Shown piece by piece: positions 1 to 64,000 of a DNA stretch of 64,000 bases. A program made the position numbers and the translations under genes. Source of the DNA: Alphaproteobacteria bacterium (GTDB lineage: Bacteria; Pseudomonadota; Alphaproteobacteria; GCA-2731375); assembly GCA_965225945.1 (NCBI GenBank), contig CBDDBZ010000026.1, positions 64,001 to 128,000 of the forward strand. Reading direction: 5' to 3'. Position 1 is the stretch's first letter; each line of letters opens with the position of its first letter. The notes beneath the pieces are model-generated. The model did no database searches and was not told the origin of the DNA. It saw nothing but the letters and a program-made list of their open reading frames with translations.

Positions 1-579
1 GATCTGTTCCGCCGCGCCCTCGCCCTGCACCAGGGTCGGCCAGATCAGCACCCGGCGGGGAAAGCGGTCGCGCAGGCGATGCAGGATGTCGCGGATCACC
101 GCACCCGTAGGCGAGGTGACGACGCCGATCACCTCCGGCAGGAAGGGCAGCGGGCGCTTGCGGTCCTCGGCGAACAGCCCCTCGGCCTCGAGCTTGCGCC
201 GCCGTTCCTCCAAGAGCGCCATCAGCGCCCCGATGCCGGCCGGCTCCATCCGCTCGATCACGAGCTGATAGCGCGAGCGGCCCGGATAGGTCGTGAGCTT
301 GCCGGTGCAGACGACCTCCAGCCCGTCCTCCGGCCGGCAGCCGAGGGACCGCACGGTGCCCCGCCAGCAGACCGCGTCCAGCACCGCCTTGTCGTCCTTC
401 AACGCCATGTAGAGATGGCCCGAGCGCGCCTCGGTGAAGCCGGAGATCTCGCCGCGAACCCGGACATAGGGGAAGGCGTCCTCGACGATCCGCTTCAGGT
501 GGAAGGAGATCTCGGAGACCGAAAATTCCGGCAGGTTGGCGTTCGGATCGTCGCCTGTATCGGGGGGAAGTGCACTCAC
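1..579 (-). CDS. xseA: Exodeoxyribonuclease VII large subunit, 5' part (runs off the window start)
   Basis: Manual minus-strand translation from GTG 579 gives ...[33 protein letters not shown]..., the typical XseA N-terminus. Divergent from purD. Confidence 0.9.
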
Positions 580-681
580 CGTCTGTCCTCGATTCAGGCG
601 CCATGATACAAGAGGCGCGCAGGGGGAAACATCTCCCGAAACGGCCTCGAGAAGCCGACGGGCGAGGGCGCGGGGGGTGCC

Positions 682-1950
682 ATGAACATTCTCGTCATCG
701 GATCCGGAGGGCGGGAGCACGCGCTCTGCTGGGCGCTTGCCGATTCACCGCTCACCGACACTCTGTTCTGTGCCCCCGGCAACGCCGGAATCGCCGAGCT
801 CGCCCGCCCGCTCGACATCGACCCGATGGATTTCGAAGGCATACTCGGCTTCTGCCGCTCAGAGGAGATCGACTTCGTCGTCGTCGGGCCGGAGGCGCCG
901 CTGGTCGCGGGGCTCGTGGACCGGCTCGACGCCGCCGGGATCAAGGCTTTCGGACCCAACGCCGAGGCGGCGAAGCTGGAAGGCTCCAAGGCATATACCA
1001 AGGATCTCTGCGCCGAGGTCGGTATTCCCACCGCCGAATATCGCCGCTTCACCGACCTGGAGGCAGCGACGGCGTACATCCAGGCCCGCGGCGCGCCGAT
1101 CGTGGTCAAGGCCGACGGTCTCGCCGCCGGCAAGGGCGCTATCGTGGCTGGCGACGTCGAGGCGGCGATCGAGGCGGCCGGAGAAATCCTGGGCGGGCGC
1201 TTCGGCGCGGCGGGTGCCGAGATCGTGGTGGAGGACTTCCTCGAGGGCGAGGAGGCGAGCTTCTTCGCGCTGACCGACGGGGAGAGCGTGCTGGCGCTCG
1301 CCACTGCCGAGGACCACAAACGCGTGGGCGAGGGTGACGTGGGTCCCAACACCGGCGGAATGGGCGCTTATTCGCCGGCCCCGGTGATGACCGAGGCGAT
1401 GGTCGAGGCGACGCTCGAGCGCATCGTCAAACCTACGGTCCGGGCCATGGCGGCGCGCGGGCGGCCCTACAAGGGGGTGCTCTACGCCGGGCTGATGATC
1501 AACGACGCCGGGCCCCATCTGATCGAATACAACTGCCGCTTCGGCGATCCGGAATGCCAGGCGCAGATGGCCAGGCTCCGCTCCGATCTGCTGCCGGCGT
1601 TGATCGCTTGCGCCGACGGTCAACTTCGCAACGTCGACCTCCGCTGGCGCGACGAGGTGGCGCTGGTCGTGGTCATGGCCGCCTCGGGCTATCCGGGCGA
1701 GTATGCCAAGGGAAGCGAGATCGCGCGGACCGAACTGGCGGGCGAGCTGCCGGACGTCACCGTGTTCCACGCCGGCACCCGGCGCGACGGCGGCCGGCTG
1801 GTGGCGAACGGAGGTCGGGTGCTGGGGGTCACCGCGCTCGGCGCGGACGTGGCGGCGGCCCGGCGGCGGGCCTACGAGGCGGTCGACGTCATCGACTGGC
1901 CCGACGGCTTCTGCCGCCGCGATATCGGTGCCCGGGCGTTTCGCCGCTGA
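682..1950 (+). CDS. purD: Phosphoribosylamine-glycine ligase
   Basis: Motifs [27 protein letters not shown] and [10 protein letters not shown]. Confidence 0.97.
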
Positions 1951-2031
1951 GTGGGGGAGCGGGTGGTTCCGTCAAGTCTGACAATGCATTAGGATCGCCC
2001 ACCCGGGGGGTCTGCCCAGGAATCGGAGATC

Positions 2032-3147
2032 ATGAACGAGCAGCTCATCTACGATCCGGTTTACGATGTCGTCGATCCGAGCGAGTTTCGCCGCCTGATC
2101 GAGGTCGACCGCTACAATCGCCGCTCGGCGGCCTTCGACCCCATCATCTCCGCCACCAACGATCACTTCTGGGACCCGACGGACAAGCGATACGTCGACT
2201 TCACGGTGCCGTTCGACATCGACCGGGACTACATAATGCCGGCCCACCGGCTGCCCGAATTTCGCAGCCCCCTGGTCCAGGCCCTGCCGGAAGACCGGAA
2301 GGCCCGCCTCGCCAACGAGATCACCCGCTGGCAGCTCTCCGCGATCCTGCACGGCGAACAAGGGGCGCTATCGCTTTCGGCCGGGCTCTGCAGCCTGCTG
2401 CATGACGCGGGCGCCCAGGAATACGCCGCCAACCAGGCTCGCGAGGAGGCCCGCCACGTCACCGGCTTCGCGCTCTATATCGAGCATCGCTGGGGCGAGG
2501 CGCTGCCCGTGGGCGACGTGCTGGGTGATCTGCTGGAGGACCTGGTCGCCACCCCGATCATTTGGAAGAAGCTGGTCGGCATGCAGATGCTGCTGGAGGG
2601 CCTGGCGATGGGTGCCTTCGCCAACATCCATGCCCATACCAACGATCCGGTGCTGAAGCGCCTGGTACAGCTGGTCATGACCGACGAGGCCTTCCACCAC
2701 CGTTTCGGCAAGATCTGGGCCGATCGCACGATGCCGAAAATGAGCCAGGCCGAACGTGACCAGATCGAGGACTGGGCGGCGGAATGCTTCGAGGCGCTGC
2801 TCTTCAACTTGGTGAACATCCGCCAGAAGCGGGTCGTTTACGGCCAGTTCGGCCTCGACTGGGAGGAATTGCGCGAGACCATCCGCGAGGTTTACGACGA
2901 CAGTGACCGGCGCAACGAGCTCAAGGAAGGCTCCAACGTCTTCCGGGTGCTGACGCGGACCTTGATCAAGGCCGGCATCATCACCAAACGCACCCGCTCG
3001 CTCTACGGCGCCTGGGTCGACATGGCCGAGCTGGAGAGCGAGGGCGACGAGATGGTGGGCGACGCCATCGCGGCGGAGGGGATCGACACCCTCCTCGCGA
3101 TCAACAGCGGGCGGCGCAACATCGCCGCCAAGACCGCCGCCGCCTGA
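2032..3147 (+). CDS. Ferritin-like diiron protein (AurF-like / fatty-acid desaturase-like)
   Basis: Paired EXXH diiron motifs (EEARH, DEAFHH) plus HGEQGAL. Confidence 0.75.
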   Translation: MNEQLIYDPVYDVVDPSEFRRLIEVDRYNRRSAAFDPIISATNDHFWDPTDKRYVDFTVPFDIDRDYIMPAHRLPEFRSPLVQALPEDRKARLANEITRWQLSAILHGEQGALSLSAGLCSLLHDAGAQEYAANQAREEARHVTGFALYIEHRWGEALPVGDVLGDLLEDLVATPIIWKKLVGMQMLLEGLAMGAFANIHAHTNDPVLKRLVQLVMTDEAFHHRFGKIWADRTMPKMSQAERDQIEDWAAECFEALLFNLVNIRQKRVVYGQFGLDWEELRETIREVYDDSDRRNELKEGSNVFRVLTRTLIKAGIITKRTRSLYGAWVDMAELESEGDEMVGDAIAAEGIDTLLAINSGRRNIAAKTAAA

Positions 3148-3197
3148 GCACGAAGCGTCGCAGCCGAGGGGGACGAGGGGTGGATCGCGGCGCCGAG

Positions 3198-4253
3198 ATG
3201 CAGCGGAACTTCGCCGGCACCATGGCGGTGCGCGCGCAGCACCGCTTCGACTTGGGGCCCCTGCAACGCTTCATGGAGGGCAATGTCGAGGGCTTCTCCG
3301 GCCCGCTCGAAGTCGAGCAGTTCAGGGGCGGGCAGTCCTGTCCGACCTATCGGCTCTCCGCCGGCGGGCGGCACTACGTGCTGCGCCGCAAGCCACCGGG
3401 CAAGCTGCTGCCCTCGGCCCATGCGGTCGAGCGCGAATACCGCGTCATCACCGCGCTTCGCGACACCGCCGTCCCGGTGCCCAGGACCTTCGTCCAATCG
3501 GGCGACGAAGCGGTGGTCGGCACCGCCTTCTACGTCATGGAGTGGGTCGACGGCCGGGTGTTCTGGGATCCGACGCTGCCCGACCTCGCCGGAAGCGAGC
3601 GATACCGGATCTACGACGCCATGGGCGAGGTCATGGCGGCGTTGCACAAAGTCGACTATGACGCGGTCGGCCTGGGCGATTTCGGCCGGCCGGGGAGCTA
3701 CATCCAGCGCCAGATCTCCCGCTGGTCGAAGCAGTATCGGGCCTCCGAGACCGAGACCATTCCCGAGATGGACCGGCTGATCGAATGGCTGCCGGCGACG
3801 CTCGCGGCCGCGGACGAGACCTGCCTGGTGCACGGCGATTTTCGCCTCGACAACATGATCTTCCATCCCAGCGAGCCGCGCGTCCTGGCGGTGCTCGACT
3901 GGGAATTGGCGACCCTCGGCCATCCCTTGGCCGACTTCACCTATCTCTTGCTGGGCTGGCGGCTCGGCGGCGACCTGTTCCGGGGCGTCGGCGGCCAGGA
4001 CCTCGAGGCACTGGGCATCCCGAGCGAAGCGGAGTTCATCCAAGCCTATTGCCGGCGGATGGGGCGGGCCGGGATCGACGATATCGACTGGTACCAAGCC
4101 TACAACATGTTCCGCCTCGCCGCGATCCTGCAGGGGATCATGGGCCGCGCGCTGGACGGCACCGCGGCCAGCGAGCATGCCTGGGAAGAAGGCAAACGGG
4201 CCCGCCCGATGGCCGAGGCGGCCTGGCGGCAGGTCGAGAAGATCGCCGGATGA
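3198..4253 (+). CDS. Phosphotransferase family protein (APH / ACAD10 N-terminal-like)
   Basis: Motifs GGQSCPTY, HAVEREY, HGDFRLDN and LDWELATLGHP. Confidence 0.88.
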   Translation: MQRNFAGTMAVRAQHRFDLGPLQRFMEGNVEGFSGPLEVEQFRGGQSCPTYRLSAGGRHYVLRRKPPGKLLPSAHAVEREYRVITALRDTAVPVPRTFVQSGDEAVVGTAFYVMEWVDGRVFWDPTLPDLAGSERYRIYDAMGEVMAALHKVDYDAVGLGDFGRPGSYIQRQISRWSKQYRASETETIPEMDRLIEWLPATLAAADETCLVHGDFRLDNMIFHPSEPRVLAVLDWELATLGHPLADFTYLLLGWRLGGDLFRGVGGQDLEALGIPSEAEFIQAYCRRMGRAGIDDIDWYQAYNMFRLAAILQGIMGRALDGTAASEHAWEEGKRARPMAEAAWRQVEKIAG

Positions 4254-5311
4254 GGCACGAGGCCGCCTACGAGGGCGTCGAGATCATACCCGCGCGCGAG
4301 GCGCATCGGCTGGACGAGGCGGCGCTCGAGGGCTATCTCCGGGCGTTCGTCGAAGGTTTTCGGGGCCCCCAGGTCGTGCGCCAATTCGAGGGTGGTCAAT
4401 CGAACCCGACCTATTTCCTGGAGGCGGGCGGACGGCACTATGTCATGCTAAAGAAGCCGCCGGGAAAGCTGCTGCCCTCGGCTCACGCGGTCGAGCGCGA
4501 ATACCGCGTCATCACCGCGCTTCGCGACACGCCCGTGCCGGTGCCCGAGACCTGTCTCCTCTGCGCGGACGAGAGCATCCTCGGCACGCCCTTCTTCGTG
4601 ATGTCGTATGTGCCGGGCCGGCTGCTGGTCGACCCGCGCCTCCAGAGCCTGGCGAAGGCGGATCGGATGCCGCTGCTGATGCATTTCGTCGAGTGCCTGG
4701 CCGCGCTCCACGGCGTCGACCATGAGCGAATTGGCCTCGCTGAATTCGGCCGGCCAGGGAACTACTATCGCCGGCAGTACGACCGCTGGGCCAAGCAGTA
4801 TCGCGCCTCGGAGACGGAAACGATTCCGGCGATGGACCGGCTGATCGCGTGGCTGCCGGACCGGATCCCCGAGACCGACGAGACCACCCTGGTGCACGGC
4901 GACTACAGAATTGGCAATTGTCTGGTCCACCCGAGCGAGCCACGCGTCGCCGCCGTGCTCGACTGGGAGCTCTCGACCCTCGGCCATCCGCTGGCCGACC
5001 TCGCCTATACCTGCATGGTCTATCACGCCGATACCGGGCGGACCGGAAACTTTCTGGAGCTCGACTTCGAGACGGCGGGGGTGCCGACGGAAGAGGAATT
5101 CGTCGGCCGCTATTGTGCACTCACTGGACGCGAGGGAATCGACGACTGGCCCTTCTACGTGGTCTTCGCCATCTTTCGCATCGCGGCAATCGTCCAGGGT
5201 GTCTACAAGCGCGGCCTCGACGGCATCTCCGCCTCGGCGCAATCGCTCGAGTTCAAGGACGTCTGCCGGCTCCGCGCCGAGCAGGCCTGGCGCCTGGTCG
5301 AGCGGATCTGA
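4250..5311 (+). CDS. Second phosphotransferase family paralog
   Basis: ATG overlaps the previous stop (ATGA). Motifs GGQSNPTY, HGDYRIGN and LDWELSTLGHP. Confidence 0.88.
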   Translation: MRHEAAYEGVEIIPAREAHRLDEAALEGYLRAFVEGFRGPQVVRQFEGGQSNPTYFLEAGGRHYVMLKKPPGKLLPSAHAVEREYRVITALRDTPVPVPETCLLCADESILGTPFFVMSYVPGRLLVDPRLQSLAKADRMPLLMHFVECLAALHGVDHERIGLAEFGRPGNYYRRQYDRWAKQYRASETETIPAMDRLIAWLPDRIPETDETTLVHGDYRIGNCLVHPSEPRVAAVLDWELSTLGHPLADLAYTCMVYHADTGRTGNFLELDFETAGVPTEEEFVGRYCALTGREGIDDWPFYVVFAIFRIAAIVQGVYKRGLDGISASAQSLEFKDVCRLRAEQAWRLVERI

Positions 5312-5323
5312 GGTCGGCCCGAG

Positions 5324-6883
5324 ATGCAACTGACGCAAGGTCTCAAACGCGCGGTGCAGGCCAACGCGGGCGGCATCGGCTGCGAGGGCGAGGGCTTCAG
5401 GCGCGAGTGGGCGGAGGTGGCGGAGCGGATCCAGCGGCTCGCCGCCGGCCTCCGCGCGCTCGGCCTCCGGGACGGCGACCGGGTGGCGATCCTCAGCCTC
5501 AACTCCGCCCGCTATTTCGAGCTGCTCTACGCCGTCGCCTGGGCGGGCGGGGTCTTCGTGCCGGTCAACTCGCGGCTGGCAGGGCCGGAGGTTGCCTATT
5601 GGCTGAATGATTCCGAAGCCCGGATCTTCTGCCTCGACGACGCCTTCCTCGACCTCTGGGGCACCATCCGCGAGCAAGTGCCCGCGGTCGAGAGCCTGGT
5701 CTATATCGCCGACGACGCGGCGCCGGACGGCATGACCCATCACGAGGCGCTGATCGAGGCCAGCGCGCCGATCCCGGACGCGGGCAAGGGCGGCGACGAT
5801 CTGGTCGGCCTGTACTATACCGGCGGCACCACCGGTCGCTCCAAGGGCGTGATGCTGAGCCACCGGAACCTGGTCTCGAACGCGATGCAGGTCGTTTGCG
5901 GCCTGGGCTTCGAGCGCCAGTCGAGTTGGCTGCATATCGCGCCGATGTTCCACCAGGCGGATGCCTTGGGCACTTTCGCGATGACCATGGTGGCGGGGCG
6001 ACATTGCTTCGTGCCGAGCTTCACGCCCGAAGGCGCGCTCGAGGCGATGTCGCGTTACCGGATCAGCCATGCGATCTACGTGCCGACGATGATGAACATG
6101 ATCGTCAATCACCCCGACGTGACGGCCTACGACCTGAGCTCGGTGCGCCGGATCCTCTATGGCGCCTCGCCCATGCCGGAGGCGGTGCTGCGGCGCGCGC
6201 TCGAGGTGATGGCGGGGGTGGAATTCGTGCAAGGCTATGGACTGACGGAAGCGGCGCCGATCCTGACCATGCTGGCGCCCGAATATCACTCGGGCGCGAG
6301 CGCGGAAGCGGGCAAGATCGCCTCCGTCGGCCAGTCCGCGTTCGCGGTCGAGGTCCGGATCCTGGACGAGGACGGGGCCGAGGTGGCGCCCGGCGTGGTC
6401 GGCGAGATCTGTGCCCGGGGGCCGAACGTGATGCTCGGCTATTGGCGCCAGCCGGAGCTGACGGCCGAGACGCTCCGGGACGGCTGGCTGCATACCGGCG
6501 ACGGCGGCCATATGGACGAGGATGGCTTCCTCTACGTCGTCGACCGGCTGAAGGACATGATCATCACCGGGGGCGAGAACGTCTTTTCGGCCGAGGTGGA
6601 AAATGCGCTCTACCAGCATGCCGCCGTGCTGGAATGCGCCGTCATCGCCATCCCCGACGACAAATGGGGCGAGCGGGTCCACGCCATCGTCCGCCTGAAG
6701 CCGGACATGGCGGCGAGCGAGGACGAACTCGTCGCCCATTGCCGGAGCCTCATCGCCGGCTACAAGGTGCCGCGCTCGGTTGCTTTCCGCGCCGAAGCGC
6801 TACCCTTGAGCGGCGCCGGCAAGATCCTGAAGACGGAGCTCCGCGCGCCCTATTGGCGAGATCGTGATCGGCGGGTGAATTGA
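5324..6883 (+). CDS. Long-chain fatty-acid--CoA ligase (AMP-binding)
   Basis: Motifs YTGGTTGRSKG, GYGLTE, GWLHTGD and SGAGKILK. Confidence 0.92.
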   Translation: MQLTQGLKRAVQANAGGIGCEGEGFRREWAEVAERIQRLAAGLRALGLRDGDRVAILSLNSARYFELLYAVAWAGGVFVPVNSRLAGPEVAYWLNDSEARIFCLDDAFLDLWGTIREQVPAVESLVYIADDAAPDGMTHHEALIEASAPIPDAGKGGDDLVGLYYTGGTTGRSKGVMLSHRNLVSNAMQVVCGLGFERQSSWLHIAPMFHQADALGTFAMTMVAGRHCFVPSFTPEGALEAMSRYRISHAIYVPTMMNMIVNHPDVTAYDLSSVRRILYGASPMPEAVLRRALEVMAGVEFVQGYGLTEAAPILTMLAPEYHSGASAEAGKIASVGQSAFAVEVRILDEDGAEVAPGVVGEICARGPNVMLGYWRQPELTAETLRDGWLHTGDGGHMDEDGFLYVVDRLKDMIITGGENVFSAEVENALYQHAAVLECAVIAIPDDKWGERVHAIVRLKPDMAASEDELVAHCRSLIAGYKVPRSVAFRAEALPLSGAGKILKTELRAPYWRDRDRRVN

Positions 6884-8100
6884 GCCCAGCCTCGCCCGCC
6901 GGCGAGCGAAGCGCTCGCCACGTCGCGGTGACCGCCATCGCCTTCTATTCGGCCACCGTCGCCTGGGGCATCACCTTCTACGGTCACAGCGTCTACATGG
7001 CGGAACTGCAGGCCCGCCACGGCTGGTCGGCGAGCTTGATCTCCAGCGCCATCTCGCTGGGCTGGCTGGTCGGCATTCTCGCCACCATGGCCTATGCCCG
7101 TTTGATCGAGCGGGGCCGGGCGCCGCTGGTCGTCGTCCTGGGGGTGGTGGCGACGGCGCTCGCCGTGGCCTCGCTCGGTCAGCTTCGCCCGCCCTGGCAG
7201 CTCTTCATCGCCTTCCCCCTCATGGCCTGCGGCTATCCGGCGCTGGCGGCGCCGGCGATCAGCGCGGTGCTGGCCGACTGGTTCGAGCGGCGCTACGGTC
7301 TGGCCCTCGCCCTCGCGCTCAGCGGCGCCAGCCTGGGCGGCGCGGTGCTGCCGCCCCTGATGGTCTGGGCGAGCGCGCGTTACGGCTTTCCCTGGATGGT
7401 GGCTGGGCTCGCCGCCCTGACCGCGGCGACGATGCTGCCGCTGGCCGGCGTGCTTCTCCGCCTGGGCCAGGGACCGGTCCGTCGACGGCGGATGGCGGCG
7501 AGCCTGGCGGAGGGCGGCGGCTGGGACCGCCGGCTTCTGCTTCGCACGCCAGCCTTCTGGCGGATCGCCGTCGCCTGCTCCCTCGCGCTCTTCGCCCAGG
7601 TCGGCTTCCTGGCCCATCAGGTGCCGATGCTGGGCGGCGCCCTCGGCCCGCAGACCGCCGCGCTCGCGGTCAGCGCGACGGCGATTTCGGCCGGTGTGGG
7701 CCGCCTGATCGTCGGATATCTCGCCGACCGGGTTCCCCTGGCGCCGCTGACGGCGGCCTGCCACCTGATCCAGCTCGCCGGCTTCGTGATCGTGCTTCGG
7801 GCGGAGAGCGGGGCGGCGCTCTTCCTCGCTGCGGGCGTGATCGGCTTTCCGGTCGGCGCCATCGTCCTGCTGCCGGCGCTGCTGCTGCGCCAGGCCTTCG
7901 GCGGCCGCCATTACGGCCGGGTCTACGCCATCGCCAACGTCGGACTGGCGCTCGGTATCGGCTTCGGGCCCGGCGTGGTCGGCTGGCTCCACGATGCCGC
8001 CGGCGGCTACGGCCCGGCGCTCTGGTGTCTGGTCGCGGCCCAACTGGCGGCGGCGGTGGTAATCCTGCTGGGCCGAGATCGGCGAGCCCGCGTAACGTGA
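6880..8100 (+). CDS. MFS transporter
   Basis: About 12 hydrophobic segments; WFERRYGLAL and GYLADR loop motifs. Confidence 0.85.
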   Translation: MSPASPAGERSARHVAVTAIAFYSATVAWGITFYGHSVYMAELQARHGWSASLISSAISLGWLVGILATMAYARLIERGRAPLVVVLGVVATALAVASLGQLRPPWQLFIAFPLMACGYPALAAPAISAVLADWFERRYGLALALALSGASLGGAVLPPLMVWASARYGFPWMVAGLAALTAATMLPLAGVLLRLGQGPVRRRRMAASLAEGGGWDRRLLLRTPAFWRIAVACSLALFAQVGFLAHQVPMLGGALGPQTAALAVSATAISAGVGRLIVGYLADRVPLAPLTAACHLIQLAGFVIVLRAESGAALFLAAGVIGFPVGAIVLLPALLLRQAFGGRHYGRVYAIANVGLALGIGFGPGVVGWLHDAAGGYGPALWCLVAAQLAAAVVILLGRDRRARVT

Positions 8101-8150
8101 GCTGCCTTTCGGGCACGAGGCGCGGGCGGTCCCGCGCGCTTCCAGTATCG

Positions 8151-9104
8151 TTATCCGCCCTCGGGGCCGTGCAGCGCGCGCTTGGCCAGCATCACATGGA
8201 CGCCCTTGTTGACGTTCACCATCTGGGTGATGCGGAGGTCGGCGGCCAGGCTGCAGAGGGTATAGGCATCTTCGCGGGAGAGGTTGGTGCGCTCCTGGAT
8301 CAGCTCGATCATGTCGCGTAGTGCCTGGCGCGCGGCGCTGTCCAGGTCCTCGTGGAAGTCCATGGTTATGTAGTGGCTCGGCGTCTCGGCCCGGGGCCGG
8401 ACCAACGCGAGGTCGGGGCGGCGGATCAGCTCGAAGCTGCCGCTCAGCGCCGTCTCGATCGCGGAAACGCAGACCTCGCCGTCGCCCTGCACCGCGTGGC
8501 CGTCCCCGGCGGAGAAATTGGCGCCCGCCACGTGCACCGGCAGGAACAGCGTGGTGCCGGCGATCAGCTCCTTGTTGTCCAGGTTGCCGCCGTGGCGGCG
8601 CGGGATGATCGAAGTGATGCGGCCCCAAGCCGGCGGCGGCGCCACGCCCATGACGCCGAAGAAGGGGCGGAGCGGCAGGTCGACGCCCCAGGGCAGCTTG
8701 CCGACCATTCTGGCCGAGTCGAGCGGGATGTGCAGCAGCCGCTCCTCGGCGAACTCGTCGGGCAGCGCGCCCGAGAGCGGGCGGACCACGTTCCAGCCCC
8801 AGTCGGTGCGCAGGCGCACGTCGAGGATCCGCACTTCCAACACCTCGCCCGGCTCGGCGCCACGGACGGCGATCGGACCGGTCAGGATATGGCCCGGCAT
8901 CTCCGGGCCCCGCTCCCGGTGCAGTTGGCGCTGCTCCTCGGGCACGTGGAAGCCCGCGTCGGGGGTCACCTCCGGGGCGCCGGAAATGCTGTGCAGGGTC
9001 ACCCGGTCGCCCGACTCGATTTCCAGGCGCGGCGGGAGCGCCGCATCGAAGATCCCCCAATGGACGTTCTCCGGCGTCGCCTGGATCTCGTGCTCGGTGG
9101 CCAT
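8151..9104 (-). CDS. Acetamidase/formamidase family protein
   Basis: Motifs HILTGPI, HGGNLDNKEL and GDGHAVQGDGEVC. Confidence 0.9.
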   Translation of the reverse strand: MATEHEIQATPENVHWGIFDAALPPRLEIESGDRVTLHSISGAPEVTPDAGFHVPEEQRQLHRERGPEMPGHILTGPIAVRGAEPGEVLEVRILDVRLRTDWGWNVVRPLSGALPDEFAEERLLHIPLDSARMVGKLPWGVDLPLRPFFGVMGVAPPPAWGRITSIIPRRHGGNLDNKELIAGTTLFLPVHVAGANFSAGDGHAVQGDGEVCVSAIETALSGSFELIRRPDLALVRPRAETPSHYITMDFHEDLDSAARQALRDMIELIQERTNLSREDAYTLCSLAADLRITQMVNVNKGVHVMLAKRALHGPEGG

Positions 9105-9123
9105 CGGCCCTTCCCTTTGTCCC

Positions 9124-9780
9124 TCAAAGCGCCCGGTCGCTCGAGGCCAGCACCAGATCGAAGCGCGCCGCCACCGCGCCGGCCTCCAGATCGTCGGCCG
9201 GCGCCACCTCGGCTTTCAGCAACGCGCGCCGCGCCGGCTCGGCGACGCCCATGAACAGGCCGTCGCGCCGGTTGCGGGGGTTTCCCTCGAGGTACATCTG
9301 CGTCGTCAGCGCTCGCACCCTCGGCCCCTCGACCCGGAAGTGGATATGCGGTGCGCGGCCCTGGTAGGGCACGGGCGTGACGGTGCGGAAGCGATAGCGC
9401 CCCTCGGCGTCCGTGACCGTCTGGCCGAAGCCGCGAAAATAGCGATCGGCTTTGCCGCGCGGTTCGCCCGGATGGTGGTAGCGGCCGAGCGCGTCGGCCT
9501 GCCAGATGCGCAAGGCGGCACCCGAAATCGGCTCGCCCCATTGATCCAGCACCCGGCCCAGGACGTGCATCACCTGGCCGTAGGCCCCTCGGGGCTGGCC
9601 CTCGACGCTCACCAGGTCCCAGTCCACGTCGCCCGACCATTCGAGGGGAACGAAGGGTCCCGCGCCCTGCGCCGGCGTGGTGGGCCGAACGCGCGCCGCC
9701 AGCGCCGCCCCGCCGACAAGCGCCAGCGCCCAGGCAGCGCCGACGAGGCCGCGTCGCGTGAGGTTCCGATCGAATATCAT
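9124..9780 (-). CDS. Intradiol dioxygenase-like protein (protocatechuate 3,4-dioxygenase fold) with Tat signal
   Basis: LTRRGLV twin-arginine leader; WQADALGRY and RAPHIHF iron-ligand motifs. Confidence 0.82.
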   Translation of the reverse strand: MIFDRNLTRRGLVGAAWALALVGGAALAARVRPTTPAQGAGPFVPLEWSGDVDWDLVSVEGQPRGAYGQVMHVLGRVLDQWGEPISGAALRIWQADALGRYHHPGEPRGKADRYFRGFGQTVTDAEGRYRFRTVTPVPYQGRAPHIHFRVEGPRVRALTTQMYLEGNPRNRRDGLFMGVAEPARRALLKAEVAPADDLEAGAVAARFDLVLASSDRAL

Positions 9781-9844
9781 GTTGCTCTCCCGTGTGCGCC
9801 CCTGGCCCATGATGTGCGACGCCGGGCCGCGTCGTCCCGTCGCG

Positions 9845-10480
9845 CTAGCGGAGCGGCGAGAAGGGCGCCGGCGTCAGAATGATCGAGTCCATCTCCTCCA
9901 GGCAGTGGCCGGCCTTCTTGCGGAATTCGCCCCACTCGGGGTCGACGTCGACCTTGGCCCGCGCCTCGCTCCTGGCCTCGAGGTTCGGATAGGCCCAGAG
10001 GTGGGAGACCTGGTTCGGGTCCGGCGTTTCCATCTGCCAGATGCCGATGTTCTGGGAGTACTTCTCCCGCACCGGCTGGATCTCCAGGAAATGACCGAGC
10101 CATTCCTTGGCCTTGCCGACGCCGGTCCGGTAGGCGCGGTATTCGTAAATGTTGCCGGTGGTCGCCAGCGGCGTGATCGGCTTTTGTGGGGTGAGAAAGC
10201 GGACTTCCTGCCTCAGGATCAGCGGGTAGACCTTCGGCACGTACTCCTGGGTCCAGTCCTTGTTCTCGGCCAGGCGGCGGCGGTTCTCCTGGCGCGCATC
10301 CAGGCTCTCGTGGCTCCAGATATGGACCACTTGGTTGAGCTTGCCGAACTCCGTCGACCAAAAGCCTTCGAGCTTGCCATATTCGTCACCTCGGATGGGA
10401 ATGCCCACGTTATTCGCCAGCTCGACGAACTTGGGCGCGCCGCCCGGCGTCAGCGTGTAAATCCTGAGCTCGTGCAGCAT
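9845..10480 (-). CDS. NIPSNAP family protein (two repeats)
   Basis: Repeats ELRIYTL...VHIW and YEYRAY...HLWAY; ends in PAPFSPLR. Confidence 0.88.
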   Translation of the reverse strand: MLHELRIYTLTPGGAPKFVELANNVGIPIRGDEYGKLEGFWSTEFGKLNQVVHIWSHESLDARQENRRRLAENKDWTQEYVPKVYPLILRQEVRFLTPQKPITPLATTGNIYEYRAYRTGVGKAKEWLGHFLEIQPVREKYSQNIGIWQMETPDPNQVSHLWAYPNLEARSEARAKVDVDPEWGEFRKKAGHCLEEMDSIILTPAPFSPLR

Positions 10481-10620
10481 CACCCTCTCCCTCACCGACC
10501 AACGCGTTCTCGAACGCGCGGCGATCATAGCGGCGCCCGGCGCGCGCCGGAAGGGTCCACCCCGACCAGGCCATCGAATGCGCTATAGTTCCGTTGGCGT
10601 GGCGATGGGGAGACGAGAGC

Positions 10621-11451
10621 ATGAGCCAGGCGGAGAAGGCGGCGCGGTTTCGCGCGCTGCACGAGGCGGAGGGGGCGTTCCTGATCCCCAATCCCTGGGA
10701 TATCGGCACCACCAAGATCATGGAGGACATGGGCTTTTCCGCGCTCGCCACGACCAGCGCCGGCCTCGCCTACAGTCTCGGCCGCGTCGACGGCCGGGCG
10801 CTGGTGAGCCGCGAGGAGGCGCTGGCGCACGCGGCCCAAATTGTCCGGGCGACGTCGCTGCCGGTCTCGGCGGATCTGGAAAACGCCTTCGCCGACACGC
10901 CCGAAGGCGTCGCCGAGACGATGCTGATGGCTAGGCAAGTCGGTCTCGCCGGCGCCTCGGTGGAGGACGCGACGCCGGACCCGGAGGTGCCGATTTACGG
11001 CTTCAATCTGGCGGTGGCGCGGGTCGCGGCGGCGGCCGAAGCGCTGGCCGAGGCGCCGGGAGACTTCGTGTTGACGGCGCGGGCGGAGAACTTCCTGCAC
11101 GGCCGGCCCGATCTCGACGATACCATTCTCCGCCTGAGGGCCTTCGAGGCGGCGGGCGCCGACGTGCTCTATGCGCCGGGCCTGCCGGACCTGGCGGCGG
11201 TGAAACGGGTGGCCTCCTCGGTCTCGAAGCCGGTGAACGTGATCCTGGCGGGGCCGCTTCGCCGCCACTCGGTCGCCGAGTTGGCCGCGGCCGGCGCCAA
11301 GCGGATCAGCATCGGCTCCGGCCTGGCGCGGGCCGCCCTCGGCCTGGTGATGCGGGCGGCGAGCGAGATGGCCGAGGAGGGCACCTTCGGCTGGTTGGAA
11401 GGCACGCCCACCTTCGCGACGCTCGATGCCTTCATGGACGGCCCCGACTAG
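10621..11451 (+). CDS. Isocitrate lyase / PEP mutase family protein
   Basis: Motifs PNPWD, ATTSAG, PVSADLENAF and AGADVLYAPG. Confidence 0.88.
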   Translation: MSQAEKAARFRALHEAEGAFLIPNPWDIGTTKIMEDMGFSALATTSAGLAYSLGRVDGRALVSREEALAHAAQIVRATSLPVSADLENAFADTPEGVAETMLMARQVGLAGASVEDATPDPEVPIYGFNLAVARVAAAAEALAEAPGDFVLTARAENFLHGRPDLDDTILRLRAFEAAGADVLYAPGLPDLAAVKRVASSVSKPVNVILAGPLRRHSVAELAAAGAKRISIGSGLARAALGLVMRAASEMAEEGTFGWLEGTPTFATLDAFMDGPD

Positions 11452-11565
11452 GCCGAGGGGCGCGTGCAGCGGGAGCCGGCGTGCGCGTGTCGGCATTCGT
11501 TCAACTCACACCCGGCCTACCCCCGAGACTCTCCGTAACATTATGGAAAGCTAAAGTGGTAATTG

Positions 11566-11644
11566 TTAAGCGTTGTCGGACACCTGCCGAGGCGCAGGGG
11601 TTGCATCCGGCGGACTGGATCGGCAGGTGTCGGACAACGCTTAA
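11566..11644. repeat. 25-bp stem hairpin at the element end (also 20156-20234)
   Basis: TTAAGCGTTGTCGGACACCTGCCGA pairs with TCGGCAGGTGTCGGACAACGCTTAA; one mismatch, 29-nt loop. Confidence 0.9.
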
Positions 11645-12422
11645 GGGAGGAAACCGCGGGCAGGACTAGGCTCGGCGGTGCGGCACGCTCGGTCTATGGG
11701 GATTTGCGAGCGGCGGGCCAGCTTTCTCGGGTGGCCGGCGCTGCTGGATGGCTCGGATCTGATTGGCGACGACACCGGCAGGGTGGTTTGATGGCGACTT
11801 CGGGTCGATGCCGGCGGGTCTCGCAGGTGGTTCCCTGCGCGCTCGATGGTGTTGCGGCGAGCGGGATCGTGGCCGCGGGTGAGCGGCGGCAATAGCGTTA
11901 TTCGAAGCGGTGTCGGTCATGCTGCCGTGGCCCTGGCCAGGGGCCGTGCACGGGGCGGGGCGCGTGGTTGGGCGCCGGCCTCGAAGCGCTCGATGACGAT
12001 CATACGGCCGCCGCACTGCGGGCAGGGCTCTGAGAGGGACGGCGGTTCGGTATCATCGTCACTCGCGGCATCGTCGGCCTCACTCTCCGGTGCCGGCATG
12101 GCAAGCAGTTCGCGGGCAAGGGAGATGTTGCGGGTGCGACCGCCGTTGGCGAAGAGGCCGTAATGGCGGATGCGGTGAAAGCCCGAGGGCAGGACATGGA
12201 GGAGGAAGCGGCGGATGAACTCGGGCACGGCCAGGGGCAAGGTCTTGTAGCGCTCGCGTCCTTTGCGCCGGTAGTCCTTGTACTTGAAGATGACGCCTTG
12301 GCTGTCGCAGCTGACCAGGCGGCTGTTCGAGATGGCGACACGGTGGGTGTAGCGGGAGAGATAGGCGAGCACGGCCTCTGGTCCGCCGAAGGGCGGCTTG
12401 GCGTAGACGACCCATTCTTGTT

Positions 12423-13453
12423 CCTGATTACGCACTAACCTCAGCCAACTTCAGGAGCCGATATGGCATGGGCGGCGTGCGCAGGGCATCGCGGCCGAGG
12501 GCTTCGATCATGTCGGCGAGCCGGTAGCGGCGGTTGTATCGGTACTGGAACGCCACCAGTTAGCGCGGCACATGCTTGGGTCGGATCGCATGGTAGGTAC
12601 CGCGCAGGGTGTTTTTGAGGTTGCCGAGGGTGGTGTTGACCCATTTGAAGGCGGGCACGGCGACGGCCCCGGGTCCGGAGCCAGTGGGTATCGGATGGTG
12701 CGCACAGCCTTGCGCGGTGACCGCGGTGAAGCAGCCGAGCCCATCGCTGACAACCGTCGCCAGCGGGCTCAGGTCGCGCTTGGCCATCTTGGCGATCTCG
12801 CTCTTGCGGAAGCCCTTGACGCGGCGGAGCTTGATGCGCACGGGCTGGCCCTCCGCCGTGGTCTGGACGGCGGCGACGAACGGCGTCTTGCCCGGCGCGC
12901 CTCGGCCGCGCTTGGCCCCGGAACGCCGGCCGCCGAGGTAGGCATCGTCCATCTCCACCCGCCCGGTGAGCGGCAATTTGGCATCGCGCTCGAGCATGGA
13001 TTGCATCAGTTTCTGCTTGATCTTCCAGGCCGTGGTCTGGGTGACGCCGAGCCGGCGGCCGAGTTCGATGGAGGAGATCCCCTTCTTCGATTGGGTCATG
13101 TGATAGATCGCCGAAAACCACAGGGTCAGCGCCAGCTTGGTCGCGTGGAAGAGCGTGCCGGCGGTCAGCGAGACTTGATGACGGCAGGCGGCGCATTGGT
13201 AGAGCTTGCGGCCGGCGATCTCGCAATGGCGCGTGGCGCCGCATCGGGGGCAGGAGAAGCCCTCCGGCCAACGCCAGCGGAACAGGGCCTCGCGGCACTG
13301 CTCCTCGGTGCCGTACATTTCACGGAAACGCGGCTCGCTGAGCCCCTTCTGGAACTGAACCTTGTTGCGTGGCATCGTGAATCTCCTGTAAAACCACCAA
13401 AGGTTCATGATTTGTACCACACCTGGTCCGGCTGAGTGACGTGCGTAATCAGG
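12423..13453 (-). mobile_element. IS1595-family element A (1031 bp)
   Basis: TIR CCTGATTACGCAC; 8-bp TSD TTCTTGTT at 12415-12422 and 13454-13461. Confidence 0.93.
12428..13375 (-). pseudogene. IS1595 (ISXO2-like) transposase with premature stop
   Basis: Zn ribbon CPRC..CAAC, EMDDAY and SDGL motifs. In-frame TAA at 12560-12562 in KHVPR*LVAFQYRYNRR, where Tyr is expected. Confidence 0.85.
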
Positions 13454-14183
13454 TTCTTGTTTGCGCATCGGTGCGAGGAAGACACGGAAGGCCGCCGGCT
13501 CGGCGAGGCTGGTGTGGTCGGTGAAGAACTTCAGGCGCCCTGCCTCGTGGGCGGCGAGGAGCTTCTCGATGAAGAGGCGGCGGAAGAGGCGCGAGAGCAC
13601 GCGGACGGGCAGGAAGAAGCCGGGCCGGCAAGAGATCCAACTGCTACCGTCAGGTGAGATTCCGCCACCCGGCACGATCATGTGGATGTGGGGATGGTGG
13701 GTCATGGCCGAGCCCCAGGTGTGGAGCACGGCGGTGATGCCGATCTTGGCGCCGAGATGCTTGGGATCGGCGGCGATGGTGAGCATGGTCTCGGCGCTCG
13801 CCTTGAACAGGATATCGTAGATCACCGACTTGTTCTGATAGGCGATGTCGGCGATCGCCGCTGGCAGGGTGAAGACGAGATGGTAGTAGGGGACGGAGAG
13901 CAGTTCGGCCTCTCGCGCCGCCAGCCATTCGCGCGCGACCTGGCCTTGGCATTTGGGACAATGGCGGTTGCGACAGGAATTGTAGGCGATGTGGTTCTGC
14001 CCGCAGTCCTCGCAGGCCGCGACATGACCGCCGAGCGCGGCGGTGCGGCAACACTCGATCGCCGACATGACCTTCAGTTGGCCGAGGCTCAGACGACCGG
14101 CCCGGGCCCGACGGAAGCCGGGCCCGTGGTCGCGGAAGATGTCCTGGACCTCGAGCGCGGGACGCGGCACCGAGGCCGCCGGC

Positions 14184-15089
14184 TCACTTCGGCGGCTTGC
14201 GCTTGGTCTTGGGCGTCGGCGGCTCGAGCAGGTCCAGTGGGCTCTTGGCGCGCCGCAAGGTGGTGCTGGCGACCTGGGTGTAGTGAGCCGTGGTCTCCAG
14301 CTTCTTGTGCCCCAGTAGAACCTGGATCACGCGGATGTCGACGCCCTGTTCGAGGAGATGGGTGGCGAAGCAGTGGCGCAGCGTGTGAAGCGAGATCCGC
14401 TTCTCGATCCCCGCCCCCGCCTTGGCGCCATCGAGGGCGCGACGGAGCTGGCGGGTGGTCAACGGGTTGACCGGGTTCTGGCCTGGAAACAGCCAACCGC
14501 CGGGCAGCATCACGCCGCGGGCGCGGCCAAGCAACCACCAGACCCTGAGCTGCTCGACGGCGCGATCCGAGAGCATGGCGTAGCGATCTCGGCGGCCCTT
14601 ACCTTGCTCGATGCGAAGCGTCTTGCGGTTGCTGTCGATGTCCGGGACCTTGAGATGGACCACCTCCGAAGCGCGCAGGCCGGCGCCATAGGCCAGCGAA
14701 AAGGCCGCCTTGTATTTGGGACCGGGGGCGGCATCGAGAAGCCGCGCCATTTCCTCGACGCTCAGGATCACCGGCAGCTTGCGCGGCATTGCCACCGTCG
14801 TCATGCCGATCTCGGCGTCGCCTCGGCCGAGCGTGACGCCGAAGAAGAACCGCAATGCCGAGACCGCCGCGTTCATCGTCGTCGCCGATGCGCCTGCTTT
14901 GCGCATATGCACTTGATAGCGCCTGAGATCCTCCGCCTCCGCCCGATCCGGAGAGCGTGCGAGAAAGTCGGAAAAGCCGGCCACCGCACTGATGTAGCCG
15001 CGCTGCGTGTTGGCACTGAAGCCGCGAAGCACCATGTCGTCGATCATGCGCTGGCGCAGCGGGCTGATGGTCTTGTCACTATCGGTCAT
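14184..15089 (-). CDS. Tyrosine recombinase/integrase (intact)
   Basis: Catalytic set GLRASE, HTLRH, LGH and TAHY. Confidence 0.93.
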   Translation of the reverse strand: MTDSDKTISPLRQRMIDDMVLRGFSANTQRGYISAVAGFSDFLARSPDRAEAEDLRRYQVHMRKAGASATTMNAAVSALRFFFGVTLGRGDAEIGMTTVAMPRKLPVILSVEEMARLLDAAPGPKYKAAFSLAYGAGLRASEVVHLKVPDIDSNRKTLRIEQGKGRRDRYAMLSDRAVEQLRVWWLLGRARGVMLPGGWLFPGQNPVNPLTTRQLRRALDGAKAGAGIEKRISLHTLRHCFATHLLEQGVDIRVIQVLLGHKKLETTAHYTQVASTTLRRAKSPLDLLEPPTPKTKRKPPK

Positions 15090-15249
15090 GGGTCTGCTCC
15101 CGTGTTGCGTGAGCTTCGGAACTCCAAACCTCAACACAGGATCGACCCATCCGTTACGCCACCGACCTCACCGCCCGGCACCACGAACTACCGCTGAAAG
15201 CGGTTTCGTTCGTTGACCTGAAACGGACATAAGCCGCAGCCGTGAGAAT

Positions 15250-17002
15250 TTATGGCGGTAGTCCCACCACGCCGAGCGCTTCGCTTAAGGGCACGGCGAG
15301 CAATTCGTGAATATCGAATGCGGCGCACAATCCGCTGATGGTAAAGCCCGGCTCCAGCTCAAGGACGCGCTCGGCGGCGGACTTAGCCGCGTCGAGCCGC
15401 CCAAGCTTCGCGTGCGTTGCCGCCAGCAGAAAGTGCGCCGAGCTCCAATAGGGATTTGCCTGGAAAACCTTGTGCGCCGCCTCGGCCGCCGCCTCGTAAT
15501 CGCCGCGCTGAAAATGGCCGAGGGTAATCGAGAACCATGGGGAGTAGTTCATCGGATCGAACGGGCTCCAACGGAGCGCTCGCTCGCCCCATTCGATGCC
15601 GCGGTCCGCATCACCGGCAAGGACCATCACGACGCTGCCTAAGTTGTAGGAAAGCGCGCATGACGGGCTGAGGGCCAGCGCCGCCTCGAAGGCCTGGCGC
15701 GCGGCTTCGCGGTCGTGCGCGACCAAGCCGATGGCAAAGCCTCCGAGCGACAGCGCGATGGCGTCGTCGCGCCCGTGGGCGATCGCCGCATGGGCGTGGC
15801 GGGTCGCCCCGAGGCGGTTCTCCTCGCGCGCGCCGCCGCGCGCGAACAGGATTTCATGGCTCCAGGCGGCAAATCCGTGCGCCAGCGCGTAATTGGGTTC
15901 CATGTTGAGCGCACTCTCGAAGAAGCGGCACCGCCTTCGCGGCCCCGTCCGGCATCGCCGGATAGACGTGTGGGATGGCGCGGAGCACGAGGTCATAGGC
16001 GTCGAGACTGTCAGGCCGTTTACGCTTGACGCGCTCAATCTCCGCCTGGCGCAAGCTCGGCTCGATAGCGGCGACCACGCTCATCGTGAGCTCGTCCTGG
16101 ATCGCGAAGACGTCGTCAAGAGTGCGGTCGTAACGATCCGCCCAGACGTGCCGGCCAGTTTCCGCTTCGATGAGCTGACCGGTGACGCGCACGCGACTTG
16201 ACGCCTTGCGTACGCTCCCCTCGAGAATGTAGCGCACGCCCAGCTCACGCCCGGCCTGCTTCACGTCCACGGATTCACCCTTGTAGGCGAAGCTCGAGTT
16301 GCGCGCGATCACGAAGAGCCACTTGATGCGCGCGAGGCCGGTAATAATGTCCTCGGTGAGTCCATCGGAAAAATACTCCTGCTCCGGATCGCCCGACATG
16401 TTGTCGAACGGCAGCACCGCTATTGAGGGCTTGTCGGGGAGAGTGCGTGGCTCTTCATGGGGCACAGTGTCGCCAGCTACAGCACCCCTATCCGGGCGCC
16501 ATTGCCACACCCGCACCGGGCGATCGATGTTCTTGAGCTCTTGCTCGCCCAAGTCCTCTAACGCCAAGTCGACGCGGTCGCGTACTTGCTCGTGGACGCT
16601 ACCGGAGACGCAGATGCCGCCCGGCCGCGCCAGTCCCTCCAAACGCGCCGCCACGTTGACCCCGTCGCCCTGGATGTCGTCACCGTCGATGACCACGTCG
16701 CCCAGATTGATGCCGACGCGGAACTCGATCCGTTTGTTTTCCGGCAGGTCCGCATTGTGTTCGGTTAACGCTACCTGCGTCTCCACGGCAGCATGAATAG
16801 CATCCACGACGCTCGCGAACTCCGCCAGCATACCGTCGCCCATGAGTTTGACGATCCGCCCATGGTGCTCAGCGATCTTGGGATCGATGAGATCGGCACG
16901 CAGGGCCTTGAGAGCCGCTATCGTGCCTTCCTCATCGGCCCTGATCAGCCGCGAATAGCCGACCACGTCAGCGGCCATGATGGCGGCGAGACGACGCTCC
17001 AT
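15250..17002 (-). pseudogene. Adenylate/guanylate cyclase-TolB-like-TPR protein, frameshifted
   Basis: MERRLAAIMAADVVGYSRL and PDKPSIAVLPFDNMSGDPEQEYF motifs. The frame switches near 15920 into the TPR part. Confidence 0.85.
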
Positions 17003-17366
17003 CGAAATCCTCCCTGGCGGGGAGCTTAGCGGCAAAGGACAGGAGAATCTATGCGCGCTGGCGACGGGGCCGAATGGTCACCTCGCCCTGACGGGGAAGG
17101 TATCCCTGAATCCCGACGCTCCGCCGATCGACGCACCGACCCGTCTCGTCTGGTCGGGGCCTGTACACAATCGACCATGCGAGCGACACGACGGGCCCTC
17201 CAACGAGATCTCCGCGACACCTTCGTATTTGGCTCACGACGCTCCGAACGACATGCATGCCGGCCATGGTGGGGGCCTCGGCTGGTGATGCGCGCGGCAG
17301 GCTTGCCAGCCCCGGGCGATTGGCCCAGGTTCTATGCCGTCCATGGACCAGGCGGGGGCCCGTCCG

Positions 17367-17855
17367 ATGACCACCAAGAGCCGCATCCACTCCTTCCATC
17401 CCGAGAGCTACGGCGACGCCAAGTCCGCCGTCCGCTCGCTGCTGCATGCCTCGGGCGGCGAGGCCCGCGCGGCGGCGCGGTGCCGGGTTTCCAAGTCGAC
17501 CCTCTCGGAATATGGCAACCCCGCGCACCCCGAGCGGCATATGCCGCTCGACGTGGTCGAGGCGCTGGAAGCCGCGGCCGGCGAGATGCCGGTGACCGGC
17601 CATCTCGCCGCCGCCCATGATTGCCTGCTGCTGCGCTTGCCGGCCCCGGACGTGGCGAGGGAATGGCTCGCGCACCTGACCAGCATCGGCAAGGAGGCGG
17701 GCGACGTCTTCAACCACGCGGGCGCGTTCCTGGCCGACGACGGCGATATCGACGCCGAGGAGGCGCCGGTGCTGCTGCGGGAGTTGGACGAGCTATTGGC
17801 CGCCGTCGCCGCGATGCGGACCGCCGTCCGCCAACGGATGCCGCCGAGCTCGTAG
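17367..17855 (+). CDS. Phage regulatory CII-like HTH protein
   Basis: RVSKSTLSEYGNP...HMPLDVVEALE...PVTGHLA, and DGDIDAEEA near the C-terminus. Confidence 0.65.
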   Translation: MTTKSRIHSFHPESYGDAKSAVRSLLHASGGEARAAARCRVSKSTLSEYGNPAHPERHMPLDVVEALEAAAGEMPVTGHLAAAHDCLLLRLPAPDVAREWLAHLTSIGKEAGDVFNHAGAFLADDGDIDAEEAPVLLRELDELLAAVAAMRTAVRQRMPPSS

Positions 17856-17863
17856 TCGCGCCC

Positions 17864-19147
17864 CTATTCCGCGATGCGCGGCACCACGTAGGGGCCCTCG
17901 GGGATCACCGCCAGGCGGTTGCAGCCGGCCCGCTGGATGGCGGCGGCGATGGTGGCGCTCAGGTCCTCGGTCATGGCCACGCCGGTCAGCTCCCGGTCCT
18001 CGCCCGCAAGGCCGTCGCTATAGAGATGGATGGTGCCGATGCGCATCGGCTTCAACTGCATCTCGGTCTGCCACTCGTCGATATCGGCATGGGCTTTGGC
18101 CTCGATTTCCTCCAGAAAGCGCTCCGGCCCGCCCGCGACCAGGCGGCGCTGCGCCTCGACATAGGGGGCTGAGCCGATGCCCTCGGCGCACTCCGACGCG
18201 ATGATCAGGTCGCCGCCGGGGCTGAGGATGTCCATCGGCGCCACCATGGCCTTCACGGTCTGATAGTAGGTCTTGTCGAGCGGATAGCCGGCGGCGCTGG
18301 TGAGGATGGTGGGAAAGCGCTCCGCCACCTCCACCTCGGCGTGCTCGCGGGCATGCGCCACCGCCAGGAGGTGGCTCTCCACGATCTCGCCGAAGTTGAC
18401 GAAGCAGAGCTCGCGATCCTCGGTGATCACGGTGTTGAGGGCGAGCGCGCCGCCCAGCATGCGCACGATCTCCAACTGCTCCTCGTGCAGCGGATTGCCG
18501 TCGAGCACGCAGTTGGCGGCGTTGGCGTGCTCCATGAAGCGGGCGGCGTGGAAGGTGGTGATGGTCTGGCTGTGCGCGACGCCGGGGGCGATCACCTTGC
18601 GGCCGCCGGAATAGCCGGCCATGAAGTGCGGCTCCACCAGGCCGGTGGCGATCTTCAGGTCGGCCTCCACCAGCCGGCGGTCGAGGCGGACCACGGTGCC
18701 CCGGCCCGAGGTGCGGCCGAGATCGACATGCGCGGAATCGTCGGTGGCGAAGTGGTTCTCCACCCGCACCTGGTTCAGCACCCAGGGATCGCCAACCAGT
18801 TCGGCAAGTTCCTCGCCCTCGTTCGGCCGATGCAGGCCGGTCGCCACCAGCACGGTGATGGCGTCGGCCGGCATGCCGGCGGCGATCAGGCGGCGGATCA
18901 GGATCCCCAGGAAGAGCCCGTTCGGCACCGGCCGGGTGATGTCGCAGATCAGGATGCAGGCGCTTTGGGCACCTCGGGCGAGCTGTTCCAAGGGCGGCGC
19001 GCCCACGGGCTCGGAGAGCGCGGCCTCGATCGCGCGCGGAGAATCGGCGAGCGTCGGCATGTCGCGCTTGGCGATCACGGTGACGTCCAGTCCCTCCGGC
19101 AGCTCGACCGGGAGCTTGCCCTTGCCATAGTTGATCTCGACCCGCAT
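17864..19147 (-). CDS. larA: Nickel-dependent lactate racemase family (LarA)
   Basis: Motifs DITRPVP, ATGLHR, EPHFMAGYSGGRK and GYPLDKTYYQTVK. Confidence 0.88.
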   Translation of the reverse strand: MRVEINYGKGKLPVELPEGLDVTVIAKRDMPTLADSPRAIEAALSEPVGAPPLEQLARGAQSACILICDITRPVPNGLFLGILIRRLIAAGMPADAITVLVATGLHRPNEGEELAELVGDPWVLNQVRVENHFATDDSAHVDLGRTSGRGTVVRLDRRLVEADLKIATGLVEPHFMAGYSGGRKVIAPGVAHSQTITTFHAARFMEHANAANCVLDGNPLHEEQLEIVRMLGGALALNTVITEDRELCFVNFGEIVESHLLAVAHAREHAEVEVAERFPTILTSAAGYPLDKTYYQTVKAMVAPMDILSPGGDLIIASECAEGIGSAPYVEAQRRLVAGGPERFLEEIEAKAHADIDEWQTEMQLKPMRIGTIHLYSDGLAGEDRELTGVAMTEDLSATIAAAIQRAGCNRLAVIPEGPYVVPRIAE

Positions 19148-19275
19148 CGCGCCCTCCGGATCTCGTCGCAACTCGGCGAGTATATCAACACTTGCCGCCC
19201 GAGGCATGGTGCCGCTTTCGCGCCGGCGGGTGGCGCGCTACCATCGCGGATGGCACGTTGAGGGGAGAAGCGACC

Positions 19276-20037
19276 ATGCGGCTCGCCCAGGATCAGCTCG
19301 AGCATTTCCGGCGAGAGGGCTATCTGCTCTCGAAGGGATTTTTGGAGGCCGAGGAGATCGCGCACCTCCGCGACTGCTACACGGAGATCGCAGCTCGGCT
19401 GCAGGCCGAGCAGGCGCTCGAGAATGTGCAGTCGGGCGACGATCGGGACGAGGATTTCCAGGTCTATCAGATTCGCACGGCGCATCTCCGCCACCCGATT
19501 TTCCGCATGCTGATCAACGATTCTCGCCTGCTGGACCTGGTGGAATGCCTGATCGGACCGGATATCCGCCTGATCCACTACCAGGGCCTCTACAAGCCGG
19601 CGGCGACCGGCGGCGCCGTCGGCTGGCACCAGGACAACTATTATTTCAACGTCGCGGGCGAGCGCACCGTCAGTGTCTGGATGGCGCTCGACGACGCAAC
19701 GATTGCGAACGGCTGCATGTGGTACCTGCCGGGCCGACACGGTGCGCGGATGGCGCACCAGCAACTCTGGGACAGCTCGGTCAAGAAGGGTTTCTATTTC
19801 GCCATTCCCGAACTCGACGAGACGGGCGCCGTGGCGGCGGAGGTGCCGGCGGGCGGCCTCGCCATCCATCACTGCCTGATGCCGCACCGCTCGTTGCACA
19901 ACCGGACCGACCGGCCACGCCGGGGCCTGGCGATGCACTTCATGGATGCCAAGGTGGCGGACCCGGAGATGCTGAAGCTTCTGCCGGAGGGCGCGACCCC
20001 GGTGCTGCGCCGCGCCCGGACCGAGGGAGCGGGCTGA
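19276..20037 (+). CDS. Phytanoyl-CoA dioxygenase family Fe(II)/2OG enzyme
   Basis: Motifs WHQDNYY, WMALDDATIANGC and HRS..N.TDRPRR. Confidence 0.88.
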   Translation: MRLAQDQLEHFRREGYLLSKGFLEAEEIAHLRDCYTEIAARLQAEQALENVQSGDDRDEDFQVYQIRTAHLRHPIFRMLINDSRLLDLVECLIGPDIRLIHYQGLYKPAATGGAVGWHQDNYYFNVAGERTVSVWMALDDATIANGCMWYLPGRHGARMAHQQLWDSSVKKGFYFAIPELDETGAVAAEVPAGGLAIHHCLMPHRSLHNRTDRPRRGLAMHFMDAKVADPEMLKLLPEGATPVLRRARTEGAG

Positions 20038-20100
20038 ACGACGCCCGGACGTGGTCGCGATGTCCGGAGCACCCTCGGGATTTGCCATAATATTAGTCGA

Positions 20101-20147
20101 TACAAACAGATTACAAACAGAGTACAAACAGATTTGATACAAACAGA
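20101..20147. repeat. Four direct repeats of TACAAACAGA
   Basis: Copies start at 20101, 20112, 20123 and 20138. Confidence 0.9.
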
Positions 20148-20506
20148 GTCCTGTGTTAAGCGTTGTCGGACACCTGCCGAGGCGCAGGGGTTGCATCCGG
20201 CGGACTGGATCGGCAGGTGTCGGACAACGCTTAAGGGAGGAAACCGCGGGCAGGACTAGGCTCGGCGGTGCGGCACGCTCGGTCTATGGGGATTTGCGAG
20301 CGGCGGGCCAGCTTTCTCGGGTGGCCGGCGCTGCTGGATGGCTCGGATCTGATTGGCGACGACACCGGCAGGGTGGTTTGATGGCGACTTCGGGTCGATG
20401 CCGGCGGGTCTCGCAGGTGGTTCCCTGCGCGCTCGATGGTGTTGCGGCGAGCGGGATCGTGGCCGCGGGTGAGCGGCGGCAATAGCGTTATTCGAAGCGG
20501 TGTCGG

Positions 20507-21721
20507 TCATGCTGCCGTGGCCCTGGCCAGGGGCCGTGCACGGGGCGGGGCGCGTGGTTGGGCGCCGGCCTCGAAGCGCTCGATGACGATCATACGGCCG
20601 CCGCACTGCGGGCAGGGCTCTGAGAGGGACGGCGGTTCGGTATCATCGTCACTCGCGGCATCGTCGGCCTCACTCTCCGGTGCCGGCATGGCAAGCAGTT
20701 CGCGGGCAAGGGAGATGTTGCGGGTGCGACCGCCGTTGGCGAAGAGGCCGTAATGGCGGATGCGGTGAAAGCCCGAGGGCAGGACATGGAGGAGGAAGCG
20801 GCGGATGAACTCGGGCACGGCCAGGGGCAAGGTCTTGTAGCGCTCGCGTCCTTTGCGCCGGTAGTCCTTGTACTTGAAGATGACGCCTTGGCTGTCGCAG
20901 CTGACCAGGCGGCTGTTCGAGATGGCGACACGGTGGGTGTAGCGGGAGAGATAGGCGAGCACGGCCTCTGGTCCGCCGAAGGGCGGCTTGGCGTAGACGA
21001 CCCATTCTTGTTTGCGCATCGGTGCGAGGAAGACACGGAAGGCCGCCGGCTCGGCGAGGCTGGTGTGGTCGGTGAAGAACTTCAGGCGCCCTGCCTCGTG
21101 GGCGGCGAGGAGCTTCTCGATGAAGAGGCGGCGGAAGAGGCGCGAGAGCACGCGGACGGGCAGGAAGAAGCCGGGCCGGCAAGAGATCCAACTGCTACCG
21201 TCAGGTGAGATTCCGCCACCCGGCACGATCATGTGGATGTGGGGATGGTGGGTCATGGCCGAGCCCCAGGTGTGGAGCACGGCGGTGATGCCGATCTTGG
21301 CGCCGAGATGCTTGGGATCGGCGGCGATGGTGAGCATGGTCTCGGCGCTCGCCTTGAACAGGATATCGTAGATCACCGACTTGTTCTGATAGGCGATGTC
21401 GGCGATCGCCGCTGGCAGGGTGAAGACGAGATGGTAGTAGGGGACGGAGAGCAGTTCGGCCTCTCGCGCCGCCAGCCATTCGCGCGCGACCTGGCCTTGG
21501 CATTTGGGACAATGGCGGTTGCGACAGGAATTGTAGGCGATGTGGTTCTGCCCGCAGTCCTCGCAGGCCGCGACATGACCGCCGAGCGCGGCGGTGCGGC
21601 AACACTCGATCGCCGACATGACCTTCAGTTGGCCGAGGCTCAGACGACCGGCCCGGGCCCGACGGAAGCCGGGCCCGTGGTCGCGGAAGATGTCCTGGAC
21701 CTCGAGCGCGGGACGCGGCAC
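20507..21721 (-). CDS. IS91-family rolling-circle (HUH, Y2) transposase, intact
   Basis: Zn-binding SCRNRHCPKC, HUH motif HPHIH, YLSRY and RFLLHVLP.GF.RIRHYG. Confidence 0.93.
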   Translation of the reverse strand: MPRPALEVQDIFRDHGPGFRRARAGRLSLGQLKVMSAIECCRTAALGGHVAACEDCGQNHIAYNSCRNRHCPKCQGQVAREWLAAREAELLSVPYYHLVFTLPAAIADIAYQNKSVIYDILFKASAETMLTIAADPKHLGAKIGITAVLHTWGSAMTHHPHIHMIVPGGGISPDGSSWISCRPGFFLPVRVLSRLFRRLFIEKLLAAHEAGRLKFFTDHTSLAEPAAFRVFLAPMRKQEWVVYAKPPFGGPEAVLAYLSRYTHRVAISNSRLVSCDSQGVIFKYKDYRRKGRERYKTLPLAVPEFIRRFLLHVLPSGFHRIRHYGLFANGGRTRNISLARELLAMPAPESEADDAASDDDTEPPSLSEPCPQCGGRMIVIERFEAGAQPRAPPRARPLARATAA

Positions 21722-22569
21722 CGAGGCCGCCGGCTCACTTCGGCGGCTTGCGCTTGGTCTTGGGCGTCGGCGGCTCGAGCAGGTCCAGTGGGCTCTTGGC
21801 GCGCCGCAAGGTGGTGCTGGCGACCTGGGTGTAGTGAGCCGTGGTCTCCAGCTTCTTGTGCCCCAGTAGAACCTGGATCACGCGGATGTCGACGCCCTGT
21901 TCGAGGAGATGGGTGGCGAAGCAGTGGCGCAGCGTGTGAAGCGAGATCCGCTTCTCGATCCCCGCCCCCGCCTTGGCGCCATCGAGGGCGCGACGGAGCT
22001 GGCGGGTGGTCAACGGGTTGACCGGGTTCTGGCCTGGAAACAGCCAACCGCCGGGCAGCATCACGCCGCGGGCGCGGCCAAGCAACCACCAGACCCTGAG
22101 CTGCTCGACGGCGCGATCCGAGAGCATGGCGTAGCGATCTCGGCGGCCCTTACCTTGCTCGATGCGAAGCGTCTTGCGGTTGCTGTCGATGTCCGGGACC
22201 TTGAGATGGACCACCTCCGAAGCGCGCAGGCCGGCGCCATAGGCCAGCGAAAAGGCCGCCTTGTATTTGGGACCGGGGGCGGCATCGAGAAGCCGCGCCA
22301 TTTCCTCGACGCTCAGGATCACCGGCAGCTTGCGCGGCATTGCCACCGTCGTCATGCCGATCTCAGCGTCGCCTCGGCCGAGCGTGACGCCGAAGAAGAA
22401 CCGCAATGCCGAGACCGCCGCGTTCATCGTCGTCGCCGATGCGCCTGCTTTGCGCATATGCACTTGATAGCGCCTGAGATCCTCCGCCTCCGCCCGATCC
22501 GGAGAGCGTGCGAGAAAGTCGGAATGAGTCGGACCCGATTTCCTTGGACACAGAATTGGCTTAATCGAA

Positions 22570-23001
22570 GTGTCCAAGGAGGACCGGAACATGACCGACA
22601 ATTTTGAGAACAAAGTTGCTGTTGATGGGCCTGTGGTAAACGAGGGCGAGCTTGGCTCGTCCACGTTTTCCCCGGGCCAGGTTTCGCCGGCAGGCCCGCT
22701 GGGACTTGGCCAGCGGTGGACGGTGACGCGCAAGCGTGAGGTTGCCCTGCGGCTTTTGCGTGGCGAGCCGGTGGAACTTTTGTCGCGGCAGTTGGGCGTG
22801 GAGATTTTCCGGCTCGAGCAGTGGCGTGAGAAGGCGATCGCCGGGATCGATGCCTCGCTCAAGGAACGCAAGGGCGATCCGGTAAAGGCGGAACTGGACA
22901 TCGCCATGAAGCGGATCGGGGAGTTGATCATGCAGGTGGAACTGCTGGAGGCCAAGACGGAGACGTCCGGCCCTTTGGGGCGGCGGAGGTCGCGGCGATG
23001 A
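22570..23001 (+). CDS. Transposase OrfA (HTH + coiled coil)
   Basis: RKREVALRLLRGEPVELLSRQLGV HTH; overlaps OrfB by ATGA. Confidence 0.8.
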   Translation: MSKEDRNMTDNFENKVAVDGPVVNEGELGSSTFSPGQVSPAGPLGLGQRWTVTRKREVALRLLRGEPVELLSRQLGVEIFRLEQWREKAIAGIDASLKERKGDPVKAELDIAMKRIGELIMQVELLEAKTETSGPLGRRRSRR

Positions 23002-23909
23002 GTGCCGCCACCTCTCCCGGCACGGGTTTGGCCTACGGCCTCCAGCGGGTCTGTGCGGCCTGGGGTTTTGCCCGTTCCTCGTTCTACGCCATGAAATCCC
23101 GGCAGCAGGCCACCGCTGAGCGCCCACCAGCAAAGCGCCGGGGACCGAAGCCCTCGATCTCGGACGAGGCTCTGCTGGTGGCCATCGAGGCCGACCTGGA
23201 GGCATCCCCCTGGGAGGGCGAGGGACACCGCAAGGTCTGGGCTCGGCTTCGGGTCTGTCGTGGCATCCGTGTTTCCCGCAAGCGGGTGCTCCGGGTGATG
23301 CGCGAGAACAACCTGCTCTCGCCCCATCGCTGCCGCCGCCGTGGCGGAAATCCCCATGTCGGTGAGATCATCACCCATGCCCCCAACCTCATGTGGGGCA
23401 CGGACGGCGTTCGGGTGTTCACGGTGGACGACGGCTGGGGCTGGATATTCACCGCCATCGAGCATTGGAACGCCGAGTGCGTCGGCTGGCATGTGTGCAA
23501 GCGAGGCGACCGCTTCGCCGCCCTTCAGCCGATCTCCATGGGGCTTGCGAGGCTGTATGCCTCGACCTCCGCCGGTGCGGCGCGGGGGCTGGCCTTGCGG
23601 ATGGATCACGGCTCCCAGTATCTGTCGGACCACTTCACCAACCAGATCAAGTTCTGGGGCATCCAGCCGTCCTACGCCTTCGTCGAACAGCCCCAGACCA
23701 ACGGCGTCGCCGAGAGGTTCAATCGCACGCTCAAGGAACAGATCATCCATGGCCGCATCTACCGCAACATCGCGGAGCTGCGGAACGCCGTCCGCGGGTT
23801 CGTCGAACAGTACAATGCCCAGTGGATCGTGGAGAAGAACGGCTACCTGAGCCCCGCTCAAGCTCGTCAGGCGTGGCACACCGCGATGTCACTCAGGCCC
23901 GCCGCATGA
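22998..23909 (+). CDS. Transposase OrfB (rve/DDE)
   Basis: Motifs WGTD, RMDHGSQY and NGVAERFNRTLKE. Confidence 0.92.
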   Translation: MSAATSPGTGLAYGLQRVCAAWGFARSSFYAMKSRQQATAERPPAKRRGPKPSISDEALLVAIEADLEASPWEGEGHRKVWARLRVCRGIRVSRKRVLRVMRENNLLSPHRCRRRGGNPHVGEIITHAPNLMWGTDGVRVFTVDDGWGWIFTAIEHWNAECVGWHVCKRGDRFAALQPISMGLARLYASTSAGAARGLALRMDHGSQYLSDHFTNQIKFWGIQPSYAFVEQPQTNGVAERFNRTLKEQIIHGRIYRNIAELRNAVRGFVEQYNAQWIVEKNGYLSPAQARQAWHTAMSLRPAA

Positions 23910-24347
23910 GACAAACTTGTGTCCAAGGAACCGGGTGCGATACACGAGAAAGTCGGAAAAGCCGGCCACCGCACTGATGTAGCCGCGCTGCGTGTTGGCA
24001 CTGAAGCCGCGAAGCACCATGTCGTCGATCATGCGCTGGCGCAGCGGGCTGATGGTCTTGTCACTATCGGTCATGGGTCTGCTCCCGTGTTGCGTGAGCT
24101 TCGGAACTCCAAACCTCAACTCAGGATCGACCCATCCGTTACGCCACCGACCTCACCGCCCGGCACCACGAACTACCGCTGAAAGCGGTTTCGTTCTATG
24201 TCCTCGTAGCCGACCAAGAAGGGTCTCTGGCGGCGGCGAGATCGCCGGTGACACCCGGCGGCCTGCGCGTTATGGTCCGTCCCTTGGACTCCATCAACCC
24301 CGGGGCGTAAACTCGTGCCAACCTGACCGAATTAGGAGAGTACCCCC

Positions 24348-24542
24348 GTGGCCGAACGCGAAGTACTACGGAAACTCACAGCAATCCTTGCCACCGATGT
24401 AGTCGGCTACAGCCGGCTCATGGAGGCGGACGTGCCCGGCACGCTCGCCCAGATGAAGGCGCACCGGCTGGAACGGCTCGCCAGGCCGCCGCCGCTCGCG
24501 GTAGCATCTCGGCAGACTGCCTGTGAGAGGTCGGGACGTTGA
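24348..24542 (+). pseudogene. Truncated N-terminus of adenylate/guanylate cyclase
   Basis: RKLTAILATDVVGYSRLMEAD, after which similarity to the family ends. Confidence 0.75.
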
Positions 24543-24755
24543 TCTCGCCAGCGTTGGCCCATGGCACGAGTGGCGATGGCTCGGTGGGGGGCTTCGGGCC
24601 ACTGATTCTGCTAGCGGTTGCTATCGTGTTCGTCCTTGTCTTCGTGGTCGAGGCGAAGTGGCGCAGGCGCAAGCAAAGGCGCGATCGCAGTGGTATTTTG
24701 CGGGATCGCTGAGCGCCTCGATGCGCGCAGCAACCTCGCGAATCAATCTACCTTA

Positions 24756-25833
24756 CGTCCCTATCCGGTTAAGGCAGGCAGCGCTCCCTGCGATTGTATA
24801 CCGTCGACCAGTTCCCTGTAGGTGATGGTCGGTCGGGTCATGGCGCGGTGCAACACGAAATCGGCAAGGTCGAAGATGCGTTTGCGCCGGTTGAAGCGGT
24901 AGTTCCATTCCCGGACGTAGCGCGGCAAATGCTTGGCGCTCACCCCGTGGTAGGTTCCGTTGAGCCACGTCTTCACGTTGGAAAACAGGACATGGACGAC
25001 CGGCATGAGCTGCTCGGCGTTCTTGCCTTGGCCTTGAACGACGGGCTGGTGGCGATAAGTATCGCCAAGCTTGGCGTAACTCTTGAAAGCGTCGCTGTCG
25101 AGGCGGCTTCCCGGCTTCACCGAGGCGCGCACGAAGTCGCCCAACTCACGGGCGGTGGCCTCGGGCAGGATGGCGAGCCGCGCGGCGCCGGCGGCGAAGC
25201 CGCTCCCCTTGATGCCCTTGCCCGACCCGACCGGCCACTTCTCGACCGCCATCACCAACAGGCTCTTGTTCGGGTTGGAAAGCCCGCGCCCCCGGCTCTC
25301 CGGCTTGCCCCGCCCGCCGTAATAGCTCTCGTCGACCTCGACCAAGCCCTCCAGCGGGAACTCCGGGCGCTCCGTCAGGGCATGGCGCAGCTTGTGGGCC
25401 ATCAGCCAGGCGGTGTCGTAGCGCAGGCTCAACTCTCGCGACAGAAACAGCGCCGAGACCCCGCGCTTGTCGCGCCCCATCCACCACGCCGCCAGGAACC
25501 ATTTGCGCAACGGTGTGCGGGTGCGGTGGAAGACCGTGCCCGCGGTCACCGATTCCTGATGGCCGCAACCGGCGCATTCGAAGACCCGCGGCCGCGTCTT
25601 CAATTGGTAGTTCCGCCTCTCGCCGCAACGCGCGCAGACGTAGCCTTGCGGCCAGCGCAGCCGAGCCAGCGCCTCGATGCAGTCCGCCTCCGATCCATGG
25701 CGTTCGAGGAACTCCAATATCCCGCTCATCGAATAGTCCTCCAAAAGCTCCAGCCGATGCGATCAGCCTACACCTCTATGGAGAACATATCAAGAACATT
25801 CGGAGCCCATCCTGCTTTGACCAGATAGGGACG
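24756..25833 (-). mobile_element. IS1595-family element B (1078 bp), apparently intact
   Basis: TIRs CGTCCCTATCCGGTTAAGGCAGG and CGTCCCTATCTGGTCAAAGCAGG; 8-bp TSD CTACCTTA at 24748-24755 and 25834-25841. Confidence 0.93.
24761..25744 (-). CDS. IS1595-family transposase
   Basis: Zn ribbon CARC..CAGC; EVDESY, SDAF and KHLPRYVREWNYRFNRR. Confidence 0.92.
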   Translation of the reverse strand: MEDYSMSGILEFLERHGSEADCIEALARLRWPQGYVCARCGERRNYQLKTRPRVFECAGCGHQESVTAGTVFHRTRTPLRKWFLAAWWMGRDKRGVSALFLSRELSLRYDTAWLMAHKLRHALTERPEFPLEGLVEVDESYYGGRGKPESRGRGLSNPNKSLLVMAVEKWPVGSGKGIKGSGFAAGAARLAILPEATARELGDFVRASVKPGSRLDSDAFKSYAKLGDTYRHQPVVQGQGKNAEQLMPVVHVLFSNVKTWLNGTYHGVSAKHLPRYVREWNYRFNRRKRIFDLADFVLHRAMTRPTITYRELVDGIQSQGALPALTG

Positions 25834-26002
25834 CTACCTTATATGAAGGTTAGCCAGGACAAGGAGGCCTGCCATGACACGTGGGGGCGGCAGACACCGA
25901 CCGAGCAGCGGCCCTTTCATTCGAAGTGAATGCTGTCCAGCCATAGGGTTCGAAGGAGAGATAGTTGGCCGAAACACCGGCCGCGTGGGATTGAGCAACC
26001 TG

Positions 26003-27422
26003 TGTATCGCACCCGGTTCCTTGGACACAAGTTTGTCTCATGCGGCGGGCCTGAGTGACATCGCGGTGTGCCACGCCTGACGAGCTTGAGCGGGGCTCAG
26101 GTAGCCGTTCTTCTCCACGATCCACTGGGCATTGTACTGTTCGACGAACCCGCGGACGGCGTTCCGCAGCTCCGCGATGTTGCGGTAGATGCGGCCATGG
26201 ATGATCTGTTCCTTGAGCGTGCGATTGAACCTCTCGGCGACGCCGTTGGTCTGGGGCTGTTCGACGAAGGCGTAGGACGGCTGGATGCCCCAGAACTTGA
26301 TCTGGTTGGTGAAGTGGTCCGACAGATACTGGGAGCCGTGATCCATCCGCAAGGCCAGCCCCCGCGCCGCACCGGCGGAGGTCGAGGCATACAGCCTCGC
26401 AAGCCCCATGGAGATCGGCTGAAGGGCGGCGAAGCGGTCGCCTCGCTTGCACACATGCCAGCCGACGCACTCGGCGTTCCAATGCTCGATGGCGGTGAAT
26501 ATCCAGCCCCAGCCGTCGTCCACCGTGAACACCCGAACGCCGTCCGTGCCCCACATGAGGTTGGGGGCATGGGTGATGATCTCACCGACATGGGGATTTC
26601 CGCCACGGCGGCGGCAGCGATGGGGCGAGAGCAGGTTGTTCTCGCGCATCACCCGGAGCACCCGCTTGCGGGAAACACGGATGCCACGACAGACCCGAAG
26701 CCGAGCCCAGACCTTGCGGTGTCCCTCGCCCTCCCAGGGGGATGCCTCCAGGTCGGCCTCGATGGCCACCAGCAGAGCCTCGTCCGAGATCGAGGGTTTC
26801 GGTCCCCGGCGCTTTGCTGGTGGGCGCTCAGCGGTGGCCTGCTGCCGGGATTTCATGGCGTAGAACGAGGAACGGGCAAAACCCCAGGCCGCACAGACCC
26901 GCTGGAGGCCGTAGGCCAAACCCGTGCCGGGAGAGGTGGCGGCACTCATCGCCGCGACCTCCGCCGCCCCAAAGGGCCGGACGTCTCCGTCTTGGCCTCC
27001 AGCAGTTCCACCTGCATGATCAACTCCCCGATCCGCTTCATGGCGATGTCCAGTTCCGCCTTTACCGGATCGCCCTTGCGTTCCTTGAGCGAGGCATCGA
27101 TCCCGGCGATCGCCTTCTCACGCCACTGCTCGAGCCGGAAAATCTCCACGCCCAACTGCCGCGACAAAAGTTCCACCGGCTCGCCACGCAAAAGCCGCAG
27201 GGCAACCTCACGCTTGCGCGTCACCGTCCACCGCTGGCCAAGTCCCAGCGGGCCTGCCGGCGAAACCTGGCCCGGGGAAAACGTGGACGAGCCAAGCTCG
27301 CCCTCGTTTACCACAGGCCCATCAACAGCAACTTTGTTCTCAAAATTGTCGGTCATGTTCCGGTCCTCCTTGGACACTTCGATTAAGCCAATTCTGTGTC
27401 CAAGGAAATTGGGTCCGACTCA
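26003..27422 (-). mobile_element. IS3/IS481-like element, copy 2 (OrfA 26946-27377, OrfB 26038-26949)
   Basis: Reverse copy of 22525-23944; 14-bp TSD GATTGAGCAACCTG at 25989-26002 and 27423-27436. Confidence 0.92.
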
Positions 27423-27472
27423 GATTGAGCAACCTGATGTGTGCAAATTCGGAACGCCGTTGATCAGTCATC

Positions 27473-28227
27473 CTTGCCTATCCGGTTATCACCCACACCC
27501 ACTATATGTAGTGGGCACCCATTTTCCTGAGTAAAGCTCGGTGCAGGTCGAAGCGGAGATATCTCCGGCGATGCCGAGCAGGGACTCGGACGGCATTGTA
27601 GCGCCTTTTAGGCGACACTTTAGCGTGGTGGAAATCCTAATCATTGAGTCGGATTTGGCAAAACGCCACGTTGCATAAAGGACCGTCACTTCATTGAAAT
27701 TTATCTGAAATCGGAGGTGAACGACACCGATGGAATATTCCAGGAAATCAGAGCTTCATTGAATTGTAGGATTCGAGTGCCGGATTATTCACAAATAGCT
27801 CTGTGAACTGGTTTTCAAGTTCGCTCAATACGTCATATGAAGTAAACGGATTGAGGATCACGTTCTTGCGTGTCGCTTCGTCTTCGCTGCGACTCAAAAC
27901 GCGCAGGAGACTAACAGGCGCGGACGGGTTCTTCGCAACGATTCGTGCCAGCGCGTCGCTTTCTTCGACTAGTGCCGTCAATCGCTCAGACGATGTCGTT
28001 TCATCAGCAGCTTCCCGTCTGGCCGTGGGTTTCTTCGTTTTTCCCTTGGTCGCCACCGTTCCGTCCCCCGATGTTAAGTACGTGACGTGAATTAAACTCC
28101 GGTTCGGTTTTCAGAACAATCAAGAATTAGCCGGATCGCCTCCTCAATGCGCCTGCGCCGGCCCTTGCCTGCAGTCCAAGGAGACACACTACATATAGTG
28201 GGTGTGGGTGATAACCGGATAGGCAAG
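27473..28227. mobile_element. 755-bp non-autonomous TIR cassette, copy 1
   Basis: TIR CTTGCCTATCCGGTTATCACCCACACCCACTATATGTAGTG; 8-bp TSD CAGTCATC at 27465-27472 and 28228-28235; no transposase. Confidence 0.93.
27748..28056 (-). CDS. Passenger protein with LRV/HEAT-like repeats (102 aa)
   Basis: GGGGGA upstream of the GTG start. VAKNPSAPVSLLRVLS..EDEATRKNVILNP resembles leucine-rich-variant repeats. Identical in copy 2. Confidence 0.6.
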   Translation of the reverse strand: MATKGKTKKPTARREAADETTSSERLTALVEESDALARIVAKNPSAPVSLLRVLSRSEDEATRKNVILNPFTSYDVLSELENQFTELFVNNPALESYNSMKL

Positions 28228-29438
28228 CAGTCATCCTCTGCTTTCCAAGTGATGTAGGGTTTTTCGGTGGTTTCCCATTTCTCGTCGATTTCGACGAGGA
28301 TGGCGGTGACCAGACGTTCGAGCGAGGCCTCGTTGGGAAAGACCCTGACCTTTACGGTGCGGCGCTTGATCTCCTGCTGGATGGATCGCTCCATGGGGTT
28401 CGAGGTTCGCATGCGCTTTTGGTGGCGCTCGGGCAGGGCGAAGACGGCGAGGCCCTCGGGGATCGCCGTCTCCAGCCAATCGGCGAGCTTGGGGGCGCTA
28501 TCGCGGTAGGCCGCCACCAGATGGCCCAGCTCGGCCTCGGCGGCCTTGCCGTCGGCGGCGTTCCAGACCCGGCGCAGCTCCTTGCCGATGGCCTTTCGGA
28601 TGGCGAGGTTGGGGGCGTGATGGATGGCGTTTTGAGCCAGATGGTACTGACAGCGCTGCCAGACGGCGGCGCCGAGGACGGCCTTGCGCGCGGCGCCGAG
28701 GCCTGGATGATCATCGGAAACGATATAGGCGACACCGCGCATGCCACGGGCAACCAGGGTCTCCAGGAAGGCGCGCCAGTGCACTTCGGCCTCGGAGAGC
28801 GCACAGGAAACACCGAGCACCCGGCGGCGCTGGTCGGGGCCGATGCCGATCACCGAGAGCACGGCGGCGTCGCGCACCACGCCACCCTCTCGGACTTTCT
28901 CATAGCGCGCGTCGAGGAGCAGGTAGCGGATCTCGCCCAGCGGCCGGTTGCGCCAGGCATCCAGCTCCCCATCCAAGAGCTTGGCGGCGCGGCTGACCTG
29001 GCTCGACGACAGGCTCTCCAGGCCGAACTCGCGCATCACCGCCTCGGCGTCACGGGTGGAGACGCCTTTGATATACATCTCCGCCACGGCCAGCATGACA
29101 GCGCGGCAGGAGCGCCGTCCGCGCTCCAGGGCTTGGGGGTAAAAAGGCGCCTCATGACCGGCGGTCTTGGGAACCTCGAGCCTCACCGTACCGGCCGGGG
29201 TGTCGATCTTCTTGGGTCTGGTGCCGTTGGCGTATCCCCGCCGCTCGGGCGTGCGCTCATAGTGGCCGGCGCCCAAGAACCTCTCCCGCTCGATCCGCAT
29301 GGCGAGATTGAAAAGGCCGGCGAAGACCGTCGCCATGTTCTCGCTACCGCCTTCGATCAATTGTTCCACCAAAGCCTCGACAGCGCTATCCTGGTCTTTC
29401 CGCATACTGGTTCTCCATGTTTGTTTGGACGCTTTCAT
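28092..29438 (-). CDS. IS256 transposase with C-terminus extended into the cassette
   Basis: Matches 41557-42768 up to KAEDD (one substitution seen). The stop codon is lost at the cassette insertion, adding 45 aa. Confidence 0.88.
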   Translation of the reverse strand: MKASKQTWRTSMRKDQDSAVEALVEQLIEGGSENMATVFAGLFNLAMRIERERFLGAGHYERTPERRGYANGTRPKKIDTPAGTVRLEVPKTAGHEAPFYPQALERGRRSCRAVMLAVAEMYIKGVSTRDAEAVMREFGLESLSSSQVSRAAKLLDGELDAWRNRPLGEIRYLLLDARYEKVREGGVVRDAAVLSVIGIGPDQRRRVLGVSCALSEAEVHWRAFLETLVARGMRGVAYIVSDDHPGLGAARKAVLGAAVWQRCQYHLAQNAIHHAPNLAIRKAIGKELRRVWNAADGKAAEAELGHLVAAYRDSAPKLADWLETAIPEGLAVFALPERHQKRMRTSNPMERSIQQEIKRRTVKVRVFPNEASLERLVTAILVEIDEKWETTEKPYITWKAEDDCLPIRLSPTPTICSVSPWTAGKGRRRRIEEAIRLILDCSENRTGV

Positions 29439-29525
29439 GGATAACCAAAATGACGGATCGCCCCGCGCCGGGGTATACCCCGGCGCGGGGCGAAGCCAAA
29501 TTTCCAGACCTCACGCTACACAAGC

Positions 29526-29880
29526 CCGCGTGGCGGTGTCGGTCTCAGCCAGTGTGATAGGTGTGTTGGTGATGTTCGTCTTGGGAAACGGTTCTGCCGT
29601 CGCCCACCAGCAAGGAAACAAGCTGCACTTGGGGGATGCGCCACCGGACCAACAGGTCGAGGGCATCAGCTATTGCGACGGCATCTATCGAGTGATCACT
29701 AAGGAGGGCTCCCCAGTCGAGTATCCCGAGTTCGATCTTCGCTTCAAGACGGACGCGAGCCCGGACGGGCCTCCGCCGGGAACGCCAGTGGTCATAAATG
29801 CCGGTATGAAAGGGGACCGAGGTTTCGTCATCTTCTCTGCCCCCAGCGAGATCGGCGCCTTCATCAAGACCAAGTGTTAG
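29526..29880 (+). pseudogene. Exported protein whose 5' end (before 25988) is separated by IS256
   Basis: The frame rejoins across the TSD (GRNTGRV|AVSVSASVIGVLVMF), with a signal-like segment. The C-terminus recalls domains appended to some c-type cytochromes (recollection, unverified). Confidence 0.55.
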
Positions 29881-29914
29881 TGGATGCTGGCCCAGCAAAA
29901 CGCAGGATATCCCG

Positions 29915-30607
29915 ATGCGCTTGACGAGATCGTCAGTTGCCGCCCTGAGCCTCGCGCTGGTCACTGCTATCATCATGTCGGCAAGGGCTCATTCGCTGAA
30001 GGAGCTCGAAAGCCAACTAGATGACCGTGAGAAGTACTTCCAGCCGATCGACAAAGACGCGCCGGGTTTCGCGCTGCGGGATGCCGCCGGGCGCACAGTG
30101 CAGCTGGCCAATTTCCAGGACAAGGTCGTAGTCCTCCACTTCATCTATACAAGCTGTCCGGACGTCTGTCCGCTGCACGCCGACCGCATCGCCCAAATCC
30201 AGGAGATGGTCAATCAGACGCCGATGCGGGACCAGGTGCAGTTCGTCAGCATCACTACCGACCCTGAGAACGATACGGCCGATGTCCTGCGAACCTATGG
30301 TCCCGCGTACGGCCTGGACCCAGTGAACTGGGTGTTCCTGACAAGTGGCTCCGACCGTCCGTCGGCAACCCGCGAGCTTGCCGAACGTTACCGCCACAAG
30401 TTCACAAAGACCGAGGGCAGCTACCAGGTGCATGGGGTGGTCACGCACGTAATCGACCGCGAGGGACGTTGGCGGGCGAACTTCCACGGTCTTGAGTTCA
30501 ATCCGACAAATCTCGTCCTCTTCGTCAACGCTCTGGTCAACGATATACACAACGATCACGGAAATGAGGAGCAGTCCCTTTGGAACAAGCTTTGGAATCT
30601 ATTCTGA
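29915..30607 (+). CDS. SCO1/SenC family copper chaperone
   Basis: FIYTSCPDVCP CxxxC motif, SITTDPENDT and a conserved His. Confidence 0.9.
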   Translation: MRLTRSSVAALSLALVTAIIMSARAHSLKELESQLDDREKYFQPIDKDAPGFALRDAAGRTVQLANFQDKVVVLHFIYTSCPDVCPLHADRIAQIQEMVNQTPMRDQVQFVSITTDPENDTADVLRTYGPAYGLDPVNWVFLTSGSDRPSATRELAERYRHKFTKTEGSYQVHGVVTHVIDREGRWRANFHGLEFNPTNLVLFVNALVNDIHNDHGNEEQSLWNKLWNLF

Positions 30608-31144
30608 GATACTCAAGCCAATCCCAAGCTTTCCTTCGCCGTTCCTTAGCGGCGAACGGTGCAAGAGAGTAACCCGCGTAACAACTGTCTCTCGCATGCC
30701 GGAAAAGACCGGGCAGTGACTGGCCTTCCGCACTTCGCGGTTATCCGGTCAGCCGATTTTGGAAGATTTCGGATTTCTCACACACGTTCTTAAGTCCGCT
30801 TATGATGCTGTGGACGGCTCCCACCACCGGCATCGCAATGTGCCAAAGTCCGGTTTCTGCAGGAATCGCCAATGTCAGCTCTTGGCTATCAATGACCGAA
30901 TCCGCCATCCTCTCCCGACGGAGACTGTACCCCTGATAGCCGACATTGGTGGCCTGGCGGCGCGGAGGATGCCGCCCGGGGCGCGTTCGGCGACGATTTC
31001 GGCTGACATGATGGCGGTTTCCTGGCTGAGGGCTGAAAAACGGCGCCATCTCGACCCATCGCCGCTGGCCAAGCACGCGAAAATGCGGTCCTCGGGCCGG
31101 CGCGGGCTATACTTTGCCGGGAAACCAGCAACGGAGGGGCGGCG

Positions 31145-32094
31145 ATGGCGATCGTCAAGGTGGCGGAACTGGCTTACGGGCGACTTCGGGCGCCGGACTT
31201 GGACCTGATGGAGGAATTTCTGGTCCATTTCGGCATGACGCGGGCGGCGCGGACGGCCGACGCCCTCTACATGCGCGGGACGGACGCGCGCCACCACATC
31301 CACGTCACCGAGTAGGCGAAGCCGCCTTCGTCGGCTTCGCCTACTCGGCCCAGAGCAGGGACGACCTGGAACGCCTGGCGGCGCGCGCGCCCGGGGCCTC
31401 GGCGGTGGAGGCGATCGAGGAGCCCGGCGGCGGCCACCGGGTGCGGCTCACCGAACCGAACGGCTACGCAATCGAGGTGGTGCACGGCATCGAGACGCCG
31501 ACGGCGATCGCGGTGGCGCGCCAGGCGCTCAACAGTGGGGCGGAGCCCCTGAGGCGCGCCGGCGAGGTGCTGCGACTGCCGGCCTCGCCCTCGCCGGTGA
31601 AGCGGATCGGCCACGGCGTGCTGGCGACGCCCGAGGTGGTGGCGACGGCGAGCTGGTTCCGCGACACGCTCGGCTTCCTCCGCTCCGACGACGTCTATGT
31701 GGCTGAGGAGGCGAACATCGTCGGCTCGTTCAACCGCTGCGACCGGGGCGAGGCCTTTACCGACCACCACGTGCTGTTCTGCGTCCGCAACGATCGCGCC
31801 GGCCTCAACCATCTGTCGTTCGAGCTGCCGGACGCCGACGCGGTCTTCAAGGATCACGAATACATCGCCGGCCTCGGCAAATACGAGCACATGTGGGGGA
31901 TCGGCCGGCACATCCTGGGCAGCCAGATCTTCGACTATTGGTGCGATCCCTGGGGTCGGGTCCACGAGCGCTGGGCCGACACCGACCGGCTGAACGCGGC
32001 GAGCGGCGGCAACCTGACGCCGGCCGAGATCGGCTTCGCCAGCCAATGGGGCCCCGACGCGCCGGAGAAGTTCATCACCCACTCCAGCCCATGA
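31145..32094 (+). pseudogene. VOC/extradiol dioxygenase family, frameshifted
   Basis: MAIVKVAELAYGRLRAPDL...HIHVTE* then a frame change near 31315. Downstream WGIGRHILGSQIFDYW motif. Confidence 0.82.
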
Positions 32095-32457
32095 CCCAGA
32101 AGCCGTCATTCATTGCCCCGCCCCCCCCCCCCCTTCAGCCGGGCACCCCGGCGCCACCTCCAAGGCTCCACGAACCGCCCTGACCACCTGCCGGCGCGAG
32201 CGGCCTTGGCTCGAGCCCTCTTGGAGCACGTAGTCCTCGCTATAGCGGCGGTAGGCCAGCGCCATGTCTATACCTGGACCGTGATCCGCCGCGCGCTCGA
32301 CCCCGCCTTCCAATCCCACGTGCCGTTCACCGTGGTCGTCGTCGCCCTCGACGTGGCCGGCCGGCCGCTGCTGCCGGGAACGCTGATCGATTGCGCGCCG
32401 GAGCGGATCGAGGCCGAGATGGCGGTGGAGATCGTCTTCCAGCCGTTGGACGATTAA
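32091..32457 (+). pseudogene. Degenerate Zn-ribbon/OB-fold (DUF35-like) gene
   Basis: C-terminal VYTWTVIRRA.DPAF...VPF.VVVV.L is recognisable. The N-terminus is scrambled around a C13 run. Confidence 0.6.
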
Positions 32458-32515
32458 ATTTCGCTGCCCTGCTGGCGGCCCCTCGTGGCCGGTTGAAACA
32501 AGGAGATCGACGAAA

Positions 32516-33157
32516 ATGAGCGACGACGTTTACGCGCGACAGAATTTCGGCAACAGCGTCGGCTTCGGGCGCCAGCCGGCGTTGCTGATCGTCGACTTTC
32601 AGGTCGGTTTCGCCGACCCGGACGTCTTCGGCGGCGGCAACGTGGCCGAGGCGGTTGCCGCCACCGAGCCGCTGCTGGAGGGCATGCGCGAGATCGGCAC
32701 ACCGATCGCCTACACCCGCGCGGTGTTCGCCGCCGACGGCTCGGACGGGGGCAGCTTCGCGCTCAAGGTGCCGGACCTGGTGAAGCTGACGGAGGAGGCC
32801 GAGATCAGCCAAATCGTGCCGGAACTGGCGCCCCGGCCGGGCGAATTGGTGGTGCGCAAGATCGGTCCCTCGGCCTTCTTCGCCACCCCCTTGCAGCCCT
32901 GGCTGACCGCGCGCTCGATCGACACCCTGATCGTCACCGGGGCGACCACGTCGGGCTGCGTGCGGGCCAGCGTGATCGATTCGCTGTCTTACGCCTACCG
33001 CACCATCGTCGCCGCCGACTGCTGCGGCGACCGGGCGCTTGGGCCGCACGAGGCCAACCTGTTCGACATGGGACAGAAATACGCCGACCTGATGAGCGGC
33101 GAGGAAGCGCTGGCCAAGGCGCGAGCGGCCACCACGGCGAACGCGCCGGCAAACTGA
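32516..33157 (+). CDS. Isochorismatase family amidohydrolase (N-carbamoylsarcosine amidase / NicF-like)
   Basis: Motifs PALLIVDF, K.GPSAFF and GATTSGCVRAS. Confidence 0.88.
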   Translation: MSDDVYARQNFGNSVGFGRQPALLIVDFQVGFADPDVFGGGNVAEAVAATEPLLEGMREIGTPIAYTRAVFAADGSDGGSFALKVPDLVKLTEEAEISQIVPELAPRPGELVVRKIGPSAFFATPLQPWLTARSIDTLIVTGATTSGCVRASVIDSLSYAYRTIVAADCCGDRALGPHEANLFDMGQKYADLMSGEEALAKARAATTANAPAN

Positions 33158-33175
33158 AAGCAAGAGGAGACCACC

Positions 33176-33520
33176 ATGACCATCAAGCGTCACCACGTCG
33201 GCCCGATCATGAGCCGAATCGTCGAGGCCGGCGATACCGTCTATCTCCAGGGCCTCACCGCCGACGACAAGTCGGGCACCATCGAGGCGCAGACGGCGAA
33301 CGTGCTGGCCAAGATCGATGGGCTGCTGGCCGAAGCCGGCACGACCAAGTCGAAACTGCTGAGCGCCACGATCTACGTCTCCGAGCTTTCGCTTCGGCCC
33401 CGGATGAACGAGGTCTGGGGCGCCTGGATCGACCCCGAGAACCCGCCGATCCGGGCCTGCGTCGGGGTCGAGCTCGACGGCGAGACCAAGGTCGAGATCG
33501 TCGTCACCGCGCTGAAGTAG
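33176..33520 (+). CDS. RidA family protein
   Basis: VYLQG...MNEVWGAW..P..PPIRACV...VEIVVTA. Confidence 0.88.
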   Translation: MTIKRHHVGPIMSRIVEAGDTVYLQGLTADDKSGTIEAQTANVLAKIDGLLAEAGTTKSKLLSATIYVSELSLRPRMNEVWGAWIDPENPPIRACVGVELDGETKVEIVVTALK

Positions 33521-34163
33521 CGGCCGCTCGGGGCGCGCCATGGACGGCATGGACGCGCTCCACGGCTGTCTCGCCCGCCTCCTCGACCGCCCTTATTGCC
33601 CGCTCGCCCGGGAGTGACGGCGACCGCCATGAATGGCGACGCCTATTCCGAGTCCGCTTCGCCGCCTCCATCTCGGCCTCGCATCCGGTTCAAAACAGAG
33701 CGGCGACGAGAGCCGCGTCGGTCCAGACGCTTGGATTTTCGCTTCTCGAGGCACGGAATGCCCAGTCGGCGGCTTCCTCGTAACGTCCCAGATGAAAATT
33801 GGCGATGGCGCGCTGCGTGAAACGACCCGAGCGGCGCGGATCACGTGGGCTGAGGCGGTCGGCCCTCGCCGCCGCCGCGTGAGCTCGCGCGCGACGCCTG
33901 GCGCCGGCGGAGCGGCGACGGGTCGCGGCCGCCCGCGCCTCGGCGCCGGGTCTTCGCGGGACCAGACCCGTGCGCCTGTTCCCCCGGCGGGTCGACGTGG
34001 CCCTGCTCGGCCGCCTCGACGCCCTGGTCGACGGCCGCCTCGCCGAGCATCGGATGGTCCGGGGGCGCTATCGCGTCGTGGGCGGGCGGGTCGAGATCGC
34101 CGAGCTCGTGGTCGATGGGCGACCGCTCGCGGGCGCGCTGTCGCTGGCCGGCGCGGGCCCGTC

Positions 34164-34847
34164 ATGCGCCGGTTGACATCCAGCCGCCTGGCGGCGGTCG
34201 CGGCGACGACGCTGTCGCTGGCCGCGCTGTCGTCGGCCTGTGTCAGCACGAACTATGTACGGGAGGATCGAGCGGGCGACGCCGCGTCGCCGGCCGCCTG
34301 GCCGGCCCGGAGGGTGGTCTATCACCTCGATCGACGCCTGCTGGACGCGCCGCCCGAGTGCGTCGTCGTGCTGCCGCCGCCGCCCGGCCGCGCCCCCGAC
34401 CTCGCGGCCGTTATCGAGCCCGCCCTGGAGCGCCATCTCGCGCGCAAGACGGCTCGGGTGCTGCTCGCCGGGGAAGCGCGACGTCTGGTCCGTGAGCTGG
34501 CGCTCGACCCGGGCGACGCCGGTGATCTCCGCCACCTCGTCCGAGTGGCGCGCTGCCCGGCGGTGCTGTCGTGGCGGGTCGTCGAGGCCGGCGATCTCTA
34601 TCTAGGCGTCTGGAGCGAGCGTCGTCTGGAGCTCGAAGTGACGCTCCGGGACGCCGTCGACGACTCACCGCTCTGGCGGGCCCGGCACGCGGCCGTCCGC
34701 GCCGACGGCGGCCTCCCCCTGTCCCCGCTCGCGGTGCCCTTGGCCGTCGCCGACGCCACCCTCCATCACGCCGACGGCGAGCTCCGCGCCTCCCTGGTCG
34801 ACGACGTCGCTCGGCGCCTCTTCGCGACTCTGCCGTCGCTGCGATAG
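34164..34847 (+). CDS. Putative lipoprotein (DUF799-like)
   Basis: Signal peptide with lipobox LSSAC; PECVVVLP and LWRARH. Confidence 0.55.
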   Translation: MRRLTSSRLAAVAATTLSLAALSSACVSTNYVREDRAGDAASPAAWPARRVVYHLDRRLLDAPPECVVVLPPPPGRAPDLAAVIEPALERHLARKTARVLLAGEARRLVRELALDPGDAGDLRHLVRVARCPAVLSWRVVEAGDLYLGVWSERRLELEVTLRDAVDDSPLWRARHAAVRADGGLPLSPLAVPLAVADATLHHADGELRASLVDDVARRLFATLPSLR

Positions 34848-35219
34848 CGTCACGAAAACTTTGATGATCTATGAGGGACCCCAATTCGATCGAAGCCCTG
34901 GTCTCAGCCAGATCCCTGATCGAGACGATAGGGCCCAAAGACCATGTTGAAAGTGGAGCGGCGGTCGACGTGGCGATCGCCACCAAGCATGATCGACTGC
35001 CACGTTCTCTCAACTACCTCATGAAGATCGTCGCAGTGAACCGTGATCGGAGCGCTGAATTTCGATAATTGACGGCCGATCCGGCCGCCGTATTCGGCGT
35101 CACTCCAGACAAATGGAGGGTGTTGGCGACAAGGTGATAGGCATGGTGGAAATTTGCCCTTCTGCTCCCCCGCTCGCTCCCCGAAACGCCGGAGTTCTAT
35201 CGGAAATTCAACTTTATAT

Positions 35220-36935
35220 GTAAGAGGGGCAAAACCCCGGGCATTTTTTGAGCTGGGGGGATTCTCAGCGGACTCGAAGTATGAATCAATGGGGCGATGG
35301 CCGAATCGCTCCCGGATATTGAGGCCCTGAGCCTGGACGACCTCAAGCGGTTGGTGCTCCGGCAATTGGAGGAGGTCGCGCGTCTGCGAGTGGAGAACGC
35401 GGCCTTGCGCGAGGAGATCGCGCGGCTGAAAGGGCTCAAGGGGCGGCCCAAGATCAAGCCGAGCGGCATGGAGAAGAAGGCGGCCGAACGACGCAAGACC
35501 AAGGAACGGCGCCAACAGGCCCGCCGGGGCAAGAAGAACGCGCGGCTGCGTATCGACGAGGAGCGCATCCTTGTGGCCGAGGTTCCGCCGGGCTCGCGCT
35601 TCAAGGGCACCGAGCCCTACGTGGTCCAAGATCTCTTGGTGCGCCCATATACCCTGCGCTACCACCGGCAACGCTGGGTGACGCCGTCGGGAGAGACGGT
35701 GATAGCGGCCTTGCCAGCGGGGGTGAAGGGCCACTTCGGGTCGGAGTTGCGCCGCTTCGTGGTGGACCTCTACCACCAGGGCCAGACCACGGTGGCGCGT
35801 CTGGTGGCCTTGCTCAGCGATATCGGGGTGGCGATCTCCAAGCGCCAGGTGATGCGGCTCCTGAACGAGGACCAGGCGTGCTTCACCGGCGAGGCGGGCG
35901 CGGTTCTGCGCGCCGGCCTGGAGACCGCGGCCTGGGTCAGCGTGGACGACACCGGCGCCCGCCATCGGGCGCGCAACGGCGTGTGCACGCAGATCGGCAA
36001 CGACCATTTCGCCTGGTTCGCCACCGGCTTTTCCAAGAGCCGGCGGAACTTCCTGGAACTGCTGCGGGCCGGTCACGAAGACTACCTGGTCAATGACGCG
36101 GCCTTGGCCTACATGCGCGAACGCCGTCTCGCCGGCCCCCTCGTCGCCCGTTTGGAAACGGCCCGGGTGCGCCGCTTTGCCGACGAGAGGATCTGGATGA
36201 GCCACCTGAAGGCCTTGGGGATCACGGACCTCGAGGTCCAGCCCGATCCGGTCAAGATCGCCACCGAGGGCGCGCTCTGGGGCTCCCTTACTGACCACGG
36301 CCTGCTCAAAGACAGCGTCATCCTCAGCGACGACGCCGGCCAGTTCAACGTCGGCCATCACGCGCTCTGCTGGGTCCACGCCGAGCGCTTGGTCCATAAG
36401 CTGGATTGTTTCACTCAGGCGCAGGCGCAAGCGAAAGAACGGATCCGGACCCGGATCTGGTGGCTCTACGCGGACCTCAAGGCCTACCGCGAAGACCCGC
36501 GCCGGCGACGAAGACGCGAGCTTCGCCGGCGCTTCGACGATATCTTCACCAGGCGCACCGGCTTCGCCACCCTCGATCGCCTGCTCGCCCGGCTCCATGG
36601 CAACAAGGAAGAGTTGCTGCTGGTGCTCGAGCGCCCCGAGGTGCCGCTCAACACCAACGGCTCGGAGAACGACATCCGCTGCCAGGTGACCCGCCGCAAG
36701 ATCTCCGGCGGCACCCGATCCGAGGCCGGCCGCGAGGCCCGCGACGCCTTCCTCGGCCTCATGAAGACCTGCGCCAAACAGGGCATCTCCTTCTGGGACT
36801 ACCTCGGCGACCGCCTCGGGGTCCCCGATGCCCCGCCTATCGCCTACCTCCCCGATCTGATCAGGCAGCGCGCCGCCTCAGTGATCAGGCAGCGCGCCGC
36901 CTCAGCCTGAGTGCCCGGGGTTCTGCCCCTATTAC
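35220..36935 (+). mobile_element. IS66-family single-ORF element (transposase 35297-36910)
   Basis: TIR GTAA(G/T)AGGGGCA(A/G)AACCCCGGGCA; 8-bp TSD CTTTATAT; motifs VDDTG, LCWVHAER and TNGSENDIR. Confidence 0.92.
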
Positions 36936-36973
36936 CTTTATATCCTTTAAGATACTGCAATTAAGGGGAAAAT

Positions 36974-37030
36974 TGGAGCGGGCGATGGGATTCGAACCCA
37001 CGACTTCAACCTTGGCAAGGTGGAGTTCTG
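36974..37030 (-). pseudogene. tRNA-Gly(GCC) 3' fragment
   Basis: CCTTGCCAAGGTTGAAGTCGTGGGTTCGAATCCCATCGCCCGCTCCA; the 5' acceptor strand is absent. Confidence 0.8.
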
Positions 37031-37048
37031 TCGCAAAGCGAAGGAGCG

Positions 37049-37106
37049 TGGCACGCCCGGCAAGATTCGAACCTGCGACTTCGAGACTCGAAAGCTCGTG
37101 CTCTAT
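37049..37106 (-). pseudogene. tRNA-Arg-like 3' fragment (apparent anticodon TCG)
   Basis: ATAGAGCACGAGCTTTCGAGTCTCGAAGTCGCAGGTTCGAATCTTGCCGGGCGTGCCA; no 5' acceptor strand. Confidence 0.7.
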
Positions 37107-37165
37107 GGTCCTGGCAGGTAGCTGCGGATTTGCGATATCCAGGCTGAACGGCAGCTGTGGGAGGA

Positions 37166-37241
37166 TGGTGCCGCAGGACGGATTCGAACCGCCGACATCC
37201 ACATTACGAATGTGGCGCTCTACCAACTGAGCTACTGCGGC
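37166..37241 (-). tRNA. tRNA-Thr(CGT)
   Basis: Complete 76-nt cloverleaf GCCGCAG...TTCGTAA...CTGCGGCACCA. Confidence 0.96.
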
Positions 37242-37386
37242 ACGCCCGCGCGGGCAAATCCGAATCGGCGACCGCTCAGAACGTCTCCATAGCGCATTTC
37301 GCGCAAACACGCATCCCCTTAGTCGCGGACATCGGCGATTTAACGCTAATATCGCCAACAGCCGGGCGCAAAGGGGGGCGAGAGCG

Positions 37387-38400
37387 ATGGCGAGCAACGA
37401 TGCATGGCTGGCCCTGGGCCGGGAGGAGGCGCTGGAGCCGGAGCTGGCGATCTGCGATCCCCACCACCATCTCTGGGCGGTGCGCGAGGGCGGCGTCGAG
37501 CCGCGCTATCTGCTGGCCGAGTTCGCCGCCGACTTGGCTCTCGGCCACAAAATCGTCTCCACGGTCTTCATCGAATGCGGCGCCGAGTTTCGCCGCGACG
37601 GGCCGAGGGTCGAGCGGCCGCTCGGCGAAACCGAGTTCGTCCGCAGCATCGCCGAGGTGGCCGACGCCGATCCGGCGATCACCACGCGCGTCGCCGCGGC
37701 CATCGTCGGCACCGTGTTCCTGAGCGAGGGGGACGGCGCGGGCGCCGTGCTCGACGCCCAGATCGAGGTCGCGGGCGGGCGCTTCCGCGGCATCCGCCAA
37801 GGCGCCACCTGGCATCGAGACCCCGAGGTTCCCAATCACCGGACCGAGCCTCCCGAGGGGCTCTACGGCGATGCGAAATTCCGCGCCGGCTTCGCCCATC
37901 TGGCGCCGCGCCAGCTCAGCTTCGAGGGCTGGTGCTACCACACTCAGATCCCGCAATTGACCGAGCTCGCCCGCGCCTTCCCCGACACCACCATCATCCT
38001 CGACCACTTCGGCGGGCCGATCGGCGTCGGCCCGTACGCCGACAGAAGCGACGAGGTCTTCGCCGCCTGGCGCGCCGCAATTCGCGAGCTGGCCGCCTGC
38101 CCCAATGTCGTCGCCAAGCTCGGCGGGCTGGCCATGGAGGTCAACGGTCATGGCTGGCACCACCGCGCATCCCCGCCCTCCAGCACCGAGCTGATGGAGG
38201 CGACCCGACCCTATTACGAGGAGACGATCGCCCTCTTCGGACCGAAACGCTGCATGTTCGAGAGCAATTTTCCCGTCGACAAGGTGAGCGCCGGCTACGA
38301 CGTGGTGTGGAATTCCTTCAAGCGCCTCGTCGCCGGCCACGGCCCGAGCGAAAAGGCCGCCCTCTTCCACGACACCGCGGCTCGGGTCTACCGGATCTGA
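37387..38400 (+). CDS. Amidohydrolase_2 family protein
   Basis: Motifs ICDPHHHLW, IILDHFG and RCMFESNFPVDK. Confidence 0.9.
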   Translation: MASNDAWLALGREEALEPELAICDPHHHLWAVREGGVEPRYLLAEFAADLALGHKIVSTVFIECGAEFRRDGPRVERPLGETEFVRSIAEVADADPAITTRVAAAIVGTVFLSEGDGAGAVLDAQIEVAGGRFRGIRQGATWHRDPEVPNHRTEPPEGLYGDAKFRAGFAHLAPRQLSFEGWCYHTQIPQLTELARAFPDTTIILDHFGGPIGVGPYADRSDEVFAAWRAAIRELAACPNVVAKLGGLAMEVNGHGWHHRASPPSSTELMEATRPYYEETIALFGPKRCMFESNFPVDKVSAGYDVVWNSFKRLVAGHGPSEKAALFHDTAARVYRI

Positions 38401-39679
38401 GCGCCGCGAGGGACCCTAATTCACTGGAACCTCAGGAACCCCGGCCCTGGCGGGTCTGCTGGCGCCAGCGCTCGACCGCGTCGGCGACGAAGTCCTCATC
38501 CAGATCGTCGTTCTGCCAGGCGCTGGAGAAGACCCTGGCCGTCACCTGCGGGCGGCGTGCCTCCTCGACGTCGTCGAAGCGCACGCGCATGGCCACCCGC
38601 ACGCCCTCGCCGACGACGATCGCCTCTTGACGCCGCAGCGCCGGCAGCTCGGCGGAGAGGCCGTGGGCGTTTTCCGGTAAGGCCGCATCGACGAATTTCT
38701 GATCGATCTCGTTCGACAGCCGGAAGGCGAAGATCGTGCCGCACTGCGAGAGGATGGTCGGATCGAGCTCGGAGGGACGCTGGCTCACCAGGCCCAGGCT
38801 GACGCCGTATTTTCGCCCCTCCTTGGCGATCCGCGAGATCGCCCGGCGGGTGGAATCGAAGCCTTCCCCGCGGCGATTGGGAACGTAGCGATGGGCCTCC
38901 TCGCAGATCAGCAGGATCGGCGGGGTGCGGGCATGATCGGACCAGAGGACGAAATCGAACACCATCCGGCAGAGCACCGAGACCACCACCTCGACGATCT
39001 CCGTGGGCACGCCCGAGAGGTCGAGAATGGTGAGCGGCTTGCCGGCGACGGGAATACGCAAGATCCGGGAGATCAGGCCCGGCAACTCGTCGCGCACCAG
39101 GAAGCCCGAGAACATGAAGTTGTAGCGGCGATCACGCTCCAGATGTTCCAACCGCTCGATCAGGCGGAGATAGGGGGAGACGCCGGTCGGCCGATTGGGC
39201 CGGGTCATGGCGCGATCGATCAGGCGCGAGAGATCACCGGTTCGGTACGGCACCGGCGTGTCGACGGTGATGTGGCTGACGTCCTTGTCCTGCCCGGCAT
39301 AGTTGATCTTCGCCTCCAGGATGACGTCTTTCAGAATGGCAATCTGAATCTCTCGCTCGAAGGTCTCGGAGGGCGGCACCATGATGCCGACCATTTCCTC
39401 CAGGTTGAGCAGCCAGCACGGCAGGTGCAGCGCCGTGATGTCGACCGTCTCGCCGATGTCGGCGAGGGCGCCACCGTATTCCGCGTGCGGGTCGAGCAGC
39501 ACGACGTGGCCGCCCTGGTGACTGGCCAGGATCGCGCGCAGCAGCAAGGCAACACCCGTCGACTTGCCGGAGCCGCTGGAGCCGAGGAAGGCGAAATGGC
39601 GCGACAGCAGATTGTCGATATCGGCGTAAGCCGGAAGCTCGGCATTCTGCACGATCGTGCCGATACGGATTCTGTCCCC

Positions 39680-41130
39680 GGGGATGTCCCGGGCTCTGTT
39701 GAAAAGCTGAAGTAGGCGTCGTCCGCCTGGAGCCGCTAGGCTCTGGGTGCTGATTCCATCAAGGAGAACGACGCCATGACCAAGACTACACGCAACGACC
39801 GTTCCTCGGAACCATCCTGTCGGCTCTTGCCATCGATGCCGGAGGCCTTCGACGATCTGCGCATGAGCGTCGATCGCTTCTGCCTTTTGGCGGGCCTCGA
39901 GTCTTTGAACGAGATGATGTCGGCGGACGCGGAAGCCTTGTGCGGTTCGCGCCACGCCCGCTCGGGCGAGCGCAAGGGCCATCGATGGGGCACGACCCGG
40001 AGCGAGATCGCCTACCACGGCGGCAAAGTGAAGGTCGAGCGCCCTCGGGTGCGGGACTTCGCGGGTCGGGAGATGAGCCTGCCGAGTTGGGAGCTGCTGT
40101 CGGAACCCGAACTCTTGCAAGCCTGGGCGATGAATCTGATGGTGATCAACGTCTCGACCCGCAAGTATGCCCGCGCGGTGCGCCTGCCGGACGATGCGGG
40201 CGGCGATCTGCCGGCGGCATCGGGTGACGCAACCTCGAAGTCGGCGGTCTCGCGCCGTTTCGTGGCGTTGACGCGAAGCAAGCTGAAGGCCTGGCTGGCG
40301 AGCCCGCTCGACGATCTCGATCTCGTGGTGCTCCAGATCGACGGGCTCCATGTCGGCGATCACCTGATGGTGGCGGCGATCGGCATCGACACCGGCGGCG
40401 CGAAGCACGTGCTGGGCCTGGCCGAGGGCGCGACGGAGAACGCGGCCACGGTGCAAGCCATGCTCGACAACCTGATCGAGCGCGGTCTCGATCCCGAACG
40501 GCCTCGGCTCTACATCGTCGACGGCGCCAAGGCGCTCTCGAAGGCGATCCGGCGGACCTTCGGGCGGGCGGCGGCCCTCCAGCGCTGCCAGGTGCACAAG
40601 GGGCGCAACATCACGGACCGGCTGGACGAGAGCCTCCATGCCGGCGTCAGGAAGGTCTTGCGGCAGGCCTGGCAGCAGGACGACGCGGCCAAGGCCGAAC
40701 GGCTCTTGCGCAACCTCGCCCGCCGTCTGGAGCATGACGCACCCGGCGTCTCGGGCTCGATCCTGGAGGGCCTGGACGAGATCCTGACCGTGATCCGGCT
40801 CGGCCTCCCGCCGCAACTTCGACACTCGCTGGCTTGCACCAACGCCATCGAGAACGCGATCGGCACCGTCCGGACGGTGCAGCGGAACGTCAAGCGCTGG
40901 CGCAACGCCGAGATGGCGCTGCGTTGGACCGCCGCCGGCCTCTTGGAGGCGCAAAAGACCTTCCGCCGCCTCAAGGCCTACCGCCAGCTCCCCGTCCTTG
41001 ACGCCGCCCTGCGGGAGGCGGTGAGAAAGGCCGGAGCAAAGTCCGTCATTGAAGACATCGAGGTGGCCGCGTAGCCTCTCGATCAGACGATGCCTATCTC
41101 GCACTTTTCAACATTGGGCGGGACATCGCC
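39680..41130 (+). mobile_element. IS256-family element type 2 (transposase 39776-41074)
   Basis: 27-bp imperfect TIR GG(G/C)GATGTCCCG...TGTTGAAAAG; 8-bp TSD CTGTCCCC; motifs QIDG, QRCQVH and TNAIE. Confidence 0.92.
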
Positions 41131-41469
41131 CTGTCCCCGCCACCGCCCTCGTAGAGCGTGGCGACGTCCTCGTCTCCGCCCTGGTAGATCGGTGTGCCGA
41201 TCGCCGGGTGCCGCGTGACGCCACGCTCGAAGACCCCATTCGCGTCCACTTCACCCAGAAGTTCGGCGTGGATCATCATCTGAGCGCGGCCGTCGTTGCC
41301 GATGATCGTCTCGATGTCGGAGGTGAGCGCAAACACCCGGGCCCCGTCGAGACCGGTCCTCATCATGTCGCCGATCGAGATCGTCGGCGCGTCGCGACCG
41401 TCGGTCGTGTCGACGGCGATCGTCAGCCGCGCGCCGGAGGCTGCAACAACGTTACCGATCGTGCTTTGA

Positions 41470-42809
41470 GCTTGTGTGGCGTGAGGTCTGGAAATTTGGC
41501 TTCGCCCCGCGCCGGGGTATACCCCGGCGCGGGGCGATCCGTCATTTTGGTTATCCATGAAAGCGTCCAAACAAACATGGAGAACCAGTATGCGGAAAGA
41601 CCAGGATAGCGCTGTCGAGGCTTTGGTGGAACAATTGATCGAAGGCGGTAGCGAGAACATGGCGACGGTCTTCGCCGGCCTTTTCAATCTCGCCATGCGG
41701 ATCGAGCGGGAGAGGTTCTTGGGCGCCGGCCACTATGAGCGCACGCCCGAGCGGCGGGGATACGCCAACGGCACCAGACCCAAGAAGATCGACACCCCGG
41801 CCGGTACGGTGAGGCTCGAGGTTCCCAAGACCGCCGGTCATGAGGCGCCTTTTTACCCCCAAGCCCTGGAGCGCGGACGGCGCTCCTGCCGCGCTGTCAT
41901 GCTGGCCGTGGCGGAGATGTATATCAAAGGCGTCTCCACCCGTGACGCCGAGGCGGTGATGCGCGAGTTCGGCCTGGAGAGCCTGTCGTCGAGCCAGGTC
42001 AGCCGCGCCGCCAAGCTCTTGGATGGGGAGCTGGATGCCTGGCGCAACCGGCCGCTGGGCGAGATCCGCTACCTGCTCCTCGACGCGCGCTATGAGAAAG
42101 TCCGAGAGGGTGGCGTGGTGCGCGACGCCGCCGTGCTCTCGGTGATCGGCATCGGCCCCGACCAGCGCCGCCGGGTGCTCGGTGTTTCCTGTGCGCTCTC
42201 CGAGGCCGAAGTGCACTGGCGCGCCTTCCTGGAGACCCTGGTTGCCCGTGGCATGCGCGGTGTCGCCTATATCGTTTCCGATGATCATCCAGGCCTCGGC
42301 GCCGCGCGCAAGGCCGTCCTCGGCGGCGCCGTCTGGCAGCGCTGTCAGTACCATCTGGCTCAAAACGCCATCCATCACGCCCCCAACCTCGCCATCCGAA
42401 AGGCCATCGGCAAGGAGCTGCGCCGGGTCTGGAACGCCGCCGACGGCAAGGCCGCCGAGGCCGAGCTGGGCCATCTGGTGGCGGCCTACCGCGATAGCGC
42501 CCCCAAGCTCGCCGATTGGCTGGAGACGGCGATCCCCGAGGGCCTCGCCGTCTTCGCCCTGCCCGAGCGCCACCAAAAGCGCATGCGAACCTCGAACCCC
42601 ATGGAGCGATCCATCCAGCAGGAGATCAAGCGCCGCACCGTAAAGGTCAGGGTCTTTCCCAACGAGGCCTCGCTCGAACGTCTGGTCACCGCCATCCTCG
42701 TCGAAATCGACGAGAAATGGGAAACCACCGAAAAACCCTACATCACTTGGAAAGCAGAGGATGACTGATCAACGGCGTTCCGAATTTCCACACATCAGGT
42801 TGCTCAATC
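41470..42809 (+). mobile_element. IS256-family element type 1, copy B (transposase 41557-42768, intact)
   Basis: 8-bp TSD TGCTTTGA at 41462-41469 and 42810-42817; motifs LLDARYE, QRCQYH and RTSNPMER. Confidence 0.93.
41502..41537. repeat. Perfect 36-bp palindrome in the IS256 leader (also 29458-29493)
   Basis: TCGCCCCGCGCCGGGGTATACCCCGGCGCGGGGCGA. Confidence 0.95.
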
Positions 42810-42937
42810 TGCTTTGACCGTCGGTCATGGAAGGCTCGCGTCCGCCGCGACTGTTCACGTCTCAAGGTGACAAACTATACCGGATGGCACCGGCTTCACA
42901 ACCGAGTAACGCCTTTGGCCATAAACCCCGAGCGCCC

Positions 42938-43006
42938 CGCGTCCAGCGCATGGCTGGCGCGCGTCCAGCGCATGGCTGGCGCGCGCCCGGCGCATGGCTG
43001 GCGCGC
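42938..43006. repeat. Three tandem ~22-bp repeats
   Basis: Unit CGCGCGTCCAGCGCATGGCTGG; the third copy has 2 changes. Confidence 0.85.
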
Positions 43007-43105
43007 AGCCGTGAGTGATCCTGGTCACTTTCCATAACACTTTATCAATCTCATATCTTTACCATGGCGGATTGGTTCCGTCATTGAGCAACGAAGGAGG
43101 AAGTC

Positions 43106-43405
43106 ATGTTGCGAACATTCGGTATCATCGCGGCGGTCTTCACGACCTTCGCGATTGCGACGCCGACGCTGGCGCAGACCATTTGTGGCGAAAGAACCCG
43201 CTTCATCGAGCGCTTGGATCAGCGATACCGGGAAGCTCCGGCGGCGCTCGGCATGATCGACAACGGCAGTGTCCTGGAGCTGCTCACCTCTTCGAACGGT
43301 ACCTGGACGATCCTGGTGACGGCGCCGAACGGCAAGACCTGCATGGTGGCCAGCGGCGAGAACTGGGAAACCTTGCCGAAGTTGGCGAGGGGCCCGGCCG
43401 CCTGA
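43106..43405 (+). CDS. Small secreted conserved hypothetical protein
   Basis: GAAGGAGG ribosome-binding site, signal peptide, and C...Y.E...G...GTWTIL...G..C..ASGENW pattern. Confidence 0.75.
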   Translation: MLRTFGIIAAVFTTFAIATPTLAQTICGERTRFIERLDQRYREAPAALGMIDNGSVLELLTSSNGTWTILVTAPNGKTCMVASGENWETLPKLARGPAA

Positions 43406-43613
43406 GCGATACCGCTCGCGGCGATCGGTAGCCCGACAGCGCGTCGTCGTCGATCCCCACGGCGACGCCCGAGGCGTTCGCGCTGGCCTCGGTTTCCTTT
43501 TTCCAGGATTAATTCGGCCAAATCCACCTTCGAGGCGGCTCGGCGGGCGGATTTGCTGTTTTTGTTCGACAAAGACCTGAAACCGCGGCCCCAGGGCGAC
43601 TTGAGGGCGAGAG

Positions 43614-43752
43614 TTGCCCATGGACCCTGGTGAGGGGAACCGCCGGCGGAACGGTGAGGGTATCCGGAGCGACCCGTAATCCGACGGCAGCCCTAGGCAA
43701 GGTTCCGGCCCGACGAACCGGAGTCGCTCGGCAGGCGTCCACATCCGGGCGA
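43614..43752. ncRNA. Candidate structured RNA (unassigned)
   Basis: Nested complementary segments found by hand folding in an intergenic region with no credible ORF. Confidence 0.4.
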
Positions 43753-43786
43753 GGAGGCCGGCCTCGGAGACTTTCAAATCAGCCTC

Positions 43787-44643
<857 letters not shown>

Positions 44644-44647
<4 letters not shown>

Positions 44648-45066
44648 GGCATGAGCCCGCGCTTGTGCTCCGTGACCTGGACCTGGGCCGGGCGGAAGCC
44701 CGCCTTCAGCACCGGGATCGCCTTGAAGGGGTCGCACTCGCCGCAGACGAAGACATCGAGCGCGGCATAGCCGATCTCGGGCCAGGTGTGGATGCTCAAA
44801 TGCGATTCCGCCAACACCGCAACGCCGGAGACACCGTCGTTCTCGCTGAATTGGTGCAGTTCGATTCTGACGATGGTCGCCCCCATCGCCTCGACCGAGA
44901 GCCTCAGCGTCGCCTCGACATGGGCCAGATCGTCCAGCCGCTCCGCCCGCCAGAAATCGATCAGCAGATGGGCACCGGCGTAACACAAGCCGTCCTTGTG
45001 AACGAGGTGCGAGGTCGCCGGATCGACGCGGCTGCCCGGAACGAGGTTGAGCGCTCTCTTGGTCAT
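44644..45066 (-). CDS. speD: S-adenosylmethionine decarboxylase proenzyme
   Basis: GVSGVAVLAESHLSIHTWPE pyruvoyl cleavage motif; overlaps the speE start. Confidence 0.93.
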
Positions 45067-45283
45067 CACCGGACCCCCCATGGTGGCGAAACGACGATTG
45101 AGCCCACAGGCCAGGTTCGGTTGCCGCCGGTCGTTGTCTGGGGCAAACGAGGGCGCGATAGTTGACGGAATCGGCCTCGACAATCAAGCGGAAAAATTGC
45201 CAAAAAACACGACGCCTCGGGCGCGCAGGATCCGCGTCGCCGCGCAAGCCCTCCGCCCCGGCGCCCGAGCCGGCCGGGCACCG

Positions 45284-45661
45284 CTAGAGCTGTTTTACCA
45301 ATTGCGGTTTTCGTCGTTCGAGGACCGCCAGCGCCGCCTCCAACGAGGGCATGGCGTCGAGCATCCGCTCGCCGACGCTAATCTGGTAACGCTCGTCTCG
45401 GCGCCCGGCGCCTGGCCGCTTGGCGAGGCGGAAGATCGGCATCGCCGAGGCATTGCCGTAGACGGCGAAGACGGCGCCCGTCTCGTCGCCGCTGATGGCG
45501 TAGTCGCGCCATTCGCCGGCCATCACCTTGCGGCTATATAGCTGTAAGATCTTGTGCAGTTCGCGGCGGTCGAAGAAACCCGCCTCCCCCTGGAAGGGCC
45601 TGCCGCCGGGACGGGGTGAATCCCGACGACGCACCCGCTCGAACGTTAGTACGTCACCCAT
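45284..45661 (-). CDS. DUF2794 family protein
   Basis: FDRRELHKILQLYSRKVMAGEWRDYAI. Confidence 0.85.
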   Translation of the reverse strand: MGDVLTFERVRRRDSPRPGGRPFQGEAGFFDRRELHKILQLYSRKVMAGEWRDYAISGDETGAVFAVYGNASAMPIFRLAKRPGAGRRDERYQISVGERMLDAMPSLEAALAVLERRKPQLVKQL

Positions 45662-45986
45662 GGTGCTTGGTACGTCCCTCGCTTTCCCTCGAGCTTCATT
45701 CGCATCGTCGCCCTACTCGTCGTCGCCTAGTCGATTTCGCCGCCCCGGACGGGGCGCGATCCGGCGGCCTCGCAGATCGCCGAGGCGGTAGCATTCTGTC
45801 ACGCGTCTCGGGCGCCCGACAAGCCTAAATCGGCGCGCGCCTTCGAGCGGATGCGACGGCATCGAAACGAATCCGAACTCCATGTCGTCCTCCCTCGACA
45901 TTATAGGCCCGGGGTCGTGGCGCGCCCGTCGCCCGGATCGTGGGCTGAGGCCCACGCCCAGTGTAAAACGCTCTCGGATTCGAAAA

Positions 45987-46283
45987 CTACTCGACGCCCT
46001 CGATCAGGTAGCCGTTGCCGGTCGAGGCCGCGAGGCGCAGCGCCAAGGGGCCGGCATAGTCCTCGGAAGTGTACCAGGCCTTGGCCACCTCGTAGCTCGG
46101 GAAGCGGAGGATGACGTTCACGGACTTGGGCGCCTCGCCCTCCACGCACTCGAGGCGGCTACCGCGAGCGATCACTTCGCCGCCATATTTCGCCACCGTC
46201 GGACCGACGACGCCGCGGTAGGCTTGAAACTTCTCGGCGTCGTGAATGTCCAGCGTCACGACGAAATAACCTGGGGCCGCCAT
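45987..46283 (-). CDS. DUF1330 family protein
   Basis: YGGEVIARG...EG...FPS...AKAWYTSEDY. Confidence 0.85.
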   Translation of the reverse strand: MAAPGYFVVTLDIHDAEKFQAYRGVVGPTVAKYGGEVIARGSRLECVEGEAPKSVNVILRFPSYEVAKAWYTSEDYAGPLALRLAASTGNGYLIEGVE

Positions 46284-46324
46284 GGGGTCACTCCTTCTTT
46301 GAAATTCGTCTCTCGGCAAGGATT

Positions 46325-48451
46325 CTACGCGTCCTCGCCCTCGCCCTCCGGCGCCTGGCTGAAGTGGGCCCAGGTCTCGCGGCCGCCACGATTGTTGATG
46401 ACGTTGATCAGCGCCGCCACCGGTCTGGGATCGAAGCGCAGGCCGCTCTCGGCCATGAACTCGGCCGCCGCTTCGTCGAAGCCGAGCGCGTCGCGCCAGG
46501 CCCTCGGGCTCACCATCCCGACGAAGGCGTTGGCGACGGCGATGAGGCGGGCGCCGATCTCGATCGCCTCGCCGTCGATCCCGTCCGGATAGCCGCCGCC
46601 GTCCCAGCGCTCCTGCAGATGGCGCAGCGTCGGCGCGATCGGCAGGTCGAAGTCGACCGCCTCCACCATGTCGGCGCAGCCGAGCAGGCTCTGGCGCACC
46701 TGCTCCGCCTCTTCCTCGCTCAACGCCCCGGTCTTGGTCAGGATCTCGGGCGGCACCAGGATCTTGCCGAGGTTCATCAGGTTGCCGGCGATGTCGACGG
46801 TGCGCCGCGTGTCGTCCGGCTCGCCCATCTCGTCGGCGACGGCGGCCGAGACCTCGGCGACCCGTTGCGACTGGTCGGCGGAATAGGGATCGCGCCGGTC
46901 CACCAGGCTCACCAGGGTCCCCACCAGGGCCCGCATGGTGTGTTCGCGCCGTTCGCGCTCCCGCACCACGTCGGTGAGGTCCTGGACGATCATCAGCACG
47001 CCCTCGGGATGGTCGCGATCGGCGCGGAGCGGGATGTGATCGCTCATCACCGTGCGCCAGGTCCCGTCCTCGAACTCGAACTGGTGCACCCGGTTCATCG
47101 ATTCCGACGTATTCAGCACCTGCTCGTTGATCTCCTGGTAGACCTTGGCGCGGATCGGGCCGATCACGCTTCCCATGGTCTTGTCCAGCATCTCGCCATG
47201 CGTGATCCCGGTGCCTTCGGCCGCCTTTTCGTTGGCGAAGAAATAGCGCCCCTCCCGGGTCACCGCGCTCACCGCCGTCGGCTGGCCGTCACTCACCACG
47301 CGAAGGAACTTGGAGAAATTCTCCAGCCGTTCGTTGGCGATGCGGTAGCGTCGGGCCGCCTGGGCGGCGCGGACCGAGGTGCCGTGACGCCAGACCGCGA
47401 CGATGGCGATCGCGACGCCGACGATCACCAGGATGAAGACGGTGAGCAGGGTGGTACGCCGCCGGTCGGTCTCGGCCAGCGCTTCCGCGCGGTCGATCTT
47501 GCGCACCAGGAACCAGGGGGCTTCCGCGATTGAGCGGCCGGTGACCAGCACTTCCGTGGTCTTGTAGTCGCGGCGGCGCTCGGCGAAGCCGCCCGGCTTC
47601 TCCATGACGAAGCCGGCGGCCAGCTCCGCCGTGTCGAGTGCCAGGCGCCGCTTCAACGGCGCCGTGCCGTCGGCCAAGGGCGAGAGATATTCGACCGTCG
47701 CCTCGACCTTGCGCACCAGGTAGCTTTCGGCCGTCGCCGCCGTCTCGCCCGGCTGTTTCAGGCGATCGAAGAGTTCCTCGTCGACGAGGCGGACGCCGAT
47801 GACGAAGCCGATGCCGTCGCTGCCGCCGGCATCCGCCTGGACACCGTAGACCGGCGCCACGAAGCCGATGGTGGGCGCGCCGCCGGCGCCCGCGAAAATA
47901 TCGATCAGGGCCGGCGCGCCCTCCGCCGCCTGGTTCATCGCCCGGCGAATCCGCGCGGTGAGGGGGGGCGCCGCCTGGCTCGCGGCGACCAGATTGCCCT
48001 CGGCGTCGGCCAGCGCGATTCCCGCCTGGCCCGTCGGCTCGATGTTGGCGTTGACCGTCGGCTCCGGCTGCGCCGGCAGGAAGCCGTCGCGCGCCGCCGT
48101 GGCGTCCAGCAGGTTGCGGAGATAGCCGAGCGCCGCCCGCGCATCCGCGCCCTGGCCCTCGCCCAGCGTGAGCTCGGTCATATAGAGCTGGAGCGAGGCG
48201 TTCTCGGCCAGGCTCTCCATGGTGAGGAACTGCTCGTCGAGCCAGCGCGAGACCTCGCGCGCGCGGCTGTCGGCGACGATGGCGAGGCGGATCTGCCATT
48301 GCTGCAGGTCGCGCTCGGCCTCGCCCTCGATGAAGGCGAAGACGATCCAGATGCCGGCGACGACGGCGAGCGCGAGGGCGCCCCCGGCAGCGATGATGAT
48401 GCTCCGCGTGCGCCGGCCGGCGCCTTCTTCCTCGACGCTATCGTTGCTCAT
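46325..48451 (-). CDS. Membrane sensor with periplasmic domain, PAS and degenerate HD-GYP domain
   Basis: Two TM segments, RDPYS and ERWDGGGYPDG. The HD motif is replaced (LMNLGK). Confidence 0.85.
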   Translation of the reverse strand: MSNDSVEEEGAGRRTRSIIIAAGGALALAVVAGIWIVFAFIEGEAERDLQQWQIRLAIVADSRAREVSRWLDEQFLTMESLAENASLQLYMTELTLGEGQGADARAALGYLRNLLDATAARDGFLPAQPEPTVNANIEPTGQAGIALADAEGNLVAASQAAPPLTARIRRAMNQAAEGAPALIDIFAGAGGAPTIGFVAPVYGVQADAGGSDGIGFVIGVRLVDEELFDRLKQPGETAATAESYLVRKVEATVEYLSPLADGTAPLKRRLALDTAELAAGFVMEKPGGFAERRRDYKTTEVLVTGRSIAEAPWFLVRKIDRAEALAETDRRRTTLLTVFILVIVGVAIAIVAVWRHGTSVRAAQAARRYRIANERLENFSKFLRVVSDGQPTAVSAVTREGRYFFANEKAAEGTGITHGEMLDKTMGSVIGPIRAKVYQEINEQVLNTSESMNRVHQFEFEDGTWRTVMSDHIPLRADRDHPEGVLMIVQDLTDVVRERERREHTMRALVGTLVSLVDRRDPYSADQSQRVAEVSAAVADEMGEPDDTRRTVDIAGNLMNLGKILVPPEILTKTGALSEEEAEQVRQSLLGCADMVEAVDFDLPIAPTLRHLQERWDGGGYPDGIDGEAIEIGARLIAVANAFVGMVSPRAWRDALGFDEAAAEFMAESGLRFDPRPVAALINVINNRGGRETWAHFSQAPEGEGEDA

Positions 48452-48668
48452 CGCCGCCCCCGAACCGCCGCCGCCGAAGTATAGGCAGGGGCCCACACCC
48501 AGGCAAACCCACGGGACCGCCACGCGGGGCCGCGATGGCTCGCGCCCCGGGGCCGCATTTTCGCGGTTTCGAAACGGTTGAAAAGCACAGGCGACGCGAA
48601 GCGAAGGACGTTTTCACGGGGAACAAAATAGCCTGTTCAAACGCGGCGGGTGGCAAACACGCCCAGAT

Positions 48669-49502
48669 TCACACCTTGCGTGCCACGAAGTAGGTCGTTT
48701 GCCCGACTTGGCGGCGCTTGGCGTCGTATTCGGCCAAATAGGGCTGGAGGTCGCCCAGGGTGCGGAGTTCGCGGATCTTGGCTTCGGCCGCGGCAATTTC
48801 TTGCTCCGGCGCCAGCGCCCAACTGGAGTCGGCGCCGCGCCACGCCGGCTTCAACGGCCCTTCGGCGTCGAAATAGCTCGCGCCCTGCAAGACGCCGTCC
48901 AACGGCACGAACCGGCCCGTCATGGCGAAGCCGGCATCGTTCAGCATCGCCTCCAGCCGGTCCGCCGAAATGCAACGGTGATGGAGGGCGGCAAGCGCCG
49001 TCGGAATCAGGTGCAGGTACCAGAAACCGTGGCGAAGCTGTTCGTGGCTGGTGCAGTTGACGATGACGAGACCGCCGAAACGAAGCACACGGTGCGCTTC
49101 GCCGAGGGCTCTCAGGTGACCACCAAAATCGCCGTCCTCGCCCGCTTCCAGATGATGAAGCACCTGGTTGAACATCACCGCATCGAAGCATGCCGCCTCG
49201 AAAGGCATATCCTCGACACTGCCATGATGGAAGGCAATGCGAGCCTCGGCGGTGCTGTCCGCGAGCTTCTTACGTGCCACCGCGAGCATCTCGGGATTGA
49301 TGTCCATGGCGTCGATGTGGCCGACATGCGGCAGGACCAACTCCGAATAGGCCCCGGTACCGCAGCCGGCATCGAGCAGCCGGAGTTCGGGGCTTGGTCG
49401 GCCCGAAAGTGCCAGCGCGCCGGTGAGAATCTCGCCGCCGATGGGCACGCGTGTCTTGTCGTAATTTTTCGATATCTCGGAATAGTTCTCGTAGGTGCTC
49501 AT
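48669..49502 (-). CDS. Class I SAM-dependent methyltransferase
   Basis: Motifs LLDAGCGTG, FDAVMFNQVLHHL and EAHRVLR.GG. Confidence 0.88.
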   Translation of the reverse strand: MSTYENYSEISKNYDKTRVPIGGEILTGALALSGRPSPELRLLDAGCGTGAYSELVLPHVGHIDAMDINPEMLAVARKKLADSTAEARIAFHHGSVEDMPFEAACFDAVMFNQVLHHLEAGEDGDFGGHLRALGEAHRVLRFGGLVIVNCTSHEQLRHGFWYLHLIPTALAALHHRCISADRLEAMLNDAGFAMTGRFVPLDGVLQGASYFDAEGPLKPAWRGADSSWALAPEQEIAAAEAKIRELRTLGDLQPYLAEYDAKRRQVGQTTYFVARKV

Positions 49503-49514
49503 GGTGACCACTTT

Positions 49515-49601
49515 GCCCGGGTCCAGGGACTTGTCAATGACGCGCGAAGCGCGCCGGGCTTTGCCCGCTCGAAGATCATTGACGAGGCCCTGGACCCGGG
49601 C
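49515..49601. repeat. 26-bp inverted repeat (MITE/REP-like hairpin)
   Basis: GCCCGGGTCCAGGGACTTGTCAATGA ... TCATTGACGAGGCCCTGGACCCGGGC, 2 mismatches. Confidence 0.85.
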
Positions 49602-49698
49602 GACTCCTCCACCATGAGAGGTAAGGGCGAAACCAAGCGCCTTCCGGTCCACGCAAATCCGCGAAGAACCAAAAAAAGCGCGGCCGGCGAGGCGCCAT

Positions 49699-51021
49699 TC
49701 ATGGCGTTTGCGATGACTTGTCCCGCGCCGCGCGCCGATCCAGACGGCGCAGGCGAAAGGCCAGCAGCCCGGCCTCGGCCGCATAGCCCGCCACCCAGGC
49801 GATCAGGCCGATGACGGCGCCGTTCGCCGCGACGACGACGAGCAAGGTGGCGGAGATCAGCGCCGCCAGGCCGATTCGCGCCGCCCCGCTGGCCGCCATC
49901 ATGGCGGTACTGCGAACCCCGGCCAGCAGTCCCCGGAACAGCGCCGAATAGGCCCAGGCCGCCGACATCAGAAAGCCGAGCTTCAGTGCCGGCGCGCAAT
50001 AGTCCCTGAGTTCGGGGCGCAAGCCCATCACCTCGACCAGCACCAGGTCGTCGAGCGGAGTGTGGAACAGCACCGCGCCGATCAGCCCGAAGAAAGCGAT
50101 CAGGTGAAGCGCGAACGTTTTCAACGCCCGGCGATCGGCGATTGAGCGGACCAGGGTCTGCGCGGTCTGCACCAGATTGCGCATCGGGCTCATGATCAAG
50201 CTCACCAGGCCGTAGACGATGTTGAAGGCGGCCAACGCCAGGTTCGGGTCCGCCAGCGTGCCGAGAAAGATGCTGATCACGGTGACGACGCCCATCTCCG
50301 CCGAGGCGTTCGCCATCAGCGGCCAGGAGAAGCGCCACTGGCGAGGCAAGCTCGGCGGCGCCTCCCCCTCCCCCTCCTCGCCCAGCGGCAGGCGCTGGAA
50401 GAGGCCGCGCGCGAAGCTGAAAGCCACCGCCGACTCACATGCCATGCAGATCAACAGCGCCGCCGCGCCGACCGCCGCGCCCTCCAGGAAATGGGGCAGC
50501 AGAGCAAGCGAGACGGCGAGGGAAGCCAGGCGGGCGAAGCTCGCGATGGTGATGAAGATGGTGCGCCGGTGCATCAGGATGAGGCCGAAGGAGAGCGAGC
50601 GGACGATCAGGATCGGCGCGCTCAGCGACAGCAGGAAGGTCGCCGTCTTGGCCTGCCCGACGACCGCCTCGTCGACGCCGAAGAATCCCCGGAAGACGAG
50701 ATCGCCGAGGCTGGTGAAGGCGATGAATTGCGCGATCACCCATGAGGGGAGCGTGATCAGGACCATGAAGGGAAGCAGCCGGCGGAGCGCCCGGCGGGTC
50801 TTCAGATAGGCGAGCGTCAGCAGCGCGCAGGCCTCGGTGCTGCTGGCCAGCGCGTAATAGAGCGTGAAGGCGACGTGAAAGGCGGCGAGCGTCGCGTTCT
50901 GGTCGGGCGAGCGGGCCAGTGCCGCGTTGATGACCGATTTCGAGATCATGTTGAGCTCGGTCATGAAGATGAGCGGCACGAAGAACCGATAGGCGGTGCG
51001 AAGGGTCACGCTGTCGGTCAT
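49699..51021 (-). CDS. MATE/ANKH-like (MOP superfamily) membrane protein
   Basis: About 12 TM segments with a two-fold internal repeat (RFFVPL...LAAF and RFSWPL...LAAF). Confidence 0.65.
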   Translation of the reverse strand: MTDSVTLRTAYRFFVPLIFMTELNMISKSVINAALARSPDQNATLAAFHVAFTLYYALASSTEACALLTLAYLKTRRALRRLLPFMVLITLPSWVIAQFIAFTSLGDLVFRGFFGVDEAVVGQAKTATFLLSLSAPILIVRSLSFGLILMHRRTIFITIASFARLASLAVSLALLPHFLEGAAVGAAALLICMACESAVAFSFARGLFQRLPLGEEGEGEAPPSLPRQWRFSWPLMANASAEMGVVTVISIFLGTLADPNLALAAFNIVYGLVSLIMSPMRNLVQTAQTLVRSIADRRALKTFALHLIAFFGLIGAVLFHTPLDDLVLVEVMGLRPELRDYCAPALKLGFLMSAAWAYSALFRGLLAGVRSTAMMAASGAARIGLAALISATLLVVVAANGAVIGLIAWVAGYAAEAGLLAFRLRRLDRRAARDKSSQTP

Positions 51022-51106
51022 GAATATCCGCTCGGGGGCGTCGTGCCGAGATTCGCCACGCTTCGCTCGCGATGACGTTTTGTGCCGCTCCGCGCCCCGA
51101 GACGGT

Positions 51107-51700
51107 TCAGAACGGACGCCGGGCCTTCATCGCGGTGGCCAGCGTGCCGTCGTCGAGATAGTCCAGCTCGCCCCCCACCGGCACGCCGTGGGCGAGGCGC
51201 GAGACCTCCACGTCGCAGCCCGCGAGCCGATCGGCGAGGTAATGCGCCGTGGTCTGGCCGTCGACCGTGGCGCCGGTCGCCAGGATCACCTCGCGCACCT
51301 CCGGCGCCGCCGCCCGGGCGACCAGGCCGCCGATCCGAAGCTCCTCCGGCCCCACCCCGTCGAGCGCCGAGAGCGTGCCGCCAAGCACGTGATAGCGGCC
51401 TGGGAAAACACCGGCGCGCTCCAACGCCCAGAGGTCCGCGACCTCCTCCACCACGCAGAGGAGGCTCTCGTCGCGGCTCGGATCGGCGCAGACCGCGCAA
51501 GGGTCGCTGACGTCGAGATTGCCGCACAGGCCGCAGTCGTCGATTCGGCGCGCCGCCTCCGCCAGCGCCTCGGCCAGCGGCAGCATCAAGGCCTCGCGGC
51601 GCTTCAGCAACACCAACACCGCGCGGCGCGCCGAACGCGGACCGAGTCCCGGCAGCCGCGCCAGGAGCTGGATCAATCCTTCGACCTCCGATCCCCTCAT
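51107..51700 (-). CDS. recR: Recombination mediator RecR
   Basis: [12 protein letters not shown]4 zinc finger and [14 protein letters not shown]. Confidence 0.96.
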
Positions 51701-51710
51701 CGCCCGGGGC

Positions 51711-52034
51711 TCAGAACGGGAGCTTCATGCCCGGCGGCAGTTGCAGGCCGCCGGTAAGCCGGCCCATCTCCTCGGCGAGCTTGGCGTCGAGCCGGCGCTT
51801 GGCCTCGTTGTGGGCCGCCCGCACCAGGTCCTCCAGCATCTCCGCCGAGTCTGGCGCCAGCAGCGTCGGATCGACCGAGAGCGCCCGCATCTCGCCCTTG
51901 CCGTCGAGGGTGACGCGCACCATGTCGCCGCCGGCGCCGCCGCTGACCTCGATTTTGGCCAGCTTGGCCTGCATTTCCTCCATCTTGCCCTGGAGTTCCT
52001 GCGCCTGGCGCAGCATCTGACCGAGATTCTTCAT
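51711..52034 (-). CDS. ybaB: YbaB/EbfC nucleoid-associated protein
   Basis: [15 protein letters not shown]...[12 protein letters not shown]; lies between dnaX and recR. Confidence 0.93.
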
Positions 52035-53797
52035 GCCTCGGAAACATCCCCTTTGGTTGTCGGCGCTTCGCCCGCCCGGGCCGCGGCGATATCGCGAACG
52101 TTGGTGACGCGCGCGCCGGGAAAGCTCTCCAGCACCGCCTTGACGGTGGGATGGGCCTCGGCCTCGGCGACGAGGGCAGCCTGCGCGGCGCTGGCACGTT
52201 CCGCCGCCGTGGGCTCCGCCTCGCCCTCCACCACCGCCTCGACCCGCCACTCGGCGCCGGTGAGCGCGTGGAGCCGTTCGCGGAGCCGCGCCGCCAGATT
52301 GGCGCCGGCGTCGCCCGCCGGCTGGAAGACCAGACGGCGGTCTGAGAACGATACCACTCGGACGTTGTTGTGCAGCAAGGCCGCCAACGTCGCCTCCCGC
52401 CGTTGGGCGGCGAGCGCCACCAACTCCTCGAAGCTGGAGACCTCGCTCGCCGCGGCCGCCGGCGGGGCCGGAGCCGGTACCGATTCCATCTTCCGCGCGG
52501 GTGCCACGGCGCTCGACGCGGGCGCGGCGGCGCCCGGGCTCGGTGTCGCCGCGGCAACGGGCGCCGCGCCGGGGGCCGGGCTTGGTGTAGCCACTGGCGC
52601 GGGCGCCGCGCCGGGCGCCGTCGACAGCTCCTTGATCAGCTCCGCCGGCGAGGGCAGATCGGCGCCGTAGGCGAGCCGGACCAAGACCATCTCGGTCGCC
52701 GAAATCGCCACCGGCGCTTGGCCCACCTCGCCCACGCCCTTCAGCAGCATCTGCCAGGTCCGCGCCAGCACCGGCATCGACAGCTGGTCCGCCAGCGCGC
52801 GGCCCCGAGTCCGCTCCAGCTCCGCCGTGCCGGGCGCCGCCTCGGCGCCCGGAACCACCTTGAGGCGGGTCAGCAGATGGGTCAGCTCCAGCAGGTCCTG
52901 CAAGACCACGAGCGGGTCGACGCCGAGATCGTAAAGCGCGCGAAGCGCCGCCAGCGCGCCGGCGATGTCGCCCGCCATGGTGATCTCGAAGAGCTCGAAG
53001 ACCCGGCCGCGATCGGCCAGGCCGAGCATCTCGCGCACCTGATCGGCCGTCACCCGGCCGTGGCCGTGGGCGATCGCCTGGTCGAGCAGCGAGAGGCCGT
53101 CGCGGACCGAGCCGTCGCCGGCCTGGGCCAGCAGGGCCAGCGCGTCCGCCTCGATTTCGGCGCCTTCCTGCCCTGCGATCCCGGCGAGATGGCTCGACAG
53201 CACCTCGGCCTCGATCCGGCGCAGATCGAACCGCTGGCAGCGCGACAGCACGGTGATGGGGATCTTGCGCACCTCGGTCGTCGCGAAGATGAAGACGACG
53301 CCGGGCGGCGGCTCCTCCAGCGTCTTCAATAGCGCGTTGAAGGCGGGGCGCGAGAGCATGTGGACTTCGTCGATGATATAGATCTTGTTGCGCGCGCTCG
53401 CCGGCAGGTAGCGGACGCCGTCCAGCAGCTCGCGGATGTTGTCGATGCCGGTGTGGCTGGCCGCGTCCATTTCCAGGACGTCGACATGGCGCGATTCGGC
53501 GATGGCGATGCAGGGCTCGCAGACGCCGCAAGGCCGAATCGTCGGCCCGCCCGCGCCATCGGGGCCGATGCAATTGAGTGCCCGGGCGATCAGGCGGGCC
53601 GTTGTCGTCTTGCCGACGCCGCGCACCCCGGTCAGCACGAAGGCATGCGCGATCCGCTCCCGCTCCATCGCGTTGGACAGCGTGCGGACCATCGCCTCTT
53701 GACCGATCAGCGCATCGAAGGTCTGGGGTCGGTACTTGCGGGCGAGCACCTGGTAGGGCGCCGCCTGGCCTACCGCTTCCCTAGTCGTGTCGTTCAT
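52031..53797 (-). CDS. dnaX: DNA polymerase III gamma/tau
   Basis: Motifs YQVLARKYRP, GVRGVGKTT, IIDEVHML and SRCQRF. Confidence 0.97.
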   Translation of the reverse strand: MNDTTREAVGQAAPYQVLARKYRPQTFDALIGQEAMVRTLSNAMERERIAHAFVLTGVRGVGKTTTARLIARALNCIGPDGAGGPTIRPCGVCEPCIAIAESRHVDVLEMDAASHTGIDNIRELLDGVRYLPASARNKIYIIDEVHMLSRPAFNALLKTLEEPPPGVVFIFATTEVRKIPITVLSRCQRFDLRRIEAEVLSSHLAGIAGQEGAEIEADALALLAQAGDGSVRDGLSLLDQAIAHGHGRVTADQVREMLGLADRGRVFELFEITMAGDIAGALAALRALYDLGVDPLVVLQDLLELTHLLTRLKVVPGAEAAPGTAELERTRGRALADQLSMPVLARTWQMLLKGVGEVGQAPVAISATEMVLVRLAYGADLPSPAELIKELSTAPGAAPAPVATPSPAPGAAPVAAATPSPGAAAPASSAVAPARKMESVPAPAPPAAAASEVSSFEELVALAAQRREATLAALLHNNVRVVSFSDRRLVFQPAGDAGANLAARLRERLHALTGAEWRVEAVVEGEAEPTAAERASAAQAALVAEAEAHPTVKAVLESFPGARVTNVRDIAAARAGEAPTTKGDVSEA

Positions 53798-53901
53798 CGG
53801 CGCCCGCGTGCTCTTCCGAGGGACGCGCCTCCGAGGGACGCACTCGTCGGGGCCTCGGGGGAGGCGCCGGCCGGCGAGGCACCGCCAGGGGGCGCGAAGG
53901 T

Positions 53902-53998
53902 GGGAGATTGGCTCAGGCGACCCGAACCGGTCTCGTTACGGCTGCTTCCTCTCGGACCTGACCGGATTGGCGAGTGGTCCGTCCACCGCCAACCTCCC
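53902..53998 (-). ncRNA. ffs: SRP RNA (4.5S)
   Basis: Minus-strand TCAGGTCCGAGAGGAAGCAGC SRP motif within a long hairpin, upstream of dnaX. Confidence 0.92.
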
Positions 53999-54161
53999 GA
54001 CGCCAATATAGCAACATTGGCGAGCGGCGAAACAGGCCGGCGGAGGGAAATCCGAAACCCGTCGGCGGCTTTTGGCCGCATCACCGACGCTCTCCCCCGA
54101 TCCTCTCCCCGGGCCGAACCACCCGAGCGCGCCGGCCGGGCCAGGCAGCGCGCGCGGCGCC

Positions 54162-54455
54162 TCAAGCCCCGGCGTAGTCGTCGATCGCCCGGGCCATGCG
54201 GATATCCAACTCGCCGAGCCCGCCGGCATCGTGGGTCGTCAGCGTGACTTCCACCCGGTTGTAAACGTTGGACCACTCGGGATGGTGGTCCATCCGTTCG
54301 GCCAGCATCGCCACCCGGGTCATGAAGCCGAAGGCGGCGTTGAAGTCGGCGAAAACGAGGCTCTTCACGATCGCGTCGCGCCCCTCCACTTCGCGCCAGC
54401 CGTCGAGACCGCCGAGCGCCTCGGCCCGGGCGTCCCCACTCAGTTTTTCCGCCAT
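54162..54455 (-). CDS. phhB: Pterin-4-alpha-carbinolamine dehydratase
   Basis: [24 protein letters not shown]. Confidence 0.92.
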
Positions 54456-54579
54456 GTTCGATATTCCACCTCCCTGTCGCTCGAGCCGATCTTATAACGT
54501 CGCCCGCCCGCGCGGAATTGCCCGACCGCCCGGTTTCGGCGGCCTTGGCGGCGGTGGCGGCGGGGATTAAGCTCCAGGC

Positions 54580-54978
54580 ATGAAAGAGCGGTGGGAGCTG
54601 GCGCCGAGCCTGGCGGACATCGAGGCGCTGGCGCGGGGCGCGCTGGCGACGATTCCGGCCGAGTTCGGCCGATGGCTCCGCTCGGTGCCGATCCGGGTCG
54701 AGGAGTTCGCCGACGACGAGACCCTGGCGGACTTGGGCATCGCCGATCCCTTCGAGTTGATGGGGCTCTATCGCGGCGTCACGATGAGCGGGCGGGATGG
54801 CGGGTCGGCAAGCGCCGACATCGACATGATCTTTCTCTATCGCCGCCCGATCCTGGATTACTGGTGCGACGGGGCTTCGAGCCTGGGCCATGTCGTGCGC
54901 CATGTGCTGATCCACGAGGTCGGTCATCATTTCGGCCTCTCGGACGCCGACATGGAGCAAATCGAAGGCGGTTTGTGA
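54580..54978 (+). CDS. Minimal zincin metallopeptidase family
   Basis: Motifs LMGLYRG, IFLYRRPIL and HEVGHHFG. Confidence 0.88.
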   Translation: MKERWELAPSLADIEALARGALATIPAEFGRWLRSVPIRVEEFADDETLADLGIADPFELMGLYRGVTMSGRDGGSASADIDMIFLYRRPILDYWCDGASSLGHVVRHVLIHEVGHHFGLSDADMEQIEGGL

Positions 54979-55007
54979 CCACCCGTCCCGGCTTCGGGGC
55001 TTTCGAG

Positions 55008-55571
55008 TCAGACTCCCGGCGGCACCGGCTCGGAGTTCGCCAGAGGATAGTCCGCCTCGATCCGGTAGTGGGCGCGCTCGCGGCCGCGGTGGCTGGATAT
55101 CAGCGCGAAGCGATCGGCGCGGAAGGGCGCCACGGCGAGGCCGCCATGGGCTTCCATGAAGGGCGCGAGGCGGGCCGGCGCCACCCCCTTCATCCGGGCG
55201 AGCGTGACGTGGGAATGATAACGCCGGCCCTCGCGCGGTTGGCCGAGGCGGGCGAGCAGGTTTTCGATCGATGCCTGCAGCGCCATCAGCTCCGCCGAGG
55301 CGCGGACTCCGACCCAGAGCACCCGCGCCCGGCGGCGATCGCCGAACTGGCCGACCTCGGCGAATTCGATCTCGAAGGCCTCGGACTCGATCGTCTCCAG
55401 CCCCTCGGCGATGTCGATGAAGCGCGCCTCGTCGACCTCGCCCAGGAAACGGAGCGTCAGGTGCATGTTCTCGGGCGGTGTCCACCGCGCCCCCGGCACC
55501 CCGCCGGCGAGCAGCGAGAGGCGCAGGCGGACCTCCGCCGGCAACGGCAGGGCGACGAAGAGCCTCGGCAT
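55008..55571 (-). CDS. thpR: RNA 2',3'-cyclic phosphodiesterase
   Basis: RLFVAL start and two HxT motifs (HLTL, HVTL). Confidence 0.9.
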   Translation of the reverse strand: MPRLFVALPLPAEVRLRLSLLAGGVPGARWTPPENMHLTLRFLGEVDEARFIDIAEGLETIESEAFEIEFAEVGQFGDRRRARVLWVGVRASAELMALQASIENLLARLGQPREGRRYHSHVTLARMKGVAPARLAPFMEAHGGLAVAPFRADRFALISSHRGRERAHYRIEADYPLANSEPVPPGV

Positions 55572-55739
55572 GCGGCACCCTCTCGACGATTCGGCCGCAG
55601 CATAGCGCCCCCGCCCGCTCGGTTCTCCTCACCCCTCCGAGCGGCTATGCTGAGAGCGGAGCGGCGAGGACAGGTGCGATGGCCGATTTCGCGACCGCGA
55701 TTCGCTTCCCGCCGCCAACCGAGCTCGAGGAATGCCGTC

Positions 55740-56936
55740 ATGACCGAACGACCCCGCGCCTCCCAGGCGCTCGCCCGTTTCACCGTCCTCGACCTGACCC
55801 GGGCCCGCGCCGGGCCGACCGCCGCCCGCCAGCTCGCCGATTGGGGTGGCGACGTGATCAAGATCGAGATGCCGGAGAGCTCGACCGGCGCCGGCGCGCT
55901 GGGCGGCCCCCGGCACGGGCCGGACTTCCAGAACCTGCACCGCAACAAGCGCTCGCTGACGCTGAACCTCAAGCAGGACGCGGGCCGCGAGGTCTTCATG
56001 AAGCTGGTGGCCGGCGCCGACGTGGTGGTCGAGAATTACCGGCCCGAGGTCAAGCATCGCCTCGCCATCGACTTTGAAGCCTGCCGCGCGGTGAACCCTG
56101 CCATCGTCTACGGCTCGATCTCCGGCTTCGGCCAGGACGGGCCCTACGCGAAACGGCCCGGCGTCGATCAGATCGCCCAAGGCATGGGCGGCCTGATGTC
56201 GATCACCGGGGCGCCGGGCGGGGGGCCGATGCGGGTCGGCATCCCGATCGCCGATCTCTGCGCCGGCTTGCTCTTGGCGCACGGCATCCTGGTGGCGCTC
56301 CTGGAGCGGGAGGTCTCGGGCGAGGGGCAGTGGGTGCAGAGCTCGCTTCTGCAGGCGCAGATCTTCATGCTGGATTTCCAGGCCGCGCGCTGGACCATGA
56401 CCGGGGAGATCGCGCCGCAAGCCGGCAACGACCATCCGACCGGCATCCCGACCGGCGTGTTCGAGACCGCCGACGGCCCCATCAATATCGCCGCCGCCGG
56501 CCAGGTGATCTTCGAGCGCTTCGCGCACGCGCTCGGCAAGCCGGAATGGATCGAGGATCCCGACTACGCCAGCCGCGAGGCGCGCTCGAACAATCGCCGC
56601 CAGATGAACGCGGCGATCGAGGAGGTGACCCGGACCGACGCCGGCGCCGCTTGGATCGACAAGCTGAACGCCGCCGGCGTGCCCTGCGGGCCGATCAACG
56701 ATATCCGGCAGACCTTCGAGGACCGCCAAGTCGAGCACCTGGGCATCGCCGAGACGGTGGAATCCCCCGCGATCGGGCCGATCGACCTGGTCGGCCAAGG
56801 CGTCCGGCTCTCCCGAACGGCAAGCCGGATCGCCAATCCGGCGCCGGAATGCGGCGAGCACACGGGCGAGATCCTGGCCGCGCTCGGTTACGACCAGGCG
56901 GCGGTGGCGGCGCTCCGCGCCCGCCAGGTCGTCTGA
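55740..56936 (+). CDS. CaiB/BaiF (family III) CoA-transferase
   Basis: Motifs VLDLT..RAGP, RNKRS, ENYRP and DQIAQGMGG. Confidence 0.92.
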   Translation: MTERPRASQALARFTVLDLTRARAGPTAARQLADWGGDVIKIEMPESSTGAGALGGPRHGPDFQNLHRNKRSLTLNLKQDAGREVFMKLVAGADVVVENYRPEVKHRLAIDFEACRAVNPAIVYGSISGFGQDGPYAKRPGVDQIAQGMGGLMSITGAPGGGPMRVGIPIADLCAGLLLAHGILVALLEREVSGEGQWVQSSLLQAQIFMLDFQAARWTMTGEIAPQAGNDHPTGIPTGVFETADGPINIAAAGQVIFERFAHALGKPEWIEDPDYASREARSNNRRQMNAAIEEVTRTDAGAAWIDKLNAAGVPCGPINDIRQTFEDRQVEHLGIAETVESPAIGPIDLVGQGVRLSRTASRIANPAPECGEHTGEILAALGYDQAAVAALRARQVV

Positions 56937-56958
56937 TCCGGCGCCCGGGAGCGGCGCC

Positions 56959-58101
56959 ATGGAGGCATCGCATCCGCTCGACGGCATCCTCGTGGTGGAG
57001 ATCACCACGACGATCGCCGGCCCCTATGCGACCAAGATCCTCCAGGACCTCGGCGCGAGAGTCCTGAAGATCGAGAGCCGCAAGGGCGGCGATCCGTTTC
57101 GCAATATCGGTGGTCCTCGCCTCGGTGACGCGCCGACGGCGTTCCGTTGGCTGAACGGCGGCAAGGCCTCGATCACCGCCGACTTTTCCGACGGCGACGA
57201 CGTGGCCGCCGTGCGCCGGCTGGCGCTCGAGGACGCAGACGTGGTGTTGCAGAACATGCGGCCCGGCGCCGCCGACCGGCTGGGCCTCGGCGCCGAGGGC
57301 TTGCGAGCGGCCAATCCCAGGCTGGTCTATTGCAACCTCGGCGCCTACGGCGGCCGGGGGCCGCTCGCCCACCTGCCCGGCTACGATCCCCTGATGCAGG
57401 CCTTCGGCGGCATCGTCGCGACCACCGGCAGCGAGGCGGCGCCGGCCCGCGTCGGGGTCTCCCTGATCGACATGGGAACGGCGATGTGGGCGGTGATCGG
57501 CATTACCTCGGCGCTGCGCCGCCGCGAGCTCGACGGCGTCGGCGCGGTGGTCGACGCGGCGCTGTTCGAGACCACGTTGGCCCTGATGGGGATCCCCATC
57601 GCCAACTACGAGGCGGGCGGCGTCGTGCCGAAACGGACCGGCCTCAAGGGCCCGATCGTGGTGCCGAACCGCGACTTCCCGACGGCCGACGGCCTGCTGG
57701 TGATCGCCGTCGTCTCGGACCCGCAGTTCGCCCGCCTGGCGCGGGCGATCGGCCGGCCCGAGCTCGCCGACGACGCCCGCTTCGCCACCGCGCCGGCGCG
57801 GCTGGAGAACGAGGACGCGCTTATCGAGGCGATGAACGCGGCGCTTCGCACGCGAGGCCGGGCGGAATGGACTCAGGCGCTCGATGCGGCCGACGTGCCA
57901 AACTCCCCGGTGCACGGGCTGGCGGAAGTGGTGGCGCATCCCCAAACCGAGGCGAGCGAGCTGCTGCGGCCGAGTGGCGAGGGCTCCGCCCGCCTGGTCG
58001 GCCTCCCCCTCCGCCTCGACGGCACCCGGCCCTCGGGCGACGGTCCGGTGCCGGCGCTCGGCGCCGACGACAGCCTGCTCGAGCCCTATCGCGGGGGCTG
58101 A
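56959..58101 (+). CDS. CaiB/BaiF (family III) CoA-transferase
   Basis: Motifs AGPYA...DLGARVLKIE, QNMRPG and GYDPLMQA. Confidence 0.9.
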   Translation: MEASHPLDGILVVEITTTIAGPYATKILQDLGARVLKIESRKGGDPFRNIGGPRLGDAPTAFRWLNGGKASITADFSDGDDVAAVRRLALEDADVVLQNMRPGAADRLGLGAEGLRAANPRLVYCNLGAYGGRGPLAHLPGYDPLMQAFGGIVATTGSEAAPARVGVSLIDMGTAMWAVIGITSALRRRELDGVGAVVDAALFETTLALMGIPIANYEAGGVVPKRTGLKGPIVVPNRDFPTADGLLVIAVVSDPQFARLARAIGRPELADDARFATAPARLENEDALIEAMNAALRTRGRAEWTQALDAADVPNSPVHGLAEVVAHPQTEASELLRPSGEGSARLVGLPLRLDGTRPSGDGPVPALGADDSLLEPYRGG

Positions 58102-58378
58102 GTGAGGCGGTTTCCGCCGACGCCGTTGCGCATGGCATGTCGTGGCATTAGGCCCGGGTCGACGGATGCCCGCGGTTCCACGGCGCCTGGCATCGGGGGT
58201 GGTTTCTCCGTGGAACCGGCGTGGCCGGGAGGGGGATTGATAGCCAATTTCGCCCTCTTTGGCTTTGCGAGTATTTTCGCGCTCTCTCAATCATCCGACA
58301 CCGGTAGTTCGGTGACCTATCGAAAGCGGATGGTCAGTAGGTATGCTAAACTGGGCAGGTCGGGACACGGGGAAGAAA

Positions 58379-58840
58379 ATGATAGAAATCAACACCGAGC
58401 ATCTTTTCCAAATGGCGATCCAAGTACCGGCGGAAGAGACGCGGGAAATCGGTGACACGCCTTGGGGCCGGAGGATAATCGTCAAGGTCACGGGCGGCGA
58501 GTTCGAGGGGCCGAGGCTCAAGGGCATCGTACTTGAAGGTGATGATTGGTTGCTGCTGCGGCCGGACGGCGTTGTGCAGCTCGATTGTCGGATGAACTTA
58601 GAGACCGACGACGGTCACGCCATCTGCATCACCTATCGTGGGTTTCGTCATGGTCCGGCGGAAGTCATCGAACGGATAAGCCGTGGAGAGGAGGTTAATG
58701 CCTCTGAATATTATCATCGGGTCGTGCCCTTCTTTGAGACGGCGTCCGAAAAATATGCTTGGCTGAATAGTGCCATTTGCGTTTCTGCCGGACACAAGCG
58801 GCCCTGGGGCGGCGCCTATTCGGTTCACCAAGTTCTTTAA
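58379..58840 (+). CDS. DUF3237 family protein
   Basis: GDTPWGRR...GGEFEGPRL.G...DWLLLRPDG...FETASEKYAWLN. Confidence 0.85.
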   Translation: MIEINTEHLFQMAIQVPAEETREIGDTPWGRRIIVKVTGGEFEGPRLKGIVLEGDDWLLLRPDGVVQLDCRMNLETDDGHAICITYRGFRHGPAEVIERISRGEEVNASEYYHRVVPFFETASEKYAWLNSAICVSAGHKRPWGGAYSVHQVL

Positions 58841-58919
58841 CGACCGTCCGCCGATAATTGGCGACTTTCACCCGCTATGGGCAAGACGGGCGCTCGACTG
58901 GAAAGAGGGAACGACTGTC

Positions 58920-59282
58920 ATGAGTAACGAAGAAAATAGGGGGCCTCAAACTCGCCGCGTGCTTGACGCATATTTTCGCGGCTTTAACGCCAAGAACATA
59001 TCGCTCATGCCGGTTGGAGAGAATGTTTATTTCAAACCGCCGGTAAAATCCGAGCCGGTGGTTGGATTAGAATCCTTTCGCCCTTTCCTGGAGCAGGCGT
59101 TCTCAAAATTCGATCGGATCGTCGTTCAACGCACGATCGTCGAAGGTGAATTCGCGTGTGTGATGTTGGACTATCATGTACCCGGCATACCGCCGATACC
59201 GATGGTCGACTGTTTCCGTGTGGTCGATGGAAAGGTGGTGGAAATTCTTCCCTACTTCGATACCAAATTGCTGCCCGAGTGA
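58920..59282 (+). CDS. SnoaL/NTF2-like protein
   Basis: VLDAYFRGFN...DCFRVVDGKVVEILPYFD. Confidence 0.75.
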   Translation: MSNEENRGPQTRRVLDAYFRGFNAKNISLMPVGENVYFKPPVKSEPVVGLESFRPFLEQAFSKFDRIVVQRTIVEGEFACVMLDYHVPGIPPIPMVDCFRVVDGKVVEILPYFDTKLLPE

Positions 59283-59556
59283 TGTGGTTGGGTAGCCATC
59301 GCTAATATTACGCCCGGTGCTGGGGGGACCGACGTAATCGGTCAAATGACGGACGGTGGCGGGCCGGTGGGCGAGGCTCGGCGTCAACGACGGCCTGCTC
59401 GATCCCTATCGCGGGGGCGAGTGAGGCGGCTTCCGCCGACGCCGTGGCGCATGGCGCGCCGTCTCGCGAAAGAAATCCCGCTCATCGCCCGTGGCGCCCC
59501 GGTGGGCGACCCGCTCGAAGGCGCCGTTTCGGTCAGACACCGAGATCGCGCGACGC

Positions 59557-59928
59557 CTATTCGGCCCCGCTTCGCTTCAGGATCTCCTCCGGCGTGGCGG
59601 AGACGACTTCGGCGTAGCGCGGGACGAAGCCGCCCGCCTCGATGTGCTGGATGAAATCGGGCCGCAATTCCTCCGCCAGGATCTTGCGGATGCGCGCGTG
59701 CTCCTCGATGTCGGACCACTCGGCGATCAGGTAGAACCGCCCCGGGTCCGCCGTGTCGCGGCAGAGCACGCCGTCCTTCACCTGCGCGGCGGACTTGTGC
59801 ATCGGGTTCTCGTCGGAATAGTCGAACGCCTCGAAGCGGCGGACGAATTCCGCCTCGTGGCCGGGTTTCACCCGAAAATCGTAAATGTGGAGATAGTTGC
59901 CGGTCTTGGCCAATGGTTCCATCACCAT
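59557..59928 (-). CDS. Antibiotic biosynthesis monooxygenase-like protein
   Basis: FRVKPGHEAEF...DP.RFYLIAEW. Confidence 0.7.
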   Translation of the reverse strand: MVMEPLAKTGNYLHIYDFRVKPGHEAEFVRRFEAFDYSDENPMHKSAAQVKDGVLCRDTADPGRFYLIAEWSDIEEHARIRKILAEELRPDFIQHIEAGGFVPRYAEVVSATPEEILKRSGAE

Positions 59929-60041
59929 GTCGATCCCTCCCTTGCAGGCTTCATCGTGCCCCGAGGGGCGTCGGGCGAGTATAGCTTCTCGGGCGTCTGG
60001 GAAGGCATACTAGGCACCTATCCCGCGCCCAGGAGGCCGCC

Positions 60042-61310
60042 ATGAGCTCGCTTTCCAATTCCTACCTCTGGCCGGAGGCCGGCCTCTCGGAGATTCCCGA
60101 CTGGGTCTATACCGACCCCCGGATCTATGAGCGCGAGGTCGAGCGGATCTTCCACGAGCGGACCTGGAACTATGTCGCGCTGGAGGCGGAGATTCCGCAA
60201 GAGGGGGACTTCGCCCGCAGCCATGTCGGCCCGACTCCGGTGGTCGTGGCCCGCGACGGCGAGGGCGAGGTCAATGTCTTCCTCAACCGCTGCAGCCACC
60301 GGGCGAGCGAATTTTGCCGCGAGCAGGGGGGCAACGCCAAGACCCTGATCTGCCCCTATCACCAATGGACCTACGACCTGGGGGGCAATCTCGTCGGCGT
60401 CCCCTTCCGTCGAGGATTGAACGGCCGGGGCGGCCTGCCGAAGGACTTCGACCTCGCCGCCAACGGCCCCCGCCGGCTGGCCGTCACCACGCGCGGCGGC
60501 GTCGTCTTCGCCTCCTTCGCCGAGGACACGGCCCCGCTGGAAGCGTATCTGGGCGAGACCATGCTGGCCGAGTTCGATGCGACCTTCGACGGCCGCCCGC
60601 TCGAGCTTCTCGGCTACTATCGCAACACCGTGCCGGCCAACTGGAAGCTCTATCACGAGAACCTGAAGGACCCCTATCACGCGACCCTGCTGCACAGCTT
60701 CCTGGTCACCTTCGGCCTCTTCGTCGCCGGCAACCGCACGGCGGTAATGACCGACCCCAGTGGTCTACATGGCGCGCTCGCCTCCGCCAAGCGGGAGGGC
60801 GTGAGCCACGTCTCCGACGAGGCGCGGGGTGAAATGCGCGCCTTCCACGCGGATTTCCGGCTCGAGGCGCCGGAAATAATGGACTTTGTCGAGGAGTTCG
60901 ATTCGCCCTGGTCGGTGACCATGCGGACGATCTGGCCGAACCTGATCGTGCAGCGCGAGATGAACACGCTCGGCGTCCGCCAGATCGTGCCGCGCGGCCC
61001 GCACGAGTTCGCCATGCACTGGACCATGTTCGGCTTCCAGGGCGACGACGACGCGATGCGCCGTCACCGCCTGCGCCAAGGCAACCTGATGGGCCCGGCC
61101 GGTTTCCTCGGCATGGAGGACAACGAGGCGATGAAGTTCGTGCAGGACGGCATGAAGCGCTCGCTGCCGGGCGGGCACGTGGTGGCGATGGAGCCGGAAA
61201 TCGAGGCGGGCGGCACCGATTGCGTGATCTCGGAGGCGGCGATCCGCGCGATGTACAAGAGCTGGCGCGAGATCATGGGCATCGGCCAAGCCGGCGAGAC
61301 TCGCCCATGA
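60042..61310 (+). CDS. Rieske ring-hydroxylating oxygenase alpha subunit (salicylate 5-hydroxylase NagG-like)
   Basis: Rieske ligands CSH...CPYH; mononuclear Fe site ENLKDPYHATLLH. Confidence 0.9.
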   Translation: MSSLSNSYLWPEAGLSEIPDWVYTDPRIYEREVERIFHERTWNYVALEAEIPQEGDFARSHVGPTPVVVARDGEGEVNVFLNRCSHRASEFCREQGGNAKTLICPYHQWTYDLGGNLVGVPFRRGLNGRGGLPKDFDLAANGPRRLAVTTRGGVVFASFAEDTAPLEAYLGETMLAEFDATFDGRPLELLGYYRNTVPANWKLYHENLKDPYHATLLHSFLVTFGLFVAGNRTAVMTDPSGLHGALASAKREGVSHVSDEARGEMRAFHADFRLEAPEIMDFVEEFDSPWSVTMRTIWPNLIVQREMNTLGVRQIVPRGPHEFAMHWTMFGFQGDDDAMRRHRLRQGNLMGPAGFLGMEDNEAMKFVQDGMKRSLPGGHVVAMEPEIEAGGTDCVISEAAIRAMYKSWREIMGIGQAGETRP

Positions 61311-61792
61311 GCGAGAGGCCAAGGGAACGTCGACTCTCGGCGGTCGAGCGCTTCAACGTCGACTACGCCCGCGTGCTCGACGAGGGAGAGCTCGGCGCTT
61401 GGCCTGCCTTCTTCACCGAGGACGCGCTCTACGTCGTCACCGCGCGCGAGAACTTCGATTCCGACCTCCCCGTCGGCCTGATTTATTGCGAAGGGCGGGC
61501 AATGATGAAGGATCGCGCCTTCGCGCTGCTCAACACGACGATGTTCGCGCCGCGCTATCTCCGCCATTTCGTCACCAACGTCTGGGTGGGCCAGGGCGAG
61601 GCCGCGGAATTCGAAGCCGGCGCCAACTACTTGCTGACCCAGGTGCTGGCGGACGAGCCCACCGCCACCATCCATCAGGTCGGCCGCTATATCGATAGCT
61701 TCGTCGAGCGCGACGGCGGCCTGCTGTTGGGAAAGCGGATTTGCGTCTACGACGACGCCCTCATCGACAACGCCCTGGTGCTGCCGGTCTGA
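61307..61792 (+). CDS. Ring-hydroxylating oxygenase beta subunit
   Basis: YARVLD...W..FF..DA.Y...RENF...LV.PV; ATGA overlap with the alpha subunit. Confidence 0.88.
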   Translation: MSERPRERRLSAVERFNVDYARVLDEGELGAWPAFFTEDALYVVTARENFDSDLPVGLIYCEGRAMMKDRAFALLNTTMFAPRYLRHFVTNVWVGQGEAAEFEAGANYLLTQVLADEPTATIHQVGRYIDSFVERDGGLLLGKRICVYDDALIDNALVLPV

Positions 61793-61809
61793 GCGGTATC
61801 AGCTCCGCC

Positions 61810-61867
61810 AGAGCCATTTCCGAACGGATGGAACCGGTGCGGTTCCATCCGCTCGGAAATTTCTCTA
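61810..61867. repeat. Palindromic intergenic element
   Basis: AGAGCCATTTCCGAACGGATGGAACCG ... CGGTTCCATCCGCTCGGAAATTTCTCT. Confidence 0.8.
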
Positions 61868-61914
61868 GTTTTGGAGAAGGATTAGCCAGTGCTGGTAATC
61901 AGTGGAACTAGACG

Positions 61915-63043
61915 TTAGTCCTTGGCGTAAGTATCAGCCGCTTGACTATCGAATTCGATCATCACGCAAGGTTCATCTCCAACGACTTGAGCCTGGTGGC
62001 CGGGCTTAACTTCGTATACGTCACCTGGACTCACTGTGACTTCGCTTCCATCTTCATGTTGAATCAACAATTGACCCGATTGCACCACTCCGAGATGGTG
62101 ATGCTGACAGCTGTCCGTGCCGGCGACGGGCGCGATACATTCAGACCATACCCACCCTGGCTGAGCGGTCATCCGTGCAACCTTGGTAGATCCAACCTTG
62201 CCTATCCGGTTATCACCCACACCCACTATATGTAGTGTGCACCCATTTTCCTGAGTAAAGCTCGGTGCAGGTCGAAGCGGAGATATCTCCGGCGATGCCG
62301 AGCAGGGACTCGGACGGCATTGTAGCGCCTTTTAGGCGACACTTTAGCGTGGTGGAAATCCTAATCATTGAGTCGGATTTGGCAAAACGCCACGTTGCAT
62401 AAAGGACCGTCACTTCATTGAAATTTATCTGAAATCGGAGGTGAACGACACCGATGGAATATTCCAGGAAATCAGAGCTTCATTGAATTGTAGGATTCGA
62501 GTGCCGGATTATTCACAAATAGCTCTGTGAACTGGTTTTCAAGTTCGCTCAATACGTCATATGAAGTAAACGGATTGAGGATCACGTTCTTGCGTGTCGC
62601 TTCGTCTTCGCTGCGACTCAAAACGCGCAGGAGACTAACAGGCGCGGACGGGTTCTTCGCAACGATTCGTGCCAGCGCGTCGCTTTCTTCGACTAGTGCC
62701 GTCAATCGCTCAGACGATGTCGTTTCATCAGCAGCTTCCCGTCTGGCCGTGGGTTTCTTCGTTTTTCCCTTGGTCGCCACCGTTCCGTCCCCCGATGTTA
62801 AGTACGTGACGTGAATTAAACTCCGGTTCGGTTTTCAGAACAATCAAGAATTAGCCGGATCGCCTCCTCAATGCGCCTGCGCCGGCCCTTGCCTGCAGTC
62901 CAAGGAGACACACTACATATAGTGGGTGTGGGTGATAACCGGATAGGCAAGGATCCAACCTCGACGATTTCCACAGTTGTTTTTTCCCGGCGCCGCACTT
63001 CATCCGGTGATGAAAAATCAATATTATTAACTCCTGCACTCAT
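61915..63043 (-). pseudogene. Cupin-domain gene split by the 755-bp cassette
   Basis: Removing the cassette and one TSD restores MSAGVNNIDFSSPDEVR...EIVEVGSTKVARMTAQPGWVWSECI...CQHHHLG...PGH. Confidence 0.9.
62197..62951. mobile_element. 755-bp non-autonomous TIR cassette, copy 2 (passenger ORF 62472-62780, minus strand)
   Basis: Perfect 43-bp TIR; 8-bp TSD GATCCAAC at 62189-62196 and 62952-62959; near-identical to 27473-28227. Confidence 0.95.
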
Positions 63044-63166
63044 AGAAAATCTCCCCTTGGCTCATTTGAGAAAACAGCTACACGACAATGATACTACCAC
63101 CTGACCGACCTGTCTACTCGACCGCTAGCCCTCTGTCGCTAGCCCTCGGCGCGCTCTCGTCGAACC

Positions 63167-64000
63167 TCAGTAGCTCGGCTTCAGTTTCAGATAGCGGCGG
63201 CGATCGCGCGAGGGCACGACGATCTCGACCGGCTCGCCACCGCGCCAGAGCAGCAGGGGGATCTCGGTTCCCGCCGGCCCCAGCGACCAGATCCGCCGGT
63301 ACATGTCCGCCATGTCGGCGACCGGCCGGCCGTCGACCCCGAGCACCACGTCGCCGGCGCGAATGCCGGCGCCGCGCGCCGGCCCCTCGCCCGCCACCCG
63401 CGTCACCAGGATTCGCCCCATCGCCTCGGTCGTGAACATGCCGAGCCAGGGCCGCGCCGGGCGCGGCTCCCAATCCTTGGTGATCAGGTCGGCGAGGATC
63501 GGCTTCAGGAGGTCGATCGGCACGAACATGTTGCCGGGTAGCGGCTCCGCCCCCGGCCGCGCGTTCGCCACCATCAACGAGCCGATGCCGACCAGTCGGC
63601 CCGCCGCGTCCACCAGGGCGGCGCCGGCCCAATCGCGATAGGGCGGCGCGGTGAAGATTGCGTTTTCCAGCAGGTATTCCCAATAACCGGCGAAGACCCG
63701 GCGCGAGACGACGAAGACGCCGCTCGCCGCATCCGCGCCGCCGTGGCCGACTGCCAATGCCGGCGTGGCGGCTTCGAGCGCGCTCGAATCGCCGAGGCGC
63801 ATCGCCGTCGCCTGGATCGCCCCCTCCGCCTGGAGAAGGCCGAAGCCCGTGGCCCCGTCATAGGCCACGATCTCCGCCGCGACGCGCGTGCCGGCCGAAT
63901 CGACCACCGCGACCGCGCTCGCCTCCAGGATCAGGTAGCCGATGGTCAGGATCAGGCCGTTATCGTCGATCACCACGCCATGGCCCGAGCGCTTGCGCCC
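63167..64000 (-). CDS. Trypsin-like (S1C) PDZ protein, 3' part (start lies outside the window)
   Basis: G.VID..GLILTIGYLI, GAALVD..GRLVGIGSL and a C-terminal PDZ domain. The expected catalytic His/Ser positions look substituted. Confidence 0.8.
   Translation of the reverse strand, partial: GRKRSGHGVVIDDNGLILTIGYLILEASAVAVVDSAGTRVAAEIVAYDGATGFGLLQAEGAIQATAMRLGDSSALEAATPALAVGHGGADAASGVFVVSRRVFAGYWEYLLENAIFTAPPYRDWAGAALVDAAGRLVGIGSLMVANARPGAEPLPGNMFVPIDLLKPILADLITKDWEPRPARPWLGMFTTEAMGRILVTRVAGEGPARGAGIRAGDVVLGVDGRPVADMADMYRRIWSLGPAGTEIPLLLWRGGEPVEIVVPSRDRRRYLKLKPSY

Follow-up and report, generated by a model that had tools for sequence, protein, structure and literature searches.

A 64,000-nucleotide stretch of genomic DNA (the window) holds two copies of a 755-bp sequence that ends in inverted repeats, is flanked by short direct repeats, and codes for one protein of 102 amino acids (aa) and for no transposase. 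The locus thus raises two linked questions: how does such an element move, and does its gene serve the host or the element? The explanation that we favor, with a probability of about 60%, is that the sequence is a mobile insertion cassette of IS1595 lineage that is moved in trans, and that its gene most likely serves the element itself.

Anatomy of the cassette and its two insertion sites

A sequence-only reading of the window had described two 755-bp copies with a single difference in the left repeat, perfect 43-bp terminal inverted repeats in copy 2, a separate 8-bp duplication around each copy, cleanly reconstructible empty sites, and one 102-aa open reading frame (ORF) in the absence of a transposase, and all of these points held up (Table 1). 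More specifically, the sole difference between the copies lies at element position 42 (G in copy 1, T in copy 2), inside the left inverted repeat, and the repeats pair at 43 of 43 positions in copy 2 and at 42 of 43 in copy 1. As judged from the ORF list and a Pfam scan, transposase sequence within the element is confined to an 83-bp 3' remnant.

Table 1. Cassette features and insertion-site genes, in window coordinates; the strand of a cassette is that of its gene.
Feature	Positions	Strand	Remarks
Cassette copy 2	62197..62951	-	non-autonomous, 755 bp; 100% identical to many genome copies
Cassette copy 1	27473..28227	-	755 bp; 1 difference from copy 2
Left terminal inverted repeat, copy 2	62197..62239	.	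43 bp; 43/43 complementary to 62909-62951
Right terminal inverted repeat, copy 2	62909..62951	.	43 bp; 30 of first 32 bases as in the IS right end
Target-site duplication GATCCAAC, left, copy 2	62189..62196	.	8-bp direct repeat
Target-site duplication GATCCAAC, right, copy 2	62952..62959	.	8-bp direct repeat
Target-site duplication CAGTCATC, left, copy 1	27465..27472	.	8-bp direct repeat
Target-site duplication CAGTCATC, right, copy 1	28228..28235	.	8-bp direct repeat
Passenger gene, copy 2	62472..62780	-	102 aa, GTG start; LRV_2, predicted helical-repeat protein with basic disordered N-terminal tail
Passenger gene, copy 1	27748..28056	-	identical to copy 2 gene
Region upstream of passenger gene	62781..62908	-	conserved GGGGGA Shine-Dalgarno-like motif (family consensus); promoter-like TTGTTC-17-TTTAAT
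IS1595-family transposase 3'-end remnant	62240..62322	-	83 bp; motif SLLGIAGD..ELYSG..
Spacer	62323..62471	.	with the transposase remnant, ~210 bp absent from the usual 545-bp relatives
Cupin gene split by copy 2	61915..62196 (C-terminal part), 62952-63043 (N-terminal part)	-	Pfam Cupin_2, 5.9e-7
IS256/Mutator-family transposase gene, stop codon destroyed by copy 1	28228..29438	-	Pfam Transposase_mut, 1e-88

Both empty sites were rebuilt in a script by removing the element together with one 8-bp repeat. At copy 2, this operation left 127 codons open across the joint, including a cupin ORF of ~121 aa from its ATG. At copy 1, it restored the frame of a Mutator/IS256-type transposase, with a TGA stop codon that overlaps the target site; the ORF now runs to 448 aa, its stop having been lost to the insertion. 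The Pfam matches listed for these two genes (Table 1) were obtained from the ORF pieces in the window as they stand.

The region upstream of the passenger gene carries the motif GGGGGA before the start codon, which is conserved across the family of related elements described below. The sequence TTGTTC-17-TTTAAT in the same region may serve as the promoter; it was read by eye and is absent from the output of a consensus scanner, which returned a single site in the element, located downstream of the passenger gene, a number that is not meaningful given the 0.5 sites expected. In four metatranscriptome runs from three studies, the interior of the element was assembled, its word depth varying with run and bin between about 20 and 300; the single-copy flanks were nearly uncovered in the same runs. 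These contigs could equally reflect the 70 DNA copies of the element (see below) as its transcription, so they do not by themselves prove that the gene is transcribed.

A recent burst of about 70 copies

BLASTN comparison of the element (51% G+C) with its own assembly (6.27 Mb in 39 contigs, 66.3% G+C) returned 71 matches that span 700 or more of the 755 bases, along with 46 that are shorter, and relatives were found in other assemblies. Both ends were present in 63 of the 71 near-full copies, 48 of which (48/63) were flanked by identical 8-bp sequences that differ from site to site. Most near-full copies are 99.5-100% identical. The ~70 copies are the product of a recent burst of a high-copy element; the sequence-only reading was therefore right that the cassette had moved recently, and its count of two holds for the window alone. 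That reading had also considered that the second copy might be an assembly artefact. We put the probability of an artefact at practically nil: many copies with different target duplications exclude it (each of the 48 has its own), and the element recurs in independent public runs as well as in other assemblies.

The 48 duplicated sites define the target. G occupies position 1 in 33 of the 48 sites and C occupies position 8 in 35; A or T prevails at positions 2, 3, 6, and 7, as well as two bases outside the duplication on both sides. The target is thus palindromic and AT-rich, approximating GWWYRWWC, and the mean G+C content of the 8-bp duplications is 47%, versus 66% for random 8-mers of the genome.

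It had further been suggested to look for the same ends around other cargo, and in the own genome no such element was found. Outside the main size classes (740-790 bp for the cassette and 1100-1135 bp for the IS introduced below), we recorded 12 pairs of ends, six of which were inspected: four proved to be full cassettes into which other ISs had inserted, and two were old, decayed copies. Among the inspected pairs, those longer than the cassette were accounted for by such nested ISs.

Relationship to a co-resident IS1595-family element

The same genome carries 10 full-length copies of an IS of 1105 bp. Its frame comprises 350 open codons and yields a transposase of 339 aa from the ATG, which matches Pfam DDE_Tnp_IS1595 (3.7e-37) and Zn_ribbon_IS1595 (6.9e-14) and the NCBIfam model transpos_IS1595 (7.6e-57). 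Members of the IS1595 family, as characterized in the accessible text of PMC8101967, generate 8-bp duplications and code for a single transposase that combines a zinc finger (an N-terminal zinc ribbon in most groups) with a DDE domain of the DDE_Tnp_IS1595 type. Likewise, the partner IS makes 8-bp duplications, its copy at C26:2024-3128 being flanked by GTTCGATC on both sides.

Cassette and IS have their 15 terminal bases in common at both ends of each; in copy 2, these are the first 15 bases of the left repeat. The right end of the IS matches the cassette repeat at 30 of 32 bases. The left repeat of copy 2 is the end homologous to the left end of the IS, where the 3' end of the transposase gene lies: element bases 1-126 share 77% identity with the left end of the IS, the similarity ends at about base 125, and just inside the left repeat the cassette still encodes C-terminal residues of the transposase. 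The first ten bases of the element, CTTGCCTATC, may fit the end consensus of the ISSod11 group (ISfinder). Moreover, the first three bases of the cassette and of the local IS co-vary between genomes (CTT in the own genome, CGT in genome G041). Both elements start with CGTGCC in G041, versus CTTGCC in the own genome, which is what mobilization by the local transposase predicts.

These data support the view, already put forward by the sequence-only reading, that the cassette is a non-autonomous derivative of an IS1595-family IS. From the co-residence of an intact IS, the shared ends, and the recent burst, we infer that the transposase of the partner IS probably mobilizes the cassette in trans. 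A plainer account would be that the element arose from a catalogued IS by simple internal deletion, with the ORF as a transposase remnant, and bases 1-126 do derive from the left end of an IS1595-family element. However, the interior resembles neither the transposase nor, beyond about base 125, the IS, and BLASTP produced no alignment between the passenger ORF and the transposase; the ORF is therefore not a transposase remnant, and we regard a simple deletion as having next to no likelihood.

The same IS, with a transposase 99-100% identical, occurs in genome G029, from a different family of the same class. There we counted at least 75 full-length copies of the IS among 166 matches, and the passenger gene was present only as two fragments. 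Because G029 was filled by the IS without an intact passenger gene, the IS itself does not need the passenger protein.

A widespread family of small cassettes with the same gene

A protein database clustered at 90% identity contained 234 relatives of the passenger at E ≤ 0.001 among 251 candidates. Among the 120 relatives listed, 85 are exactly 102 aa long and identity ranges down to 74%; many relatives sit on contigs of ~0.5-1.5 kb. We fetched 94 loci, 14 from species genomes and 80 from metagenomes, and examined 75 of them. The other 19 were left out, i.e., 11 metagenome loci with the match cut by a contig end, four genome loci with partial matches, and four genome loci with long LRV proteins (three of these cyanobacterial by label). 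Metagenome-assembled genomes labelled Alphaproteobacteria and Rhodospirillales are among the genome loci, and the family as a whole occurs in Alphaproteobacteria-labelled genomes and on many unlabelled metagenome contigs.

Both ends of the element were found at 63 of the 75 loci, with end-to-end lengths of 500-549 bp (55 loci), 550-599 bp (5 loci), or 754-755 bp (3 loci); the full range was 516-755 bp, with none longer than 755 bp. In all 63, the gene lies inside the cassette and never stands as an ordinary chromosomal gene. The ORF was intact (99-104 codons) at 65 of the 75 loci. Identical 8-bp flanks were observed for 17 of the 63 related elements, and their absence elsewhere is probably due to metagenome contigs that join different copies.

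The usual member, of ~545 bp, consists of a repeat, an upstream region of ~128 bp, the ORF, ~23 bp, and the other repeat. Since these relatives align with the 755-bp element on the gene side and then run directly into the other end, the alignments indicate that the 755-bp form is a derived variant with ~210 extra bases that include the transposase remnant. Its passenger gene is close to that of some short forms (dS ~0.13), and divergence within the family reaches a dS of 0.6-0.8. The G+C content of the family is steady at about 50% (46-55%) versus 42 to 67% for the flanks, a pattern in keeping with frequent transfer between hosts, not with long residence in any of them.

Fold and origin of the passenger protein

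The passenger matched Pfam LRV_2 (PF25591) over residues 12-64 with 34.1 bits (gathering cut-off, 27) and remained below threshold for LRV (PF01816; 19.4 bits against a cut-off of 21.6). An AlphaFold2 model built from a 64-row alignment reached a pLDDT of 84.5 and a pTM of 0.68, replacing an earlier model from a 14-row alignment (pLDDT 58.2). In this model, residues 1-16, which are rich in Lys and Arg, are unstructured and are followed by one long helix and five short ones. The passenger is thus predicted to be a small helical-repeat protein, i.e., an LRV/HEAT-like solenoid with a disordered basic tail, in agreement with the LRV/HEAT-like character that had been read from its sequence.

A sequence search of the PDB with the passenger gave a best E of 0.63, and Foldseek found no match to the model in the PDB at E ≤ 0.001. 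With VIA-align, the best Z was 5.3 and only generic HEAT/ARM solenoids were returned. The best matches in BFVD were phage LRV proteins of 92-125 aa; they were weak (E 0.03-0.5) and without known function. Neither PHROGs nor PADLOC had a useful match to the passenger.

A profile search of 1.84 billion representatives returned 5475 proteins at E ≤ 0.001, mainly LRV arrays 600-2200 aa long, in which as many as 20 stretches match. All 16 of the profile matches that we scanned carry both LRV and LRV_2, together with WGR in two, NACHT in one, and CWB2 in one; we know of no established function for long LRV arrays. By our own reading of the table, the best match starts within the first 133 residues in 125 of the 139 long proteins among the matches listed, and in four examples (three cyanobacterial and one 'uncultured bacterium') the first module aligns to the whole ORF. 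Because long LRV proteins match the ORF mostly near their N-terminus and over its whole length, the passenger gene probably descends from a captured first module of a gene for a long LRV-repeat protein. The host genome contains no long LRV protein, and a search for the family in this genome yielded nothing at E ≤ 0.001.

Selection on the gene and decay of single insertions

To describe selection on the passenger gene, we compared 58 distinct intact coding sequences, which gave 1610 pairs with dS > 0.1. The medians were 0.168 for dN, 0.558 for dS, and 0.285 for dN/dS, and dN/dS was below 0.5 in 96% of the pairs. As a control, the other five frames gave values of 0.45-1.77, so the annotated frame is the lowest of the six. 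In addition, 33 residues are invariant in a 14-sequence alignment (A1). The passenger gene is under purifying selection across the family. The sequence-only reading had left the passenger's role open between a regulator, a defence factor, and a captured fragment; purifying selection excludes a plain unselected fragment, and a captured origin is probable all the same. It is therefore very improbable that the ORF is functionless, a captured fragment or chance frame whose conservation reflects recent spread. The near-identity of the copies in the own genome and the resemblance to the first module of longer genes are what such a fragment would show, but a 102-codon frame kept open at a dS of ~0.6-0.8, with the dN/dS, the frame control, and the invariant residues given above, is not.

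Within the own genome, the picture differs from that across the family. The 61 intact, ungapped copies carry 11 non-synonymous variants versus 1 synonymous variant, over 229 and 74 sites, respectively (an excess based on 12 variants in total), and several of these variants hit residues that are invariant in alignment A1. In 10 further copies that extend over the entire ORF the frame is broken, and another 16 matches include only part of it. In three old copies (80-85% identity), the ORFs are wrecked, and in a sister genome (G002) the sole full copy has decayed. Frame-breaking variants were shared between loci in 0 of 16 cases versus 15 of 98 for other variants, a difference that is suggestive only and not significant (p ~0.07). 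Single insertions decay neutrally.

Since single insertions decay while the gene is conserved in the family, selection acts on the lineages that keep spreading, and the gene accordingly most likely serves the element and not the host. Genes on which transposable elements themselves depend show this pattern, and it suggests that the passenger is not cargo for the benefit of the host, even though purifying selection between lineages would equally arise if hosts kept only useful copies. We consider it rather improbable that the cassette is a mere shuttle for a host-useful gene, such as one for a repeat protein in symbiosis or regulation. Such a role would agree with the purifying selection and with the presence of the 755-bp form in sponge-associated RNA libraries, and mobile insertion cassettes with adaptive cargo are already established, as stated in the accessible text of PMC3129680. 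However, a useful gene needs no 61 intact copies; single insertions decay, and the sister genome G002 keeps only a wreck. The confinement of the gene to 516-755-bp cassettes at 63 of 63 end-to-end loci, and a G+C content of ~50% that ignores the composition of the flanks and bespeaks frequent host-to-host movement, also stand against a host-useful gene.

Possible role of the passenger protein

In the element-serving explanation, the 1105-bp IS in the same genome would supply the DDE transposase, which would recognize the shared terminal bases and move the cassette in trans, inserting it into palindromic, AT-rich GWWYRWWC targets with duplication of 8 bp; a recent burst of such events would have produced the ~70 copies. 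The passenger gene, presumably a descendant of the first module in a gene for a long LRV-repeat protein, would have been kept intact in the spreading lineages while single insertions decayed, its product most likely serving the element. The protein may do so as a protein-binding adaptor that favors mobilization or establishment of the cassette; its target would be the borrowed transposase, the transposition complex, or a host factor. This adaptor role is a guess, to which we would give somewhat less than even odds. Complex prediction with the transposase (alignment A2) and the passenger (A1) scored 0.18 and 0.24, below the mark of 0.32, a result that weighs neither for nor against binding between the two.

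More speculatively, the family could represent a protein-coding satellite transposon that stands between a MITE and an IS: having no transposase, it would have retained one small adaptor protein by which it hijacks or out-competes the helper IS1595 transposase, or disarms a host factor. We hold this extension to be doubtful. If true, it would explain why a 102-codon gene is kept intact across hosts and habitats in a 545-bp parasite of a parasite.

A rival reading is counter-defence, in which the passenger would bind and sequester a host factor (e.g., a host sensor or silencing protein) and thereby aid the persistence of mobile DNA in the cell, not transposition. Small stand-alone LRV proteins do recur on phages, including Atlas clusters of 82 and 99 aa in which Uroviricota is the commonest taxon, and the best, albeit weak, BFVD matches are phage LRV proteins. 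In some of the long relatives, LRV arrays are combined with NACHT or WGR domains, and spread of the IS in G029 without the passenger gene is likewise compatible with a role outside transposition. Nevertheless, PADLOC and PHROGs offered no useful match, the phage proteins are all without known function, and the own genome lacks any long LRV protein for the passenger to mimic; we judge counter-defence unlikely.

Comparison with known classes of mobile elements

Among described elements, the cassette belongs most naturally with the mobile insertion cassettes (MICs), as one whose gene is unusually conserved. The MIC category is defined in the accessible text of PMC3129680, which cites De Palmenaer et al. 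2004. Like MICs, the element combines IS inverted repeats and a duplicated target site with a gene that has nothing to do with transposition; it lacks a transposase and appears to depend on a cognate IS present alongside it in the genome. As an example of a MIC we take MIC231 of Bacillus cereus. In cassettes of the MIC231 type the cargo is varied and adaptive, whereas here the same single small gene is found throughout a widespread family, with selection at the level of the element. The copy number (~70) and the size of most relatives (~545 bp) are also unlike those of MICs and resemble those of MITEs.

With IS-derived MITEs, the element shares its small size, high copy number, non-autonomy, long terminal repeats, fixed-length duplications, and recent burst. 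MITEs by definition lack coding capacity. In the present family, however, 309 of ~545 bp constitute a gene under purifying selection, and the element is not a strict MITE because it codes for a protein. Its 8-bp duplication, the termini of a bona fide member, and the 3' remnant of the transposase gene link it to the IS1595 family; unlike ISs of that family, it has no transposase and is hence a derivative rather than an IS. IS1595 'transporter ISs' with passenger genes have been described (Siguier, Gagnevin and Chandler 2009, as cited in the accessible text of PMC3129680). These differ in that they keep the transposase beside the passenger within the same inverted repeats, and the cassette, having no transposase, is not one of them.

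With the long LRV proteins (PF01816/PF25591, some with WGR, NACHT, or CWB2), the similarity is that the whole ORF aligns to one module, usually the first; the cassette protein differs in being a single 102-aa module with a lysine-rich tail of its own. A looser parallel is offered by PIF/Harbinger elements, which are two-gene eukaryotic transposons in which a small Myb-like protein recruits the transposase. By analogy only, a small non-catalytic protein encoded by the cassette may serve its own mobilization; there is no homology between the two systems, and here the small protein and the transposase reside on separate elements.

Our literature search (IS1595, passenger genes, MITEs, and LRV in combination with transposition), which took in few subscription journals and not the 2009 IS1595 paper, found no account of such an element. 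The accessible text of PMC11602168 does not mention IS1595, passenger genes, or coding capacity. The present cassettes differ from described ones in forming a widespread family, of MITE size and high copy number, that is defined by one small gene maintained by element-level selection.

Non-autonomous transposons of bacteria are usually regarded as MITEs devoid of genes or as cassettes whose cargo is accidental. Here a gene is conserved amid rotting insertions, as would be expected if the element itself needed it. If the protein does act on a borrowed transposase or on a host factor, the family would exemplify molecular parasitism between mobile elements in a simple, testable form and give a first functional handle on the large, uncharacterized LRV_2 family. 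In practical terms, standard annotation misses ~70 copies per genome or labels them 'hypothetical protein', and the copies interrupt genes, such as the cupin gene in the window.

Nested and adjacent insertions

Several mobile-element families are bombarding the window's own assembly (G000) simultaneously. Four of its cassettes harbor other insertion sequences nested within them, and in all four the cassette ends are intact and the 8-bp duplications perfect. Outside the window, on contig C26, a full partner IS adjoins a cassette, with the same 8 bases, GTTCGATC, lying between the two elements as well as flanking both, which suggests that a single preferred target was hit twice. Within the window, an IS256/Mutator-family transposase gene lost its stop codon to the insertion of copy 1 of the cassette, and its open reading frame now extends ~45 codons inside the cassette (448 aa in total). 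Copy 2 carries a promoter-like site (TTGCCA-16-TAGGAT) located 3' of the passenger gene and directed outward through the left end of the cassette; this match may be due to chance, because 1 was found versus 0.5 expected.

Rearranged forms of the partner IS, and the IS in another genome

Rearranged versions of the partner IS, bearing its left end on both sides, were present on G000 contigs outside the window. One form (1631/1658 bp) comprises a complete partner IS to which 513 bp of its left part are joined in inverted orientation, and the other (1121 bp) consists of the left 990 bp followed by an inverted 131-bp left end. As each form was found at multiple loci and the C19 locus displays an 8-bp duplication, the rearranged versions seem to move as whole units.

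The same IS is borne by G029 (= G042), a 5-Mb genome from another family of the same class. Its transposase there is 99-100% identical, and at least 75 of the 166 matches represent full-length places, which together point to recent passage of the IS between distant hosts. The cassette gene is represented in G029 by two fragments only.

Locations of the cassette, insertion-sequence and associated features
Feature	Location	Strand
Cassette with nested IS	G000 C18:7053-9405	
Cassette with nested IS	G000 C33:3570-5501	
Cassette with nested IS	G000 C39:129544-131332	
Cassette with nested IS	G000 C32:76108-77983	
Partner IS/cassette pair	G000 C26:1261-3128	
IS256/Mutator-family transposase gene	window 28092-29438 (ORF as extended into copy 1)	minus
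Promoter-like site	window 62358-62385	minus
Rearranged partner IS	G000 C1:44070-45700	
Rearranged partner IS	G000 C14:57696-59326	
Rearranged partner IS	G000 C15:7573-9203	
Rearranged partner IS	G000 C27:160123-161699	
Rearranged partner IS	G000 C33:95821-97478	
Rearranged partner IS	G000 C38:177697-179354	
Further rearranged partner IS	G000 C19:59701-60821	
Further rearranged partner IS	G000 C34:188810-189930	
Same IS	G029 (= G042) loci L103, L107, L111
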